From NCBI GenBank assembly GCA_016184225.1, contig JACPDA010000004.1:474763-538762 (forward strand): a stretch of 64,000 nucleotides of DNA. The letters run 5' to 3'. The position numbers and the translations under genes were made by a program. The notes below the pieces were generated by a model. That model did no database searches, was not told where the DNA came from, and saw only the letters and a program-made list of their open reading frames with translations. This document shows positions 1 through 64,000 of this stretch, one piece after another (positions within the stretch are counted from its first letter, which is position 1; each line of letters opens with the position of its first letter). The DNA is from Candidatus Daviesbacteria bacterium (GTDB lineage: Bacteria > Patescibacteriota > Microgenomatia > Daviesbacterales > UBA10151).

Positions 1-2
1 AT

Positions 3-320
3 ATGGAGAAGATGGCCAAAAAACAGGTTATTGCGGTAACACCGATCGGCGAGCATTACCATCAGCTTGAGGACGGAAATATCTGGCAGCTGCATTTATG
101 TGCTTTTACCCCGGAGGATTTTGAAGCACGGGGTTATAAAATAAAAAAATACGGCTGGAAATGGCTGCTCGGCGATCACGGCATTGCCCATACTATAACA
201 AATGATCTGGTGAGAAAAGTGTTGTATGTTTTTAACTTCTTTGCAACACCAATTTACTATTATTTCCAGGGCAGCTGTGACTATATTTTTGTCGCCTACA
301 AGGATATGAATGAGAAGTAG
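3..320 (+). CDS. hypothetical protein (possibly 5' truncated at window edge)
   Basis: 105-aa ORF with no recognisable motif; ATG at nt 3 so the upstream extent is unknown. Ends 10 nt into the next gene. Confidence 0.35.
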   Translation: MEKMAKKQVIAVTPIGEHYHQLEDGNIWQLHLCAFTPEDFEARGYKIKKYGWKWLLGDHGIAHTITNDLVRKVLYVFNFFATPIYYYFQGSCDYIFVAYKDMNEK

Positions 321-3300
321 AGGGAATCTTTTAGCGCCAATCCTTTTTGCCGTTATTGCAGCAATTCTTGTCCTCTCCTGGTTTAGGGAGGGTTTTTTGT
401 ACGGCGGAGGCGACGTTGGTATTCCTTCCTATGATCCTAAAAGAATCCTTGACATTGTAAGGTTTGTCTGGTGGTCGTATTCAGCGCCGGGTACAACTGT
501 GCCACAGGGTTTGACTTCGGTTCCTTTCCAATTTGCACAATCCCTACTGGCCGGTTTGGGAATCCCCTATGTATATATCCAGGCGATTTTTTTCGGGATG
601 ATTATTTTCTTAATGGGTTATGGGATGAATTTGCTGGCCGGGACAATTTTTGGAAGAGAGAAAAAAGGTCTGGCCATACTGGCAGGACTTTTTTATCAGT
701 TTAATCCTTATATGATGATCGAAGTCTGGCACAGATTTATCCATAATACCTTTTTTCTGGCGGCTGCCCTGCCTTTTATTTTTATTTTTTGGACCAAATG
801 GATAAGAAACGGGCGGTATAGTTCACTTTTTACATTCCTTCTAATCAGTTTTTTAAGCTCTTATATGTTCGGGACATTAGCTTTTATTGCTGTGATTCTT
901 GTTATTTTGGCATGGATAGCGGTAGTAGAAATTTTGCTGCCCTGGAAGAATTTTACAAATTTTAAAAAGATCTCTACCCGATTCTTTTTTGGAGGGATTT
1001 TTTGGTTCTTAATTCAGGCATGGTGGATGCTCCCCTCTTTTGGGATTGCCCCGGCTCTTCTCTCTGCGCAGCATTCTATAGAAGGTAGCCTTTCAACACT
1101 TCTTTCGATATCCGAACAAACGATTATCCCATACAGCATCTTCGGCATCAATCCTTTCTATTTATATAGCAATGCTGATTTTGGGTCTTCTTATAACTTT
1201 ACATATTTGCGGTTGATTCCTTTTTTTGCTTTACTCTTTCTGATACCCGGTTTTATTAAATCCCTTATGAACAGGACATTATCAGCGTGGGGTCTACTTT
1301 TTATTTTGGGAATTTTTCTGGCAAAAGGCGCAGCTGCTCCTTTTGGCAATGCTTATCTTTTTGGCTTCAGCAATATTTTTTTGCTTGGGGTGCTCAGAAA
1401 TCCTTTTGAGAAGATGGGAATCCTGATTCCCTTTTCAGGTGCAATTTTGTTTTCTTTAGGTGTTAATTTCTATTTCCAAAATCCAAGATTAAGAAAGAAA
1501 AAGTACCTTGTTACCTTAGGAATTATCATTATTCTTACTTTGCTTTTTGGTGTATTTCAATGGCCGGTATGGGCAGGAAAATTGTTTGGCACCTCTCAAA
1601 AACCTGCCTATGTCCAAGTACCGACTACTTATATTGAAACGGATGAATATATCAGGAAGCAGAAAAAAAACGGCAATATTTTGCATTTGCCTTTAACTAC
1701 CGGCGAAGCAGCCACATATTACTGGGAGCATGGATTTAGCGGAGTTGAATCTTCACAGCTTTACTTTAATTCACTTCCTTCTATTTCCAGGGGATTTAAT
1801 ATCGGGTATGTAGATGATGCCTTGTCAGCCCTGTCAACTATATTTAGTCTGCCTGAAGCAAACGATAGCCGGATTATTGATTTGCTTAGGGCATTTAATG
1901 TCCGTTTTATTATTTTACACAAAGATATGGAATGGCGCGGAGGGTTACTGACTAATCCTGATGTTTTGGAGAGCACGCTAAACTCAAAAAATTTTCTTAA
2001 AAGGGAAAAAACTTTTGGGGCCCTCACAGTCTATCAACTGGATGAGAATAACTTTGCTCCCAAGCTCCGCCTTTCCCAGAGTATTCAATATATTAATCCG
2101 GGAAAAGAAAATTCATATTGGCCATGGCTTCTTAAGCAAGATTCGGGAGATCTTGTGAATCCTGCTGACAAAAAAACCGACAGCAATTTAACCAGTCAAA
2201 GCACAGGGTTGCTTGTTTTACCAGAGGTTGCATATTCTTATTCTGACCGCTCAGTTTCCACTAAGGATGCAATAGAAGTACTCGCGGTAACAAAAATTTT
2301 ACCAGATTCACCGCTGTATTTTCTTGTTTCAGCTAAAGAGAATATTAAACTTTTCAGCATGAATCAAACCGAGAAGTTTCAATACAGGATTACTTTAGCC
2401 GGTAAGAGACTGGCTGAAAGCTTCAGAATTAGAGAGAAAAAAATAGGTGCTAATATTGTGCCGCTCCTTCAAAGCTACCAGAAATCCTTGGTTCAATTGG
2501 GAGGACTTGAGGGAGGCGAACACTCTCTTGGTGCCATATTTGCCCGTCATATTTCCGTTTTGGATTATTTGATTTCAACTCTTGAAGGTAAAGAAAAAGA
2601 AGAGGCAATTGACAGCAAAAGAATGCTGACTGCCAAGATGAAGCTTGCCAATTTATTACCTGATTTTGAGATAAAAGAAAACCATGATTTACCTAAAACA
2701 AATCGGTTGATTTCTGCCTTCTTAGTTCCTTATGCAGGCACCTTTGAAGTTTTAATGGCTTTACAGAACGGGAGAAATCTTTATAAGGACGGTTTAATGA
2801 AAATTAATCTGCAGATTGATAATTCTGTCGTTAGTTTACCTGCTTCGCTTAAAGGATCTTTTATATCTTATGGCTATTTGGATTTAACGGCAGGATTGCA
2901 TGAACTAGGTTTTTATTCCGCTCTTTCAGAAAATATGTTTACTGATGCAGGCTTAGAGAAGGAGTTTGAACTTGTATCCCAAAAAGATAAGTCTTCTTTC
3001 TGGGATTTCGAGTTAGAACCAGTCACGGGTGGCGGATGGTATGAGCTTTCTTTTGAATCCTGGATTAAAGCCGGAGATAAGTTTAAAGTTCAACTGATTC
3101 AGGATTCAGATCCCCCTGACGACAGTAATGACGGCAGGTATATGTCCTTTAATAAAAAGTTCAGAAAGAATCCGCAGAAGAATGATTGGAAACGGTATGT
3201 AGAGAATATCAACATTAGACCCTCGACTACAAAAGCAAAAGTCCGTTTTCTCGTTGAATCGCAAGGCAAAACGTCTTTTAAGAATATAGAAATGAAAAGA

Positions 3301-3681
3301 GTGCTTAGAAACCCGCTTTTTCTAAAAACCGCTCTTAAGCAAGGTAAAGCAGAGGAGGGGGCTTTGGAATTTAAGCAAATAAGTCCTGTTCTTTATACCG
3401 GAAGAATCAGTACAATGGGTTCAAAGTTTTTAATATTTGCACAATCTTTTCATCCCGGGTGGGAATTAAAGCTTAATGACGGGACGAAAGAGATAACGCT
3501 TTCACCGAAATACATGGCTAATCTTTATAGCAATGCCTGGTATATTGAAAAGGGTGGGGATTATACTTTTACCCTGGAATTCATTCCGCAAAGGCTGGTT
3601 AAAACTGGAATTATAATTAGTCTGGCAGGTTGGTCGGTAGTTTGTGTGCTTTCGCTTTGGCAGAGATTCAGGAAAGCCTGA
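310..3681 (+). CDS. giant polytopic membrane protein, YfhO-like GT-C-type glycosyltransferase candidate (paralog 1)
   Basis: 1123 aa. N-terminal ~450 aa has many hydrophobic helices, with the N-terminal motif SWFREGFLYGGGDVG and the motif VLRNPFEK. C-terminus is FHPGWELKLNDG...NAWYIEKGGDYTFTLEFIPQRLV followed by a final TM helix, as I remember for YfhO-family C-termini. Paralogous to 4026-7310 and 7838-10438. Confidence 0.6.
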   Translation: MRSRGNLLAPILFAVIAAILVLSWFREGFLYGGGDVGIPSYDPKRILDIVRFVWWSYSAPGTTVPQGLTSVPFQFAQSLLAGLGIPYVYIQAIFFGMIIFLMGYGMNLLAGTIFGREKKGLAILAGLFYQFNPYMMIEVWHRFIHNTFFLAAALPFIFIFWTKWIRNGRYSSLFTFLLISFLSSYMFGTLAFIAVILVILAWIAVVEILLPWKNFTNFKKISTRFFFGGIFWFLIQAWWMLPSFGIAPALLSAQHSIEGSLSTLLSISEQTIIPYSIFGINPFYLYSNADFGSSYNFTYLRLIPFFALLFLIPGFIKSLMNRTLSAWGLLFILGIFLAKGAAAPFGNAYLFGFSNIFLLGVLRNPFEKMGILIPFSGAILFSLGVNFYFQNPRLRKKKYLVTLGIIIILTLLFGVFQWPVWAGKLFGTSQKPAYVQVPTTYIETDEYIRKQKKNGNILHLPLTTGEAATYYWEHGFSGVESSQLYFNSLPSISRGFNIGYVDDALSALSTIFSLPEANDSRIIDLLRAFNVRFIILHKDMEWRGGLLTNPDVLESTLNSKNFLKREKTFGALTVYQLDENNFAPKLRLSQSIQYINPGKENSYWPWLLKQDSGDLVNPADKKTDSNLTSQSTGLLVLPEVAYSYSDRSVSTKDAIEVLAVTKILPDSPLYFLVSAKENIKLFSMNQTEKFQYRITLAGKRLAESFRIREKKIGANIVPLLQSYQKSLVQLGGLEGGEHSLGAIFARHISVLDYLISTLEGKEKEEAIDSKRMLTAKMKLANLLPDFEIKENHDLPKTNRLISAFLVPYAGTFEVLMALQNGRNLYKDGLMKINLQIDNSVVSLPASLKGSFISYGYLDLTAGLHELGFYSALSENMFTDAGLEKEFELVSQKDKSSFWDFELEPVTGGGWYELSFESWIKAGDKFKVQLIQDSDPPDDSNDGRYMSFNKKFRKNPQKNDWKRYVENINIRPSTTKAKVRFLVESQGKTSFKNIEMKRVLRNPLFLKTALKQGKAEEGALEFKQISPVLYTGRISTMGSKFLIFAQSFHPGWELKLNDGTKEITLSPKYMANLYSNAWYIEKGGDYTFTLEFIPQRLVKTGIIISLAGWSVVCVLSLWQRFRKA

Positions 3682-3690
3682 CAAGTCTAT

Positions 3691-4023
3691 ATGAAGAAGG
3701 TTCTGAAATTTTTCATCATTTTAATATTGGTTTTACCCTTCATTTTTTTCTTTCATACGGGATTTCTGGTTGGTTTTACCGTTCCCAGTTTTCAGGCAGC
3801 CCTTTTTTCGGCGGTATTCGCTTCAGCATTAGTCTGGCCAGTCCTGAAAAGGTATGTTTTTCTGCTTTCGGCTATTTTGATAGTGGGTATAGCTCCGTTT
3901 TATATATTTAATATAATGGATTGGGCTAATATGCTAGGTAGCATGGGAATTGGATTTGTTTTATTGTTAGTATTAAGTTACCTGCCGGATTTTATTAAAC
4001 GAGGCTACGTAGAAAAATTGTAG
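3691..4023 (+). CDS. small 4-TM membrane protein (GtrA-like size/topology; function unknown)
   Basis: 110 aa with four hydrophobic segments. C-terminal SYLPDFIK resembles the C-terminal LTYLPKL of 7307-7615. Sits 2 nt upstream of the second giant membrane protein. Confidence 0.5.
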   Translation: MKKVLKFFIILILVLPFIFFFHTGFLVGFTVPSFQAALFSAVFASALVWPVLKRYVFLLSAILIVGIAPFYIFNIMDWANMLGSMGIGFVLLLVLSYLPDFIKRGYVEKL

Positions 4024-4025
4024 TT

Positions 4026-7000
4026 ATGAAAAACTATGCAAAGTATTTACTTCTGTTTACTTTAATAAGCGGATTATTAATCTTCTCCTGGTTTAGGTAT
4101 GGTCATTTATATGGAGGCGGAGATGTCGGTCTGCAAACATATAATCCTCAAAGAATGTTAGAAAATGCAAGGTTTGTTTGGTGGGAATCTGCGGGGCCGG
4201 GGGCAGCTTTGCCTCAAGGTTTATCCGCAATTCCTTTCCAATTTGGCCTTTATCTTTTACAGATGGTAGGATTTTCGCCGGTGGCCATGCAGGCGATTCT
4301 GTTTTTTGTACTGCTGACTTTAATGGGCTTTGGCATGTATCTTTTTGTATCTGCGTTTTTTCCGGGCTCTAAAAAATATCCGCTGGTTGCCGGACTTTTT
4401 TATATGTTTAATCCTTACATGATGATCCAGGTGTGGCACAGGTTTATCCATACCACCATTATTTTTGCAGCCGCCTTGCCCTTTTTAGCTATATTCTGGA
4501 CTAAGTGGATTCAGGAAGGGAAGGCAAGACATCTTTTGTTTTTCCTGCTTACTACCTTTTTGTCTGTTTATGCTTTCGGTACGTATGCTTTTATCCTGGC
4601 AGTCTGGGTTTTTTTATTTCTTCTGACTATTGTTGCCATAGTCCCCTGGCAGGGAAGAGGCCGGGCGGCAAAAGCGGGCTTCCGTTTTTTGTTTGCCTTT
4701 ATAGTTTGGATTTTAATCAATGCCTGGTGGATGATTCCGGTCAGCCAAATCAGCCCGGCAGTTTTATCCGAGCAACATAAAACAGAAGAGTCGTTGATGA
4801 CTTTAATTACTATCAGCGCCCAGGAAATCCTGCCTTACAGTTTACAGCTTGTAAATCCTTTCTATCTTATCAACCAGGCTGATTTCGGCAATCTTTACAA
4901 AAATCCGCTTTTTGAGTTGATACCATGGGTATTTATCTTCGTTATTTTCCTGGGCGTTATAAATTCAATGAAACAAAGAACCTTTGCTTTGTATGGTATT
5001 TTTTATTTATTGGCACTTTTTTTAGCTAAGGGCGCGGCTCCTCCCTTTGGCAAATTATTCATCTTCGCCTTTACCAATATATTTGCTTTGGGAGTTTTAA
5101 GGAATCCTTTTGAGAAGACCGGCTTGATTTTAGTTTTCTTTTCGACGGTGATGTTTGCACTGGGTTTGAAGATATTGTCAGAGAAATTTGTCAGATCTAA
5201 TAAACTATTGGTTGCAGCGATTGTTTTTTTGCTCTTTGTTTTTTCCTGGCCGATGATCTTAGGTAAAGTAATAGGCAGGGTAGATGCGCCGGCTTTTGTT
5301 GAAGTGCCGGAAAGTTATAAAGAGGCAGATCAATGGTTTTTGGAGCAAAGAAAGACAGGTATCCTGGACGGTAAGATTCTACATCTACCCTTAACCGGCG
5401 AAGAATCGATTCAATATAATTGGAAATGGGGTTACAACGGCTTAGAGCCGTCAGACACCTTCTTTACTGCTTATCCTTCTATTTCCCGGGGGTTTAATAT
5501 TCAAAGAATTGATGATGCTTTAAGCGGCTTAGCAGCATCATTTCAAGAGGAAGTGAAAAGTGAGATAATTTTAGGGTATTTGCAGGATTTTAACGTCAGG
5601 TTTATTGTTTTACATAAGGATGTAAACCAGGCAGGAGGAAATTTAGCCAATCCGGAAGATATAGAACAACTTCTTAATAATCTGGATTTCCTGGAAAGAC
5701 AACCGCAGTTCCAGGATTTAGTTATTTTCAAGTTAAAGGATCAATACTTTAGCCCGCGGATTACTATTGAGCATAATATTGATTTACTTTATCCCGGAAA
5801 GGAGAAACTTTCCCTTTGGACGGCGCTGGTTAAAGATCCAACTACCAAATATATCAGCTTAGTTAATAATAAAGACTTAGAAGTGCCTGAAATTAGCGGA
5901 TACAACCAGACGTTTATTTTTCCGAAGGGATCTTTCTTGTATGGAATATCTTCAGACAGCGTTTCTCCTCTTGAACGCTTAAAAAGTTCAGGGCCCTTTT
6001 TTAATCAAACCGGCATGATACAAAGCCTGAATCTCTCGGAAAAAATACTTGCCCTCTCGGCAACTCTTTTAAGCATATCGACAAATCCATCAGGAGATAT
6101 TAGTTCTTTAATGGATGACTATGACAAACAGCTAATGCAAATTCTTCCTAGAGGCATAGAGATTAACCGGTTCCAAATTAGCGGCCAGGAATCACTTTTG
6201 TCAGGCATCTTCAGAATTCATCTGAATACCCTGCAGGTTTTGATTCAACAACCGTCCTTTAATGAGAGCAACAGACAGAAAATTTCTGAAGTCAAAGAGA
6301 AATTGGAAAAATATCTGGTGAACTTAAATATAGCGCCGAAATACAATAATCAAACCGCAGAAGAAAGACAGGTTTTCAAGTTTCAACTTCCGGTTAAGAG
6401 TAACTACGAATTGTTAATGGTTAAACCCGAGACTGCTTCTTTGTTCCCGGACAAACTTGAAAAAAAAGAATTCTTTATAGAAAACGACCGTACTGTATTA
6501 AACGCTTCTGCTTCTCAAAATACAATGAATTTCGGGATGCTGGATTTAGAGGCAGGGGAATTTGAGGTCAGTTATCCGGTCGTATTTTCCGGTAATCTTG
6601 CTTCAGCTACCACCTATACTCTTGAATCCCCATATATTGAGGTGCCTTTAGCAAATATCCGGCCATCGGGAGCATATCGATTTTCCGGCCAGGTCAGGGT
6701 GCAAGGAGATTCCGGATTTTATATTTTATTGTATGAAAACCAAAACCCGCAGCCCAGTTTAAAGGAATTTCTACAGGCTAATCCTTTAGCGGGCTGGCAA
6801 ACATTCCAGCTGAATTTTGAGTCTAAACCTACCACAAAATCTGCCAAGCTGGTTATTGCCGGGGCTCAAAACAGTTTACAATCTAAGGTGTTCTTTAATG
6901 ATATAAAAGTACAGGAAGTTTTAAGAAATACTGTTTTTCTAAAGGGCAGTAGAGGTGAAAGTGTACCTGAGCCAACAGGAGAATCCGTCCGGTTTAGCAG

Positions 7001-7310
7001 ATTAAGTCCGGTTAGTTTCAAAGGAGAGATGCAGATATTAAGCCCCGGCTTTTTATTTTTCAAGGAAACGTTTCATCCGGGTTGGAAGTTGACCCTCAAG
7101 AATAAAGATGAGAGTAAAGTCATGCAAAAACATTTCTTAGGTAACCTGTACGCAAATGCCTGGTATATTGACCAGGCCGGTGAATATGAGTTTAAAATGG
7201 ATTTTGAGCCGCAAAGATATGTTTCTCTGGGAGTCTTGTTAACCGGTGTTGGATTTGCAGCAATAGCCGGTTATTGGCTATTAGGCAAAAACTTAAAAGT
7301 AAAAAAATGA
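4026..7310 (+). CDS. giant polytopic membrane protein, YfhO-like GT-C-type glycosyltransferase candidate (paralog 2)
   Basis: 1094 aa. Shares SWFRYGHLYGGGDVG, MFNPYMMIQVWHRFIH, GVLRNPFEKTG and the C-terminal FHPGWKLTLKN...NAWYIDQAGEYEFKMDFEPQRYV motif with paralog 1. Confidence 0.6.
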   Translation: MKNYAKYLLLFTLISGLLIFSWFRYGHLYGGGDVGLQTYNPQRMLENARFVWWESAGPGAALPQGLSAIPFQFGLYLLQMVGFSPVAMQAILFFVLLTLMGFGMYLFVSAFFPGSKKYPLVAGLFYMFNPYMMIQVWHRFIHTTIIFAAALPFLAIFWTKWIQEGKARHLLFFLLTTFLSVYAFGTYAFILAVWVFLFLLTIVAIVPWQGRGRAAKAGFRFLFAFIVWILINAWWMIPVSQISPAVLSEQHKTEESLMTLITISAQEILPYSLQLVNPFYLINQADFGNLYKNPLFELIPWVFIFVIFLGVINSMKQRTFALYGIFYLLALFLAKGAAPPFGKLFIFAFTNIFALGVLRNPFEKTGLILVFFSTVMFALGLKILSEKFVRSNKLLVAAIVFLLFVFSWPMILGKVIGRVDAPAFVEVPESYKEADQWFLEQRKTGILDGKILHLPLTGEESIQYNWKWGYNGLEPSDTFFTAYPSISRGFNIQRIDDALSGLAASFQEEVKSEIILGYLQDFNVRFIVLHKDVNQAGGNLANPEDIEQLLNNLDFLERQPQFQDLVIFKLKDQYFSPRITIEHNIDLLYPGKEKLSLWTALVKDPTTKYISLVNNKDLEVPEISGYNQTFIFPKGSFLYGISSDSVSPLERLKSSGPFFNQTGMIQSLNLSEKILALSATLLSISTNPSGDISSLMDDYDKQLMQILPRGIEINRFQISGQESLLSGIFRIHLNTLQVLIQQPSFNESNRQKISEVKEKLEKYLVNLNIAPKYNNQTAEERQVFKFQLPVKSNYELLMVKPETASLFPDKLEKKEFFIENDRTVLNASASQNTMNFGMLDLEAGEFEVSYPVVFSGNLASATTYTLESPYIEVPLANIRPSGAYRFSGQVRVQGDSGFYILLYENQNPQPSLKEFLQANPLAGWQTFQLNFESKPTTKSAKLVIAGAQNSLQSKVFFNDIKVQEVLRNTVFLKGSRGESVPEPTGESVRFSRLSPVSFKGEMQILSPGFLFFKETFHPGWKLTLKNKDESKVMQKHFLGNLYANAWYIDQAGEYEFKMDFEPQRYVSLGVLLTGVGFAAIAGYWLLGKNLKVKK

Positions 7311-7615
7311 CTAAAAAGATAATATTCATGTTAATAATTTTTGTCAGCTCTTTCCTTATATTTAATCTGGTGGAATTTGAGTTGCTTAACCAATCTATGA
7401 ATAAATATTTTCAATCATTGATTTTTAGCACGGTTTTGATCATTTCAATTTTTCAACCCAAACTTAGAACGAGATTATTTTATGTATTCTTTTTCCTTTT
7501 ATTTGCGGCAGCATTACTTTATTCTCTGGGCCAGTTATCCCTGTCAAACTCCCTGGCCAGTATAGCTGTCGGCATGGTAACCATTGTTTCCCTGACTTAT
7601 TTACCTAAACTATGA
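7307..7615 (+). CDS. small 4-TM membrane protein, paralog of 3691-4023
   Basis: ORF track begins at 7274, but the internal ATG at 7307 gives an ATGA overlap with the stop of the upstream gene (MTKKIIFMLIIF...). Four hydrophobic segments; C-terminal LTYLPKL. Confidence 0.5.
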   Translation: MTKKIIFMLIIFVSSFLIFNLVEFELLNQSMNKYFQSLIFSTVLIISIFQPKLRTRLFYVFFFLLFAAALLYSLGQLSLSNSLASIAVGMVTIVSLTYLPKL

Positions 7616-7837
7616 CTGCTTTCCCCAAATTTTCTTTAGCCTTGTTGTTTGTATCGCTTTTGCTGATGCTTACAAATCATCAGGGGGCAGCGCAAACAGT
7701 ACTTCAAATATTTTTCTGGGTAATAGTAATTAATGTTTTCTTATATATCTATAGCTTAAGGAGATAATACGATCAAGTTCTTAATCTTTGTTTTAATTTT
7801 TTTAAGTTTCTGGATCTTCTGGCTGCCGGGACCGCGG

Positions 7838-10438
7838 GTGGCAGCGGATTTCCACCTGGCGGAAAAGTCGGTCCAACTGACAAATCTTTTCCCCTGGGTT
7901 TGGAGAGAGACAGGAGTAGCAGATGGCTTGGGTGAGTATTATCCACTTTCTTTATGGGCTCAGCCCTTACATACATTTTTTGGTCTCCTGGCACTTGGTA
8001 CTATTCCGTTTGAAATCCAGGCAAAAATATTCGGGCTAGTAATTTTAATCTTAGGGTTTTGGGGAATATGGAGATTACTGGATAAGTTTGACCTTGATAA
8101 TGCTGCTAAAAGTGTGGGAAGTATATTTTTCTTATTGAACAGCTTTTTCTTATTACTCTTTGACGGAGGACAACTATCTTTAGCCTTGGCATATGGAATT
8201 TTACCAACGGTTATTCTTTACTTCTTAAAGATTACGGAAACAGATTTATGGAGGGATAAATTTAAGTTGGCTTTTTGGACATTAATTTTATCCATAGCCG
8301 ATATCCGCATTATTTATTTAAGCTTATTAATTGTTTTTATTTTTATTGCTTTCAGGATCCTTACAGGTTTGAAAAGCCCTTTAATCTTTTTTAGAAGATT
8401 ACTATTAGGTTTTAGTATTACCTCTATAGTTTTGATCGGTTTTCATATGTATTGGTTATTACCTACTTTAATCTCCAAACAAATACAGCTTCCTCAGACT
8501 TATGAAAGAACTTCTCAAGTTACTTTTTTAAGCTTTTCCTCTTTGTCCCACTCGCTATTGTTACAACAGCCTCACTGGCCACAAAACGTTTTTGGCCGGT
8601 TAGCCAGTCCCAGGCCTGAATTTGTATTTATTCCGTTGTTAGCATTTTCGGTGCTGATCTTAGCAAAAAGAAATACCACGGTAGCTTTTTGGTTACTAAT
8701 TTCTATTATTAGTATTTTTCTTAGTAAAGGATCTAATGAACCCTTTGGGCAAATGTACTCTTTTCTATTTACCTACGTGCCTGGATTTTCGCTGTTTAGG
8801 GATCCTTCCAAATTTTATTTTCTGACTAGTCTTTCTTATAGTATTCTGCTTGCTTTTTTAGTCCAAGCATTATCAAAAGTCAAGTTCCTTCCAGTCCTAT
8901 TTATTTTATACTTTATTTTTTTGGCAAGGCCTGTATTTTTAGGTCAAATGAGCGGTTTATTTTCCTTTCCTCTTTTTCAAAAAGAATTCGATAGTCTTGC
9001 CGAAAAAATTAAAAATGATGTAAATTTTTCAAGAGTGTTTTGGATACCTGCGACTGCACCAATGGGTTATACCAGTACTTCCCACCCTACGGCTCCTGCC
9101 AACAGGCTTTCGCAAAAGCGGCCTTTTGCTGTGGGAACAAAAGGCACATATGAAACGTTCAATTTTTTAAGAGAGGCTCCTTATATGGGGCAGATTTTCG
9201 ATGTAGCGGGGATTGATTATATTGTTTATCCATATTTGGATCCAAGAAGAGATAATATGCATAAGGATAATATTAGATACTTTTATACTTTTTTGGACCA
9301 ATTATCAAATCGACCCTGGTTATCTAAGATAGAAAATTCTCCAATTCCGCTGCTTAAAACAAAACAACATCAGGAAAAATTCTTTATTACTCCGGATGTA
9401 TGGTGGGTGATTGGGTCGGACAGTATCTATAATGAGGCAACAAAGTCTGCCCAACTTAAATTGTCTAAAAATGCTTTAATCTTTGCTGAAGAGAAAGCAG
9501 GGTTAGGGAGAAGAATTGATGAAATTCCGGAAGCTAAAATTATACTTAACAATAAAACAGGTTTAGATTTAACTGCGAGTTTTATAGATTCAACCCATTT
9601 AGTTTTTCCTGCTAAGAGTTTGGGGTTTGGACCTGACCAATCAGGCTGGTGGAAAAGGGAAACAGCTGATTTGGTTTGGTGGAGGAGCTTTTTGCAGGAA
9701 AAATACGGAATTGACAATCAGGATTTTGATTTAGGGGGAGGGTGGGCAATAGGGGAGGGAAATTTGAAATTTGCTCTGCCGATGGCAGTTTCTTTTGAAA
9801 CAATTAGAAATTTGAAATTAGAGAAAAATAAGGTTTTACTTGCGAGGGTGATGGAGAGCTCAAGGAGCGGAAGTCTTAAATTCTATCAGGATAACCAGTT
9901 AGTTGGAGAATTGTTAACCAAAATTGACGGTGAGACTAATGTCAGGTGGTTTGAAGTAGGTGAGTTAAGCTCTGACAAGGAATTAGAGATTATCTCAGAG
10001 GGAGATATTAATGTGGTGAATGTTTTAGCAGTTTTAGATAAAGACAAATGGATTACTTATCAGACTAGGGCTGGACAACTCAAGGGAAGAATTGTGAATT
10101 TTGATGAAAAAAATGCATTAAGAGATACCAGTCCAGAAGTTACTTATAAAAAAATAAATCCCACGAAATACAAAGTTAAAATTGAAGGCTTAACCGCTCC
10201 GTCACTGTTGATTTTCTCCCAGAATTATGATCAACTTTGGAAGATGAATAACCAGACTCCCCTGCCGGTGTACAGTTTACTGAATGGGTTTAGAGTTGAG
10301 AAAGACGGAGAGTATATTGTTGAATTTAAGCCGCAAAAATATGTTTATCCCGGTTTAGTTATTAGTGGAATAACAGTAACGGTTTTACTGGTACTCTTAA
10401 TAAGATTGCCACCCTTCAACAAGCTCAGGGTAAACTAG
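7838..10438 (+). CDS. giant polytopic membrane protein, YfhO-like paralog 3 (start uncertain; may begin at 7772)
   Basis: 866 aa from a GTG at 7838. Shares the motifs LSKGSNEPFG...FRDPSKF and a C-terminal ...GFRVEKDGEYIVEFKPQKYVYPG... plus terminal TM with paralogs 1 and 2. The in-frame upstream sequence encodes a TM helix with no ATG (see findings). Confidence 0.55.
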   Translation: MAADFHLAEKSVQLTNLFPWVWRETGVADGLGEYYPLSLWAQPLHTFFGLLALGTIPFEIQAKIFGLVILILGFWGIWRLLDKFDLDNAAKSVGSIFFLLNSFFLLLFDGGQLSLALAYGILPTVILYFLKITETDLWRDKFKLAFWTLILSIADIRIIYLSLLIVFIFIAFRILTGLKSPLIFFRRLLLGFSITSIVLIGFHMYWLLPTLISKQIQLPQTYERTSQVTFLSFSSLSHSLLLQQPHWPQNVFGRLASPRPEFVFIPLLAFSVLILAKRNTTVAFWLLISIISIFLSKGSNEPFGQMYSFLFTYVPGFSLFRDPSKFYFLTSLSYSILLAFLVQALSKVKFLPVLFILYFIFLARPVFLGQMSGLFSFPLFQKEFDSLAEKIKNDVNFSRVFWIPATAPMGYTSTSHPTAPANRLSQKRPFAVGTKGTYETFNFLREAPYMGQIFDVAGIDYIVYPYLDPRRDNMHKDNIRYFYTFLDQLSNRPWLSKIENSPIPLLKTKQHQEKFFITPDVWWVIGSDSIYNEATKSAQLKLSKNALIFAEEKAGLGRRIDEIPEAKIILNNKTGLDLTASFIDSTHLVFPAKSLGFGPDQSGWWKRETADLVWWRSFLQEKYGIDNQDFDLGGGWAIGEGNLKFALPMAVSFETIRNLKLEKNKVLLARVMESSRSGSLKFYQDNQLVGELLTKIDGETNVRWFEVGELSSDKELEIISEGDINVVNVLAVLDKDKWITYQTRAGQLKGRIVNFDEKNALRDTSPEVTYKKINPTKYKVKIEGLTAPSLLIFSQNYDQLWKMNNQTPLPVYSLLNGFRVEKDGEYIVEFKPQKYVYPGLVISGITVTVLLVLLIRLPPFNKLRVN

Positions 10439-10478
10439 CTCGCAGACTCGCTCCTCGCAATGACAGGTAGAATTTAGC

Positions 10479-10484
10479 TATAAT
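10479..10484 (+). promoter_or_regulatory. perfect TATAAT -10 box 6 nt upstream of the Wzx ATG (leaderless-type arrangement)
   Basis: TATAAT-gacaat-ATG, with no SD. Confidence 0.4.
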
Positions 10485-10490
10485 GACAAT

Positions 10491-11759
10491 ATGCTAAAGT
10501 CGATTCTCAGAACCGCCACATTTAAGCAATCCCAAATTACTATCACCGGGACTTTAATTAATGGCACCTTGGGCGCCTTCTTTTATATAATTCTAGCTAG
10601 GTTTTTGGGGCCTTCTGATTTTGGGATCTTGACAGTTTCTCTTACTACTCTTGTCTTGATAGCCGATGTTGCTGACATAGGAACAAATACAGGGCTCATT
10701 AGATTTGTTTCTTCCCACTTAAGCTTTGATAAAGATAAAGCCTATCGTTTTTTAAAGTTAAGCCTGGAGATTAAGCTGATTGCGTGGGCAGTGGCTTTTG
10801 TAGTGGTGTATCTGTTGGCCCCCTTCTTGGCAACTCAGGTTTTCCAAAAGCCTGATTTGATTTTGCCGCTTCGGCTGGTGTCATTCGGAATAGGAACAGC
10901 ACTTCTTTTTTCATTTGCAACTTCTGCCCTGCAGGCTTTTCAGAGATATTTTCTTTGGAGCACGGTTAATATTTTAACTAACTCCTTAAGGCTTATTTTA
11001 ATATTAGTTCTAGGTTACTACAGCCTGCTTAATATAGGAAGCAGTCTTCTTGTCTACATATTGCTGCCTTTTTTTGGTTTTTTTGTGACGCTTTTTATTC
11101 TTCCTACCAGGAAGTTTATTTTAAGTAAGGAGGAGTTTTCCTTGTCAGGCGAACTGTTTAAATATAATATTCCGGTGGCAATTTTTACCATAGTTGCTGC
11201 TTTTTCTGCCCGGTTAGATACTTACCTCAATGCAATCCTACTTTCTTCCCGGGAAGTGGGAATATACGGGGCAGCAAATCAGTTAATCCAGATTATGCCG
11301 CAACTTGTTTCGGCATTAGGTTTGGTATCAGCGCCGAAATTTGCCTCTTTTCAAAAAATTGACCAGATGCTTATATATTTTAAGAAATTCCAGCTTTTTG
11401 TTCTGGGACTTTGTATTTTGGGATTATTGGCAATTCCCCTGGCCATATATTTTATTCCGCTGCTTCTTGGATCGGCGTATACTGAAGCAATAATTCCTTT
11501 TGTGATTTTATTCTTGGGGTACCTTATTTTTCTTTTCTCTATTCCCGTGCACCACAGCATAATTTTTTATTTTGGCCGACCAGATGTTTTTATTTGGGTT
11601 TCGCTGGGTCATCTCTTGATAATCGGAGGCTTAGGTTATGTAATGATTTCAAATTTTGGAATAATTGGAGCTGCAGTAACAGTACTTTTTGGTATGTTGT
11701 TTAATTTCCTCTTTCCCTTAGGGTGGCTGCTTAATCGATTAAAAAGGAGTAGGGTATGA
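10491..11759 (+). CDS. polysaccharide/oligosaccharide flippase, Wzx-like (MOP superfamily)
   Basis: 422 aa with ~12 hydrophobic helices. The N-terminal pattern (TGTLINGTLGAFFYIILARFLGPSDFGIL) is typical of the Polysacc_synt / Wzx family. Confidence 0.65.
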   Translation: MLKSILRTATFKQSQITITGTLINGTLGAFFYIILARFLGPSDFGILTVSLTTLVLIADVADIGTNTGLIRFVSSHLSFDKDKAYRFLKLSLEIKLIAWAVAFVVVYLLAPFLATQVFQKPDLILPLRLVSFGIGTALLFSFATSALQAFQRYFLWSTVNILTNSLRLILILVLGYYSLLNIGSSLLVYILLPFFGFFVTLFILPTRKFILSKEEFSLSGELFKYNIPVAIFTIVAAFSARLDTYLNAILLSSREVGIYGAANQLIQIMPQLVSALGLVSAPKFASFQKIDQMLIYFKKFQLFVLGLCILGLLAIPLAIYFIPLLLGSAYTEAIIPFVILFLGYLIFLFSIPVHHSIIFYFGRPDVFIWVSLGHLLIIGGLGYVMISNFGIIGAAVTVLFGMLFNFLFPLGWLLNRLKRSRV

Positions 11760-12526
11760 AGATTTGGGCAAATTGCATTGTGCATAATGAAGAAAACTTT
11801 ATCTGGTTTGCCATTATGAGTGTGGTGGACTATGTGGATAAAATATTAGTTTGGGATACTGGTTCTACGGATAAAACTGTAGAGATAATTGAGGAGATAA
11901 GAAAAATAAAGGGGGACAAGATAGAATTCCGGAAGGTAGGTGTTGTAGACAGGCACGAATTTACTAAAATGCGCCAAATGATGCTTGATGAATCTAAGTG
12001 TGATTGGATTTTAATTTTAGATGGGGATGAGATTTGGTGGGAGGACTCAATAAAGCAAGTAGTAGAAGCAATAAATAAGGATAAAAATATAGATGCCATA
12101 GTTGTTCCTTTTTTTACTATGGTGGGAGATGTTTATCATTACCAATCTGAAGATGCCGGAAAATATGAGCTCGCCGGGAGGAAAGGCCATCTGACTATCA
12201 GGGCGATTAACCGCCGAATTCCGAGTTTGCATTTAGCTGGTCCTTACGGAAAAGAAGGTTTTATGGATAAAGAAGAAAGACTGATTCAGGATATGAGTCT
12301 TGAGAAGTTAATGTTTTTGGATGCGCCCTTTTTGCATCTGACACACCTTAAAAGAAGCTCAAAAGACGGACACAATAAATCCAAATACGATTTAGGGATA
12401 AAATTTAATAAACATTTTCCTGAAGTGTTTTATCTTAAAAGACCCGCTGGAATTCCTTCACCATGGCAAGAAAGATCTAAACTGTATGAAATTTTAAGCT
12501 TAGGCAAACGGATATTAAAATCATGA
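11756..12526 (+). CDS. glycosyltransferase family 2-like protein
   Basis: N-terminal CIVHNEE...LVWDTGSTDKT and a later DGDE motif resemble the GT2 fold (DxD-type). ATGA overlap with the upstream gene. Confidence 0.5.
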   Translation: MKIWANCIVHNEENFIWFAIMSVVDYVDKILVWDTGSTDKTVEIIEEIRKIKGDKIEFRKVGVVDRHEFTKMRQMMLDESKCDWILILDGDEIWWEDSIKQVVEAINKDKNIDAIVVPFFTMVGDVYHYQSEDAGKYELAGRKGHLTIRAINRRIPSLHLAGPYGKEGFMDKEERLIQDMSLEKLMFLDAPFLHLTHLKRSSKDGHNKSKYDLGIKFNKHFPEVFYLKRPAGIPSPWQERSKLYEILSLGKRILKS

Positions 12527-13179
12527 GTACATTAAAAAAATTCTACGAAAAATTCTGGTCTGAAGACCGTGGCGAATTCGGGAGTTATATCAGGAATTCA
12601 GAGCTGCCTGATTTTTTTAATAAGGGAGAATTTATTTTGGATGTCGGATGCGGAGATGGGGTAGTTGGGGCATTCCTACAGCAGCGAGCCGGGGTAAAAG
12701 TAGCGGGGATAGATATTTCTGAGGAGGCTGTAAGGAAAGCAAAAAATAAAGGTATTGATGCCAGGGTATGCAACAGTGAACAAAAATTTCCTTTCCCGGA
12801 TAACTTATTCGATAAAGTCTTTTGGGGTGATAACATTGAGCACTTGTTTGATCCTGCCAGGACAATAAAGGAAATTAGGAGAGTTTTAAAAAAGGAAGGA
12901 AGATTAATACTATCCTGCCCGAATATGGGATACTGGCGATACAGAATCCATTATTTTTTAAGCGGTAGTTTGCCTGATACGGAATGGACAGGTCTTGCTC
13001 CTTGGGAATGGTCGCATATACGTTTTTTTAATCTGGGAATCTTAAGAGAATTTCTCAAAAGGAACGGATTTAGTAAAATAACAAGGACTAGCGGGGTGTC
13101 TGAACGCCGACTGGATAAACCTTTTCTGGAGTTTAACCCTGCGCTTTTCGGAATGATACTAATATTGGAGGCAGCATGA
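12523..13179 (+). CDS. class I SAM-dependent methyltransferase
   Basis: Motif I LDVGCGDGVVG, then an acidic residue after beta-2 (GIDISEEAV) and a post-I motif LILSCPN. Confidence 0.75.
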   Translation: MSTLKKFYEKFWSEDRGEFGSYIRNSELPDFFNKGEFILDVGCGDGVVGAFLQQRAGVKVAGIDISEEAVRKAKNKGIDARVCNSEQKFPFPDNLFDKVFWGDNIEHLFDPARTIKEIRRVLKKEGRLILSCPNMGYWRYRIHYFLSGSLPDTEWTGLAPWEWSHIRFFNLGILREFLKRNGFSKITRTSGVSERRLDKPFLEFNPALFGMILILEAA

Positions 13180-13856
13180 AAAATGCGATTGTTACTTTAG
13201 AAAGCATGAGTCAGGCGGTTTGGTATAACCAGTGGATTCTTAGTAAGTTTGTCAGTTACCTTGGGGGGAATATTTTGGAAGTTGGATGCGGTATTGGAAA
13301 TTTTACACAGAATCTTTCTCTGTATGGGAAAGTTTGGGCGATAGACATTAATAAAGAATATATAAATGATATTAAAAAAGAACAGGGGGATAGAGTTCAG
13401 GTTGGTTTGGGTGATATTGAAAAAGGAAAATATTTTTTTGAAAATAAGATGTTTGACAATATTGTCTGTCTTAATGTTTTGGAACACATAAAAGACGATA
13501 ATGCTGCCTTAATAAATCTGTTTAATCTTTTGAAGCCAGGAGGTAAATTGATTTTGCTTGTACCTTCCCACAAATTTTTATACGGAAGCATTGATAAAGC
13601 TATAGATCATTTCAGGAGATATTCAAAAGGGAAAATTACGGCTCTCCTTAAGGAGATAGGTTTTAAAATAATTGAGTCAAGAAGATTTAATTTTCTGGGA
13701 GGGCTTGGGTGGTTTATTGCAGGACGGATTCTTAAAGCAAATGCTGTCGGCGGAGGAAATATTTCTGTCTTTAACAGGATAGCACCCTTTATTCTGCCTT
13801 TGGAATTTTTTGAGCCTCCTTTAGGAACATCTATTTTAGTCATTGCTGAAAGATAA
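13176..13856 (+). CDS. class I SAM-dependent methyltransferase
   Basis: Motif I ILEVGCGIGNFT, then DNIVCLNVLEHI and KPGGKLILLVP (Methyltransf_11/23-like). Confidence 0.75.
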   Translation: MKNAIVTLESMSQAVWYNQWILSKFVSYLGGNILEVGCGIGNFTQNLSLYGKVWAIDINKEYINDIKKEQGDRVQVGLGDIEKGKYFFENKMFDNIVCLNVLEHIKDDNAALINLFNLLKPGGKLILLVPSHKFLYGSIDKAIDHFRRYSKGKITALLKEIGFKIIESRRFNFLGGLGWFIAGRILKANAVGGGNISVFNRIAPFILPLEFFEPPLGTSILVIAER

Positions 13857-13866
13857 ATTTAATCAG

Positions 13867-14568
13867 ATGAAACTTTCCATAATCATTCCGGTATATAACG
13901 AAGAAAAAACAGTGGCCGAAGTTTTAAGGAGGATTGGCGAAGTGGAATTGCAGAATTCTTTACAGAAAGAAATTATAATTGTCAGTGATGGATCAACAGA
14001 TCATACTAATAAAATCTTAAGTAGGTATAAGGGTATTAAATTTTATAAACATTCAAAAAATTTAGGTAAAGGTGCTGCGCTCCAAACGGGTTTTCGAAAT
14101 TCGACAGGGGATTTTCTTGTTATCCAGGATGCAGACTTGGAATATCATCCCAGGGATTATGCCAGGCTGCTTAAGCCTCTTATTAGAAATGAGGCGGATG
14201 TAGTTTACGGCTCCAGGTTAATGAATTATCCCTTGAGGTTATGGGGAAGAAGGAAAACGGTTTTACCCCTGCATTTGCTGGCCAACAAGTTTCTGACACT
14301 GTTTACAAACCTGTTTTACCATAGCAACTTGACTGATATGGAAACAGGCTATAAGGTTTTCAGGAAAAGTGTGATTGATCAATTAAAGATTAAATCTAAC
14401 AAGTTTGATTTTGAGGCGGAGGTTACGGCAAAAATTCTAAAAAGAAAAATTCCAATAGTAGAAGTACCGATTATTGTGAGACCGCGGACTTATAAAGAAG
14501 GAAAAAAGATTGGGTGGAAAGATGGCTTTTCAGCCATATGGACATTAATTAAATACAGATTTATTTAA
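13867..14568 (+). CDS. GT2 polyprenyl-phosphate sugar synthase (DPM1/GtrB/CsbB-like)
   Basis: MKLSIIIPVYNEE...IIVSDGSTD...GKGAALQTGF...VIQDADLEY is the classic GT2_2 (dolichol-phosphate-mannose synthase-like) signature. The ORF track starts at 13843; the internal ATG at 13867 avoids overlap. Confidence 0.8.
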   Translation: MKLSIIIPVYNEEKTVAEVLRRIGEVELQNSLQKEIIIVSDGSTDHTNKILSRYKGIKFYKHSKNLGKGAALQTGFRNSTGDFLVIQDADLEYHPRDYARLLKPLIRNEADVVYGSRLMNYPLRLWGRRKTVLPLHLLANKFLTLFTNLFYHSNLTDMETGYKVFRKSVIDQLKIKSNKFDFEAEVTAKILKRKIPIVEVPIIVRPRTYKEGKKIGWKDGFSAIWTLIKYRFI

Positions 14569-14569
14569 A

Positions 14570-15517
14570 ATGAAAATTGCCTTTTTAAGCCGTTATCAGG
14601 ATCAGGTTGAAAGAGGTGCGGAGAATTTTGTTTCAGAATTATCTAAAAGACTTTCAAAAAAACACAGTATAAACGTATTTTCGGGTAAGGATGCGGATAA
14701 TATATCGAAAGTTATAAAGGGAGAATATGAGATAGTTATTTCGATTAATGGCAGGATCCAAAGCTTAAAAGCTTCTTTGGGAAGGATATCCGGAAAATAT
14801 AAACTATTAATTACCGGACATAGTGGTATTGGCAGGGATGACATTTGGAATATAGCGGTTTGCAGGCCTGATGTATTTGTAGCTCTAACCGGGTATATGG
14901 CAAAATGGGCAAATAGTTGGGCCTGGGGAACTAAAGTGGTAAAGATTCCCAATGGAATAGACCTTGAGAAATTTAAGCCGGAAGGAGAAAGAATAGATTT
15001 AGGATTACAAAAGCCGGTTGTTTTGTCGGTGGGCGCGCTAACTTGGTATAAGCATCATGAAAGGGTAATTAGGGCGGTAAGGGAGATAGGGGAAGGATCT
15101 GTTTTAATTGTAGGGGAAGGGCCGGAAAAAAATAGGTTAGCAGAATTAGGTAATAAGTTGTTGGGGGAGCGGTTTAAAATTGCAAGGTTTAAGTTTGAAG
15201 ATATGCCAAAAATCTATAGATCCTGCGATTTATTTTCTTTACCATCGTGGGACCGGGAAGCTTTCGGATTAGTCTACCTGGAAGCTATGGCTTCAGGTGT
15301 TGGAGTTGTTGCTCCTGATGATGATTCCAGAAGGGAGATAGTGGAAGATGGGGGACTATTTACCGAAGTCGGCGATCCGGCAGTTTATGGGAAAACCATT
15401 AAGGAAGCTTTAAGAGTTAACTGGTCAAAAAAAGCCCGCTCTCAAGCGGAAAAGTTCTCATGGAATAAAGTAGCGGTGGAGTATGAAAGAACAATGTTTG
15501 ATATGATCAAAGTATGA
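14570..15517 (+). CDS. glycosyltransferase family 4
   Basis: C-terminal GT-B motif ...PSWDREAFGLVYLEAMASGVGVVAPD... (EX7E-like). Confidence 0.75.
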   Translation: MKIAFLSRYQDQVERGAENFVSELSKRLSKKHSINVFSGKDADNISKVIKGEYEIVISINGRIQSLKASLGRISGKYKLLITGHSGIGRDDIWNIAVCRPDVFVALTGYMAKWANSWAWGTKVVKIPNGIDLEKFKPEGERIDLGLQKPVVLSVGALTWYKHHERVIRAVREIGEGSVLIVGEGPEKNRLAELGNKLLGERFKIARFKFEDMPKIYRSCDLFSLPSWDREAFGLVYLEAMASGVGVVAPDDDSRREIVEDGGLFTEVGDPAVYGKTIKEALRVNWSKKARSQAEKFSWNKVAVEYERTMFDMIKV

Positions 15518-16272
15518 TTACAGCAGTATTAGTAAATTTTAATGAGTCGGAAAAACTAAGACAGTGCTTTAAGAATTTAGCAGATTTTGCAGATGAAATA
15601 GTAGTAGTAGATTTAGGTTCATCGGATCAAAGTATATCAGTTTGTAAAGAATATGGTGTTAAAGTCTTTGAACATGAATTTGTTACTTTTGTAGAAAAAG
15701 TTCGTAATTTTGCCGTTTCAAAAGCAGCAGGGGAATGGATTTTAGTGTTAGATCCTGACGAGATGGTAAGTGAAAAGCTTAAAGAAAAACTCAAGCAGGT
15801 AATTTCGGAAGGTCAATACCAGGCAGTTAATATCCCCAGGAAAAATATTTTCTTTGGTCAGTGGATTGCCCACACTAATTGGTGGCCGGACAGACATGTC
15901 CGTTTTTTCAAGAAAGGTCAAGTTAGCTGGGGTAATAAAATTCACAGCTATCCGAGAGTTTCCGGTAAGGTTTTAGACTTAGAAGCCAAGGAGAATTTGG
16001 CAATTATCCATTTAGGATATGAGACGGTTTCAGGTTTCCTGGAGAGGCAAAACAGGTATTCTACGATCGAGGCGGAGAATCTTTTTTCCCAAGGAGTCAG
16101 ATTCTCCTGGGTATCTTTTCTTTGGAAACCAAAGAGAGAATTTTTAGTCAGATTCATAAGGCATGCGGGATTTCTGGATGGGTTTCATGGTCTGGCTCTA
16201 ACTATCCTGATGATGGTTTATCAGCTACAGGCAATGGTTAAACTTTGGGAATTGGAAGGAAAAGAGAAATGA
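15514..16272 (+). CDS. glycosyltransferase family 2 (short form)
   Basis: ITAVLVNFNESEKL...VVVDLGSSDQS...LVLDPDE gives DxD and a GT-A fold signature. Confidence 0.65.
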   Translation: MITAVLVNFNESEKLRQCFKNLADFADEIVVVDLGSSDQSISVCKEYGVKVFEHEFVTFVEKVRNFAVSKAAGEWILVLDPDEMVSEKLKEKLKQVISEGQYQAVNIPRKNIFFGQWIAHTNWWPDRHVRFFKKGQVSWGNKIHSYPRVSGKVLDLEAKENLAIIHLGYETVSGFLERQNRYSTIEAENLFSQGVRFSWVSFLWKPKREFLVRFIRHAGFLDGFHGLALTILMMVYQLQAMVKLWELEGKEK

Positions 16273-17696
16273 TCTGGGCCGTTTTAGGGTTGGGATTGGT
16301 ACTCAGGTTAATCAGTCTAAACCAGAGTTTATGGTTGGATGAGGCCATTAATGTTATGGCTGCCAGGAGTTTTTCTTTATGGGGAATGGTAACTCAGTAT
16401 GCAGTTGCCGATTTTCACCCTCCGGGCTGGTTTATTATTCTGTGGGTTTGGGGTAAGACTTTTGGTTACTCTGAAATAGCAGTCAGGATACCATCCGTAA
16501 TTATCGGAGTTTTAACTATTTATATTACATACCTGCTGGGAAAAAAGTTAATATCAAAAAATGTTGGACTGATTGCAGCGTTACTTTTGGCCATTAATCC
16601 CCTTCATATTTATTATAGCCAGGAAGCCAGGATGTATGCCCTGGCTGCCTTGGCAGTTTCTTTGAATATGCTTCTTTTTATAGACTTTGTAAGGGGTGGT
16701 AAGGGAGGTAAGGGTAGTATGGTAATTTATGTGTTAAGTAATATCTTCATCCTGCTTTCTGATTATGTGGCCTATTTGATATTTCCCGTTCAATTTGTAT
16801 TTTTGTTATTCCTTAGAAAGGAGGCTTTAAGGGGTTGGTCTATCAGGTTGGTAGCAGCCTGTTTAGCCTTTATTTGGTGGTTGCCGGTATTTTTGAAACA
16901 GCTTGATGTGGGTTCCACAGCTTCTGCTAATTTACCGACCTGGAAGTTTGTGGTAGGAGGATTTGATTTTAAGACAATTCCGCTGACTTTTGTAAAATTT
17001 ATTATCGGCAGGATAAGTTTGGTAAATAAAATAATGTATGCAGCCTTACTTTTGCCGATTGTTACTTTATTTACCTTTCTTTTGTGGCATGGGATAAAGA
17101 ATTTAACTGATACATCAAGAAAATTGCTGTTTTTCTGGCTTATTATTCCGTCTGTCATAGCAACCATGATTTCTTTCTTTATTCCGGTGTACAGCTATTT
17201 CAGGGTGCTTTTTATTATTCCTGTTTTTGTGCTGTTAGTTTCAAATGGTATTTCAGAATTTAGATGGAGATTAAGATATGTTTTTTTGGTTGTGATTATT
17301 TTCATACAACTTTTTTGCGCTTTTGTGTATTTGTTGAACACTAATTACCAAAGAGATAACTGGAGAGGATTGGTAAGCTATTTTAAGAATATCCAGCCGG
17401 AAGTTATCCTATTTGAAAGCTCCGGGACTTTGCCTCCTTTTGATTACTATGCCGGCGGGAGCTTGAATGTCAGGGGGGCTTTGAATGATTTTCCGGCCAG
17501 AGATGATACAGCAATTGCAGGTTTGAGCGAATTGTTAAAAGATAAGAGAGAAATATACCTGGTTGATTATTTAGTACAAATCAGCGACCCGGACAGGTTA
17601 GTAGCTAAGAAATTGACAGAATTAGGTTATACGGAGAAAGAAATTAAAGATTTCCATGGGGTTGGATTTGTTTATCATTATGTTAAAAACGATTAA
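16269..17696 (+). CDS. PMT/ArnT-like GT-C glycosyltransferase (GT39/GT83-like)
   Basis: N-terminal SLWLDEAINVMAARS...FHPPGW...YSEIAVRIPSVI...INPLHIYYSQEARMYA is typical of dolichyl/undecaprenyl-phosphate-sugar dependent 4-amino-arabinose/mannosyl transferases. ATGA overlap at 16269. Confidence 0.7.
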   Translation: MIWAVLGLGLVLRLISLNQSLWLDEAINVMAARSFSLWGMVTQYAVADFHPPGWFIILWVWGKTFGYSEIAVRIPSVIIGVLTIYITYLLGKKLISKNVGLIAALLLAINPLHIYYSQEARMYALAALAVSLNMLLFIDFVRGGKGGKGSMVIYVLSNIFILLSDYVAYLIFPVQFVFLLFLRKEALRGWSIRLVAACLAFIWWLPVFLKQLDVGSTASANLPTWKFVVGGFDFKTIPLTFVKFIIGRISLVNKIMYAALLLPIVTLFTFLLWHGIKNLTDTSRKLLFFWLIIPSVIATMISFFIPVYSYFRVLFIIPVFVLLVSNGISEFRWRLRYVFLVVIIFIQLFCAFVYLLNTNYQRDNWRGLVSYFKNIQPEVILFESSGTLPPFDYYAGGSLNVRGALNDFPARDDTAIAGLSELLKDKREIYLVDYLVQISDPDRLVAKKLTELGYTEKEIKDFHGVGFVYHYVKND

Positions 17697-19110
17697 CTTT
17701 AAAAATCACCTTAGCTATATCTTATTAGGGTTAATTTTGCTGGTTCACACTTTAATCTTGACTAGGTTAATTTATTTTCCATATCCGGAACTGTTTATTT
17801 ATCCGTATTTAACAAATAATGGTCTGGCTCCCTATAGGCAGATTCTGGATCAGCACTTTCCGGGTTTAATGTTTTTACCAATAAATTTAAATAATTTAGG
17901 AATGAGTACGCCTGAGATAGCTAGGTTATGGTCTATATCTATTGTCCTTATAACCCATGCGATGCTTTTTCTTATTGCCGGCAAAATATTTAAAAGTAGA
18001 AGTAAAGCGCTACTGATAAATTTTCTATATTTAATTTGGCAGCCCTTTTTTGAAGGGTGGGTATTGTGGATAGATAGCTTCTTGCCTCTGTTGTTACTAC
18101 CTGCTTTTTATGCTTTTTACAGAAGATGGTTTTTCGCTGCGGGTTTACTACTAGGGATAGCTATAGTTTTTAAACAAACTATTATTCCTCTTTCCGCATT
18201 TATCCTGATTTATATTCTGAGCAAGCGCGAAGAAAATAGTCCTACGGTTTATATTTTTTGGAGGATGCGAAACTTTCAAACTTGTTTAAGATTCTTACTG
18301 GGATTATCTATTCCAGTTAGCTTGATGATTGCATACTTTATTAGTATTGGGGTATTTAGGGACTTTTGGTTTTGGACCGTTATTTTTAATTTAACAACAT
18401 TTGCAGAGTTTGGTCGGGGATCCGGTCCTACACTTGCTCATTTTTCCAGGGTACTTTTGGTTTTTGGAACAGCCTTTTTAGTTATTAGGAGAATCAAATC
18501 AGTCGAAGCACAAGTTCTACTTATTTTTCTGGTAGGTACATTAATTGGGCTTTCTACCAGGTTTGATTTTGTTCATTTTCAACCGGCTTTACCATTTGCC
18601 CTTATGGCTACAGTTTTGGGGGTGGGGGAATTGGGTCCTTCGACTTCGCTCAGGGTCTTCGAGAGATTGGGGAGGTTGGGGTTCATCGGTATTTATAGCT
18701 TGGTTTTAGTATGGTGGCTGGTGATTTTTTATAAGGGCCACTTAGGTGATCGGGTAATATCCTTTGATTCACAGACAAAAGATCTGGCTGCCAAAATTAG
18801 GGATTATACAAACCCCGGAGAAAAGATTTTTGTCTTTGGTGCACAGCCACATCTTTACCAGATGTCCGGGACACTCCCGGCCGGAGATATTTTCGTTTTT
18901 CAATTCCCCTGGTTTTTTCAGGTTGCAGAAAGAAGGATCCTGACAGGTATTATCAAAGATAAACCAAAGATTGTAGTTTCGGATAGGACAACAAGAATTG
19001 AGGATCGGAAAATTACAGATTTTGCAAAAAACATTGATATATATATCAATCAGAATTATGAAAAAATTGACAGTGTCGGAACAACGGATATTTTAAGACG
19101 GAAAGGGTAA
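17680..19110 (+). CDS. polytopic membrane protein, possible additional GT-C-type enzyme
   Basis: ~480 aa with many TM helices in the N-terminal two-thirds. No diagnostic motif recognised. Start ambiguous (17656 or 17680). Confidence 0.4.
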   Translation: MLKTINFKNHLSYILLGLILLVHTLILTRLIYFPYPELFIYPYLTNNGLAPYRQILDQHFPGLMFLPINLNNLGMSTPEIARLWSISIVLITHAMLFLIAGKIFKSRSKALLINFLYLIWQPFFEGWVLWIDSFLPLLLLPAFYAFYRRWFFAAGLLLGIAIVFKQTIIPLSAFILIYILSKREENSPTVYIFWRMRNFQTCLRFLLGLSIPVSLMIAYFISIGVFRDFWFWTVIFNLTTFAEFGRGSGPTLAHFSRVLLVFGTAFLVIRRIKSVEAQVLLIFLVGTLIGLSTRFDFVHFQPALPFALMATVLGVGELGPSTSLRVFERLGRLGFIGIYSLVLVWWLVIFYKGHLGDRVISFDSQTKDLAAKIRDYTNPGEKIFVFGAQPHLYQMSGTLPAGDIFVFQFPWFFQVAERRILTGIIKDKPKIVVSDRTTRIEDRKITDFAKNIDIYINQNYEKIDSVGTTDILRRKG

Positions 19111-19120
19111 AATATATTTT

Positions 19121-20149
19121 ATGGACCGTAAAATTATTGTCGGAATGGATATATCACAAATTGCACATAAGGGTGGGGTAGCTACTTATACAAATAACCT
19201 AAGAAAAAAGTTATCGGAAATTCCCGATCTGGAGATGGTATATTTTTATTCATCCCTCCGGAAACCCTTTAAAGGCCGTCTTAAAAATTTAAAGTCTTAC
19301 AGACTGCCGCCGACCCTTTTTGAAATGTTGTTTAATAGGTGGCGGAATGTCTCTATTGAGAGGTTTATTGGTCCGGTTGACATATTCCATTCTTCCGATT
19401 GGATCCAGCCGCCGAGTAAAGCAAAGAAAGTGACAACATACCATGATGTGGTGCCGGAAAAATTTCCCCAGTGGTCGCATTCAAAAATTATTGCTGTTCA
19501 TAAAAGGAGACTTAAATTGGTCGAAAGGGAGATAGACATGGTCATCGCAGTATCAAAGACTACGAAAAAAGACCTTTTAGAGGTTTCTGATATTCCCGAG
19601 GAAAAAATTACAGTCATTTATGAAGGGCCGACTGGAGATTTTAAGCCCCAAACCAAAGAAAAAATCAAAAGGTTTAAGGAGAAGTATAATTTGCCGGAAA
19701 AGTTTGTCCTGGCAATCGGGGGGATAGGGGAGAGAAGGAATTTAAAAAGGATCAAAGAAGCATGTAGTGATTACAACTTAGTTATTGCAGGTCAATCACT
19801 CCCCTGGTTGGGCATAGATGAGCTGGAGCTGCTCTACGGTTCCGCGAATGTGCTGTTGTACGCTTCACTTTATGAGGGATTTGGTCTTCCAATACTGGAT
19901 AGTTTTGCTTGCGGAATTCCGGTGATTACTTCAAATGTTTCTGCCATGCCGGAGGTTGCTGGAAATGCGGCATTGTATGTTGACCCCAGTAGTGTAGAGG
20001 ATATAAAGGAAAAACTTGATTTAGTTATGAATGATAAAAGTTTAAGAAAGGAAATAATAGAAAAAGGGTTTAAGCGGGTTAAGTATTTTTCCTGGGAAAA
20101 GGCAGCAAAGCAAACAGTAGAGGTTTACAGAAAATTAGTCAATGGTTAA
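19121..20149 (+). CDS. glycosyltransferase family 4
   Basis: ...SLYEGFGLPILDSFACGIPVITSNVSAMPEVAGNAALYVDP... Confidence 0.8.
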   Translation: MDRKIIVGMDISQIAHKGGVATYTNNLRKKLSEIPDLEMVYFYSSLRKPFKGRLKNLKSYRLPPTLFEMLFNRWRNVSIERFIGPVDIFHSSDWIQPPSKAKKVTTYHDVVPEKFPQWSHSKIIAVHKRRLKLVEREIDMVIAVSKTTKKDLLEVSDIPEEKITVIYEGPTGDFKPQTKEKIKRFKEKYNLPEKFVLAIGGIGERRNLKRIKEACSDYNLVIAGQSLPWLGIDELELLYGSANVLLYASLYEGFGLPILDSFACGIPVITSNVSAMPEVAGNAALYVDPSSVEDIKEKLDLVMNDKSLRKEIIEKGFKRVKYFSWEKAAKQTVEVYRKLVNG

Positions 20150-21626
20150 ACAATTTCTAAAATTTAGAATTTATTTATTCCTATTTTTTTTAGTAAGTCT
20201 GGGCATTTTTTTACGGTTTCATAATCTGCCTAATCTTTACATTTTTGGTTTTGACGAAGAATACCAGGCAACTTATGCCATGACGCTGGTAAAAGATATA
20301 CATCCTATTTGGATTGGGGTAAGCGCCTCTTTTTTGGATTATTATCTGGGTCCTTATTTTACTTATTTTACTTCCTTTTGGCTTTGGATTTCCTCGGGAG
20401 ACCCGTTAATTACATCTTATGTGGCCGGAATAACCGGGGTGGCAACAGGAGTAGCAGTATTTTTTGTCGGATGGAAGTTTTTTAATTTGACTACAGGGAT
20501 TATCAGTTCTTTGCTTTACATGGGTTTGCCGCTGATTGTTTTCTATGACCAGAAATATTGGAATCCGATGTTTGTGCAATTGATAGTGTTGGCAATGTTT
20601 GCTTCCCTTATTTTAATTAAAAAATCGCCGTGGTGGTGGCTTTTGTTTACCGGCGCTGTCGGAGCAATCTTTGAAACTGATCTGGCGCCGCTTCCGTTAG
20701 TAATTATTGGTATCTGGCTTTTTCTTAAAGGTAAATATTTTTTAAATAAGAAGCTGGTTTTAAGCTGTATAGTGGTATTTTTATTATTCTATTGGCCGCT
20801 TTTAGTCTTTGATTTTAACCATAACTGGAGCAATCTGACTGTGCTTGGCCGATACAACCGGCAGGTAAAAGCATCCGGAGCGAGATTTGATCCGATGAGT
20901 AAGACAAGCTCGGTTTTGGATACCATGGGCAGGTTTTGGTATTTGGAGCCCGGTAAGTCTAATGCCCAGGAGCTGAATATTTTTTGTAACTTACAAAGAA
21001 CATATCCTTCGTCCTGGCTGACGGGTTTGTCTGTAGTATTGCTTATATATTTCTTATACATAAGCTTCAAGAGCAGAAAAAAAGAGCTTCATTTGTTGAC
21101 ATCTTTTATATTGGTATCGCTGCTTTTTTATATTCTTTATACCGGGGGGTCATTTGAGTATTACCTTCATGGTTTTATAACTTTGTTTACTTTTGTTCCG
21201 GCAATTTTAATCAGTCAAGTGAAAGGAAGAAGCAGAGGTTTGTTTTTTCTGTTTATTGCTGTGATATTAATTCTGGGACTTAGGACTATAATAAATTCAT
21301 CGGATAGATACAGCTTAGGATCAAAAAAGGTACTAATCGGGAAGGTGATGGGAATAGTTAAAGATGAAAGTTTTGCCATAGATAAAATGGGGACTTGTCA
21401 TATTTATGACGGATGGAGGTATTTATTTAAAGTTTACGGCAGGACACCGGCCAGGAGCTTTACTGATCAAAATTTTGCCTGGTTGTATCCGGAAGAAGTT
21501 GATAATGAGCCGGTAACATATAATGTAATTGTGTCTGAGTATGGAGTACAAGCAGATCGGGATTTAACAGGATATGAGAGAATTGATGAAGGGGGTTTTT
21601 CGGCTTACGTAAAAAAAATAAAATAA
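20142..21626 (+). CDS. PMT/ArnT-like GT-C glycosyltransferase
   Basis: Multi-TM; N-terminal FGFDEEYQATYAMTL..., a periplasmic loop and a soluble C-terminal domain fit the GT39/GT83 architecture. Confidence 0.6.
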   Translation: MVKQFLKFRIYLFLFFLVSLGIFLRFHNLPNLYIFGFDEEYQATYAMTLVKDIHPIWIGVSASFLDYYLGPYFTYFTSFWLWISSGDPLITSYVAGITGVATGVAVFFVGWKFFNLTTGIISSLLYMGLPLIVFYDQKYWNPMFVQLIVLAMFASLILIKKSPWWWLLFTGAVGAIFETDLAPLPLVIIGIWLFLKGKYFLNKKLVLSCIVVFLLFYWPLLVFDFNHNWSNLTVLGRYNRQVKASGARFDPMSKTSSVLDTMGRFWYLEPGKSNAQELNIFCNLQRTYPSSWLTGLSVVLLIYFLYISFKSRKKELHLLTSFILVSLLFYILYTGGSFEYYLHGFITLFTFVPAILISQVKGRSRGLFFLFIAVILILGLRTIINSSDRYSLGSKKVLIGKVMGIVKDESFAIDKMGTCHIYDGWRYLFKVYGRTPARSFTDQNFAWLYPEEVDNEPVTYNVIVSEYGVQADRDLTGYERIDEGGFSAYVKKIK

Positions 21627-21676
21627 GGACCTGCTTCGCTCGCAGAACCTTGCCTTTTTGAAAGGAGTTCAAAAAC

Positions 21677-22819
21677 GTGAAGATTTGGATTGATGGATAT
21701 GAGGCAAATGTATTGCAAAGACTGGGTTCTTCCCAAGTGGCTTTTGAGCTGATTCGTAATCTGGAGAAGATTGATCAAAAAAATGATTACACAATTGTCT
21801 TACCGGCTCCCCCGCTGGAGGACTTGCCCAGGGAAAGAAAGAGATGGAAATATAAAGTTCTAAGGCCTAAGAGATTTTGGACCAGGATTGCGTTGCCGTT
21901 AGCGCTCTATGGCGCTAAGGAAAAGCCGGATATATTCTTTTCGCCGACGCATTATATTCCAAGATTCAGACCTGCAAAGGTAGAAAGGGTGGTGACAATA
22001 TTTGATTTGTCTTTCCTGCATTTTCCTGAGATGTTTATCCAAAAAGACCTTTGGCAGCTTAAAGGCTGGACTAAATTCTCCGTAGAAAATGCCGAACACA
22101 TAGTTACGATTTCTGAATTCTCTAAAGGGGATATTGTTAAGCAGTATGGACTTAATAAGGATAAAATCACAGTAGCTTACCCGGGATATGATAACGATAA
22201 GTTTAAAGTACAAAGTGCAAAGTTAGAAGTTGAAGTAATTAAGAAACGCTACAAAATAGGGGATAACTACATTATATATATAGGGACTATACAGCCGAGG
22301 AAAAACCTCATTAGGCTAATGGAGGCATTTGCCAGGGTAGTGCAGGATGTAAACGGACTGGAGCTTGTAGTGGTGGGTAAAACAAAAGGGGAGGGAAAAC
22401 AAGGTTGGATGTATAAGGATATTTTACAAACTCCTACAGATTTAGGGATTGAAGATAAAGTTAAGTTCTTAGGCTTTGTACCGACAGAAGATTTATCTAG
22501 CCTTTTGTCGGGAGCAGTAGCTTTTATCCAGCCATCTTTGTGGGAAGGGTTTGGGATACCGGTGGTGGAAGCAATGGCTTGCGGTGTGCCGGTAATTGTT
22601 TCCAATGTTTCGTCCTTGCCAGAAGTTGTGGGAAAAGCCGGACTGTTGGTAGATCCGTATTCGGTGGATCAAATAGAGCAGGCAATAAGGACTATTGTTT
22701 CTGATAAAAAACTGCAGCAGAAATATTCTAAAGAAGGGACTATTCAAGCCAGAAAATTTTCTTGGGACAAAATGGCAAGAGAAGTTTTAGAAGTATTTGA
22801 GAAGATAAAAAAGAGTTAG
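21677..22819 (+). CDS. glycosyltransferase family 4
   Basis: GTG start 10 nt after AAAGGAG. Carries ...[41 protein letters not shown]... Confidence 0.8.
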
Positions 22820-23037
22820 ACTGCATTATTTTTAGAGACTTGACACATGGAAGTTGTACCAGGATTAAGAACGGTACCATTTTTACGCTATTGCGAAATT
22901 TTGGTACCATCCATTTTTTTAAATTACCGCGATAAGTTGCTTCTACCAAGTTTTCCCCATATAATCGCTCGTGACTACATCGCTTCGCTTCTTGTAAGCA
23001 AAGCTTGCGATAACTTTGTTATCTAAACGCGTTGCGT

Positions 23038-23043
23038 TATAAT
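23038..23043 (+). promoter_or_regulatory. perfect TATAAT -10 box 8 nt upstream of the acetyltransferase ATG
   Basis: TATAAT-tactttat-ATG. A GATAAC-TTT-GTTATC palindrome lies at 23009-23023. Confidence 0.4.
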
Positions 23044-23051
23044 TACTTTAT

Positions 23052-23654
23052 ATGTTTTTCTTTAGGGATCGGATGGGGAAGCCCTTAACCACTACTGAAG
23101 CTTCTAAGAAAGCTGTAAATAGGATATTTAATTGGGTGTTGGATTTGGAACTGTTGCTGGTGACTTGGGCAGGGTTAGTACCATGTCATTTATTCCGTCT
23201 TTTTTTCTATACCTTAGCTGGGGTAAAGATAGGCAAAGGTTCCAGGATTCATGTCGGGGCCAGATTCTTCTATCCGGCTAACATAAAAATTGGGGAGGGG
23301 ACAATTATTGGCGACAATATATTTTTGGACGGGAGGGATAAATTAGTAATTGGCAACCATGTTGATATTGCCTCTGGCGTGATGATTTACAACTCCGAAC
23401 ATGATGTAAATTCCGAAGATTTCCATGCTGTCAGTGCTCCTGTTGAAATAGGGGACTTCGTATTTATCGGTCCAAGGGCAATAATTTTACCCGGTGTCAG
23501 AATAGGCAGGGGAGCAGTGGTGGCAGCCGGAGCAGTTGTGACCAAAGATGTAGAGGATTTTGCAATTGTAGGCGGAGTGCCAGCTGAGGTAATAGGGGAG
23601 AGAAAGGCTAGAGATTTGCACTATAGATTAGGTCGAGCGAGATTATTCCAATGA
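23052..23654 (+). CDS. hexapeptide-repeat (LbH) sugar O-acetyltransferase
   Basis: Repeated [LIV]G-x-x-x-x imperfect hexapeptides: IGEGTIIGDNIFL...IGNHVDIASGVMI...IGPRAIILPGVRIGRGAVVAAGAVV. Confidence 0.8.
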   Translation: MFFFRDRMGKPLTTTEASKKAVNRIFNWVLDLELLLVTWAGLVPCHLFRLFFYTLAGVKIGKGSRIHVGARFFYPANIKIGEGTIIGDNIFLDGRDKLVIGNHVDIASGVMIYNSEHDVNSEDFHAVSAPVEIGDFVFIGPRAIILPGVRIGRGAVVAAGAVVTKDVEDFAIVGGVPAEVIGERKARDLHYRLGRARLFQ

Positions 23655-24196
23655 TAAAGAAAGCTTTCATTATATTTTCCGCTCTTTTGTTAATTTATAT
23701 GGTTTGGCCGGGGCCAAGTAAAATTTCTGATTTTGCTCCCCTCCCCTCTTCTGATAAGTCTACCCTGGAGGGGGATACAATTCAGGTTCCTAATGTAGCA
23801 GCATATTTTTCTGACAATTACAGGAAATATGTAGTTGATTATTATACAATTAATTTTCGGGAAAAATCCCTTTTTCCTTTTCCCCCGCTCCGCTTAAATC
23901 ATCCTCCGGAATACTCCTGGCTTGCCATTAAAAGACATACTGACTCAACATATTTAGGAGAGTTACTTTATCCTTTACGGGATTCTTTATATGTTAACGG
24001 TTTGGAACCCTTTTACGAAGACGGCAGCCCAAAGTTTTGGGGATCTGTCAAGTTGAATGAAGGGGAGAACCTTTGGTATACAAAAACCACACTCCGTTAC
24101 TATCCTTCAACTAAAACGGCAAGGATCATTGTTTGGATTGGAATTATATCTTCACTTTATTTATTGTTCAAATTAGGAAGGAGAGTATTAATATAA
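23651..24196 (+). CDS. hypothetical membrane-anchored protein
   Basis: 181 aa with N- and C-terminal hydrophobic helices. ATGA overlap with the acetyltransferase. Confidence 0.45.
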   Translation: MIKKAFIIFSALLLIYMVWPGPSKISDFAPLPSSDKSTLEGDTIQVPNVAAYFSDNYRKYVVDYYTINFREKSLFPFPPLRLNHPPEYSWLAIKRHTDSTYLGELLYPLRDSLYVNGLEPFYEDGSPKFWGSVKLNEGENLWYTKTTLRYYPSTKTARIIVWIGIISSLYLLFKLGRRVLI

Positions 24197-24200
24197 ACTT

Positions 24201-25622
24201 ATGCTAAGAGTATCAACAATTGTTCAAAAAACCCTTTTTTATCTGACCCTGTTTCTTTTTGCCTTTATTCCTCTATACCCTAAATTTCCCTTATTCAATG
24301 TTCAGGGTACTTTTGTGGCAGTCAGAATAGAGGATCTATTTATCGGTTTAGCTGTTATTCTTTGGGGAGTTTATATTTTTTTATCCGGACAAATCAAAGG
24401 TTTTTTCAAAGATAAACTTAATCTGGCGATATTACTATTCTTTTTTATCGGGGCAGTATCTTTATTTTCTGCAGTTTTCCTGACCCATACTGTTGTTCCT
24501 CATATCGGGTTCCTGCATTTTTTTAGGAGGATTGAATTCATTCTGCTACTGCCTATTGTGGCAAGTATTGTCAGAACCAAGCGACAGTTTATTTTAACCC
24601 TGGTCACTTTAGGACTAACTATTTTAATAGTCAATGGGTATGCCCTGGGTCAGCAGTATTTAGACTGGCCGGTTATTTCTACCACTAATTCCGAGTTTTC
24701 CAAGGGTTTGATTTTACGTTTAACCCCGGGAGCCCGGGTTAATTCTACCTTTGCCGGACATTATGACTTAGCGGTATTTCTGGCCATGGCAATTACCATA
24801 TTAACTGCCATATTTTTTGCGGTTAAGAAAAAGTATAAGATTCCGGTTTTTCTATTGGGAATTATATCCTTGGTAGTTTTAATAATGACAGCAGCTAGGT
24901 TATCCTTTGTGGCGGCCTTTGTAGGAATTATTGCCGCATTGATACTGACTAGAAAAACAAAATACCTGCTACTTATTTTAGCAGTGATAATTTTTATTTT
25001 AGTTTATCCTTCACAACTTCGGGACCGGTTGATGTCTACCGTCACGGTTAATCTTTTACAGCAAGGCCAAAGATATGAGGGGAAAACTGACGATCAAAAG
25101 GTCAGGAGCAAATTGAATATTCCAACATTGGCTGTGCAGACCTCTAGCGAGTCCGCTTTAACATCTCAATTTGCTACTTCCTCAGGTCAAACGGCTACGG
25201 ATATTACCCCCGGTGAACCTGTCGATACAACTCAGCTTGGGGTTTACCGGTCCTTCCAAATCAGGTTGCAGATTGAATGGCCAAGAGCCGCCAGGGCATT
25301 TATTAAAAATCCCTTTTTGGGTACGGGTTATTCTTCGCTGGATATAGCAACCGATAATGATTTTTTAAGGTCTTTAGGTGAATCCGGAATACTAGGGACA
25401 GCGGCATTTGTCCTGATCTTAGTGGAAACAGCAAAAAGAATATTTGCTGCATTTAAAAGTAAAGATAAGCTGATCAGGTATTTTTCTGCCGGAGTTTTGG
25501 CTATGATGGTGGCTTTTGTAGTTAACGGACTTTTTATTGATGTATTTGAAGCCTCAAAAGTAGCATCACTGTTTTGGATGGTATTGGGACTTAGTTTGGC
25601 CGTTTCAAAAATCAAAGAATAA
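24201..25622 (+). CDS. O-antigen ligase / Wzy-like polymerase family membrane protein
   Basis: 473 aa, ~10 TM helices, with a periplasmic loop ...NPFLGTGYSSLDIATDNDFLRSLGESGILG... typical of Wzy_C/O-antigen ligase. Confidence 0.65.
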   Translation: MLRVSTIVQKTLFYLTLFLFAFIPLYPKFPLFNVQGTFVAVRIEDLFIGLAVILWGVYIFLSGQIKGFFKDKLNLAILLFFFIGAVSLFSAVFLTHTVVPHIGFLHFFRRIEFILLLPIVASIVRTKRQFILTLVTLGLTILIVNGYALGQQYLDWPVISTTNSEFSKGLILRLTPGARVNSTFAGHYDLAVFLAMAITILTAIFFAVKKKYKIPVFLLGIISLVVLIMTAARLSFVAAFVGIIAALILTRKTKYLLLILAVIIFILVYPSQLRDRLMSTVTVNLLQQGQRYEGKTDDQKVRSKLNIPTLAVQTSSESALTSQFATSSGQTATDITPGEPVDTTQLGVYRSFQIRLQIEWPRAARAFIKNPFLGTGYSSLDIATDNDFLRSLGESGILGTAAFVLILVETAKRIFAAFKSKDKLIRYFSAGVLAMMVAFVVNGLFIDVFEASKVASLFWMVLGLSLAVSKIKE

Positions 25623-27095
25623 ATGAAAATATTAAAGATATTTACAAATCAATATTTTTGGTTGCTGCTTATAATCTTTTTTGGCTTTTGGGCCAGGCTT
25701 TATAAAATTGACTCCCCCATTGCGGATTGGCATTCCTGGAGACAGGCTGATACTGCAGCGGTTACCAGAAACTTCATAAAGACAGGTTTTAACCCTTTGT
25801 TACCTAAGTATGATGACATGTCAGGTGTTTCGGAAAATCCTGTTATCAATCCGGCTACATTCCGGTTTGTTGAATTTCCAATTTATAATATGGCGGTTTA
25901 CCCTTTGTATGTTTTGTTTGGAGTAAGCGATATATACCATCGTCTAATTTCCGTGATTTTTTCCATAGCATCAATTGTTTTTATTTTCTTTATTGTCAAA
26001 AAGTATACCGGTACTATAACCGCTTTGATTGCTTCCTTTGTCTTTGCCTTTTTGCCGTTTAATGTATTTTTTGGCAGGACAACTTTGCCGGAGCCGACCT
26101 TTATCTTTTTCGCTTTAGGGATGATTTATTTTATGGACAGGTGGATATGGGAATCCGCCAGCTGGCGGAGGGGGATTTGGGGATTTATTTTTACGGCAAT
26201 TGCTTTTTTGATGAAACCATGGGCGATCTTTTTTTATCTGCCGCTATTGTATTCAGTTTTTACAAAGCAAAATACCAGAAAATTTTGGATAAAGTTTATT
26301 ATCTTTACGGTGGCAGCGCTGGCGCCGTTTGTGTTGTGGAGACTTTGGATACTTCAGCAGCCGGAAGGTATACCGGCTTCCAGCTGGTTATTAAACAGTG
26401 ACGGGATACGTTTCCGCCCGGCATTTTGGTGGTGGATTGTTTCCGAAAGGATAGGAGGAGAGATTCTTTCCGCAACAGGAATAGTATTATTTTTTATCGG
26501 GTTTATCAGCAAACCAAAAAACGGAAATTATTTTTTACATATTTGGGCGCTGTCTGCATTTTTATTTATGGCAGTTTTCGCAACCGGCAATGTCAGGCAT
26601 AATTATTACCAAACGCTTTTTGTGCCAATTGCTTCTATCTTTTTTTCATTAGGATTTGTCGCCTTATTTAAAGGAAGTAATTCATTTATACCAAGGTTAG
26701 GAACTATTATAGTGGCTTTGATTTTATTCCCGCTGTCTTTTTATTTTGGGTTTAAGCTAGTAAAGGAGTTTTACAAAGTTAATAATCCGGCGATAGTGGA
26801 AGCCGGTAAACGGGCAGATCAAATACTGCCACGGGATGCTGTAGTTTTGGCGCCCTACAATGGCGACACTGCGTTTTTATATCAGACAAACCGGCCCGGA
26901 TTCGCGGCGGAAATGTTGCCTTTAGAAGAGTTGGTTGCCGACTATGGAGTGGGTTATTATATTTCCACAAACAGGGATGATAAGACCAACTGGGTCTTAA
27001 GGCATTTTCAGATTTTAGAAGATAATCCGAGATTTATTATTGCCAATTTACAAGTGGTTAAAGCTCCCTTAACCTCGGAAGATCCCGAACCATAG
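25623..27095 (+). CDS. PMT/ArnT-like GT-C glycosyltransferase
   Basis: N-terminal ...DSPIADWHSWRQADTAAVTRNF... (the DE/RQ motif after TM1), many TM helices and a C-terminal soluble domain. Confidence 0.65.
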   Translation: MKILKIFTNQYFWLLLIIFFGFWARLYKIDSPIADWHSWRQADTAAVTRNFIKTGFNPLLPKYDDMSGVSENPVINPATFRFVEFPIYNMAVYPLYVLFGVSDIYHRLISVIFSIASIVFIFFIVKKYTGTITALIASFVFAFLPFNVFFGRTTLPEPTFIFFALGMIYFMDRWIWESASWRRGIWGFIFTAIAFLMKPWAIFFYLPLLYSVFTKQNTRKFWIKFIIFTVAALAPFVLWRLWILQQPEGIPASSWLLNSDGIRFRPAFWWWIVSERIGGEILSATGIVLFFIGFISKPKNGNYFLHIWALSAFLFMAVFATGNVRHNYYQTLFVPIASIFFSLGFVALFKGSNSFIPRLGTIIVALILFPLSFYFGFKLVKEFYKVNNPAIVEAGKRADQILPRDAVVLAPYNGDTAFLYQTNRPGFAAEMLPLEELVADYGVGYYISTNRDDKTNWVLRHFQILEDNPRFIIANLQVVKAPLTSEDPEP

Positions 27096-27098
27096 GTT

Positions 27099-28289
27099 AT
27101 GAAAATATTAATGCTAACCCCATATTTACCTTATCCATTACTTACGGGTGGACAGACCCGTTCGTATAATCTGATTAAAAGACTTTCCTCGCTGGGGTAC
27201 GAGATAACGCTTTTTAGTTTAGTCAAGAGCAAGGATGAACGAAAATATGTTGGTGAGTTAGAGAAGTTTTGCAGGGAGGTTAAAGTTTTTAACAGGTCTG
27301 AGAAACCATGGACTGCAGAAAATGTCCTTAGAACCGGGTTTTCTTTTTATCCTTTTTTGGTAATCAGGAATTGGGCTGAGGGGGAGAAAAGCGCTATAGC
27401 AGAGAAGTTAAAGACAGAAAAATTTGATTTAATCCATGCTGAGACTTTTTATGTTATGCCTCACATTCCAAAGACACGGATACCGATACTTCTAGTAGAG
27501 CAAACTATTGAGTATTTAGTTTATAGCCATTATGCACAGAGCCATCGTAATTTAGCTTTGAGACCCTTTTTATTTTTTGATGTACTGAAGATGAAATATT
27601 GGGAGAAAAGGTTTTGGGGGCAGGCCAACAAAGTTGCTGCCATGTCCTTGGAGGATAAGCAAATAATGCTTTCGCAGCTGCCTACTTTAGATGTAGCCAT
27701 TGTCCCCAATGGGGTGGATAGTAAGTTTTTTGGCAAGCCAATTGCCCAACGATCAAAAACGCCAGTAGTTTTGTATTTAGGAAATTTTACCTGGTTGCAA
27801 AATAGGGAAGCGGTCGATGTTTTAATAGAAAAAGTATGGCCTAAAATTAAAGCAATGATTCCTTCAGCAAAGCTTTGGATTATTGGTAAAGATGCCCAGA
27901 AGTTTTTTCCCAATTTATCAACAGATGATATTAGAATTGAGGAGGTTGATGATGTTAGGCCGGTTTATCAACAAGCTTCTGTTTTGGTTGCTCCGATTTA
28001 TGGAGGAGGAGGAACCCGCTATAAAAATTTTGAAGCCTTTGCCTCCGGTCTTCCGGTAATTACTACCTCGATCGGAATAGGCGGCATTGATGCTAAAGAT
28101 GGAGTAGAGGTTATTGTCAGAAATGAACCTGAGGAGATAGCTAAAGCCGCGGTTGAACTCCTTAGAAATTCTAACCTGGCAAAAAAAATTGCTGATCATG
28201 CTAAGATATTGGTTAAGGATAAATTTGATTGGGATCCGATTGCCGGGACCCTAAGCCGCATCTACGAACAACTAGGGAAAACTTCATGA
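27099..28289 (+). CDS. glycosyltransferase family 4
   Basis: MKILMLTPYLPYPLLTGGQTRSYNL... with the GT-B C-terminal domain. Confidence 0.8.
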   Translation: MKILMLTPYLPYPLLTGGQTRSYNLIKRLSSLGYEITLFSLVKSKDERKYVGELEKFCREVKVFNRSEKPWTAENVLRTGFSFYPFLVIRNWAEGEKSAIAEKLKTEKFDLIHAETFYVMPHIPKTRIPILLVEQTIEYLVYSHYAQSHRNLALRPFLFFDVLKMKYWEKRFWGQANKVAAMSLEDKQIMLSQLPTLDVAIVPNGVDSKFFGKPIAQRSKTPVVLYLGNFTWLQNREAVDVLIEKVWPKIKAMIPSAKLWIIGKDAQKFFPNLSTDDIRIEEVDDVRPVYQQASVLVAPIYGGGGTRYKNFEAFASGLPVITTSIGIGGIDAKDGVEVIVRNEPEEIAKAAVELLRNSNLAKKIADHAKILVKDKFDWDPIAGTLSRIYEQLGKTS

Positions 28290-29404
28290 AAATCGCAGTT
28301 GACGCCAGATTTTTTAATGAGTCAGGGGTAGGTAGGTATGTCAGGAATCTGATTAGCAACTTAGCTGCCTTGGATAAAAAAAATCAGTATTATATTTTGC
28401 TGCTAAAAAAAGATTATGATAAATTTAAAGAAACTAAGAATTTTACAAAAGTCCTGGCTGATTTTCGCTGGTATGGATTTGCGGAACAGTTCAAATTACC
28501 TAAATTATTAAAGGAACTTAAATTAGATTTAGTACATTTTCCCCACTTCAATGTACCGATTTTTTATACCGGTAAATTTGTGGTGACCATACATGATTTA
28601 ATTCACCAACATCGTCATACGATTAGAGCAACAAGGTTAGATCCGTTTACTTCTAAAATAAAGCAGATCGGTTATCGAAAAGTTTTCAAGGTAGCAACAA
28701 ATAAATCACAGAAGATTTTAGTTCCTTCCAAATCTGTAAAGCAGCTTTTACTGGATGAATGGGGTATAGATAAAGAGAGAATCGTTGTTACACCAGAGGC
28801 GGTAGATAGTAGTGTATTGGAGATAGCGAATGAGATTAGCAAGGTTGACTGTGAGAAGGTCTTAAGTAAATTTAAGATTAAACAGCCCTATCTTTTTTAT
28901 GTTGGAAACGCCCATCCCCATAAGAATGTTGAGGGTTTAATCGGGGCATTTAAAGAATTAAGGCAAAAATATAAGAGCTTATCTTTAGTGCTATCCGGCT
29001 ATGATCATTATTTCTGGCAAAGAGTAAAAAAGGAAAACCCGTATGAGGGGATTATTTACACAGGATTTGTTACGGATGAGGAGATGGTAGCCTTATACAA
29101 AGAGGCGGAAACATTTGTAATGCCTAGTTTCGAGGAAGGGTTTGGGATACCTGTTTTGGAAGCTATGGCTTGTACTTGTCCGGTAGTTGCATCTTCTGCC
29201 GGTTCTTTACCGGAAGTGGGAGAAGAAGCAGCGCTTTATTTTGATCCGGCAAAGCCAGATGATATGGCAGAAAAGATTTCTTTAGTTTTGGGCAGTGAGA
29301 AATTGAGACAAAAGCTGATAGAAAAAGGATTAAAAAGATATAAGCAGTTTAGCTGGAGAAAATTGGCAGAAAAAACTTTGGAGGTATACCAAAAATGCGG
29401 GTAG
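28286..29404 (+). CDS. glycosyltransferase family 4
   Basis: The internal ATG at 28286 gives an ATGA overlap. Carries ...PSFEEGFGIPVLEAMACTCPVVASSAGSLPEV... Confidence 0.8.
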   Translation: MKIAVDARFFNESGVGRYVRNLISNLAALDKKNQYYILLLKKDYDKFKETKNFTKVLADFRWYGFAEQFKLPKLLKELKLDLVHFPHFNVPIFYTGKFVVTIHDLIHQHRHTIRATRLDPFTSKIKQIGYRKVFKVATNKSQKILVPSKSVKQLLLDEWGIDKERIVVTPEAVDSSVLEIANEISKVDCEKVLSKFKIKQPYLFYVGNAHPHKNVEGLIGAFKELRQKYKSLSLVLSGYDHYFWQRVKKENPYEGIIYTGFVTDEEMVALYKEAETFVMPSFEEGFGIPVLEAMACTCPVVASSAGSLPEVGEEAALYFDPAKPDDMAEKISLVLGSEKLRQKLIEKGLKRYKQFSWRKLAEKTLEVYQKCG

Positions 29405-30468
29405 CACTTGTGCATGATGACTTGGTGCAATGGGGTGGAGCAGAGAGAGTGCTGTTTGGGTTCTCGAAAATATACCCTGATGCGCCGATATATACTTCAT
29501 TATTTGACAGGACCAATTCTTCGCTAATGCGAAATTTTGGTACCAAAAAAATAATTACATCTTTTTTACAGAAAATCCCTGGATGGAAGGGCTTATATAA
29601 GGTATTACTTCCTTTGTATCCTCTGGCTTTTGAGCAGTTTAATTTTGATCAATATGATTTGGTAATTTCTCACACTACCAGATTTGCCAAAAGTATAATA
29701 ACCAAACCTGCCACAGTGCATATTTGTTATTGTCATACGCCACCAAGATTTTTATGGCATTTTTCAGGAGAGCAAAATTATGGTTTAGGGGAGATATTGC
29801 TGACTAAACTAAGACTTTATGATCAAGTATCAGCCCGCCGGGTAGACCACTTTATAGGCGGTTCGAAGAATGCTAAAAGAAGAATTAAAAGAGTATATGG
29901 GGTAGAATCTAAGGTCGTTTATCCGTTTGTTGATTTAGAAAGGTTTACAGGGGTGGAACGTTTTGACGGGGGATATTTTGTAGTTATATCGAGGCCAAGT
30001 AAGTACAAGAGGGTAGATCTGGCAGCGAAAGCTTGTTCGGAGTTAGGTGTGCCTCTGAGAGTAATTGGGGGATTGGGGGATTTTAGGGGAATTCGGGGTA
30101 TTCGGGGAGTAGAATTTTTGGAAAAATTGGACGACCGGATGGTAATAAATATCTTAGCCGGGTGCAAGGCTTTAATTATTCCGGGAGTCGAAGACTTTGG
30201 ACTGACAAGTTTGGAAGCCCAGGCTTTGGGGAAGCCGGTTGTAGCATTTAAGGAAGGCGGTGCGCTGGAAACGGTTATTGAAAGCAAAACCGGTATTTTC
30301 TTTGACAAGCAAACTGTTGATAGTCTGAAAAAGGCTTTGATGGAGCTTGATACTATGCGGATTAACCCGGAAGACTGCAGAAGAAATGCTGAGGCTTTCG
30401 GCAAAGAAAAATTTATTAAAACCTTTCAGCAAACAGTTGCCTCTTTGTTGTACACTAGAAAAGCCTAA
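29395..30468 (+). CDS. glycosyltransferase family 4
   Basis: MRVALVHDDLVQWGGAERV... with a C-terminal GLTSLEAQALGKPVVA. Confidence 0.75.
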   Translation: MRVALVHDDLVQWGGAERVLFGFSKIYPDAPIYTSLFDRTNSSLMRNFGTKKIITSFLQKIPGWKGLYKVLLPLYPLAFEQFNFDQYDLVISHTTRFAKSIITKPATVHICYCHTPPRFLWHFSGEQNYGLGEILLTKLRLYDQVSARRVDHFIGGSKNAKRRIKRVYGVESKVVYPFVDLERFTGVERFDGGYFVVISRPSKYKRVDLAAKACSELGVPLRVIGGLGDFRGIRGIRGVEFLEKLDDRMVINILAGCKALIIPGVEDFGLTSLEAQALGKPVVAFKEGGALETVIESKTGIFFDKQTVDSLKKALMELDTMRINPEDCRRNAEAFGKEKFIKTFQQTVASLLYTRKA

Positions 30469-30474
30469 AAATTT

Positions 30475-31104
30475 ATGCTGTATGATTTTTTGAAGCGATT
30501 AATGGATATATTTGGATCGGTGGTAGGATTGATTTTACTTTCTCCACTTCTTTTGCTAGTGGCATTGGCTATTAAATTAGACTCTCCTGGTCCAGTCATG
30601 GCCGATACCCCGATGAGAGCAGGTAAAGATGGCAAGCTTTTTAGGATTTATAAATTTCGGTCAATGGTACAAAATGCTCATGAGATTTTGGAAAAAAATC
30701 CAAAACTTTTAGAACAATACAAAAAAAATAGTTATAAAATATTCAACGACCCAAGGATAACACAAGTTGGCAGGTTTCTTAGAAAATTTTCAATTGATGA
30801 ATTCCCTCAATTTTTAAATATCTTAAAAGGTGAAATGAGTATGGTTGGACCCCGGGCGTATTACCCTTATGAACTTGAAGAACAACAAAAAAATTACCCC
30901 CAGTCAAGGAAATATGTTAAGGTTATTTTATCCGGTAAACCAGGTTTGACAGGAGTTTGGCAAGTTACAGGAAGGTCGGATATTAATTTTGATAAAAGGG
31001 TGGAGATGGATGCGAAGTACGTTAAGAGAAAGTCTATTATCTATGATCTTTGGATTATGTTTAAAACTATTCCGGCAGTAATTTCAGGAAGAGGGGCAGT
31101 TTAA
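30475..31104 (+). CDS. polyprenyl-phosphate hexose-1-phosphate transferase (small PHPT, WbaP C-terminal-domain type)
   Basis: Single N-terminal TM, then DGKLFRIYKFRSM...DEFPQFLNILKGEMSMVGPR, the Bacterial sugar transferase signature. Confidence 0.8.
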   Translation: MLYDFLKRLMDIFGSVVGLILLSPLLLLVALAIKLDSPGPVMADTPMRAGKDGKLFRIYKFRSMVQNAHEILEKNPKLLEQYKKNSYKIFNDPRITQVGRFLRKFSIDEFPQFLNILKGEMSMVGPRAYYPYELEEQQKNYPQSRKYVKVILSGKPGLTGVWQVTGRSDINFDKRVEMDAKYVKRKSIIYDLWIMFKTIPAVISGRGAV

Positions 31105-32988
31105 ATGTTCAAAAACTTAAACAAAAGATTAAAATATTCAGATAAAAAATATTTAAGAAAAAATTCACATAAAAACAGAAGAAGAGTATTGGTTGCGCTG
31201 GTGATTTTGGCGATTGCCTTTATTATTCCTTCAACTTTCGCTTTCCTTGGGTTAAAACAAGCTTTATCCCACACAAAAGCTTTAGTTGCATCATATAAGA
31301 GTCAACAATTTGATAGTTTAAGTAGGGAAGTTTCCGCTACAAAGAATAGTTTGCAGGGAGCAAATATCTCATTAAGTTTCTTATTCTGGCTGCGGGCGAT
31401 ACCATTTATAGGTGGATATTATTCGGATGCGAAAGGTTTAGTAAATGCTGCAGTTGAAGGGTTAGTGGCGCTGGATAAAATTCTGTCGAATGTTGAAGGT
31501 GCAAAGGAGGAATTAGGATTTGATGGAAACGAGAAAAGCGGACCGGAAAGGGTAACCCAAGCGCTGAATATTTTAAGCAAGTCATTGCCCTTTTTGGATA
31601 AGGTGGAGGGTAATTTAAGGAAAGCTTCAGATTCGGTTAAAAATATTGACACTACTAAATATCCTGACAAATTTAGGGGTAAAGCAGTGAGGGGAAACTT
31701 AAGAATGGCAAAGAATTTCATAATGGGTGCTGCAGTTGCGGTTAAAGAAGGGAGGGGTGCTTTGACTCTGGCACCCGATGCCTTGGGAGCAAGCGGTACC
31801 AAAAACTATTTTCTCCTTTTTCAAAACGATAAAGAGATAAGACCAACCGGTGGGTTTTTAACAGCTTATGCCACACTTACAATTAACAACGGGCAAGTCA
31901 GTGCCAGTACTTCTGATGATATTTACAGACTGGATGAAAAATTGCTTGATGTTTGTTTAACTAAAATATGCCCTTTGACTCCTCCGGAGCCGATTGTTAA
32001 ATATTTACCTGAAGTCTCCGGCAAACCCCGGTCTGCCTGGAGCATGAGGGATTCAAATATTTCACCGGATATACCAACTGCGGCTAAAGAATTCGAGAGG
32101 ATGTATCAACTTTTGGGGGAAGGATTACCTTATGATGGAATTATTTATATTGATTCACAGGTAGTTGAGGAATTAATTGAAGTAACAGGACCGATTGATG
32201 TCTTTGGTACCACCTATTCCGCTGAAATCGATAAAAGGTGCAATTGTCCAAACGTGATTTATGAGCTGGAATCTTATGCAGAAATTGCCGCCAAAGGAGA
32301 AAAAGACAGGAAAGCAATTCTGGGGGTTTTAATGCAGCAGATTTTAGCCAGATCGGTTGGGGCAGATGTGGAGAAGCTGCCACAACTTATTGAGGTGGTA
32401 GCCAGGCTGGCAAACCATAAGCACATTATGTTTTATATGCATGAGTCACCGCTGCAAAGTTCTTTATCGGAGTTAAATTGGACCGGAGAAATTAAAAGCG
32501 TAGACGGCGATTATTTGCATATTAATGATTCCAACTTTGCCGGCGGAAAATCTAATTTATATGTGGAGCAGACAGTTACCCAGGAAATAAACACCCGAAA
32601 AGATGGGACAATGAAAAAGAAAATTACCATTGAATACAAAAATGATCAACCCTTTGGGATTTGGTTAAACGGGATCAATCGTGATTATGTCAGGTTCTAT
32701 GTGCCAAAAGGCAGCCAGCTTTTATCTTCCAAAGGTTCTGAGGTAGCTGTTAGTACTATAGATGATTTAGGTAAAACAGTGTTTGAGGCATTTGTCCAAG
32801 TCCGGCCCCAGAATACAAGAAAGCTGGAGATTGAGTATTCGCTGCCGTACCAGCCGGATGGGAAATATAAGTTAATAATCCAGAAACAGCCCGGGGCAAA
32901 AGATTTTCATTATAAGATTAAACTTAACGGTCGCGGAGTGGCAGATTTTGAATTGGATCAGGATAAGGAATTTGAGTTTGGGATATAA
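31105..32988 (+). CDS. DUF4012 domain protein (secreted/membrane-anchored)
   Basis: N-terminal TM plus a ~600-aa extracytoplasmic region with LLFQNDKEIRPTGGFLTAYATL, which I recall as the DUF4012 hallmark. Confidence 0.55.
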   Translation: MFKNLNKRLKYSDKKYLRKNSHKNRRRVLVALVILAIAFIIPSTFAFLGLKQALSHTKALVASYKSQQFDSLSREVSATKNSLQGANISLSFLFWLRAIPFIGGYYSDAKGLVNAAVEGLVALDKILSNVEGAKEELGFDGNEKSGPERVTQALNILSKSLPFLDKVEGNLRKASDSVKNIDTTKYPDKFRGKAVRGNLRMAKNFIMGAAVAVKEGRGALTLAPDALGASGTKNYFLLFQNDKEIRPTGGFLTAYATLTINNGQVSASTSDDIYRLDEKLLDVCLTKICPLTPPEPIVKYLPEVSGKPRSAWSMRDSNISPDIPTAAKEFERMYQLLGEGLPYDGIIYIDSQVVEELIEVTGPIDVFGTTYSAEIDKRCNCPNVIYELESYAEIAAKGEKDRKAILGVLMQQILARSVGADVEKLPQLIEVVARLANHKHIMFYMHESPLQSSLSELNWTGEIKSVDGDYLHINDSNFAGGKSNLYVEQTVTQEINTRKDGTMKKKITIEYKNDQPFGIWLNGINRDYVRFYVPKGSQLLSSKGSEVAVSTIDDLGKTVFEAFVQVRPQNTRKLEIEYSLPYQPDGKYKLIIQKQPGAKDFHYKIKLNGRGVADFELDQDKEFEFGI

Positions 32989-33015
32989 CAGAATATCTGT
33001 GATAAACTGCACCTT

Positions 33016-33681
33016 ATGCAGGGGATTAAAGTTGAGGGGATTATTTTAAAGAGGCGGAATTTAGGTGAAGCAGACCGGATTTTAACTGTGTTTTCTCTCC
33101 AAAAAGGCAAGATTTCCGTCCTGGCAAAAGGCGTCAGGAGAATCCACTCAAGAAGGGCAGGAAATGTTGAGCTTTTAAACAGGGTTTTGCTGTATTTACA
33201 CCAGGCAAAAACTTTTCTGATTTTAACTGAAGCCAGCAGTTTAGATACATTCCAGAGGTTAAAAGAAGATTTAACTTTATCTACTTATGCTTTTCATATT
33301 ATTGAACTGGTGGATAAGCTGACAGCAGAAAACCAAGAGAACAAGGGTATGTATGAGCATTTGGTGAATGTTTTACAAAGGTTATCTAGGAATCCCAGGC
33401 AGATATTGGTTAGAGCTTTTGAAGCGAAAATACTTTCAAGTCTGGGCTTTGCAACATTTCGAAGCTCCACCCCGGGGATGTCAATACAAATTCACCCCGG
33501 GGGTGTCAATACAAATATTAAGAATCTGCTGGAAAAATTGGAAACATCATCATGGGATGAGATTGAAAAGACGGAAATACACGAAAAAGAGGCTCTGGAA
33601 CTGGAACGTACGTTGCGGTATCATGTAGAAAGAGTGATAGAAGGGAGGTTAAAAAGCAGGCAACTGCTAAAGAAAATATAG
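33016..33681 (+). CDS. recO: DNA repair protein RecO
   Basis: N-terminal OB-fold pattern GIILKRRNLGEADRILTVFSLQKGKISVLAKGVRR; length 221 aa. Confidence 0.75.
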   Translation: MQGIKVEGIILKRRNLGEADRILTVFSLQKGKISVLAKGVRRIHSRRAGNVELLNRVLLYLHQAKTFLILTEASSLDTFQRLKEDLTLSTYAFHIIELVDKLTAENQENKGMYEHLVNVLQRLSRNPRQILVRAFEAKILSSLGFATFRSSTPGMSIQIHPGGVNTNIKNLLEKLETSSWDEIEKTEIHEKEALELERTLRYHVERVIEGRLKSRQLLKKI

Positions 33682-33705
33682 TAGCTTGTCACAGCACAAA
33701 GTACC

Positions 33706-33743
33706 GCGAGCGCGTCCAAGTCGCTCGCTATTGGTTTGTTTCG
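33706..33743 (+). terminator. rho-independent terminator candidate after recO
   Basis: GCGAGCG-N9-CGCTCGC stem followed by TATTGGTTTGTTTCG. Confidence 0.45.
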
Positions 33744-33847
33744 CGTCGCGCAATGCCTGAATCATGGACGAAGTAGTGCGCTCAACTGCACCGATTACTT
33801 TGACTGCTTGTGACTTCGCTACTCTTTAGCGATATGCGATATGCGAT

Positions 33848-35155
33848 ATGGATAATCTAATGGATAAGATTGTAGCTTTGTGTAAAAGAAGGGGGTTTGT
33901 ATTTCCGGGATCTGAGATTTACGGAGGTATGGCTAATTCTTGGGATTATGGACCTTTGGGAGTTGAGCTTAAAAATAATATTAAACAGGCTTGGTGGAAA
34001 AGGTTTGTTCACTTGCGGGAAGATATAATCGGGATTGATGCAGCCTTAATTATGAACCCTAAGGTCTGGGAAGCTTCCGGGCATGTAGCAAATTTCCAGG
34101 ATCCGTTAGTAGAGTGTAAAAAGTGTCACGAGCGGTTTAGGGCAGACCATATTAAAGATAACACTTGTCCGAATTGCGGTTCAAAAGATGCCTTTACCAG
34201 TGAGAAAATGTTTAATCTAATGTTTAAAACCTTTATTGGTCCGGCAGAGGAATCGTCTAATGTGGCATATTTTCGGCCGGAGACAGCTCAAGCAATGTTT
34301 GTGGATTTTAGAAGTGTTTTGGATACTGCCAGAATGAGAGTGCCTTTTGGAATCGCCCAAATCGGTAAAGCTTTTAGAAACGAAATCACCCCGGGAAATT
34401 TTATCTTCAGGACCAGGGAGTTTGAACAGATGGAGATTGAATATTTTATTCCACCTCCTAAGCAGGATGCTGATTGGCAGGGTTTTTTTGAACTTTGGAG
34501 AAAAGAAATGTTAAGTTGGATAAAAGATGATTTAGGGGTGGATTTAGAGAAAATTCACGAGCATGAAATTGAGACAGAGGAAAGAGCCCATTATTCCAAA
34601 AGGACCATTGATTTTGAATATGATTTTCCTTTTGGAATGAGTGAGCTCTATGGACTGGCATACAGGACTGATTTTGACTTAAAAAACCATGAAAAATTCT
34701 CGGGGCAAAATCTAGAGTACAGAGATCCTGAGACAGGAGAGAAATTTATTCCTCATGTGATAGAGCCGACTTGGGGAGTAGACAGATCAGTATTGGTGAT
34801 ATTAATAGATGCTTATAGCGAACAGGACGGAAGAGTGGTTTTAAAGTTAAAACGGAAGCTTGCTCCGTATAAAGCAGCAGTTTTTCCACTTTTGGCCAAT
34901 AAGCCAGAGTTGATCAAAATTGCCCGTAGGATTTACCTTGACCTTAAGGAAAGTTTCATGGTAGCCTGGGATGACAGGGGTAATATTGGTAAAAGGTATG
35001 CTTCCCAGGATGAGATTGGGACACCCTTTTGTATTACAGTAGATTTTCAGAGCTTGGAGGATGAGATGGTCACAGTCAGAGACCGGGATAGTGCCAAGCA
35101 GGACAGAGTAAAAATAGACGAACTAAAAGAATACCTAACAAAGAAAATTGCATGA
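33848..35155 (+). CDS. glyQS: glycine--tRNA ligase (dimeric class II GlyQS type)
   Basis: CKRRGFVFPGSEIYGGMANSWDYGPLGVELKNN..., class II motifs and a C-terminal anticodon-binding domain. Confidence 0.85.
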   Translation: MDNLMDKIVALCKRRGFVFPGSEIYGGMANSWDYGPLGVELKNNIKQAWWKRFVHLREDIIGIDAALIMNPKVWEASGHVANFQDPLVECKKCHERFRADHIKDNTCPNCGSKDAFTSEKMFNLMFKTFIGPAEESSNVAYFRPETAQAMFVDFRSVLDTARMRVPFGIAQIGKAFRNEITPGNFIFRTREFEQMEIEYFIPPPKQDADWQGFFELWRKEMLSWIKDDLGVDLEKIHEHEIETEERAHYSKRTIDFEYDFPFGMSELYGLAYRTDFDLKNHEKFSGQNLEYRDPETGEKFIPHVIEPTWGVDRSVLVILIDAYSEQDGRVVLKLKRKLAPYKAAVFPLLANKPELIKIARRIYLDLKESFMVAWDDRGNIGKRYASQDEIGTPFCITVDFQSLEDEMVTVRDRDSAKQDRVKIDELKEYLTKKIA

Positions 35156-36048
35156 ATAAACTAACGCAACTGCTCACTCTGCATCGCAGAACAACCCTTC
35201 TGGTGGTGGTATTGGTCATTGTCGGACTACTGAGCTGGTTCGGAGTACAAAGTTTTCTTGCCGGAAACCAGGGCCCGGCTGAAGAAATTGACCTAATTTT
35301 TGATGCCGAAGGTCCCTATGCCCTGCTTTTCCCCAGAAGAGACGGCAATGCCTTAATTTTGGACCTTAAAAGAACCAGCTCGTATGACAGTATTTCTTAT
35401 GAGCTAGCTTACACTAGCACGCCGGATGAGAAAGTTGTCTCCGGCAACAAGATTTCCGAAGATGGTGAAGGAAATACCTCAGGGTCGATTGACAGGGGAG
35501 TTATGGGCACCATTGATACTAAAGATAAAAAGGGTGAGTATGAACAGGAAATTTTGTTTGGGTCTTGCAGTAAAAATGTTTGTAAATATGATAAAGGGGT
35601 AGAAAACGGGACTCTGATGCTGCGTATCAGAAAAGGAGATAAGGTGTATAGAATGGTTACCCAGTGGCACTTGCAAAAACCGGACGTAGCTTTAGGTAAT
35701 TTAACCTCTGGTGACGGGCATTTAGTTTACAAAGTAGATGGAGATAGGCAAGCGCTTGCTAATATAGGTTTTACCATAACTAATGATTTAACAGGTCTAC
35801 CAAAACTTCCGTCTGGAAAACAGGTTTTGGGTAAAGTTTACTCCTTGAATGTACCGATTGCCAAAGAGTTGACCGGTGGGTCAGTTAGCCTAGAGCTGGC
35901 AGAGGATCCGTCTGAGGGAGCAAAGCTTTTTAGGTACAATGGAAACAAGAGCGAGTGGCAGGAATTGGATACTAAAGTAGAAGGAAGCAAGCTTTCAGCT
36001 AAAGCAGATGGAGCTGGAATATTTGTAGTATTAATTCCCTCAAAATAA
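35152..36048 (+). CDS. hypothetical exported/membrane-anchored protein
   Basis: N-terminal TM/signal anchor; no recognised domain; ATGA overlap with glyQS. Confidence 0.45.
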   Translation: MNKLTQLLTLHRRTTLLVVVLVIVGLLSWFGVQSFLAGNQGPAEEIDLIFDAEGPYALLFPRRDGNALILDLKRTSSYDSISYELAYTSTPDEKVVSGNKISEDGEGNTSGSIDRGVMGTIDTKDKKGEYEQEILFGSCSKNVCKYDKGVENGTLMLRIRKGDKVYRMVTQWHLQKPDVALGNLTSGDGHLVYKVDGDRQALANIGFTITNDLTGLPKLPSGKQVLGKVYSLNVPIAKELTGGSVSLELAEDPSEGAKLFRYNGNKSEWQELDTKVEGSKLSAKADGAGIFVVLIPSK

Positions 36049-36095
36049 GTAAGCAGCTCGTCACAACAAATTACCTCTTGACAAATTGTTATAAA

Positions 36096-36130
36096 ATGGC
36101 GGAAAATGGTTATAGATGGTGAAAAAGGGT
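36096..36130 (+). promoter_or_regulatory. putative MraZ operator: four direct repeats (AAATGGY / AAAGGGT) at exact 10-bp periodicity
   Basis: TGG at 36097, 36107, 36117 and GGG at 36127, 55-95 nt upstream of mraZ. A TTGACA is at 36078-36083. Confidence 0.45.
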
Positions 36131-36186
36131 GATCCGTCAACTGACGGACCCTAAGATATCTGCCCAGAAAGCCCGAGGATGTCCTC

Positions 36187-36597
36187 ATGTTTTTGGGTGA
36201 GTATCGAACAAAATTCACAGGTAAAGGCAGAGTGGTCCTGCCTCATAAATTCAGACAGGAGCTCAAAGGTAAAGAAGTAATCTTAAGCCGCGGCTTTGAA
36301 GAATGTATTTGGGGTTTTGACGTAAAAGATTTTGAGGAAGAGGCAAGGAAGCAGCTTGAGATATCTGCTACGGAAGAACGGGCCAGGTATATGCGCAGAT
36401 ACCTATTTTCGAGCAGCGAATCGGTGGAGCTGGACGCTCAAGGTCGGATTATCATACCGTCCGCCCTGCTTGATTTTGCTAGCGTTAAAGAGGAAATTGC
36501 AATTGTCGGCGCGGGTGATCATTTTGAGATTTGGGATGCAAAGCATTGGAAAAAGCACATGAAGAAGGTGGAGGTGAAACTTGGAAGGATATCATAG
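36187..36597 (+). CDS. mraZ: transcriptional regulator MraZ
   Basis: Duplicated MraZ domain: GKGRVVLPHKFRQEL and DAQGRIIIPSALLDFA. Confidence 0.85.
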   Translation: MFLGEYRTKFTGKGRVVLPHKFRQELKGKEVILSRGFEECIWGFDVKDFEEEARKQLEISATEERARYMRRYLFSSSESVELDAQGRIIIPSALLDFASVKEEIAIVGAGDHFEIWDAKHWKKHMKKVEVKLGRIS

Positions 36598-37480
36598 GTC
36601 CGTTCTTCTTAAGGGAGCGATAGACGCATTAGATATAAAGGCAGGAAATTGGTATTTGGATTGCACTTTGGGCGACGGGGGACATACTTTAGAGATTTTG
36701 AAACGGGGCGGTAAGGTAGTCGGAATAGATGTAGATCCGAAGGCCTTGGAGAGAGTGCATAAAAGGTTAGGGAGTTTAGGGGTTTTAGGGAATGCAGTAT
36801 TAATTCAGGGTAATTTTAGGGATTTAAAAAACTTAATATTTTCGCAGGCGGACACTGTCGGATCAAAGATAAAAGGTGCAATTTTTGATCTTGGGGTTTC
36901 CAGTCTGCAACTAGAAAGCCCCGAACGGGGTTTTTCTTTTGCGCTGGAAGGCCCTTTAGATATGAGGATGGATCCGGGTTTGCAGGTTAGAGCTCTGGAT
37001 CTACTTAATACGCTAACACGAAAGGAGTTAAATGAGTTATTTCGTAACTTGGGTGAAGAAAAATATTCTTGGAAGCTGGCTGATGCTTTGGTCAGCGCCC
37101 GTGAGGTAGGACAGGTTACAACAACAAAAGATTTGGCGGAAGTGGTGGAGAAGGTATATAGAAGAATGGGGATTAGGGATTCAAAAATCCATCCGGCCAC
37201 CAGGGTATTTCAGGCTCTCCGGATGGTAATAAATGATGAGCTGGGGGCTTTGCAGGAGGGCTTAGATCAAGTAAAGGAGATCATAGAAAAGAATGGTTGT
37301 ATTGTGGTTATTAGTTTTCATTCATTGGAGGACCGGATCGTTAAAAATGCTTTTAAACAGTGGAAGCTTGCAGGATTGGGTGAGGTTTTAACCAGAAAAC
37401 CTGTAGTGCCGAGTGATCAGGAGATTGCAGAAAATCCAAGATCCAGATCGGCAAAAATGAGGGTATTTAAAAAATTATGA
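36581..37480 (+). CDS. rsmH: 16S rRNA (cytosine1402-N4)-methyltransferase RsmH (MraW)
   Basis: HRSVLLKGAIDAL...YLDCTLGDGGHT...DLGVSSLQLESPERGFSF. Confidence 0.9.
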   Translation: MEGYHRSVLLKGAIDALDIKAGNWYLDCTLGDGGHTLEILKRGGKVVGIDVDPKALERVHKRLGSLGVLGNAVLIQGNFRDLKNLIFSQADTVGSKIKGAIFDLGVSSLQLESPERGFSFALEGPLDMRMDPGLQVRALDLLNTLTRKELNELFRNLGEEKYSWKLADALVSAREVGQVTTTKDLAEVVEKVYRRMGIRDSKIHPATRVFQALRMVINDELGALQEGLDQVKEIIEKNGCIVVISFHSLEDRIVKNAFKQWKLAGLGEVLTRKPVVPSDQEIAENPRSRSAKMRVFKKL

Positions 37481-37773
37481 CCATCATCAAAAAATTTGAA
37501 CCAGAGGAAATAAAAAAGGGGTTTTCAAAGAAATATATAAGCGCAGTAGTAGCTGGTTTTTTCATACTTATGCTGGCTGAAATCTGGGCCAGTAATAGTG
37601 TAGTTGCTTATGGTGAAAAACTTGAGAAACTTTCTTCAATCACCAAAACACTTAGTTTGGAAAATCAAATCCTGGAAAATGAGATAGCCAGGCAGGTATC
37701 GTTAAATCGCGTTGCTTCCAAATCCGGTGAGCTTGGTTTTTCGCAAGCCGAAAGTATACAATATATTCGATAA
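37477..37773 (+). CDS. ftsL: cell division protein FtsL-like
   Basis: 98 aa, single TM then a coiled-coil; position between rsmH and ftsI. Confidence 0.6.
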   Translation: MTIIKKFEPEEIKKGFSKKYISAVVAGFFILMLAEIWASNSVVAYGEKLEKLSSITKTLSLENQILENEIARQVSLNRVASKSGELGFSQAESIQYIR

Positions 37774-37783
37774 CTTCTTTTAA

Positions 37784-39490
37784 ATGAGGCGAATATTTTG
37801 GATTAAATCAGTTTTTCTACTTTTCTTTTGCAGTTTAATTATCCGTTTGTTTTACTGGCAGGTAGTGCGGGCGGAGTTTCTTCAATCCCAGGCGGAGAAC
37901 CAATATTTTACAAATACAAAAATTGATGCCGCAAGAGGAGATATCCTTTTTTCGGACGGATTTATTTTGGCTTCTTCCAACCCGGCATTTTCCCTTTATG
38001 GCTTACCCAAAGTTATAGCACCGGATGAAAGACAAAAAATTTCTTACTCGTTGGCGAAGATTTTATCCGGTTTAGAGGAAGATCCGGAAATAGATACCCT
38101 GGCAAAGGATTTAATTACTAAGTTATCCCAGAATCTTTTTTGGGTACAGCTTAAAAAAATTATTTCCACGGAACAAAAAAAACAGATTGAAGATTTAAAT
38201 TTGTCAGGTATTGGTTTTGAGCAGCGTAGTACCAGATTTTATCCGGAAGGCTCTTCTTCGGCACACCTCTTGGGGTTTTTGGGGTCAGATGCGAAGGGAG
38301 CAAGCAAGGGCTATTTTGGAGTAGAAGGTTATTATGATGGGGAACTGCGGGGTATGTCCGGATTAATTAGAAATGAGAGGGATGCTTTAGGGCTCCCGAT
38401 TTTAATAGGTAATTTTTTTGAGAATGAAGCAAAAAACGGCAAGGATTTAATGTTAAACGTTGACCGGTCTATCCAATTTATTATTGAACGTGAGTTAAAG
38501 CTGGGGATGGAAAGCTATGGTGCTAAAGCAGGTTCTGTGGTGGTAATGGATCCAAAAACCGGAGGGATTTTGGCAGTTGCCGCTTTTCCGAGTTATGATC
38601 CTGTAAAATATTTCGATTACCCCAGAGAGTATTATAAAAATCCGGTTGTGGCAGACCAATACGAACCCGGGTCAACCTTTAAAGTATTGGTAATGGCGGC
38701 TGGCGTCAATGAAGATGTGGTTGAGCCGGATACGCGCTGCGACAAATGTTCGGGGCCAATCTCTATAGGCGGTTTTACCATCAGAACCTGGAATAATAAA
38801 TATTATCCTGATACCAGCTTAAAAGATGTGATAATCCATTCGGATAATACAGGCATGGTGTTTACGGCGCAAAAATTAGGGATAGATAAATTTTATTCAT
38901 ATATTGAAAATTTTGGTTTCGGAGAGCCCTCGGATATTGATTTACAGGATGAATCATCCCCGGACATTAGGCCTAAAAACAGCTGGAAGGAAATAGATTT
39001 AGCCACAGCCTCTTTCGGTCAAGGGATTGCCGTAACGCCGATTCAAATGGTGAGGGCAGTTGCAGCCATTGCAAATGGTGGGAATTTGATGGAACCCCAT
39101 GTGGTAAAGGAGATCAGAGACGAAAGGGGAAGTTTTAGGGTTGAGCCAAAGGTGGTGAGGCAGGTATTAAAGGATTCTACGGCGCAAATGATAAAAGAAA
39201 TGATGGTGGCAGCAGTAGAAGAAGGGGAAGCACGGGTTTTTCGCCCAAAAGGCTTTAGGATTGCCGGTAAAACAGGGACGGCCCAGATTCCGGTAGCCGG
39301 GCATTATGATTCAACTAAAACCATTGCTTCATTCGTCGGGTTTGCACCTGCAGATGACCCCAAATTTGTGATGTTAGTTCGTTACGATGAGCCTTCTTCA
39401 TCTATCTTTGGTTCGGAAACAGCTGCACCCACCTTTTTTAACATAGCCAAACAGCTTTTCATCTACTACAAAATTGCCCCTTCTGAGTAG
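37784..39490 (+). CDS. ftsI: penicillin-binding protein (class B transpeptidase, FtsI/PBP2-like)
   Basis: N-terminal TM and dimerisation domain; transpeptidase motifs STFK, HSDN, KTGTA. Confidence 0.9.
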   Translation: MRRIFWIKSVFLLFFCSLIIRLFYWQVVRAEFLQSQAENQYFTNTKIDAARGDILFSDGFILASSNPAFSLYGLPKVIAPDERQKISYSLAKILSGLEEDPEIDTLAKDLITKLSQNLFWVQLKKIISTEQKKQIEDLNLSGIGFEQRSTRFYPEGSSSAHLLGFLGSDAKGASKGYFGVEGYYDGELRGMSGLIRNERDALGLPILIGNFFENEAKNGKDLMLNVDRSIQFIIERELKLGMESYGAKAGSVVVMDPKTGGILAVAAFPSYDPVKYFDYPREYYKNPVVADQYEPGSTFKVLVMAAGVNEDVVEPDTRCDKCSGPISIGGFTIRTWNNKYYPDTSLKDVIIHSDNTGMVFTAQKLGIDKFYSYIENFGFGEPSDIDLQDESSPDIRPKNSWKEIDLATASFGQGIAVTPIQMVRAVAAIANGGNLMEPHVVKEIRDERGSFRVEPKVVRQVLKDSTAQMIKEMMVAAVEEGEARVFRPKGFRIAGKTGTAQIPVAGHYDSTKTIASFVGFAPADDPKFVMLVRYDEPSSSIFGSETAAPTFFNIAKQLFIYYKIAPSE

Positions 39491-39509
39491 GCATGATTTA
39501 ACCGAAAGT

Positions 39510-39546
39510 CCCTAGGTGTCCTACCTGGGCCACCTTCCAGGTGGAT
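39510..39546 (+). repeat. structured repeat element, copy A (CCCTAGGT...GGTGTCCTACCT...CCACCT-TCC-AGGTGG hairpin)
   Basis: ~85% identical to 58763-58840, apart from a 38-nt hairpin insertion in copy B. Confidence 0.5.
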
Positions 39547-39573
39547 AATGTTAATAGATGCACTAAATTAGTA

Positions 39574-39603
39574 TGACAAACAATGCGTAGGTCTTGGTAT
39601 AAT
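39574..39603 (+). promoter_or_regulatory. promoter candidate for murE (TGACAA-N18-TATAAT), -10 only 7 nt from the ATG
   Basis: Perfect TATAAT at 39598-39603; ATG at 39611. Confidence 0.45.
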
Positions 39604-39610
39604 AGCTTCC

Positions 39611-40858
39611 ATGAAGAAACTAATTAAGGGAATTTTGTCCCAGGAAATAATTAATAATTTTTATCATTTGCCAAAAGCCGTATTGGCAAATGTAGTATAT
39701 GGCTCCCCTACCAGGGGACTCAAAGTGATTGGGGTGACCGGGACTGACGGGAAAACTACCACAGTTAATATGATTTACCAAATTTTAAAGGCTGCCGGAA
39801 AAAAGGTTTCCATGGCTTCAACAATAAATGCAGTGATAGGTGGGAAATCCATGGATACAGGATTCCACATAACTAGTCCGAGTCCATTTTCTATCCAAAA
39901 ACTGGCCCGGCAATCAGTTGATAATGAAGATGAATACTTGGTGTTGGAAGTTACCTCGCATGCCATTGACCAGTACAGGTTTTGGGGGATTAAGTTTGAT
40001 GTCGGAGTAATTACCAATATTACTCATGAGCACCTAGATTATCATAAAACTTTTGATAACTATGTAAGCACCAAATTTAAACTGCTAAAAAATGTAAAAT
40101 TTGCCATCATTAACAGTGATTTAAACACAAATGTCCTCCGATCGTGGGACAAATGTGTTAACCATAGGCTAATCACCTTTGGTTTTAGTAAAGGGGACTT
40201 TAACCAAAAAGAACTACAGTTAAAACTTAAAGTGCCGGGTGATTACAACATTGAAAATGCGCTGGCATCTTTGGCAGTAGCCTTTATCTTAAATATAGAC
40301 AAAGATATTGCCAAAAAAACTCTTGAGAATTTTCAAGGCATAACAGGACGCATGGAAGAAATAAAAAACAATAAAGGGATAAAGATCTTTATAGATTTTG
40401 CCCATACGCCTAATGGTTTAGAACAAGCCTTAAAGGCTTTACGCTCAAGTCGTGGTCCAAAGGACCAACAGACCACGTCTGGTAGGCTAATAGCGGTTAT
40501 AGGTGCGGAAGGGGATAGGGATGTAGAGAAAAGAGCCATGATGGGAGAGATTGCGCAAAGGTTGTCTAACTTTGTGGTGGTAACCGCAGTTGACCCAAGG
40601 GGACAGCTGGATGCAATAAATAAACAGATAGCGGCAGGTGCTCAAAAGGCCGGAGCAGCACCAGACAGAAATTTTTTTGTAATTGCTGACAGAGAGAAAG
40701 CTTTTGATTTTGCCATTAATCAGCTTGCTAAAAGAGGGGATACAGTGGGAATCTTTGGGAAAGGACACGAGACCTCCATGAATCTGGACGGAAAAAAAGA
40801 AATTCCCTGGTCGGATAAGGAAGCTGTAGTAAGTTGTTTGGATAATAAATATGGATAA
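39611..40858 (+). CDS. murE: Mur ligase, MurE by synteny (short form lacking the usual N-terminal domain)
   Basis: P-loop GVTGTDGKTTT at residue ~43; central and C-terminal Mur ligase domains; 415 aa. Confidence 0.65.
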   Translation: MKKLIKGILSQEIINNFYHLPKAVLANVVYGSPTRGLKVIGVTGTDGKTTTVNMIYQILKAAGKKVSMASTINAVIGGKSMDTGFHITSPSPFSIQKLARQSVDNEDEYLVLEVTSHAIDQYRFWGIKFDVGVITNITHEHLDYHKTFDNYVSTKFKLLKNVKFAIINSDLNTNVLRSWDKCVNHRLITFGFSKGDFNQKELQLKLKVPGDYNIENALASLAVAFILNIDKDIAKKTLENFQGITGRMEEIKNNKGIKIFIDFAHTPNGLEQALKALRSSRGPKDQQTTSGRLIAVIGAEGDRDVEKRAMMGEIAQRLSNFVVVTAVDPRGQLDAINKQIAAGAQKAGAAPDRNFFVIADREKAFDFAINQLAKRGDTVGIFGKGHETSMNLDGKKEIPWSDKEAVVSCLDNKYG

Positions 40859-41435
40859 TAAATATAAACTAATAATTGACTCTTTTGGTAAAGATAGGTT
40901 TAAGTTTAATGAACCGTTAAAAGATTATACGCATTCAAGCCTTGGGGGGCCGGCTAAGTTATTTTTTATTGCTTTTACGGAGCGGGATTTAATTAAAGTA
41001 GTCAGTATATGCAGGCAGTTAAAATTGCCCTATTTTTTGTTCGGTACAGGCAGTAAGATTTTGATTTCAGATTCGGGTTTTGATGGGTTGGTCATTAAAA
41101 ATAGGACAAAGAATATCCAAACAGTTTCTGTTAAAGGCAAGGTTACAAAATATGGCATAGGAGTGGAAGAAGCTTTAGTGGAAGTAGAATCAGGGGTGAG
41201 TATGCGCAAATGGGTAGAATATCTTGACTCTCAGGGTTTAGAAACTTTGGCTTTTCATAGTACACCAGGGAGTATTGGTGGAAATCTTTTTATCCACAGA
41301 TTTTTGCAAACCTCGGCTAAAAGTATTAAAGTATTAAACTTAAAATCAGATATTCAGCAGATAAGTGCTCTGAATTTAAATTTTAAAAGGCATATAATAC
41401 TATCTGCGGTATTTAAGATTAAGGCAAAAAAATGA
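40851..41435 (+). CDS. murB: UDP-N-acetylenolpyruvoylglucosamine reductase MurB, FAD-binding domain only (C-terminally short)
   Basis: ...LGGPAKLFF...LFGTGSKILISD...HSTPGSIGGNLFIH...; ends after ~194 aa with no MurB_C domain. Confidence 0.55.
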   Translation: MDNKYKLIIDSFGKDRFKFNEPLKDYTHSSLGGPAKLFFIAFTERDLIKVVSICRQLKLPYFLFGTGSKILISDSGFDGLVIKNRTKNIQTVSVKGKVTKYGIGVEEALVEVESGVSMRKWVEYLDSQGLETLAFHSTPGSIGGNLFIHRFLQTSAKSIKVLNLKSDIQQISALNLNFKRHIILSAVFKIKAKK

Positions 41436-42691
41436 AGTATATAATCAATGGTGGGCATCGATTAGAGGGGACAGTCCGTGTCTCAGGCAACAAAAATTCG
41501 GTTTTTCCCTGTATTGCTGGAGCACTTTTAACAGGGGAAGAGGTAATTTTAGAAAATATCTCCGATTTGGTAGATACCGAAGTTTTAATCCAGATTTTAA
41601 AAAAGCTGGGGGTAGCTGTAGAAGAAAATGTATCTACTCTTAAAATTAAAGCATCTGCGATTCGTCACTTTAATTTACCTGAGGATTTAATGTTGAAACT
41701 CAGAGGATCAATTGTCCTGGTTGGGGCGCTCCTGGGAAGAGAAGGTAAAGTAAATTTTTACCATCCGGGAGGGGATATTATAGGAAGAAGAAGTATAGAG
41801 ACCCACGCCGGCGGTTTTAAGGCATTAGGCGCTGTATTAAAAAGAAGCGGCTCGAAGTTTAGTTTATCTTTTGCAGAACATTCTTCACTAACTTGCGACA
41901 TTTTCCTTTCAGAGGCATCGGTGACTGCAACCGAAAACCTAATTTTAGCCGCAGTTTTGGGCAGAAGGGTGGTAGTTTTAAGAAACTGCGCCAAGGAGCC
42001 TCATGTCAGCGATCTTTGCAAGATGCTGGTTCAGATGGGCGCTAATATTGAAGGGATAGGTACTGATACTATCAGGATTACGGGAGTCGAAAATCTACAT
42101 GGGACCAAATTCCGGATAGGAGCAGATTATATTGAGGTAGGCACTTATGTCGTGGCTTGCGCAATTACAGGCGGCGAAGTAATAATTGAAGGGATAGAGG
42201 GTGCCTTTTTAGCTCCGGCATTGGCGCCACTTAAAAGTTTTGGTATTAAAATAGAAGAGGGTAAAGATAGTATTAAAGTCTTTCCATCAAAACTTAAATC
42301 TATTGATAAACTTGTTACCAATACTTGGCCGGGGTTCCCGACAGATCTTATGAGTGTAGCGATAGTTTTGGCAACTCAATCCAAAGGAGTGAGTTTGTGT
42401 CACGATTGGATGTACGAAGGTAGAATGTTTTTTGTAGACAAGTTGATTACAATGGGAGCCAAAATTACCCTGGCTGATCCGCACAGAGTACTTGTATACG
42501 GACCTGATAAATTGCGCGGTAAAGTCTTGGAAACTCCCGATATCAGAGCTGGCATGGCTTTAGTTGTGGCTGCTTTAGCGGCCAAGGGTAAGAGTATTAT
42601 CAATCAGGCGCAGCTTATTGAGAGAGGTTATGAAGACGTGGTTTACAAGCTTAAAAGTTTAGGCGCTGATATTGAAAGAGTCGAGGCTTAA
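41432..42691 (+). CDS. murA: UDP-N-acetylglucosamine 1-carboxyvinyltransferase MurA
   Basis: MKYIINGGHRLEGTVRVSGNKNSVFPCIAGALL (the usual MurA Cys is present in ...PCIAGA...); 419 aa, EPT fold. Confidence 0.9.
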   Translation: MKYIINGGHRLEGTVRVSGNKNSVFPCIAGALLTGEEVILENISDLVDTEVLIQILKKLGVAVEENVSTLKIKASAIRHFNLPEDLMLKLRGSIVLVGALLGREGKVNFYHPGGDIIGRRSIETHAGGFKALGAVLKRSGSKFSLSFAEHSSLTCDIFLSEASVTATENLILAAVLGRRVVVLRNCAKEPHVSDLCKMLVQMGANIEGIGTDTIRITGVENLHGTKFRIGADYIEVGTYVVACAITGGEVIIEGIEGAFLAPALAPLKSFGIKIEEGKDSIKVFPSKLKSIDKLVTNTWPGFPTDLMSVAIVLATQSKGVSLCHDWMYEGRMFFVDKLITMGAKITLADPHRVLVYGPDKLRGKVLETPDIRAGMALVVAALAAKGKSIINQAQLIERGYEDVVYKLKSLGADIERVEA

Positions 42692-43898
42692 TCGTTTTAT
42701 GGATATTATAGATCATCCGATTTGGAGTCAGGTTACTCCCTATAAAACAAAAATCTCTCCTTTTAAAAAGCCGTTTCACCTACTTCGAATATATTTAGCT
42801 AAACAATATGCCAAATTATATCCGGCGGAGGCGTTTATTGGCGTGACCGGTTCTGTGGGGAAAACCACCACTGTTGCAGCTTGTAGCGCAGTTTTATCTC
42901 AAAAGTACAAAACCCTTTCAACGAAACCAAACCTTGACCCGGTTTTAAACATTCCATCTACTCTTTTGAAAATAAATCCGCGGGTCAAGAAAATTATCTT
43001 GGAGATGGGAATTGAATATAAAGGGGAAATGGATTTTTACCTTTCATTAATTAAGCCTAAAACGGTAATATTAACCAGGATTGCTTATGCACATAATGAG
43101 ACTTTGGGAAGCATCAATGAAGTTCTACAGGAGAAAAGAAAGTTGGTTGAGAGCTTAGATACGGATGGAGTGGCAATACTTAATTGGGACGATCCCAGCA
43201 GTAAAAAGCTGGCTGAGAATTGTAAAGGAAGTGTCCTCTACTTTGGTATGGATCCTAAAAATTGTACAATTTGGGCTTCTAATCCAAGAATCGAAAACTT
43301 TGCTACAACTTTCGAACTAAACCACAATGTCGAGCGGGTTAAAGTAAACTTCCAGCTTTTAGGACTACATCAAGTTTATCCCGCACTGGCAGCTGCCCTG
43401 TTGGGAGTAATTCATGGTATTCCCTTAACTAGGATAAAACTGGCTTTGGAAACGATTGAGCCATCAGAACATCGACTACAAGCTGTGAAGGGCCCAAATG
43501 GCTCAATTGTTTTGGATGATACCTATAACAGCTCCCCAAGCGCGCTTGATAGTGCTATTGATGCCCTTCTTCAGATACCGGCCAGGAGAAGAGTAATTGT
43601 TTTAGGTGAGATGAGGGAGTTAGGGCCATATTCTGAGCAGTTACACAGACAGGTTGCCCAAAGGATCTACAAGGAGAAGCTGGATTTTGTATTCTTAGGT
43701 CAAGGAGAGGCTCAAGTTATTGCTGATGAACTAAAAAGTCTAGGTTTTTGGGAAGAGAGAATGGAATCTAATTTAAGAAACTCGGAGCTTGTTTCGAAAT
43801 TAATAAAGACCCTGGGTAAGGGCGATGTCTGTTTGATTAAGGGTTCAAGGGCTGTAAGATTAGATGAGGTAGTTGGGAGAATAGCAAAGAAATCATGA
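42672..43898 (+). CDS. murF: UDP-MurNAc-tripeptide--D-Ala-D-Ala ligase MurF
   Basis: P-loop IGVTGSVGKTTT; Mur ligase central and C-terminal domains; position before mraY. Confidence 0.8.
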   Translation: MKESRLNRFMDIIDHPIWSQVTPYKTKISPFKKPFHLLRIYLAKQYAKLYPAEAFIGVTGSVGKTTTVAACSAVLSQKYKTLSTKPNLDPVLNIPSTLLKINPRVKKIILEMGIEYKGEMDFYLSLIKPKTVILTRIAYAHNETLGSINEVLQEKRKLVESLDTDGVAILNWDDPSSKKLAENCKGSVLYFGMDPKNCTIWASNPRIENFATTFELNHNVERVKVNFQLLGLHQVYPALAAALLGVIHGIPLTRIKLALETIEPSEHRLQAVKGPNGSIVLDDTYNSSPSALDSAIDALLQIPARRRVIVLGEMRELGPYSEQLHRQVAQRIYKEKLDFVFLGQGEAQVIADELKSLGFWEERMESNLRNSELVSKLIKTLGKGDVCLIKGSRAVRLDEVVGRIAKKS

Positions 43899-44902
43899 CA
43901 CAACTACTTGGATTAGTTCTTTTATCATTTGTCATAACTTCTGTTTTTATGGTGCCATTTATTGATTTGCTTTTTCATCTCAAGAGACGCTTTGAAAAAA
44001 TTGAAGGAAGGCAAAAAAAATCCGAGACTCCGATACACGATCAGTTAATGAAGACGGATATCGGTACCCCTTCCGGCGGAGGGATATTGCTAATTTTAAT
44101 TCTGGTGATTTTAAGCCTGGGGATTTTTCTCTTTAGTCCTCAAGCAGATAAAGTGAGTTTATCAATTTTACTTTTTACGGTTATTTCATTTGGATCCTTG
44201 GGGTTAACAGATGATATTAAGTTCATCCTGACAAGAAGGAAAGGAAAATTTATGGGGCTGGGCAGAAAAAGGATAATGATAATACAAGCAAGCCTAGCGG
44301 TTTTAATTTCAGCAATGCTTTATTTTTTAGCAGGTTTAAATAATTTCTACATCTCCGGATTGGGCAATTTAATCCTTAATTTTTGGTATATACCTATCTC
44401 TGCTTTTGTGATCGTTGCTTTTGCAAACGCATATAATATTTCAGATGGATTGGACGGTTTATCAGCCGGGTTATTGCTTATTTGTCTAATTGCCTTTTTA
44501 GCACTTGCATCATCAAGTCTTGATTTGACGCTGGCATCTTTTATAGGAATTTGGATTGGGCTTTTATTTGCATATCTTTATTTTAACGTGTGGCCGGCAA
44601 GGATTTTCTTAGGTGATGCAGGTGCTTTTGCTTTTGGGGCAACTTTAGCGGTTGTCGGACTTTTGACAGGGAAGATTTTGGCTCTGGCAATCATCGGAGG
44701 CATGTTCGTTTTAATTGTTGTTTCATCCGCTGTCCAAATATTTTCCAAAAAAATCTTTAAGAAAAAAATTTTACCGGTTTCCCCCATCCATATGTATTTT
44801 AAATATATTGGCTGGGAAGAACCCAAGATTGTGAGTAGATTCTGGTTGGCAGGGGGTGTATTTGCTATTTTAGGTTTATGGATAGCACTACTTTCACGAT
44901 GA
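43895..44902 (+). CDS. mraY: phospho-N-acetylmuramoyl-pentapeptide transferase MraY
   Basis: NAYNISDGLDGLSAG with 10 TM helices; ATGA overlap. Confidence 0.9.
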   Translation: MTQLLGLVLLSFVITSVFMVPFIDLLFHLKRRFEKIEGRQKKSETPIHDQLMKTDIGTPSGGGILLILILVILSLGIFLFSPQADKVSLSILLFTVISFGSLGLTDDIKFILTRRKGKFMGLGRKRIMIIQASLAVLISAMLYFLAGLNNFYISGLGNLILNFWYIPISAFVIVAFANAYNISDGLDGLSAGLLLICLIAFLALASSSLDLTLASFIGIWIGLLFAYLYFNVWPARIFLGDAGAFAFGATLAVVGLLTGKILALAIIGGMFVLIVVSSAVQIFSKKIFKKKILPVSPIHMYFKYIGWEEPKIVSRFWLAGGVFAILGLWIALLSR

Positions 44903-45990
44903 AAGCTTCCAATCTTCAGTCTCAAAAAAAGCAAATAGATTTAAGCTTACTTTTGACTGTAGGAGCATTGACGGTTTTTGGACTCCTGATGGTTTATGAT
45001 GCATCGGCAATTGCCGGTATAAGGGATTTTAAAGACAGCCTCTACTATATAAGACAGCAGTTGGTTTGGGTGGCAATTGGGGTGGCTTCTATGGTTTTTT
45101 TTACCCGGTTAGACTATAAAAAATTTAAGCTTTTTGGGGTACCACTTTTGCTTGCTTCGCTATTACTCTTACTTGCAGTTTTCATTCCGGGGTTAGGGGT
45201 AGCCGGTGGGGGAGCACATAGGTGGTTAAGACTTGGAATGATTACAATACAGCCTGCTGAGATTATTAAGCTGACAGGAGTAATTTACCTGGCTGTACTT
45301 TTTGAGAAAAAAGCGAGATTAATCCCCTTCTTAACTCTTATTGGGGGAATTAGTTTGGTTACAGCCGTTTTACAAAAAGACTTAGGATCAACAGTGGTTT
45401 TTGTTCTAACGGCTGGCGCTGTTTATTTTGCAGCAGGGGGTTCTATTTGGCATTTTATTATTGCTGCACCTGTGGGGATTTTGGCTTTTCTTTTTTTAGT
45501 ACTCACATCCAGTTACAGAAGTAAAAGGATCCTAGCTTTCTTAGATCCATTTTCTGATCCCCAAGGTTTTACTTATCATATTTCACAGGTTTTGATAGCT
45601 TTAGGTTCTGGTGGGTTGTTTGGTTTAGGATTGGGACAATCCAGGCAAAAATTTGAATATATACCGGAAGTTAGTACGGATTCTATTTTTGGAATTATAG
45701 GTGAGGAAATAGGATTTATAGGCGGGAGCTTGGTAATAGCCCTTTTTGCTTTTGTTTTAATAAGAGGACTTAAAATTGCCACAAACTCTCAGGATAATTT
45801 TGGTAGGATACTTGCTCTAGGTTTAACGTCCTGGTTAGGCATTCAAGCAATTGTTAATCTTGCTTCTATGACAGCCCTGCTTCCGCTTACTGGAGTACCG
45901 CTGCCTTTTATTTCGTATGGAGGGTCGGCACTGGTGGTTAATTTAACGGCGATAGGGATTTTACTTAATATTTCAAAACAGACAACATGA
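44878..45990 (+). CDS. ftsW: SEDS-family peptidoglycan polymerase FtsW
   Basis: 370 aa, 10 TM helices, ...PEVSTDSIFGIIGEEIGFIGG... and a C-terminal LPFISYGGSA. Confidence 0.85.
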   Translation: MDSTTFTMKASNLQSQKKQIDLSLLLTVGALTVFGLLMVYDASAIAGIRDFKDSLYYIRQQLVWVAIGVASMVFFTRLDYKKFKLFGVPLLLASLLLLLAVFIPGLGVAGGGAHRWLRLGMITIQPAEIIKLTGVIYLAVLFEKKARLIPFLTLIGGISLVTAVLQKDLGSTVVFVLTAGAVYFAAGGSIWHFIIAAPVGILAFLFLVLTSSYRSKRILAFLDPFSDPQGFTYHISQVLIALGSGGLFGLGLGQSRQKFEYIPEVSTDSIFGIIGEEIGFIGGSLVIALFAFVLIRGLKIATNSQDNFGRILALGLTSWLGIQAIVNLASMTALLPLTGVPLPFISYGGSALVVNLTAIGILLNISKQTT

Positions 45991-47105
45991 AGATAATGGT
46001 TACCGGGGCGCATTTTACACCGGCAGTTGCAACAATTGAAGAGTTGAAGAAAATAGGAGGATCAGAAGTGGTCTATGTTGGAAGAAGTACTACTTTGGAG
46101 GGAGATAGGACCCTGTCAGTTGAGTCAAAAGTACTACCGAGTTTAGGGGTTAAATTTATTCCGATTATTGCAGGAAGACTACAAAGGTCTTTAACTATTT
46201 TTACCGTTTTTTCCCTGCTCAAAATCCCCATTGGATTTTTGCAGGCTTTATTTATTGTCTTACTGGAGCGGCCGGATGTGATTTTATCTTTTGGTGGGTA
46301 TGTGGCAGTACCCATTGTAATAGCCGGTTGGTTTTTTTCTGTCCCGGTTATTATCCATGAGCAGGGTTTAGTGGTTGGTTTGGCAAACAGAATCAGCTCA
46401 GTGTTTGCAGATAAAATTGCCGTTTCTTTTAAGAATAGTGATTTTAAGGGTGACGGAGTTATTTTAACCGGTAACCCGATTAGGAGTGAAATTTTAGAGA
46501 AGAGAAAGGGTGTGAAGCTGAAACACCCGGAGGGTGTAGGGCCAGGAAAGTTGCCGGTTGTTTTGATAATGGGGGGAAACCAGGGGTCGCATGTCATTAA
46601 TTTGGCAGTAGAGCAATGCTTAGAAAAACTTCTGAAGGTGGCAGAAGTAGTTCATCAAACAGGGGATTCTAAGTATAAAGATTATGAAAGACTGGAGGAA
46701 TTAGGGCGTTTAGGGGTTTTAGGGAAAAGATATGGGGTTAAGAAATGGATCGGAGAAAATTATGGAGATGCTTTACAAGAAGCTGATTTGGTGGTTTCAC
46801 GGGCAGGGATAAATACCCTGACAGAGCTTGCCCTTTTAGGAAAACCGGCGCTCCTGGTTCCCATTTCCAATAGCGAGCAAAATAAAAACGCGAGATATTT
46901 TGAAAGCTTAGGATTAGCAAAGATTTTGCCCCAGTCTAAATTATCAGCAGAAGCATTGTTTGAAAATATTGTGGTCATGTTAAAGAATTTGGATAAACTA
47001 AAACAAAATGCAAAAGAAGCAGAAAAAATAATTGTTCCATATGCGGCCAAAAGACTGGCTTTGGAAACAATGCTTCTGGCTAAAAATCCTGGGGTGCATT
47101 ACTAA
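45987..47105 (+). CDS. murG: undecaprenyldiphospho-muramoylpentapeptide beta-N-acetylglucosaminyltransferase MurG
   Basis: GT28 architecture; GGNQGSHVIN motif; position after ftsW. Confidence 0.8.
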   Translation: MKIMVTGAHFTPAVATIEELKKIGGSEVVYVGRSTTLEGDRTLSVESKVLPSLGVKFIPIIAGRLQRSLTIFTVFSLLKIPIGFLQALFIVLLERPDVILSFGGYVAVPIVIAGWFFSVPVIIHEQGLVVGLANRISSVFADKIAVSFKNSDFKGDGVILTGNPIRSEILEKRKGVKLKHPEGVGPGKLPVVLIMGGNQGSHVINLAVEQCLEKLLKVAEVVHQTGDSKYKDYERLEELGRLGVLGKRYGVKKWIGENYGDALQEADLVVSRAGINTLTELALLGKPALLVPISNSEQNKNARYFESLGLAKILPQSKLSAEALFENIVVMLKNLDKLKQNAKEAEKIIVPYAAKRLALETMLLAKNPGVHY

Positions 47106-47107
47106 AT

Positions 47108-47950
47108 ATGTGGCGAAGAAAGAAATTTAAGAAAAGACGCTTTGGTAAATGGTCCAAAATTTATTGGGTTACCCCGATTCTTTTAATCCTTATTTGTTCA
47201 TTTCTTTTTTTGAAGTCAGGAATTTTTACTATAAAACAGGTTGATATACAAATAGGCAAGCTTAAATGTATTGATGAAAAACAGATTAAGGATTCTGCAA
47301 ATCTTTTGGGTCAAAATTTTTTTCTGTTAGATCCTGCAAAGGTTGAGGATGATTTAAAGAAAAAATTTTTCTGCATAAAATCAGCGCCGCTCAGTAAAAT
47401 TTTCCCAAATAAGGTTAAGATACAGACTTTTGACAGAGAACCTGCTGCGTTGTTAATTTCTTTAGAAGAGAAAGAGGCCTCAATGTCTTCTTTGGTTGCT
47501 GATATTGCCACACCCAGTGCCCAACAGGTACGGGATTCCTATAGTGTAGACGCGGAAGGGGTAATTTTTTCTGAAGATACGAAGGATTTAAATGTCCCAA
47601 AAATCTATATTTATGATTCGGGGATTACTTTGGGTAAAAAATTGGAGAATGATTTAATCGGCAATTCTTTGAAGATTTTAGAAAAAGTAAAAACTTTGGG
47701 AATAGAGGTTAAGGAAGGTTGGATTTTTGATAATTTTTTCATTATTAACAGCGAAGTTTCAAACCTTAAAATAATCTTCCGTTTAAACGAGAAACTTGAT
47801 ATACAACTTGCATCTTTACAACTGATTCTGGATAAAGCTAAAATAAACCGTAGGACTATTCCGACTGAAGTCGGAAGAGACTTGAAAGAGTTGGAGTTTA
47901 TCGATCTAAGATTTGATAAACCCGTTGTTAAGTTTGCCCCTAAAAAATAG
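47108..47950 (+). CDS. ftsQ: cell division protein FtsQ/DivIB-like (POTRA)
   Basis: Basic N-terminus, single TM, POTRA-like beta-rich domain; position before ftsA. Confidence 0.6.
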   Translation: MWRRKKFKKRRFGKWSKIYWVTPILLILICSFLFLKSGIFTIKQVDIQIGKLKCIDEKQIKDSANLLGQNFFLLDPAKVEDDLKKKFFCIKSAPLSKIFPNKVKIQTFDREPAALLISLEEKEASMSSLVADIATPSAQQVRDSYSVDAEGVIFSEDTKDLNVPKIYIYDSGITLGKKLENDLIGNSLKILEKVKTLGIEVKEGWIFDNFFIINSEVSNLKIIFRLNEKLDIQLASLQLILDKAKINRRTIPTEVGRDLKELEFIDLRFDKPVVKFAPKK

Positions 47951-47970
47951 TTTATTACGGAGTAACAAAC

Positions 47971-49275
47971 TTGTTTATGGCTAAAGACCGAATAATATGC
48001 GGAATAGATGTTGGCTCATCCAAAATAGCCACCCTGATTGCTTCAATTGACGAGACAGGAAAGATAAACCTCATTGGCGTTTCTTCTACTGTTTCAAAAG
48101 GCGTCAAGAAAACTCAAGTTGTAGATATTGATGAAGCTATTGACGCCATAACCGAGTCGGTCGAAGCGGCTGAGCGGATGGCAGGGTATTCTATTTCACA
48201 AGCATACGTTTCGTTAGGCGGTCCTCAGATAGAAAGCGTAAACCAGCATGCAGTGGTGGCTGTTTCAGAACCCGAAGGGGAGATTAAAGATTCCGATATC
48301 CGCCGGGTTAATGATGCAGCCAGGGCAATTCCCCTTCCTTCTTCACGGGAAATCCTGCATGTAATCCCGCGCACTTTTACAGTTGATGGGCAGGAAGGTA
48401 TTAAAGACCCGATCGGGATGACAGGGGTCAGACTAGAAACCGAGACGCATATAATCACCGGTGCAACTACCTCGATGAGAAACCTTGTCAAATGTGTTTC
48501 CCAGGTAGGTATAGATGTTACGGAATTAGTTTTCGCCGGGATTGCTTCTGCTCTTTCCGTACTATCTGATACAGAAAAAGAATTGGGAGTAGTATTGGTA
48601 GATATAGGTGGAGAGACAACAGATGTGGTCATTTTTATAGACGGGTCAGTTGCCTATTCATCCGTTATTCCAATTGGCGCTCGTCATATTACTTCCGATA
48701 TGGCAGTAGGCCTTAGGGTTTCACTGGAGTCGGCGGAAAAGATTAAATTATCTTTAGGTAAGCTGCCAAAGGTTCCGGCACTTTCAGAAGGACAAGAAGA
48801 GATTAAGACTGCGACGAACGGTAAGAAGAAAGATGAGGAGGTTATAGATATCAAAGCATTGGGTATTACCGAGGACATACAAAAAATTTCCCGCAAAGCT
48901 GTAGTTGATGGAATTATCAAGCCCCGCCTACAAGAAGTATTTAAATTTGTTGGTAAAGAGATCAAAAAGAGCGGTTTTGGTGCCCAGGTTCCGTCCGGAT
49001 TGGTAATTTGTGGAGGAGGTGCCCAGACAATCGGGGTTCTGGAACAGGCAAAATACGTACTTGGGTTTCCGGCAAGGGTAGGTCAAATTGAGGGGTTAGC
49101 AGGATTAATAGAAGAGATAGATTCGCCTTTATTTGCCACTTCGGCAGGTTTGATCCTATATGGGGCAACGCAAGGCCCCCAAGGGCAACTTCACATACCG
49201 GTTCTTTCCGGAAGTCTGCCAATCAAAGGAATGATACAAAAAGGGCTAGATTTAGTAAAATCATTCCTGCCTTAG
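47971..49275 (+). CDS. ftsA: cell division protein FtsA
   Basis: Actin-fold signatures: IICGIDVGSSKI, VLVDIGGETTDVVIF. Confidence 0.9.
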   Translation: MFMAKDRIICGIDVGSSKIATLIASIDETGKINLIGVSSTVSKGVKKTQVVDIDEAIDAITESVEAAERMAGYSISQAYVSLGGPQIESVNQHAVVAVSEPEGEIKDSDIRRVNDAARAIPLPSSREILHVIPRTFTVDGQEGIKDPIGMTGVRLETETHIITGATTSMRNLVKCVSQVGIDVTELVFAGIASALSVLSDTEKELGVVLVDIGGETTDVVIFIDGSVAYSSVIPIGARHITSDMAVGLRVSLESAEKIKLSLGKLPKVPALSEGQEEIKTATNGKKKDEEVIDIKALGITEDIQKISRKAVVDGIIKPRLQEVFKFVGKEIKKSGFGAQVPSGLVICGGGAQTIGVLEQAKYVLGFPARVGQIEGLAGLIEEIDSPLFATSAGLILYGATQGPQGQLHIPVLSGSLPIKGMIQKGLDLVKSFLP

Positions 49276-49301
49276 CTATTGCAATTTTAACTGAGAATCT
49301 G

Positions 49302-49347
49302 TTATATTCTGAGCGAAGCAAAGAATTCAAGCTTTGCTTATATTCTG
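49302..49347 (+). promoter_or_regulatory. two copies of TTATATTCTG upstream of ftsZ (P1/P2-like)
   Basis: Copies at 49302-49311 and 49338-49347; a third copy at 50534-50543 sits at the same 16-nt distance from the ileS ATG. Confidence 0.4.
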
Positions 49348-49363
49348 CCTGAGACTCATAATT

Positions 49364-50524
49364 ATGTTAATCAAACCCGATGTACAGAGATTTGCCAAGA
49401 TTAAAGTAATGGGGCTCGGTGGTGGTGGCTCAAACTCCTTAAACTCGATGATTTCCCTTCAACAGATCCAGGGGGTTGAATTTGTGGCTGTTAATACTGA
49501 CGCGCAGGCATTAATGAACAATCAGTCTCCTACTAAGGTTCAGATCGGAGAAACTTTAACTAAAGGTCTGGGGTCAGGCGGAGATCCGGAAGTAGGAAGA
49601 CAGGCTGCCGAAGAGTCAACCCAAAAACTTCAAGATGTACTGCAGGATGCCGATATGGTCTTTTTGACAGCAGGCATGGGAGGGGGGACCGGCACAGGTT
49701 CTATACCGATAGTGGCTTCCGTGGCCAGAACAATTGGCGCTTTAACTGTGGCTGTAGTTACTAAACCTTTTGCGTTTGAAGGGACCAGACGTATGGTGGT
49801 AGCAGAAGAGGGGCTAGAGAAACTTAGAGATAAAGTAGATGCGCTAATTGTTATTCCCAACCAAAGACTACTGGAAACCGTTGAGAAGAATATGACCTTA
49901 CAGGAGGCATTTAAGTTGGCAGACTCAGTACTGGGCCAGGGGGTTCAGGGTATCTCAGATCTTATTACCATGCCGGGACTTATTAATGTTGATTTTGCGG
50001 ATGTTAAAGCCATTATGTCTAATGCCGGTTCGGCTCTGATGGGAATAGGTGTGGCAGGCGGGGAGAATAGGGCGGCTGCTGCAGCCAGGATGGCAATAGC
50101 TTCCCCGCTTTTGGAAGTTTCAATTGAAGGCGCTAAGGGAGTACTGTTTAATATTGTAGGTGGGCCTGATCTTTCCATGACAGAAGTAAACGAGGCAGCC
50201 CAGATTATTGCCCAGGCGGCAGATCCGGATGCCAATATAATATTCGGTGCCACAATTAAGGAAGACCAGTTAGACCAGATAAAGATTTCGGTTATAGCCA
50301 CAGGTTTTGACGAAACCAGGAGAAGACTGCGGGAGTATATTGGTAATGGTATTGGTTCTGCTACGATGCAGCAGAGTACCGGTTGGACAAGCCCGAACCC
50401 ACCGGCAGATGATTCACAAACACCTCAGGCGGTAGCAGCAGAAGAAGGGGAAGCTGAAGAGGTAAAGACTGAAGAAAACGATGAAGATTTGGAAATCCCC
50501 GCATTCCTTCGCAGCAACCGCTAG
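49364..50524 (+). CDS. ftsZ: cell division GTPase FtsZ
   Basis: KVMGLGGGGSNSLN...GLGSGGDPEVG...GMGGGTGTGSIP, then an acidic C-terminal tail (DLEIPAFLR). The ORF track uses a TTG at 49334; the ATG at 49364 matches the conserved FtsZ N-terminus. Confidence 0.9.
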   Translation: MLIKPDVQRFAKIKVMGLGGGGSNSLNSMISLQQIQGVEFVAVNTDAQALMNNQSPTKVQIGETLTKGLGSGGDPEVGRQAAEESTQKLQDVLQDADMVFLTAGMGGGTGTGSIPIVASVARTIGALTVAVVTKPFAFEGTRRMVVAEEGLEKLRDKVDALIVIPNQRLLETVEKNMTLQEAFKLADSVLGQGVQGISDLITMPGLINVDFADVKAIMSNAGSALMGIGVAGGENRAAAAARMAIASPLLEVSIEGAKGVLFNIVGGPDLSMTEVNEAAQIIAQAADPDANIIFGATIKEDQLDQIKISVIATGFDETRRRLREYIGNGIGSATMQQSTGWTSPNPPADDSQTPQAVAAEEGEAEEVKTEENDEDLEIPAFLRSNR

Positions 50525-50559
50525 CCTCGAACTTTATATTCTGTTAGAATATCTCCATT

Positions 50560-53454
50560 ATGGCCAAATTCAAAACAGTTTCGTCACAAGTTGATTTTCC
50601 AGCTCTTGAGAGAGAATTATTGGGCTATTGGGACAAAGAAGGAATAGTTGAAAAATACCTCAATAAAAACAAATCTGCTGATAAAAAGTTTTCCTTCTTA
50701 GACGGGCCGATTACTGCTAATAACCCGATGGGCGTCCATCATGCCTGGGGCAGGACGTATAAAGACCTCTGGCAGCGATTTTTTAATATGCAGGGATACA
50801 AGCAAAGGTTCCAAAATGGTTTTGATGAGCAAGGGCTTTGGGTAGAAGTGGAAGTTGAGAAAGAGCTTGGTTTAAGAAACAAAAAAGAGATTGAGAATTT
50901 AGTCCCAGGCGATAAATTTAAAAGCTTAGAAAAATTTATTAACCTTTGTAAAGAAAGGGTGAAAAAATACTCCGGTATCCAAACCGAGCAATCAAAAAGA
51001 TTGGGTTACTTTATGGATTGGAATAACTCTTACCACACCTCTTCCGACGAAAACAATTATGCTATCTGGAATTTCCTAAAGGTAGTCGATGAAAAGGGGT
51101 GGCTCTACAAAGGTCATGATAGTGTACCTTGGTGTCCAAGGTGTGGAACAGCCATATCGCAACACGAAATTCTGACTGAAAATTATGATGAAATTATTCA
51201 TGAGTCCGTTTATTTTAAATTGCCTATTAAAGGAAGGAATCAGGAATACTTGGTTGTTTGGACTACAACCCCCTGGACAATCCCCGCTAATGTGGCGGTG
51301 GCAGCTGATCCAAAAGAGGAATATTGGGGCTTACAGGTTGGATCAGAAATACTTTGGGTGATGGGAAAAAGAGCTCAGGCTTTGAGAGAGATTGAGGGAT
51401 TAGGGAGAGCAGAGGGAAAGAGGGTAATAAAGGGTGAGGATCTGATAGGTTTAGAATATGATGCTCCGTTTGATCATTTACCAAGAGTCAATAAAGCTTT
51501 GGGAGAATATATACACAGGGTAGTAGAAAATGACGAGCTTATTTTACCTATAAGCGGTGAAGAGGGGACTGGTTTGGTACATGTAGCTCCCGGAGCGGGA
51601 AGCGAGGATTTTAAACTGGGAGTAAAATTAGGACTTCCGGTAATTGAATTGATTGATGAAGAGGCAAACTATTTAAGCGAAATGGAGGATTTTTCAGGAA
51701 AGAATGCCAAAAAACATCCTGAACTAATAATAGATTTTCTAAAGGGCAGGGACGGTGGGAAATTCCTGTTCACTACAGACAAAATAAAACACCGCTACCC
51801 TATGTGTTGGAGATGTAAGACAGAGTTAGTTTGGAGGGTAGTGGATGAATGGTATATAGCGATGGATCGTGATGATAACTCAGGCAAGACTTACCGTGAA
51901 CAAATGGTTGAGGTAGCAAAGAAGATCAACTGGATGCCAAAGTGGGGACTCGAGAGGGAATTAGATTGGTTAAAAAATATGCATGATTGGTTAATTTCCA
52001 AGAAAAGGTATTGGGGTTTAGCTTTACCAATTTGGGAGTGCCAAAGTTGCGGTAAATTCGAGGTTGTTGGCAGCAAAGAAGAATTAAAGGAAAAGGCGAT
52101 AGAAGGTTGGGACAAGTTTGAAGGCAATTCGCCTCATCGGCCTTGGGTTGATCAGATAAAGATAAAGTGTGCAAAATGCGGTCACATTACATCCAGGGTG
52201 TCTGATGTAGGGAACCCTTGGTTGGATGCCGGTATTGTGCCTTTTTCAACAATGCCAGAAGACTTTTTCCCGGCTGATTTTGTCACAGAGGCATTTCCCG
52301 GCCAATTTAAGAATTGGTTCTATTCGATGATTGCAATGAGTACTGCCCTTAAGAGAACAAATCCACTTAAGAGCTTACTGGGACATGCATCTGTGATGGA
52401 TGAAAAAGGGGAGGAGATGCATAAATCTAAAGGGAATGCCATTGATTTTAATGAAGCTGCCGACAAAATCGGCGTGGATGTAATGAGGTGGCTATATGTC
52501 AGTCAAAATCCCGAGAATAACTTAAATTTTGGCTATAGAGTTACGGATGAGATACGAAGAAGATTTTATTTGATTTTATGGAACAGTTATAAATTTTTTG
52601 TCGATTATGCCCAACTTTCTGATTGGAATCCCGAAACAAGAAGAGAAAATTTGTCTGTTTTAGATAAATGGGTTTTAGCCAGGTTAACAGTGATAACTTT
52701 ACTGGTAAACAATAGATTAGCTAAATATGATGCAGCAGGTTCTGCTAAGGCTTTGGAAGAGTTTGTAGTGGAAGATTTTTCAACATGGTATATCAGAAGG
52801 TCAAGGGATAGAGTAGGTCTTGATGCAAACGAGGCTGACCGTAATGCAGCACTTTCGGTAATGCATGAAGTACTAGTAACCATCAGTAAACTTTTGACTC
52901 CTTTTATGCCATTTATATCAGAGGCAATGTTTAAGAATTTAGTAGGTAAAGAGTCGGTGCATTTAGAGGAATTTCCGAAAGGGGATAGCGCTTTATTGGA
53001 TAAAGGTCTTATTGAAGATATGGTAAGAATCCGGAAAATTGCCGAGGTAGCGCATGCAAAAAGGAAAGAAGCAGGGATTAAACTAAGGCAGCCGTTAGCT
53101 TCTATATTATATAAATTGCCTGAAAGATTGGACGGGCAGTTGGAGGAGATTTTAGCTAAAGAGCTTAATGTAAAGAAGGTTGAATACCAAAAATCCTCAT
53201 TACAAGAGCCGGAAGTTAGCTTGGATACTAAAATTACCCAGGTACTTAAAGAAGAGGGTGAGGCGCGGGATTTAATTAGGCAGATACAACAACTTAGGAA
53301 AGAACAAGGCTTAACTTTGGCTGATAAAACTAAAATTATTGTGCCTTCCTGGCCAAGAACTTTTGAAAAACAGATACTTGCAGGAACAGCCTCTGTTTCA
53401 ATAGAAAAAGGCGAACAGTTTGCGGTGTTCAAGTTAAATGAAAAGTCTAACTAA
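50560..53454 (+). CDS. ileS: isoleucine--tRNA ligase (type 2, eukaryote/archaeal-like)
   Basis: PITANNPMGVHHAWGRTYKD (HxGH region), an editing domain, a KMSKS variant HKSKGN and zinc-finger cysteines (CPRCG, CQSCG, CAKCG). Confidence 0.9.
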   Translation: MAKFKTVSSQVDFPALERELLGYWDKEGIVEKYLNKNKSADKKFSFLDGPITANNPMGVHHAWGRTYKDLWQRFFNMQGYKQRFQNGFDEQGLWVEVEVEKELGLRNKKEIENLVPGDKFKSLEKFINLCKERVKKYSGIQTEQSKRLGYFMDWNNSYHTSSDENNYAIWNFLKVVDEKGWLYKGHDSVPWCPRCGTAISQHEILTENYDEIIHESVYFKLPIKGRNQEYLVVWTTTPWTIPANVAVAADPKEEYWGLQVGSEILWVMGKRAQALREIEGLGRAEGKRVIKGEDLIGLEYDAPFDHLPRVNKALGEYIHRVVENDELILPISGEEGTGLVHVAPGAGSEDFKLGVKLGLPVIELIDEEANYLSEMEDFSGKNAKKHPELIIDFLKGRDGGKFLFTTDKIKHRYPMCWRCKTELVWRVVDEWYIAMDRDDNSGKTYREQMVEVAKKINWMPKWGLERELDWLKNMHDWLISKKRYWGLALPIWECQSCGKFEVVGSKEELKEKAIEGWDKFEGNSPHRPWVDQIKIKCAKCGHITSRVSDVGNPWLDAGIVPFSTMPEDFFPADFVTEAFPGQFKNWFYSMIAMSTALKRTNPLKSLLGHASVMDEKGEEMHKSKGNAIDFNEAADKIGVDVMRWLYVSQNPENNLNFGYRVTDEIRRRFYLILWNSYKFFVDYAQLSDWNPETRRENLSVLDKWVLARLTVITLLVNNRLAKYDAAGSAKALEEFVVEDFSTWYIRRSRDRVGLDANEADRNAALSVMHEVLVTISKLLTPFMPFISEAMFKNLVGKESVHLEEFPKGDSALLDKGLIEDMVRIRKIAEVAHAKRKEAGIKLRQPLASILYKLPERLDGQLEEILAKELNVKKVEYQKSSLQEPEVSLDTKITQVLKEEGEARDLIRQIQQLRKEQGLTLADKTKIIVPSWPRTFEKQILAGTASVSIEKGEQFAVFKLNEKSN

Positions 53455-54523
53455 TTTTAACTTCCCAATCAGCCTGGCCAGCTTTTTACTGGTGTCTATC
53501 GGTATACTGGTGATTTTTTCTTCTTCAAAGGAATTAGCGATCCAGCAATCGGTATTTACGGTAATTGGCCTGGTATTTTTTTTCTTTGTCTCACAGATTG
53601 AACTTTCGTCAATTAAAAATTTGATTAAACCAATGTATATTTTTATTTTTATATTGCTTATGGCTGTCTTGGTCTTAGGGTTTGAAACAAGAGGGTCGCT
53701 TCGTTGGATCCCCCTGGGGGTTTTTAATGTCCAGCCTTCTGAATTTGCCAAGCCGATTTTAATATTATTTTTGGCCAGATTTTGGTCGGGCAGGCTGCCC
53801 TCCTGGCAGAATATCTTTAAAAGCTTGCTTTACTCCGCTCCTTTTATTTTGCTAATTTTTAAACAGCCTGATCTTGGTTCGGCACTTACCATAGTTTCTA
53901 TTTGGCTGGGAATGTTATTTGCGGCTCAAGTATCGGTTAAAAAACTGCTTATACTGGCTTTAGTATTCACATTGATAATCCCTATTGGCTGGTCATTTTT
54001 GCATGATTATCAAAAGGAACGTATTACGAGCTTTTTGACACCGGGATCTGATCCTTTAGGGAAGGGTTATAACTTAATACAATCGACAATTGCCGTGGGA
54101 TCAGGAGAATTTTTAGGAAGAGGATTAGGAAGGGGTACCCAGTCAAGGCTACAATTCTTACCGGAATTTAGAACGGATTTTATATTTGCTTCCATTGCGG
54201 AAGAAATGGGATTTGTGGGTTCAGTGTTAATTTTGTCACTATATCTATTTTTATTGGCTTATTTTTTACGAGTTGCCCAAAGAGTAAATAACTCATTTAA
54301 CCTGTTGGTTACAGTGGGGGTATTATCAATGTTTCTATTCCAGGTTGTAGTTAATATTGGAATGAATGTGGGGCTTTTGCCGATAACCGGTATTACTCTA
54401 CCACTCATTTCATATGGGGGAAGTTCTTTGATAGCTACCTTTTTATCTTTGGGGATGGTGGCATCTTGCGCAGGAAATAAAAAAGGTATAAAATCCACTC
54501 ATGCTAAATTATACAATTTGTGA
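53438..54523 (+). CDS. rodA: SEDS-family protein RodA-like (second SEDS paralog)
   Basis: 361 aa, 10 TM helices, ...PEFRTDFIFASIAEEMGFVG..., LPLISYGGSS. Confidence 0.8.
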   Translation: MKSLTNFNFPISLASFLLVSIGILVIFSSSKELAIQQSVFTVIGLVFFFFVSQIELSSIKNLIKPMYIFIFILLMAVLVLGFETRGSLRWIPLGVFNVQPSEFAKPILILFLARFWSGRLPSWQNIFKSLLYSAPFILLIFKQPDLGSALTIVSIWLGMLFAAQVSVKKLLILALVFTLIIPIGWSFLHDYQKERITSFLTPGSDPLGKGYNLIQSTIAVGSGEFLGRGLGRGTQSRLQFLPEFRTDFIFASIAEEMGFVGSVLILSLYLFLLAYFLRVAQRVNNSFNLLVTVGVLSMFLFQVVVNIGMNVGLLPITGITLPLISYGGSSLIATFLSLGMVASCAGNKKGIKSTHAKLYNL

Positions 54524-54809
54524 AATTTCCGGAAAACAATATAAAGTAATTCCGGGCCAGGTTTTGGAGATTGCTTTGCAGGAAGGGACTGATCCAGAGA
54601 TTGAGGCTAATGTTTTACTTTTGTCAGAAGACGGTAAACTAAAGATTGGTAAGCCTTACTTAAAGGAAAAACTGGCTTTAAAGCGTGTTGAAGATAGTAA
54701 GCTCAAAAAAATTAGGATTAGCAAATTCCATGCTAAGGCAAATTATAGAAGGACAACCGGTTTTAGAGCTAAGATTACTAAAGTTGTTTTGCCCGTGAAA
54801 AAAGCTTGA
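54501..54809 (+). CDS. rplU: 50S ribosomal protein bL21
   Basis: MLNYTICEISGKQYKV...; 102 aa. Confidence 0.85.
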   Translation: MLNYTICEISGKQYKVIPGQVLEIALQEGTDPEIEANVLLLSEDGKLKIGKPYLKEKLALKRVEDSKLKKIRISKFHAKANYRRTTGFRAKITKVVLPVKKA

Positions 54810-54904
54810 CAATCCTTTTCACGCAGTGTATCTTACTATCAAATGAGCGGACACATGAAGGAGATCCTTCGTCGCTTCGCTCCTCAGGATGACAGGGGGT
54901 TTGT

Positions 54905-55150
54905 ATGGCACATAAAACAGGTGGAGGAAGTACCAGGAAAAATAAAGATTCTATTTCCAAGAGATTGGGGGTTAAGCTTTATGGTGGAGAAAAAGCTAGA
55001 GCCGGAAATATCATTGTCCGTCAAAAAGGCAACAAGTTTTATCCGGGAATAGGTACCAAGCAGGGTAACGATTATACAATTTTTGCCATCACTTCCGGCA
55101 AGGTGGAATTTAAGAAAAGATTAAATAAAACCACTGTTAAAATTGTTTAA
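54905..55150 (+). CDS. rpmA: 50S ribosomal protein bL27
   Basis: [29 protein letters not shown]...[16 protein letters not shown]. Confidence 0.9.
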
Positions 55151-55155
55151 AAGAT

Positions 55156-56004
55156 ATGGATGAACAAATTTATGAGCTCGAGATAGATCTTCTAGAACCC
55201 AACCCTTTACAGCCAAGGGGGTTAATTGCGCCGGAATCCTTATCAGAACTCGCAGAATCAATAAGGTCTCATGGAGTTTTGGAACCTTTGGTTGTTGCAA
55301 AAACTCCCGCCGGCTATCAAATTATAGCCGGAGAACGAAGGTGGAGAGCTTCCAAATTAATTGGTTTGCCTAAAGTTCCGGTAATCATTAGAGAAACCAG
55401 CCCGCAAGGAATGCTGGAAATGGCTATAGTTGAAAATGTCCAAAGGATAGATTTAAATCCTCTGGAGAGGGCACAGGCGTATAGAAGGCTGATGGATGAA
55501 TTTGGTATGACTAACCAAGAGATCGCTGAACGTGTATCAAAAAGTCCGTCTTATATTTCCAATACAATCAGGCTCCTGATCTTGCCGGATGCGCTAAAAG
55601 ATGCTCTTATGTCCGCAGCTACAACAGAAGGCCATGCCCGAGCCTTAGCTGCATTGGAAGATCCCCATTTAATTATTACTTTATATAAAGAAGTTCTCAA
55701 AAGAAATCTTTCCGTTAGAGGTACAGAGGAGTTAGTTCGCAGGATGAGGGCAAATATGGGGATGGGTCCTAAAAAACAAGCAGATGTTCCCTCGATGCGC
55801 ATTGTTTCCGAAGATATTGATAAAATTCAGGCAGACATCGCTGACACTTTAGCGCAGAGGACAGATAAGGCACAAGTTAAGTGCCAGCTGACTGGTAAAA
55901 GAGCTAAGATGGAACTTATTATCAATGGCGATCCGAGTAAAACAACCTCAGTTTTAGAAGATTTGCACCAGGCAATTGTGGGTTATTTTAAACTTAAAGG
56001 GTAA
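55156..56004 (+). CDS. parB: ParB/Spo0J-family partition protein (no parA adjacent)
   Basis: N-terminal ParB box LQPRGLI...GERRWRA, then a central HTH (MTNQEIAERVSKSPSYISN). Confidence 0.8.
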   Translation: MDEQIYELEIDLLEPNPLQPRGLIAPESLSELAESIRSHGVLEPLVVAKTPAGYQIIAGERRWRASKLIGLPKVPVIIRETSPQGMLEMAIVENVQRIDLNPLERAQAYRRLMDEFGMTNQEIAERVSKSPSYISNTIRLLILPDALKDALMSAATTEGHARALAALEDPHLIITLYKEVLKRNLSVRGTEELVRRMRANMGMGPKKQADVPSMRIVSEDIDKIQADIADTLAQRTDKAQVKCQLTGKRAKMELIINGDPSKTTSVLEDLHQAIVGYFKLKG

Positions 56005-56005
56005 T

Positions 56006-56593
56006 TTACTTATCCAAAAGTAAACCCATGCTTTGTGGAGGGAAGTAGCGGAAAAGCGCCCTGCCGATAATTTCTTTTTTAGTGACCGGCCCCCATTCTC
56101 TTGAATCGGATGAATGTTCCCTATTATCCCCTATTACAAAATATTGATTATTTGCAACTTTAACAGGAGTTCCTTCTGTCAGGAAAGCACCTGCCGGAGT
56201 TAGAGTTCCCGGAGGTAAGTAACTTTCTTTCAAGGATTGGTTATTAAGGTACACGCTATTATTTGAAATTTCTATGGTATCTCCCGGTATAGCTATAATC
56301 CTTTTAATAAAATCCTGGGATTCATCCCGGGGGTTTTTCAATACTATAATTTCTCCTCTTTCAGGTTCTCTAAACCTGTAGCTTAATTTATCTGTAATAA
56401 GATAATCCCCGGTATGGAAGGTGGGAACCATTGAATTACCTTGGACTTTATGGAACTGGGCAACAAATAGGTAAATGGCGGCAAAGATTGCCCCGAATAC
56501 AACTACCGTTTCTATAAATTCAACAAGATATCCTCCTAAACGGCCGAAAAAACTTTTTTGAGGGCTGTCCGCATAATATGTATTTGAATCCAT
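56006..56593 (-). CDS. lepB: signal peptidase I
   Basis: S26 boxes: GNSMVPT (Ser), ...FIKRIIAIPGDTIE..., YFVIGDNREHSSDSREWG. Confidence 0.85.
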   Translation of the reverse strand: MDSNTYYADSPQKSFFGRLGGYLVEFIETVVVFGAIFAAIYLFVAQFHKVQGNSMVPTFHTGDYLITDKLSYRFREPERGEIIVLKNPRDESQDFIKRIIAIPGDTIEISNNSVYLNNQSLKESYLPPGTLTPAGAFLTEGTPVKVANNQYFVIGDNREHSSDSREWGPVTKKEIIGRALFRYFPPQSMGLLLDK

Positions 56594-56620
56594 ATTTTAA
56601 GATTATCTCAGAAACTTAGG

Positions 56621-56649
56621 TTGTGAAGCAAGAGTGGGAATGCTAAAAT
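56621..56649 (+). promoter_or_regulatory. promoter candidate for tRNA-Val (TTGTGA-N17-TAAAAT)
   Basis: Hexamers at 56621-56626 and 56644-56649, 14 nt upstream of the tRNA 5' end. Confidence 0.4.
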
Positions 56650-56663
56650 TACAAGGTTGGTGG

Positions 56664-56737
56664 GGATCCGTAGCTCAGTTGGTTAGAGCGCTTCGTTCAC
56701 ATCGAAGAGGTCAGAAGTTCGAGTCTTCTCGGGTCCA
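56664..56737 (+). tRNA. tRNA-Val (anticodon CAC)
   Basis: Manual fold. Acceptor GGATCCG/CGGGTCC (7 bp, one G-U). D-arm GCTC-AGTTGGTTA-GAGC. Anticodon arm CTTCG-TTCACAT-CGAAG with CAC at positions 34-36. T-arm AGAAG-TTCGAGT-CTTCT. Discriminator A; CCA not encoded. Confidence 0.85.
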
Positions 56738-56963
56738 CTTTTAGGGATTCTCCGGAATCCTGCGTAGGCCTGCTCTGCCCGCCTAGCCGCGAGGCTGGCA
56801 AAGCCCTGATTGTACTCCACAATTTTGAACTTTTCTTCGAAAAGTTCGTTTTTCTTTTTCTTGTAAGTTTCAGAATCTGTAACTTGGTCTAAGTAACCAT
56901 CCAAGCATATAAATCTGAACATTAATCTTAACTGAAATAAGTTGTGGTATAGTTCAGTAACAG

Positions 56964-57557
56964 ATGGCTATAGTTATTTCAGCAGATGAGATTAAAAAGG
57001 AATTGAAAGGTTACACTCCTAACCTTGCAGAAAAGTTTCATGCTGAATCTGCAAAAATGGCTGATCAAGAATTCGAAAAAGAAATTAAGAATACCTCGTA
57101 TAAAGAGATAATTTTAGTCTGCGGCGGATCGGCTTCTGGAAAAAGTGAGTTTTTAGCTACCCAACTAGCTGATAGGGAGAGCGTAATTTTCGATGGTACC
57201 TTATCCTCAACAAAAAGAGCAGAAAGAAAACTTAAAAAAATTATTAAAGAGAGTAAAACGCCGATAATTTACGCAGTAATACCGGATGATTTAAAAAGAG
57301 CTTTCATTGCATTCTTAAGGAGAGATAGAAAATTTAGAGATACTCATTTTTACAGAACACATTCCAGTTCAAGGAAAACATTGCTTTGGATCGCCTTAAA
57401 TTATCCGAAAGTGGAAATAAATATTGTAGAGAGTTCCTACACAAGTTCCAAAGGACTTCAATTTATCAGGATAAAGCTTGATAACAGGCAAAAGCTAATT
57501 GAGTATTTGATTGGTTTGCAAATGACAGAAGATGATATAATTAAGCAAACAATATAA
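56964..57557 (+). CDS. P-loop kinase of the zeta-toxin / chloramphenicol-phosphotransferase-like superfamily
   Basis: Walker A LVCGGSASGKS at residue ~50, then ESVIFDGTL (the Asp-after-P-loop arrangement of zeta/CPT kinases); 197 aa. Confidence 0.55.
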   Translation: MAIVISADEIKKELKGYTPNLAEKFHAESAKMADQEFEKEIKNTSYKEIILVCGGSASGKSEFLATQLADRESVIFDGTLSSTKRAERKLKKIIKESKTPIIYAVIPDDLKRAFIAFLRRDRKFRDTHFYRTHSSSRKTLLWIALNYPKVEINIVESSYTSSKGLQFIRIKLDNRQKLIEYLIGLQMTEDDIIKQTI

Positions 57558-57572
57558 ACATAAACCCCAATT

Positions 57573-57875
57573 ATGAAAAAAATATTCTATAAAACAAATC
57601 AGAATGATCCTCAGGTAAGAGCATATAAAGAAGCGGTTGAGAGAGGCAGACAAGATCACCATGTTGTATATAAGGATGATTCGTGGAGAGTAATTCGCGG
57701 TGATGCACAAAGACCACTAGAAACATTCAGCACACAAGAAGAAGCTATAAAACGAGCCAAATTAATTGCTAGAAGTCAAGGTACAGCAGTATATATACAT
57801 GGAGTTGATGGAAGAATTAGAGAAAGAGAAAGTTATGGAAATGATCCATTTCCTCCAAGAAACGTAACTCATTAA
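57573..57875 (+). CDS. DUF2188 domain protein
   Basis: HHVVYKDDSWRVIRGDAQRPLETFSTQEEAIKRAKLIARSQGTAVYIHGVDGRIRERESYGNDPFPP matches what I remember of the DUF2188 consensus. Confidence 0.6.
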   Translation: MKKIFYKTNQNDPQVRAYKEAVERGRQDHHVVYKDDSWRVIRGDAQRPLETFSTQEEAIKRAKLIARSQGTAVYIHGVDGRIRERESYGNDPFPPRNVTH

Positions 57876-57906
57876 GGTTTATTATTGTAAACCTGAAAGG
57901 AGAAAA

Positions 57907-57927
57907 CCGCGGACTTTCAGTCCGCGG
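57907..57927. terminator. bidirectional terminator hairpin between convergent genes
   Basis: CCGCGGACT-TTC-AGTCCGCGG perfect 9-bp GC-rich stem. On the minus strand it is followed by TTTTCTCCTTTC. A second hairpin GGTTTA-N6-TAAACC lies at 57876-57893. Confidence 0.5.
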
Positions 57928-58150
57928 AAGTCTATAAAAATCGCGCGCATTGTGCTTTCTGCCTTTTCAAAAAATAAAGACGTGGCCGAGGGCCAATAGA
58001 GCGAGGTTGTCCTGCCTGCCGGCAAGGCAGTGATTACAGGTTTAGGTAGAAAACAGATAGAGCTGGACGCGAGCGACGCCTACATCGATTGAAATTTCGT
58101 TCGGATTTGTCGATATAGGTCCACAGATTGGGATTTTGGATAGTTAAGGC

Positions 58151-58681
58151 TCAAAATTGTGGTAATTGCCTTTGGTGGGCAATCTGTTTCAGGGCTTTCT
58201 TTGTGTATGTGTTTAGTCCATAGACCCCGGAGAGTAGATTGATTGCTGAATCAACAAATGCTGGTAGCCAATTAACTCCGGTGCCGAGTCTCTCCTCCAG
58301 ATTTAAAGACTCTGCTCTCATCATCCTCACAACATCCAGTGAAGTAATTCTTGATCTCCTGGCTATACCGAAGGCTTTTTCTAATGATCCCTCTGCCTCC
58401 GCTTTATTCATTTGAGCTCCTGGAAATTCTACATTATGGCCAAATGTCTCGGCCAATACTACGGATTGGTCTTGTCTCCAACCTTCTGCAGCTTTATTGA
58501 AAGCTATCAACCCTGTTCTTTCCCACCACTGCCTGGTTGGAGCGGGTACTTTTACTTGTACTTGTTCTCCTGCAGGTTTTCTAGACCTCCTCGGCCGCAG
58601 AGTCTGTTTACCAGTGTCTAAGTTTGTCACCAGTTCCATACCCATACCTTCAAATGATCCCTGACCCTCTTTTCCTACCAT
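58151..58681 (-). CDS. hypothetical protein with anomalously high GC (~45%) relative to neighbours
   Basis: 176-aa ORF with no motif recognised. Composition is visibly G+C richer than the flanking ~30-35% GC genes. Confidence 0.5.
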   Translation of the reverse strand: MVGKEGQGSFEGMGMELVTNLDTGKQTLRPRRSRKPAGEQVQVKVPAPTRQWWERTGLIAFNKAAEGWRQDQSVVLAETFGHNVEFPGAQMNKAEAEGSLEKAFGIARRSRITSLDVVRMMRAESLNLEERLGTGVNWLPAFVDSAINLLSGVYGLNTYTKKALKQIAHQRQLPQF

Positions 58682-58762
58682 ATGCTAATTATACCTTATT
58701 TTATCTTCTCTGATCAAGAAACATTATTTAAATCATTTGCCACACCATATATTTAACATTAT

Positions 58763-58840
58763 CCCTAGGTTTGAAGCTATCCAACCCCTGGGGTTGGAAT
58801 TTGTTTTGGTGTCCTATCTAAGCCACCTCCCAGGTGGGAT
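58763..58840 (+). repeat. structured repeat element, copy B (as 39510-39546 plus an inserted CCAACCCC-T-GGGGTTGG hairpin)
   Basis: CCCTAGGT...[38-nt insert]...GGTGTCCTATCTAAGCCACCT-CCC-AGGTGG; lies in the 237-nt gap between two minus-strand genes. Confidence 0.5.
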
Positions 58841-58918
58841 TGGGGTTACGTAATTTATAAAATCTTTTGTTCTGTTTGGACTGTAGTATCTAGACATAAT
58901 TAATTTTCTTTATAAATA

Positions 58919-59392
58919 TTATCTTTTCTTCTTTTTAGATACCCTTTTCTTTGTCTTTGTAGTTTTTGAAGTAGGCTGTGGAGAAGTATCAGCTATAGGT
59001 GCTTGCGTACCTTCAATAAAAGCTTGATCAATATCATATTCTGTTATGCCTTTAAACCCATTCTTTTGACATAAGTTATAAATTAATCCAACAATTTTTC
59101 TTTTTATATTTGCCGGGGATTGATTTGGATCATTTATTTGTTCATATAAGTTACTAATCTGTTTGCGGGTTTCTTTATCTTTATGAAAAGTTATTGAAAC
59201 TTTATTAAGTGATCTCCTAAACTCAGATGAAGCATAATCTCCACGAAAAGTCATTAAATCTCTTATAGCTTCATTTTTAGTCCTTTTTTCAAAATCTCTT
59301 TTACCAACAAACCATATTACAAGTCCCGCGACTAACGGGCCAACTAATCCTTGTATTAAAATACCTATAAAATTATTATCCCAACCATTCAT
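58919..59392 (-). CDS. hypothetical membrane-anchored protein with a lysine-rich C-terminal tail
   Basis: One N-terminal TM helix (FIGILIQGLVGPLVAGLVIWFVG); C-terminus TKTKKRVSKKKKR. Its start overlaps the stop of the upstream GIY-YIG gene by 4 nt. Confidence 0.5.
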   Translation of the reverse strand: MNGWDNNFIGILIQGLVGPLVAGLVIWFVGKRDFEKRTKNEAIRDLMTFRGDYASSEFRRSLNKVSITFHKDKETRKQISNLYEQINDPNQSPANIKRKIVGLIYNLCQKNGFKGITEYDIDQAFIEGTQAPIADTSPQPTSKTTKTKKRVSKKKKR

Positions 59393-59754
59393 ATTAAATT
59401 TACAACGATCGGTTGGGCAGCGGGAGACCTTTCTCCTATTAATGGACTGTAACTATCAAACAAATAAGCTTCTATGCCATCTCTAGATTGTTTATCAACA
59501 ATAGCCCATGTTACCTTCAATTGACCGTATGTTCCATACCGAGTTATTTCTGGGTTATTTTTATGCTCCTGTAATCTTAATCCAATATGACCTTGTCCAA
59601 CCCTAATAACTTTTGCTCCGCCTGCACCTACATACCAAATTATATATACACCTTCTTTACTCAGGAAATAAGGGGCGTTCAGGTTTAATCGCAGGAGGTC
59701 AAACCATTGATTATTATTTGAATTCTTTACCCAATGTACATTAAGACTTTGCAT
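59389..59754 (-). CDS. small GIY-YIG nuclease-domain protein (YhbQ/COG2827-like)
   Basis: GVYIIWYVG...KVIRVGQGHIGLRLQEHKN and a later ...RDGIEAYLFDSYSPLIGE fit the GIY / YIG / Arg / Glu core. Confidence 0.55.
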   Translation of the reverse strand: MQSLNVHWVKNSNNNQWFDLLRLNLNAPYFLSKEGVYIIWYVGAGGAKVIRVGQGHIGLRLQEHKNNPEITRYGTYGQLKVTWAIVDKQSRDGIEAYLFDSYSPLIGERSPAAQPIVVNLI

Positions 59755-59934
59755 AACTCGTTAATCTATTATAACCGAAGTTTTAAACTTTGTATTTAGT
59801 TTTTTGTATAGCTTCCATTTTTATCCTCCACAATTTTAATTTCTTCCGGCATTAGGCCGTAGAGTTTATAAGCAGAGCTTCTCAGCTCGCTTACAGCTTG
59901 CTGATAAACTAATTGATATATCTTCTTTTATCCT

Positions 59935-62900
59935 TTAAATATTCTTAACTTGTGCATAAAATTTATTCTTCTGACAAAGACTTTTTACAAAATCTGCATT
60001 AGAAACTTTATCTTTAGGTACACCCACATTAAAGTAGAGGCAAAAGACTAAATCGTCTATAAGGTCTTTGATCTCCTTTTGTTTCTCAAAGTCAATTACA
60101 GGAAAGGATATCAGGTCCGATAGCATAATTGTTTTGTTTTCTAATTCGAGACCATCTTGGCCATACTTTGCCTCAATAACTTTCTTTACCAGAGTGAAAT
60201 CTTTCTTAATAGGCAGCTCTATTGACTCCATATCCTTTTCCAATATTAGTTTGTTTACTTCAACGCTAACTTTGTCAAACTTTTGAACCATTATTTTTGA
60301 AAAATCAACAAAGTCTGACAATAGAATTCTCTCTAACTTTAGGAGACCTCCAGTAAGCCTAATAGTTTCTTCCTTAATGTGTTGGTTTTGATCAGTTATT
60401 TTTGGGATTCTTACAAATTCCTTAATTGCTTTTATTGGAATTAAGAATTCTTTCTCTTGCTCATTTTGGAGGTTTTTTAGAATTAATTTGTTTATAGGAG
60501 AGTTCAATAAAGAAAGGAGATAAAAAATCTCTTCCCTATTATCTGAACAAATAATTGATGCCTTTCCCATATAAAAAATAATGTGATGATCAGTAAAATA
60601 AAATTTATCCGGATTTTTAACACTCCAGACAATTTTGTATTGTTGATCTAATGTAATATACCCTTGATTATTTTGGGTAAGTTTAATTTTATTTCTATCT
60701 TTTGGATAAAACGCTTTCGGTATAAAACTAGAATAATTATAAAAAGATTTGAAATCCAACAATTCGTAAGACTCTTCACTATTGTTAATTGTTGTTATAT
60801 ATTTAGGATTTAAGACAAATCCAATATCAAAATAGAATCTACTGTTAAAATTGTGTCTTGCTAAAACATGGTTATAATAGATAGAAATTTCTTCACTTTT
60901 TCTCTTGTATTCAATATGGAAATCTAAATATTCCTTATTCTGTTGAATGAAATTCCAATTTGCGAGGTTTTGAAGAAGTTGTGATTGTAAGATTTTATTT
61001 TTTGTTGTCTTTTCTTTCCGAGCTATTTTTCTGAAGGTTTCCTCAATATTTTCACCTGAACCTAAATGATTCCAAATCTCCACTTCCTGCAAATCTCTCG
61101 GCCTATTTTTCGAAACAATCAGAATCAAACTTGACGTAGCAATTGGCTTATTCTGTTTAAGTCCCCTTCCTAAGAACATCTTGCCGCTAAAGGTGATAAT
61201 TTTTTCAATAGTTGTAAACCGAGCAAGGTGATACCTAATTACATCCAAATCGCCCGATGTTAGTACGGTCTGAGGAATGATAAAACAAAGCTTTCCATTA
61301 TCTTTTAATAAAGCTAGTCCTAGAGCAATAAAAAATGCGTAAAAATTTGGTTTTGGTGAATACCTTTTCTGTCTTTCAGAAACACTATGTAGATTTAATC
61401 CATAAACATCACTTAATTTAACCTTACCTTGTTTCATTAGGCTGAAAATTAGAATACCCTGTTTTGAGCACTCGTTATAAGAAATGTATGGTGGGTTACC
61501 AATTACGTAGTCAAATCGTCTTCGTGATGGGCGCATACTTTGTTTCATATCCGCCAGGTCACTCTTTTCTCGCATATAACTTTCAAATTCAAAATCTAAC
61601 TTTCTACTATCAAACAAGACTTGTTGACCACCTATAACATCGATATCATTTATAGTATTTTTTAATCCAGCGTCTATAAACTCTGCAATCGAATCCTTGG
61701 TCCAAAAAACTTTTATTTTCTTATCAATTGGATTGTTGTATTTCTCGTTAATAATAAGCGGTAGCATTCGCATTAAAATATTCATCTCGGCCAAATAGAG
61801 TGGGAATTCTTCAATATCTAATCCAAAGACGTTATTATTTATCAATTCCTCAATTTTTCTTGAGGTATCTTCTGATCCGTTAGGTACCGCATTTAAAATT
61901 TGATCTGTTGCACTATATAAGAAAGTCCCACTGCCACAAGACGGATCTATTATGGAAATATAGTCTCCGTCGGGATCATGATCCAATCGTTTTATTAAAC
62001 TATCTGGTGTATATCCAACTTGTTCTAGCATAAAGTTAACGATAGCTGGATCTGTAAAATACTGTCCTTTCTTGGATTCTTCATATAATTCTTTTAGGTA
62101 ATTTTCATAAATATAGCCAAAGATTTCATTTCTAACGTTTGCAAAATTGTATTTTTTGATGAAGATGAAGATATCAAGCCATGGAGATACATCAGAAAGG
62201 CTATTTTCAACCCTATGGTAGAGTTCTTGAATTTTGTCTTTGATAAACGCCTGCTCTTTAGTAAATGGTCTATATATATTTTTCGAAATATTTGCAGAAA
62301 TTCCCTCAATAATCCCCAGAATATCTTTATATCTTTTTTGTTTCAAAAACTGATGAATCTTTTCAACGAAACTCTCAAATTCTGTTGCGAAATCGTCAAA
62401 CTCGTTATCGACCAATGTCTTATACAGGATAAACTGTATAATATAGGCATAAGTAAGCTCGATTGCTTTCTTTTCACTTAATTTATTGTCTGAACTTTCA
62501 AGATACCCTTCAATCTTGAGTTTATTTTTAAAGCCTTCGATAAGCTTAGTTATATCTTCAAAGAAAAGTTGCCTGTTGTTATCAACGTGCAGTTTGGTTT
62601 CTTTGAGAAGCGCTAACTGCCCCACCTTTTCAAAAAATGATAGGTAATAAAACTCCGGCTTGATATACTCCTTCCAAAAGGTGATAAACAACTGTGTTTT
62701 ATCGAGCATATCCCTAAGCGTGAAGATACGATATACATTGTTGTTATAAAAACGCCAAGTGAAACCATCGGTTAAAATACCGTAGTGTTTGTCGAAATCC
62801 TTTTGGTAGTTAAAGAGTTGTTTTTCACCAACTTGAATATTTTTATAGCACTCAACTTCAATAGGAATTGCTATTTCAGGATTGATATAGATATAAAAAT

Positions 62901-63117
62901 CTGCCCTACGTTTCTCTTTAGCATTCTTCTCATGTATAAATTCATTCCTTCTATCTTGATTATTTGTAGATAATTTGCCCTCTTTCAAGCTAAAAAGATC
63001 ATCAGATGACAATATATCTTTAACGAAACTTTGAACGCCGGTACCAACTTCTTGCTTTTGATAATAGTCTTTTTCTTGATTCCATTTCCTTTTTAGTCCT
63101 GATATTTTTAAACTCAT
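59935..63117 (-). CDS. type IIL/IIG restriction-modification fusion enzyme (MmeI-like): N-terminal PD-(D/E)xK nuclease + gamma-class N6-adenine methyltransferase + target-recognition domain
   Basis: N-terminal RADFYIYINPEIAIPIEVECYK (D...E.E..K) and YGILTDGFTWRFY; MTase motif I IIDPSCGSGTFL; motif IV DYVIGNPPYISYN; ~400-aa C-terminal region; 1060 aa. Confidence 0.75.
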   Translation of the reverse strand: MSLKISGLKRKWNQEKDYYQKQEVGTGVQSFVKDILSSDDLFSLKEGKLSTNNQDRRNEFIHEKNAKEKRRADFYIYINPEIAIPIEVECYKNIQVGEKQLFNYQKDFDKHYGILTDGFTWRFYNNNVYRIFTLRDMLDKTQLFITFWKEYIKPEFYYLSFFEKVGQLALLKETKLHVDNNRQLFFEDITKLIEGFKNKLKIEGYLESSDNKLSEKKAIELTYAYIIQFILYKTLVDNEFDDFATEFESFVEKIHQFLKQKRYKDILGIIEGISANISKNIYRPFTKEQAFIKDKIQELYHRVENSLSDVSPWLDIFIFIKKYNFANVRNEIFGYIYENYLKELYEESKKGQYFTDPAIVNFMLEQVGYTPDSLIKRLDHDPDGDYISIIDPSCGSGTFLYSATDQILNAVPNGSEDTSRKIEELINNNVFGLDIEEFPLYLAEMNILMRMLPLIINEKYNNPIDKKIKVFWTKDSIAEFIDAGLKNTINDIDVIGGQQVLFDSRKLDFEFESYMREKSDLADMKQSMRPSRRRFDYVIGNPPYISYNECSKQGILIFSLMKQGKVKLSDVYGLNLHSVSERQKRYSPKPNFYAFFIALGLALLKDNGKLCFIIPQTVLTSGDLDVIRYHLARFTTIEKIITFSGKMFLGRGLKQNKPIATSSLILIVSKNRPRDLQEVEIWNHLGSGENIEETFRKIARKEKTTKNKILQSQLLQNLANWNFIQQNKEYLDFHIEYKRKSEEISIYYNHVLARHNFNSRFYFDIGFVLNPKYITTINNSEESYELLDFKSFYNYSSFIPKAFYPKDRNKIKLTQNNQGYITLDQQYKIVWSVKNPDKFYFTDHHIIFYMGKASIICSDNREEIFYLLSLLNSPINKLILKNLQNEQEKEFLIPIKAIKEFVRIPKITDQNQHIKEETIRLTGGLLKLERILLSDFVDFSKIMVQKFDKVSVEVNKLILEKDMESIELPIKKDFTLVKKVIEAKYGQDGLELENKTIMLSDLISFPVIDFEKQKEIKDLIDDLVFCLYFNVGVPKDKVSNADFVKSLCQKNKFYAQVKNI

Positions 63118-63129
63118 ATTTTCTTGCCT

Positions 63130-63152
63130 AATTATTGCACAAAGGATGGTTA
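63130..63152 (-). promoter_or_regulatory. conserved promoter/leader cassette, copy 1 (upstream of the R-M gene)
   Basis: ATTATTGCACAAAGGATGGTTAG on +. On the minus strand it reads CTAACCATCCTTTGTGCAATAAT-TAGGCAAGAAAAT-ATG. Confidence 0.5.
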
Positions 63153-63354
63153 GGGTCTAGGGGATAGGGTATAGTTGTTATAAATACAATACATGTCAAG
63201 GGGGTTAAAATAGATCATCTTAAGGCTACTTATTCGGGTTATATTTGTATTCCAACTTAGAATGTGGTAGAATATTGTCACAAAGACCCTGTTTCCGAAT
63301 TGTCACCGTATGGTGCGCGTTCCAAACTAACGTTTGGATAGGGACAGGGTCGAA

Positions 63355-63943
63355 TCATTTAAAATCCCAAATATCTTCAATTCTTTTTACTTCCTCGAAT
63401 TTATGAAGATAATCTTTATTTTTACCTACAAAGGTTGCATGTATACTACCGGCTATTACATCTGCAAGCTGAATTAAAGTATTCTGCTTTGAATCGGCGA
63501 ATTTTAAATCGCTAAATATTTTGTTATAATTGGTTACGTAGAGATTTTTCTCCTCGCTTATCAAATTTTAACTTAGCCTTTTTGATAAACCCTTTACTCT
63601 GTTTAAGAACCTGCATAATGATATAGTTATAAAAATCTTCCTTATAATTTCGTAGTCTCGGACTATGAATGATCTCTTTCCTGACAACTATTGCTCGTAT
63701 GCGAAATTTAAAATTCCTAACTGTTTCAATAAATTGTTTCTTAAAATTTTTATCCATTTTGTTAAATTTGAATTCATAATAATCTGAAACTTTTAATTTT
63801 CTTCGTAGTTCCTTAATTGCAAGTGAAGTTTTCTCAGCTTCTAGCGGGTCATCAAATACCGCAAGCGCTATAACAAAGCACTTGCTTGAACCTTTTTCCA
63901 GTTTAAATCCAGGATCTCCGGAATCATCAATGAAAACTAGCAT
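63355..63943 (-). pseudogene. DUF3800 family gene interrupted by a frameshift (two overlapping ORFs 63524-63979 and 63355-63564)
   Basis: N-terminal MLVFIDDSGDPG... (the DUF3800 start) in one frame and C-terminal ...SKQNTLIQLADVIAGSIH (the DUF3800 QLAD motif) in another. The frames switch near the T5/A5 run at 63546-63550. Likely true start is the ATG at 63943. Confidence 0.55.
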
Positions 63944-63977
63944 TTTCTTGCTTAAGCGCGAAGCGCGAGCTTTGCTC

Positions 63978-64000
63978 ATTATTGCACAGAGGATGGTTAG
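63978..64000 (-). promoter_or_regulatory. conserved promoter/leader cassette, copy 2 (upstream of the DUF3800 gene)
   Basis: ATTATTGCACAGAGGATGGTTAG on +, with one mismatch to copy 1. The downstream leader TTAAGCAAGAAAATG is also shared, interrupted by a CGCGCTT x2 insert. Confidence 0.5.

What the first reader, a model, noticed from the sequence alone, without database searches (positions are those of the whole stretch)
63118..64000. Same ~35-nt promoter/leader cassette duplicated in front of two different defence genes
On the minus strand both the R-M gene and the DUF3800 gene are preceded by CTAACCATCCT[Y]TGTGCAATAAT ... TA[R]GCAAGAAAAT-ATG. In the DUF3800 copy a 22-nt GC-rich insert (tandem CGCGCTT x2) splits the cassette. 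The element contains a TGTG-extended -10-like AATAAT and is followed by a short A-rich leader. Shared portable promoters in front of unrelated genes suggest modular cassette shuffling within the island.
Basis: seen in the sequence. Interest (0 to 1): 0.55.

Follow-up and report, generated by a model that had tools for sequence, protein, structure and literature searches.

The report
Duplicated promoter brackets inserted DUF3800-RNA module
The same promoter-and-leader sequence really does sit in front of two different genes, but the two copies are best read as direct repeats bracketing a small inserted module (a DUF3800 gene plus a convergent small RNA), a pattern that recurs around this module in many other genomes and suggests that this long-unexplained gene-RNA pair is mobile.

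Summary
Past the window edge it runs ACTAT..CCCTAGACCCTAACCATCCTYTGTGCAATAAT (45/47 identical), followed by a 13-nt A-rich leader that ends at each start codon. Each copy reads as a sigma-70-type promoter: TAGACC, 17 nt, TGcAATAAT. The copies lie 847 nt apart and bracket a DUF3800 gene (here a pseudogene with a 35-nt deletion), a DUF3800-IX RNA (Rfam RF02968, 65 bits) transcribed convergently from its own promoter, and a short spacer. This is not a local oddity. Of 77 non-redundant DUF3800-IX modules from other genomes, 24 (31%) are bracketed by 16-130-nt direct repeats, against 7/125 control genes (p=1.7e-6) and 0/89 for the inverted-repeat control. The repeat sequence differs between lineages. 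In the clearest cases it is the start codon plus the first 8-16 codons of the downstream gene. The same element lineage also occurs in unrelated flanks with sharp ends. In the window's lineage the cassette travels with the module: it precedes RM, RadC-like, Fic and DUF3800 genes in sister loci, and is 93% identical where the flanking gene is 67.5%. The mechanism that makes the duplication is unknown, and I found no empty site.

The parts
63942..64000 (-). Cassette copy 1 (W1), in front of the DUF3800 pseudogene and cut by the window edge. About 22-27 more repeat bases lie beyond 64000. TG is at 63986-63985, the -10 AATAAT at 63983-63978, the GC-rich 23-nt segment at 63977-63955 and the leader TAAGCAAGAAAAT at 63954-63942.
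   Evidence: The continuation beyond the window is read from L001 6011-6096. Promoter-like call.
63118..63175 (-). Cassette copy 2 (W2), in front of the type IIG R-M gene. ACTAT + ACCCTATCCCC runs from 63175, the -35-like TAGACC is at 63159-63154, TG at 63139-63138, the -10 AATAAT at 63136-63131 and the leader TAGGCAAGAAAAT at 63130-63118.
   Evidence: W1 vs W2 is 45/47 identical.
63355..63943 (-). DUF3800 gene (PF12686), a pseudogene. A 35-nt internal deletion shifts the frame, giving ORFs of 139 aa and 69 aa. Intact relatives are 207 aa.
   Evidence: Pfam hits on both fragments, translations, 207-aa relatives up to 89% identical, deletion mapped in alignment A5.
63285..63355 (+). DUF3800-IX RNA gene (Rfam RF02968). 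It is convergent with DUF3800 and ends at the DUF3800 stop codon.
   Evidence: 65.4 bits against a gathering score of 36.8, full-length model match. The same arrangement is present in about 60 other loci.
63245..63284 (+). Promoter of the RNA gene: TTGTAT (63245-63250), a 17-nt spacer, TGgTAGAAT (-10 at 63268-63273), then CACAAA leading into the RNA.
   Evidence: Consensus over 55 loci on the RNA strand: TTGACA at -41/-40, TGnTATAAT at -18..-11, TACAAA at -6..-1.
63176..63244 (-). Right-hand spacer of the module. It is conserved in the closest relatives and contains an outward-facing TTGACA (63199-63194) and AACTAT next to copy 2.
   Evidence: Comparison of L001, L009, L010, L011 and L051 downstream regions. 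Element-end alignment in a second lineage also ends at GCTTGACA.
59935..63117 (-). Type IIG restriction-modification gene (Eco57I/MmeI-like, 1060 aa), transcribed from copy 2.
   Evidence: Pfam Eco57I 72.7 bits (cut-off 25.3). PADLOC REase_MTase_IIG / MTase hits. The identical protein is annotated in Candidatus Daviesbacteria.

Best explanation
The two cassette copies are the direct repeats that bracket an inserted module of about 850 bp. The module consists of a DUF3800 (RNase H-like) gene, a convergently transcribed DUF3800-IX small RNA with its own promoter, and a short right-hand spacer.

The repeated segment is a sigma-70-type promoter (weak -35 TAGACC, 17-nt spacer, extended -10 TGcAATAAT) plus a short A-rich leader that runs up to the start codon. 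One copy therefore drives DUF3800 and the other drives the R-M gene just downstream, so inserting the module did not cost the downstream gene its promoter.

Shown:
- the anatomy of the locus;
- the strong, specific enrichment of bracketing repeats around this module family;
- that the duplicated segment is usually the 5' region of the co-oriented downstream gene;
- that the module is a discrete, horizontally transferred unit.

Inferred:
- that the duplication arises during insertion or integration of the module, for example by gap-filling after staggered nicks, or by re-integration of an excised circle that carries one repeat copy;
- that both copies are active promoters.

In this lineage the promoter cassette now travels with the module.
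For: 1. The repeat is real and far beyond chance. It extends to 45/47 identity plus the leader, and both copies are called promoter-like.
2. Between the copies lie a DUF3800 gene and an RF02968 RNA.
3. Bracketing repeats generalise. The first test (300 nt upstream vs 700 nt downstream) gave scores of 32-134 in about 15 of 41 loci, against a cross-locus control maximum of 27. On 89 loci the best direct hit scored >=30 in 30, and the inverted control in 0. After removing redundancy the figures are 24/77 modules against 7/125 other ORFs from the same loci plus the window, Fisher p=1.7e-6, odds ratio 7.6.
4. Repeat sequences are unrelated between lineages and 16-130 nt long. In L096 the repeat is a perfect 24-nt ATG + 8 codons of the downstream Res/helicase gene. 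Its upstream copy is a stranded stub whose last A is the A of the DUF3800 ATG. In L032 it is the ATG plus about 16 codons of the downstream gene, which I read by eye as RecX-like. In L135 a 66-nt repeat of unrelated sequence ends 5 nt before the DUF3800 ATG and at the ATG of the next gene, even though its module is 89% identical to the window's.
5. In 16 of the 20 loci where DR2 is not too close to the contig end, a co-oriented ORF starts within about 120 nt of the downstream copy.
6. The module is a discrete unit. L052, L053 and L057 share it with sharp ends, about 27 nt before the ATG and at GCTTGACA about 75 nt beyond the RNA, in unrelated flanks.
7. Horizontal transfer: window vs L011 is 92.8% identical over the module and 92.9% over the cassette, but 67.5% nt / 64% aa over the flanking Polysacc_synt gene.
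Against: - I found no empty site and no circular junction. All 10 contexts of the L096 target protein carry the module, and the window population's contigs are identical.
- Duplication is not obligatory: L052, L053 and L057 have none, and about two thirds of modules show no detectable repeat.
- In the window's own lineage the repeat is the same cassette in three different gene contexts. In L011 it also brackets a Fic gene. That fits a cassette-centred process as well as a DUF3800-centred one.
- The L009 repeat has a third, module-free copy 2.4 kb away.
- No recombinase or transposase is nearby. No inverted repeat joins the module ends among the 25 longest pairs listed. The RNA shows no complementarity to the repeat.
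- Promoter activity rests only on consensus matching.
Confidence: 0.6

Rival explanations
1. Cassette-centred shuffling. The promoter cassette is itself the recombination or attachment unit of a hotspot. Each imported gene (DUF3800+RNA, R-M, Fic, RadC-like) is joined to a cassette copy. Genes are gained, lost and exchanged by homologous or site-specific recombination between cassette copies. DUF3800 is one passenger among several.
For: - The cassette precedes four kinds of gene in three sister loci, and in L011 the Fic gene is bracketed by cassette copies A and B.
- The full-length cassette abuts the non-homologous chromosomal flank next to Polysacc_synt in both the window and L011.
- The 5' part of the cassette is a run of CCCTA motifs, which could be protein-binding sites (sequence reading).
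- The L009 repeat also exists without a module.
Against: - Bracketing repeats are strongly enriched around DUF3800 modules specifically, 31% against 5.6%.
- Their sequences are unrelated between lineages. In L096 and L032 they are coding 5' ends of the neighbouring gene, not a shared cassette.
- L135 has an 89%-identical module and an entirely different repeat.
- No integrase or recombinase is present in the window island or in L001/L011.
- No further cassette copies occur in 64 kb or in about 650 kb of related loci.
Confidence: 0.25
2. Promoter capture after insertion. A promoter-less or weakly expressed DUF3800 gene later acquired a copy of its neighbour's promoter, or the reverse, through a small dispersed duplication or gene conversion that selection retained. 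The duplication is unconnected with how the module moves.
For: - Both copies end at a start codon, as selection for expression would predict.
- In several loci the DUF3800 -10 box lies inside the repeat.
- The R-M orthologue in L005 shares only the leader, AAGGGAAGAAAATATG. The promoter part in front of the window's R-M gene is therefore not ancestral to that gene.
Against: - A precise, non-tandem duplication about 850 nt away would have to recur independently in about a third of the loci, each time with a different sequence.
- In L096 and L032 the repeat is part of the downstream coding sequence. A gene cut by the insertion could not be repaired afterwards by a later duplication.
- L017 and L009 repeats contain no gene start.
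Confidence: 0.1
3. Chance resemblance, or assembly artefact, between two upstream regions.
For: None beyond the low complexity of the A-rich leader. The 13-mer with 2 mismatches is at chance level.
Against: - The 23-mer has 0 expected matches, and the extended repeat is 45/47 identical.
- The identical arrangement occurs in four independently assembled contigs from different sequencing runs.
Confidence: 0.01

Closest known systems
DUF3800-associated RNA motifs (Weinberg et al. 2017, PMC5737381; Rfam RF02968 DUF3800-IX)
   Same: The module between the two cassette copies is a textbook member: a PF12686 gene with an RF02968 RNA directly after its stop codon, on the opposite strand.
   Different: The paper offers no functional hypothesis and does not mention flanking repeats or mobility. 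I found no such report in 18 papers that mention DUF3800 or in one that mentions PF12686. The promoter of the RNA and the bracketing repeats are described here from sequence.
Integrative genomic islands and prophages flanked by att direct repeats that rebuild the end of the target gene
   Same: Direct repeats of tens of nucleotides bracket a horizontally acquired unit. One copy keeps the neighbouring gene intact: the ATG plus first codons in L096 and L032, and the promoter plus leader in the window.
   Different: There is no tyrosine or serine recombinase in or near the module. The unit is only about 0.8 kb. The rebuilt end is the 5' end of a protein gene rather than a tRNA 3' end. Repeat sequence changes between elements that are 89% identical.
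Insertion sequences with target-site duplications and outward-facing promoter elements
   Same: It is a compact unit with sharp ends found in unrelated flanks. An outward-facing TTGACA lies near the right end. Flanking duplications are often present.
   Different: Duplications are long and variable (16-130 nt, sometimes none), not short and fixed. No inverted repeat joins the module ends among the pairs listed. There is no recognised transposase, since DUF3800 is only described as RNase H-like (PMC10910872, PMC7736814).
Repeat duplication by Cas1-type integrases (CRISPR spacer acquisition, casposons)
   Same: As far as I recall, this is the only well-characterised prokaryotic insertion chemistry that duplicates tens of nucleotides of target on both sides of the inserted DNA. 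This rests on my own knowledge.
   Different: No Cas1 is present. Here the duplication length is not fixed by a ruler, and the duplicated sequence is arbitrary.
Integron gene cassettes
   Same: Unrelated genes at one hotspot are each separated by a version of the same short element, as in L011 and the window.
   Different: The shared element lies 5' of each ORF and contains the promoter. It is not a 3' attC palindrome. No integron integrase is nearby. The GC-rich part has no significant or conserved fold.

Membership tests
Sigma-70-type promoter, extended -10 class | -10 hexamer close to TATAAT with A at position 2 and T at position 6, preceded by TG one base upstream | tested here: met
   TGcAATAAT in both copies. 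The scanner calls both sites at 9/12 matches with TG.
Sigma-70-type promoter, extended -10 class | -35 hexamer 16-18 nt upstream | tested here: inconclusive
   TAGACC (4/6 to TTGACA) at 17 nt. The region yields 5 promoter-like sites against 4.2 expected in shuffles, so the match alone is weak evidence.
Sigma-70-type promoter, extended -10 class | Mapped transcription start downstream of the -10 | not testable with these tools
   Needs 5' RACE or dRNA-seq. No transcriptome data were available.
DUF3800-IX RNA (Rfam RF02968) | Covariance-model score at or above the gathering threshold over the full model | tested here: met
   65.4 bits against 36.8, model positions 1-67 of 67, window 63285-63355 on the + strand.
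DUF3800-IX RNA (Rfam RF02968) | Adjacent to a DUF3800 gene | tested here: met
   The RNA ends at the stop codon of the PF12686 gene. The same is seen in about 60 loci.
DUF3800 protein family (PF12686) | Pfam score above the curated cut-off | tested here: met
   N-terminal fragment 28.5 bits and C-terminal fragment 28.0 bits, against a cut-off of 21.
DUF3800 protein family (PF12686) | Intact full-length ORF (207 aa in this subfamily) | tested here: not met
   A 35-nt deletion causes a frameshift, leaving 139-aa and 69-aa ORFs.
Classical insertion sequence / DDE transposon | Recognisable transposase gene | tested here: not met
   The only ORF is DUF3800. Neither it nor its neighbours gives a Pfam transposase hit.
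Classical insertion sequence / DDE transposon | Terminal inverted repeats | tested here: not met
   No inverted repeat links the module ends among the 25 longest inverted pairs listed for window 56000-64000. None is visible at the sharp ends in L052, L053 and L057.
Classical insertion sequence / DDE transposon | Short target-site duplication of fixed length | tested here: not met
   Flanking repeats range from none to about 130 nt.
Classical insertion sequence / DDE transposon | Same element in unrelated genomic contexts | tested here: met
   L052, L053 and L057. The window, L008, L010, L011 and L135 sit in five different contexts at 89-93% nt identity.
Integrase-mediated integrative element (att repeats) | Tyrosine or serine recombinase encoded in the element | tested here: not met
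   None in the module or the surrounding island.
Integrase-mediated integrative element (att repeats) | Direct repeats at both junctions, one of which rebuilds the target gene | tested here: met
   Window, L096, L032, L135.
Integrase-mediated integrative element (att repeats) | Empty site with a single repeat copy in related genomes, or an excised circle | tested here: inconclusive
   I searched and found none. All ten contexts of the L096 target are occupied, and the window population is uniform. Sampling was limited.
Integron gene cassette | attC recombination site 3' of the ORF and an integron integrase with attI nearby | tested here: not met
   The shared element is 5' of the ORFs. The 3' structured element is RF02968, which has its own promoter. 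No integrase is present. attC core motifs were not searched formally.
RNA-guided recombinase (IS110 bridge-RNA type) | Element RNA carries a segment matching the target or flanking repeat | tested here: not met
   The longest match between each RNA and its own repeat averages 6.4 nt (same strand) and 6.0 nt (complement), against 6.0 and 5.9 nt for mismatched pairs across 25 loci.
Type IIG restriction-modification enzyme (Eco57I/MmeI-like) | Eco57I-type methylase domain in a single polypeptide of about 1000 aa | tested here: met
   PF07669 at 72.7 bits (cut-off 25.3) in a 1060-aa ORF. PADLOC REase_MTase_IIG at 4.3e-18. Nuclease activity was not tested.

The most novel reading that the evidence does not exclude
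DUF3800 together with its convergent DUF3800-IX RNA is an autonomous mobile element of about 0.8 kb and of a new kind. It would consist of an RNase H-fold protein plus a structured RNA, with no classical transposase or integrase. It would insert at the 5' ends of genes and duplicate a long, variable stretch (16-130 nt) of promoter, leader or first codons. The element thereby takes over the target's expression signals while leaving the target gene intact. This would give the first functional handle on the eleven orphan DUF3800 RNA classes.
Probability: 0.3. Interest if true: 0.85.

Novelty: new variant of a known kind. Interest (0 to 1): 0.62.

Why it matters
DUF3800 genes and their eleven unrelated associated RNA motifs have been an open puzzle since 2017. 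The discoverers wrote that no specific hypothesis for their function was obvious to them (PMC5737381). The evidence here gives that puzzle a concrete, testable form. The DUF3800-IX gene-RNA pair behaves as a discrete, horizontally transferred unit, and it is very often bracketed by long direct repeats made from the 5' end of the neighbouring gene.

- If the module moves by itself, the chemistry would be unusual, because it produces long, variable target duplications without a known recombinase.
- If it is moved by something else, the repeats mark a cassette-exchange process in the tiny genomes of CPR bacteria, whose mobile-element biology is poorly known as far as I am aware.
- For annotation, identical promoters in front of neighbouring defence genes can be insertion scars rather than regulatory design.

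Tried and rejected
1. Exact search for the cassette (22 specified bases) in genome contigs and metagenome contigs found 0 hits. A variant-tolerant pattern found 0 hits in viral contigs. The strict pattern would have missed the L010 and L011 variants, so this only excludes near-identical copies.
2. Empty-site search. The L096 target protein P0241 was traced to 24 contigs, and all 10 distinct contexts carry the module. The window-population contigs L001-L004 are identical. The R-M relatives are at most 69% identical and sit in other contexts.
3. Idea that the duplicated block extends upstream of copy 1 into a remnant of a module right end. The similarity is not significant (score 24 against shuffles 17.7 +/- 2.9, maximum 28). 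Rejected.
4. Idea that the RNA guides insertion by pairing with the repeat, as a bridge RNA would. There is no excess match. Rejected at this resolution.
5. Idea that the GC-rich segment is a conserved leader hairpin. Folding z-scores are -0.84 to +1.3 and there is no common structure in four homologous copies. Rejected.
6. Cassette copies upstream of the other island genes in the window: none seen.
7. Modules on phage genomes: no relative found in viral contigs.
8. Literature on DUF3800, PF12686, or the drum and skipping-rope RNAs: nothing on mobility or flanking repeats. The supplementary text of the 2017 paper is not held.
Full report
OBSERVATION

On the minus strand the 23-mer CTAACCATCCTYTGTGCAATAAT occurs exactly twice in the 64-kb window, at 64000..63978 and 63153..63131, with none expected by chance. 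Each copy is followed by TARGCAAGAAAAT running into a start codon: 63943 for DUF3800 and 63117 for the 1060-aa R-M gene. Copy 1 carries an extra 23-nt GC-rich segment.

The window edge cuts copy 1. An independently assembled 12-kb contig, L001, carries the identical locus and shows that the repeat continues upstream in both copies as ACTAT..ACCCTATCCCCTAGACC. Copy 1 vs copy 2 is 45/47 identical. A consensus scan calls the same promoter-like site in both copies: TAGACC, 17 nt, AATAAT, with TG one base upstream.

WHAT LIES BETWEEN THE COPIES

The copies are 847 nt apart. Between them are three things.

- **A DUF3800 gene (PF12686), here broken.** Relatives are uniformly 207 aa, up to 89% identical. 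The window copy has a 35-nt internal deletion that shifts the frame.
- **A DUF3800-IX RNA.** This is a full-length Rfam RF02968 match at 63285-63355 on the opposite strand, 65.4 bits against a gathering score of 36.8, ending at the DUF3800 stop codon.
- **A spacer.**

In 55 loci the sequence upstream of the RNA, read on the RNA's strand, gives a clear consensus promoter: TTGACA at -41/-40, TGnTATAAT at -18..-11, and TACAAA just before the RNA. The RNA is therefore an independently transcribed gene convergent with DUF3800, and that promoter marks the minimal right edge of the module. The organism is Candidatus Daviesbacteria, a CPR/Patescibacteria lineage.

THE BRACKETING REPEAT IS GENERAL

I fetched 40 loci from species-representative genomes and 74 from metagenomes that encode the 207-aa DUF3800 family. 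Wherever I searched with Rfam, the RF02968 RNA lies 0-10 nt (up to about 45 nt in a few distant loci) after the stop codon, on the opposite strand.

I then compared the 300 nt upstream of each DUF3800 start with the 700 nt downstream of its stop.

- In the first test, direct-repeat scores reached 32-134 in about 15 of 41 loci. Cross-locus controls averaged 20.2 with a maximum of 27. One reverse-complement control reached 32, in L036, which is not counted as repeat-positive.
- On 89 loci, the best direct hit scored >=30 in 30 loci, and the best inverted hit never reached 30 (maximum 29).
- After removing duplicate loci and two artefacts, 24 of 77 modules are bracketed. Only 7 of 125 other ORFs of 120-420 aa from the same loci and the window are bracketed (Fisher p = 1.7e-6, odds ratio 7.6).

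The repeats are 16-130 nt long and their sequences are unrelated between lineages.

WHAT THE REPEATS ARE MADE OF

In 16 of the 20 loci where DR2 is not too close to the contig end, a co-oriented ORF begins within about 120 nt of the downstream copy. Four cases are especially informative.

- **L096.** A perfect 24-nt repeat, ATGCAACTCAAAACATATCAAAAA, is the start codon plus the first eight codons of the downstream Res/helicase-type gene (MQLKTYQK|NTLRIV..). The upstream copy is a stranded stub whose last A is the A of the DUF3800 ATG. The inserted DNA runs from that ATG to the -35 of the RNA promoter.
- **L032.** The repeat is the ATG plus about 16 codons of the downstream gene, which I read by eye as RecX-like.
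- **L135.** The module is 89% identical to the window's. A 66-nt repeat of entirely different sequence ends 5 nt before the DUF3800 ATG and at the ATG of a different gene.
- **L022, L027, L028 and L055.** The repeat ends in a -10-like box 4-6 nt before the DUF3800 ATG.

A gene cut by an insertion cannot be repaired afterwards by a separate duplication. In L096 and L032, at least, the duplication must therefore have arisen together with the insertion.

THE MODULE IS A DISCRETE, TRANSFERRED UNIT

L052, L053 and L057 carry the same element lineage in unrelated flanks. Similarity starts sharply about 27 nt before the ATG, at the extended -10 TTTTGGTAGAAT. It ends sharply at GCTTGACA, about 75 nt beyond the RNA. 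These three have no flanking repeat.

The window's closest relatives sit in five different gene contexts. L011 is the same chromosomal locus as the window, with an orthologous Polysacc_synt gene diverging from it that is 64% identical in protein. Yet the module is 92.8% and the cassette 92.9% identical in DNA, against 67.5% for the flanking gene. Module and cassette are therefore much younger than the genomes and reached the same hotspot in both.

THE WINDOW'S OWN LINEAGE

Versions of the same cassette occur as follows.

| Locus | Cassette copy | Gene that follows |
|---|---|---|
| L010 | upstream (29/29 with the downstream copy) | DUF3800 |
| L010 | downstream | RadC-like gene |
| L011 | A (full length) | Fic gene |
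| L011 | B | DUF3800 |
| L011 | C | a short ORF after the module |
| L008 | single copy seen | DUF3800 |

All eight copies share TTTGTGC-WWTAAT...AAAATG. The upstream CCCTAGACCCTAAC part is present in four copies. The GC-rich segment is also present in four, so it is ancestral and the window's R-M copy lacks it.

The R-M orthologue in L005 (69% identical) shares only the leader, AAGGGAAGAAAATATGAGTTT, and not the promoter part. The promoter in front of the window's R-M gene is therefore not ancestral to that gene.

A second lineage behaves similarly. The L009 repeat has a third, module-free copy 2.4 kb away, and it recurs upstream of a related module in another gene context, L137. So in some lineages the bracketing sequence travels with the module or pre-exists as a dispersed site.

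MECHANISM

The following points are shown: the anatomy, the enrichment, the make-up of the repeats, the sharp element ends and the horizontal transfer. Two points are inferred: that the duplication is produced during insertion or integration, and that each copy works as a promoter.

The facts to reconcile are these:
- the repeat length is variable;
- the duplication is sometimes absent;
- in four of the five closest relatives the repeat ends at or within 5 nt of the DUF3800 ATG and at (or within a few nt of) the ATG of the next ORF;
- the repeat occasionally includes element sequence, in L094 (262 nt at 79% identity) and in L135;
- no recombinase or transposase is nearby;
- no inverted repeat joins the module ends among the 25 longest pairs listed;
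- the RNA does not match the repeat.

These facts fit three candidate processes: gap-filling after staggered nicks, Campbell-type re-integration of an excised circle that carries one repeat copy, or template switching. They do not fit a classical IS, an integron, or an integrase-borne island. I could not discriminate further, and I found no empty site or circle junction.

COMPARISON WITH WHAT IS KNOWN

The gene-RNA pair itself is known. DUF3800 RNA motifs were described with no functional hypothesis (PMC5737381). DUF3800 is described as an RNase H-like fold and as a partner of type VII retrons (PMC10910872, PMC7736814). It also matches a PADLOC candidate-defence family, PDC-M04A, at 1e-14. I found no report of flanking repeats or mobility.

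The closest analogies are integrative islands whose att repeats rebuild a gene end, IS elements with outward-facing promoter elements, and the repeat duplication made by Cas1-type integrases. Each fails on at least one defining feature tested here; the Cas1 comparison was not tested and rests on my own knowledge.

VERDICT

The more informative reading is that it forms the direct-repeat bracket of an inserted DUF3800-RNA module, and that this bracket is a general, previously undescribed property of that module family.

Confidence in the bracket reading is about 0.6. The probability that the module is itself a new kind of mobile element is about 0.3. Interest is 0.62.

Noticed in passing
window 63285-63355 (+), promoter 63245-63284: The DUF3800-IX RNA (RF02968) is convergent with DUF3800 and has its own conserved sigma-70-type promoter. 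The consensus over 55 loci is TTGACA, 17 nt, TGnTATAAT, then TACAAA. This supports Rfam's strand assignment and means the RNA runs antisense towards the 3' end of the DUF3800 mRNA.
   Followed up: yes
window 63355-63943 (-): The DUF3800 gene is a pseudogene (35-nt deletion causing a frameshift) in the window and in the independent contigs that cover it (L001, L002, L004). The RNA gene and both promoter copies remain intact.
   Followed up: yes
window 56664-56738 (+) and 56739-64000: tRNA-Val is followed by a lower-GC stretch (32-38% against 38-45% elsewhere) that runs to the window end. It holds the R-M gene, a DUF6680 gene, a weak Zeta-toxin-like P-loop ORF and several ORFs without family. 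It looks like a genomic island next to a tRNA, but no integrase was found.
   Followed up: partly
L005 about 1040-1150: Upstream of the 69%-identical R-M orthologue there are three direct copies of GTTGGACCTGTCC(C/A)GC, spaced about 50-70 nt apart. They superficially resemble the GACCCTGTCCC stem sequence of the DUF3800-IX region. Their nature is unknown.
   Followed up: no
L094 and L095, 2834-3095 and 3772-4033: A 262-nt direct repeat (79% identical) spans a methylase 3' end plus the first 95 nt of DUF3800 on both sides of a single module. The second DUF3800 copy is truncated (147 aa), and only one RNA is present. This suggests integration into an already occupied site.
   Followed up: partly
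L037 669-1328: A control ORF of 219 aa, unrelated to DUF3800, is flanked by a 136-nt direct repeat (score 187). It may be another small bracketed insertion in the same genome.
   Followed up: no
L048 1907-1971 and 1980-2044: The Sulfobacillus harzensis locus has two tandem RF02968 matches after its DUF3800 gene. It is the only cultured organism in the set.
   Followed up: no
L096 and L125-L134: The type III Res gene downstream of the module is split (129 aa plus 567 or 657 aa) in all ten contexts. The operon reads Mod - DUF6864 - 148-aa ORF - [DUF3800 module] - Res.
   Followed up: partly
L009 8263-8279: A third, module-free copy of the ~42-nt sequence that brackets the L009 module lies at the 3' end of a BipA-type GTPase gene. 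The bracketing sequence there is a short dispersed repeat.
   Followed up: partly
L012, L016, L017, L019, L020 and other genome contigs records: Several contigs carrying this CPR-type module are titled 'uncultured Gammaproteobacteria bacterium'. That looks like a taxonomic mislabel of binned MAGs.
   Followed up: no
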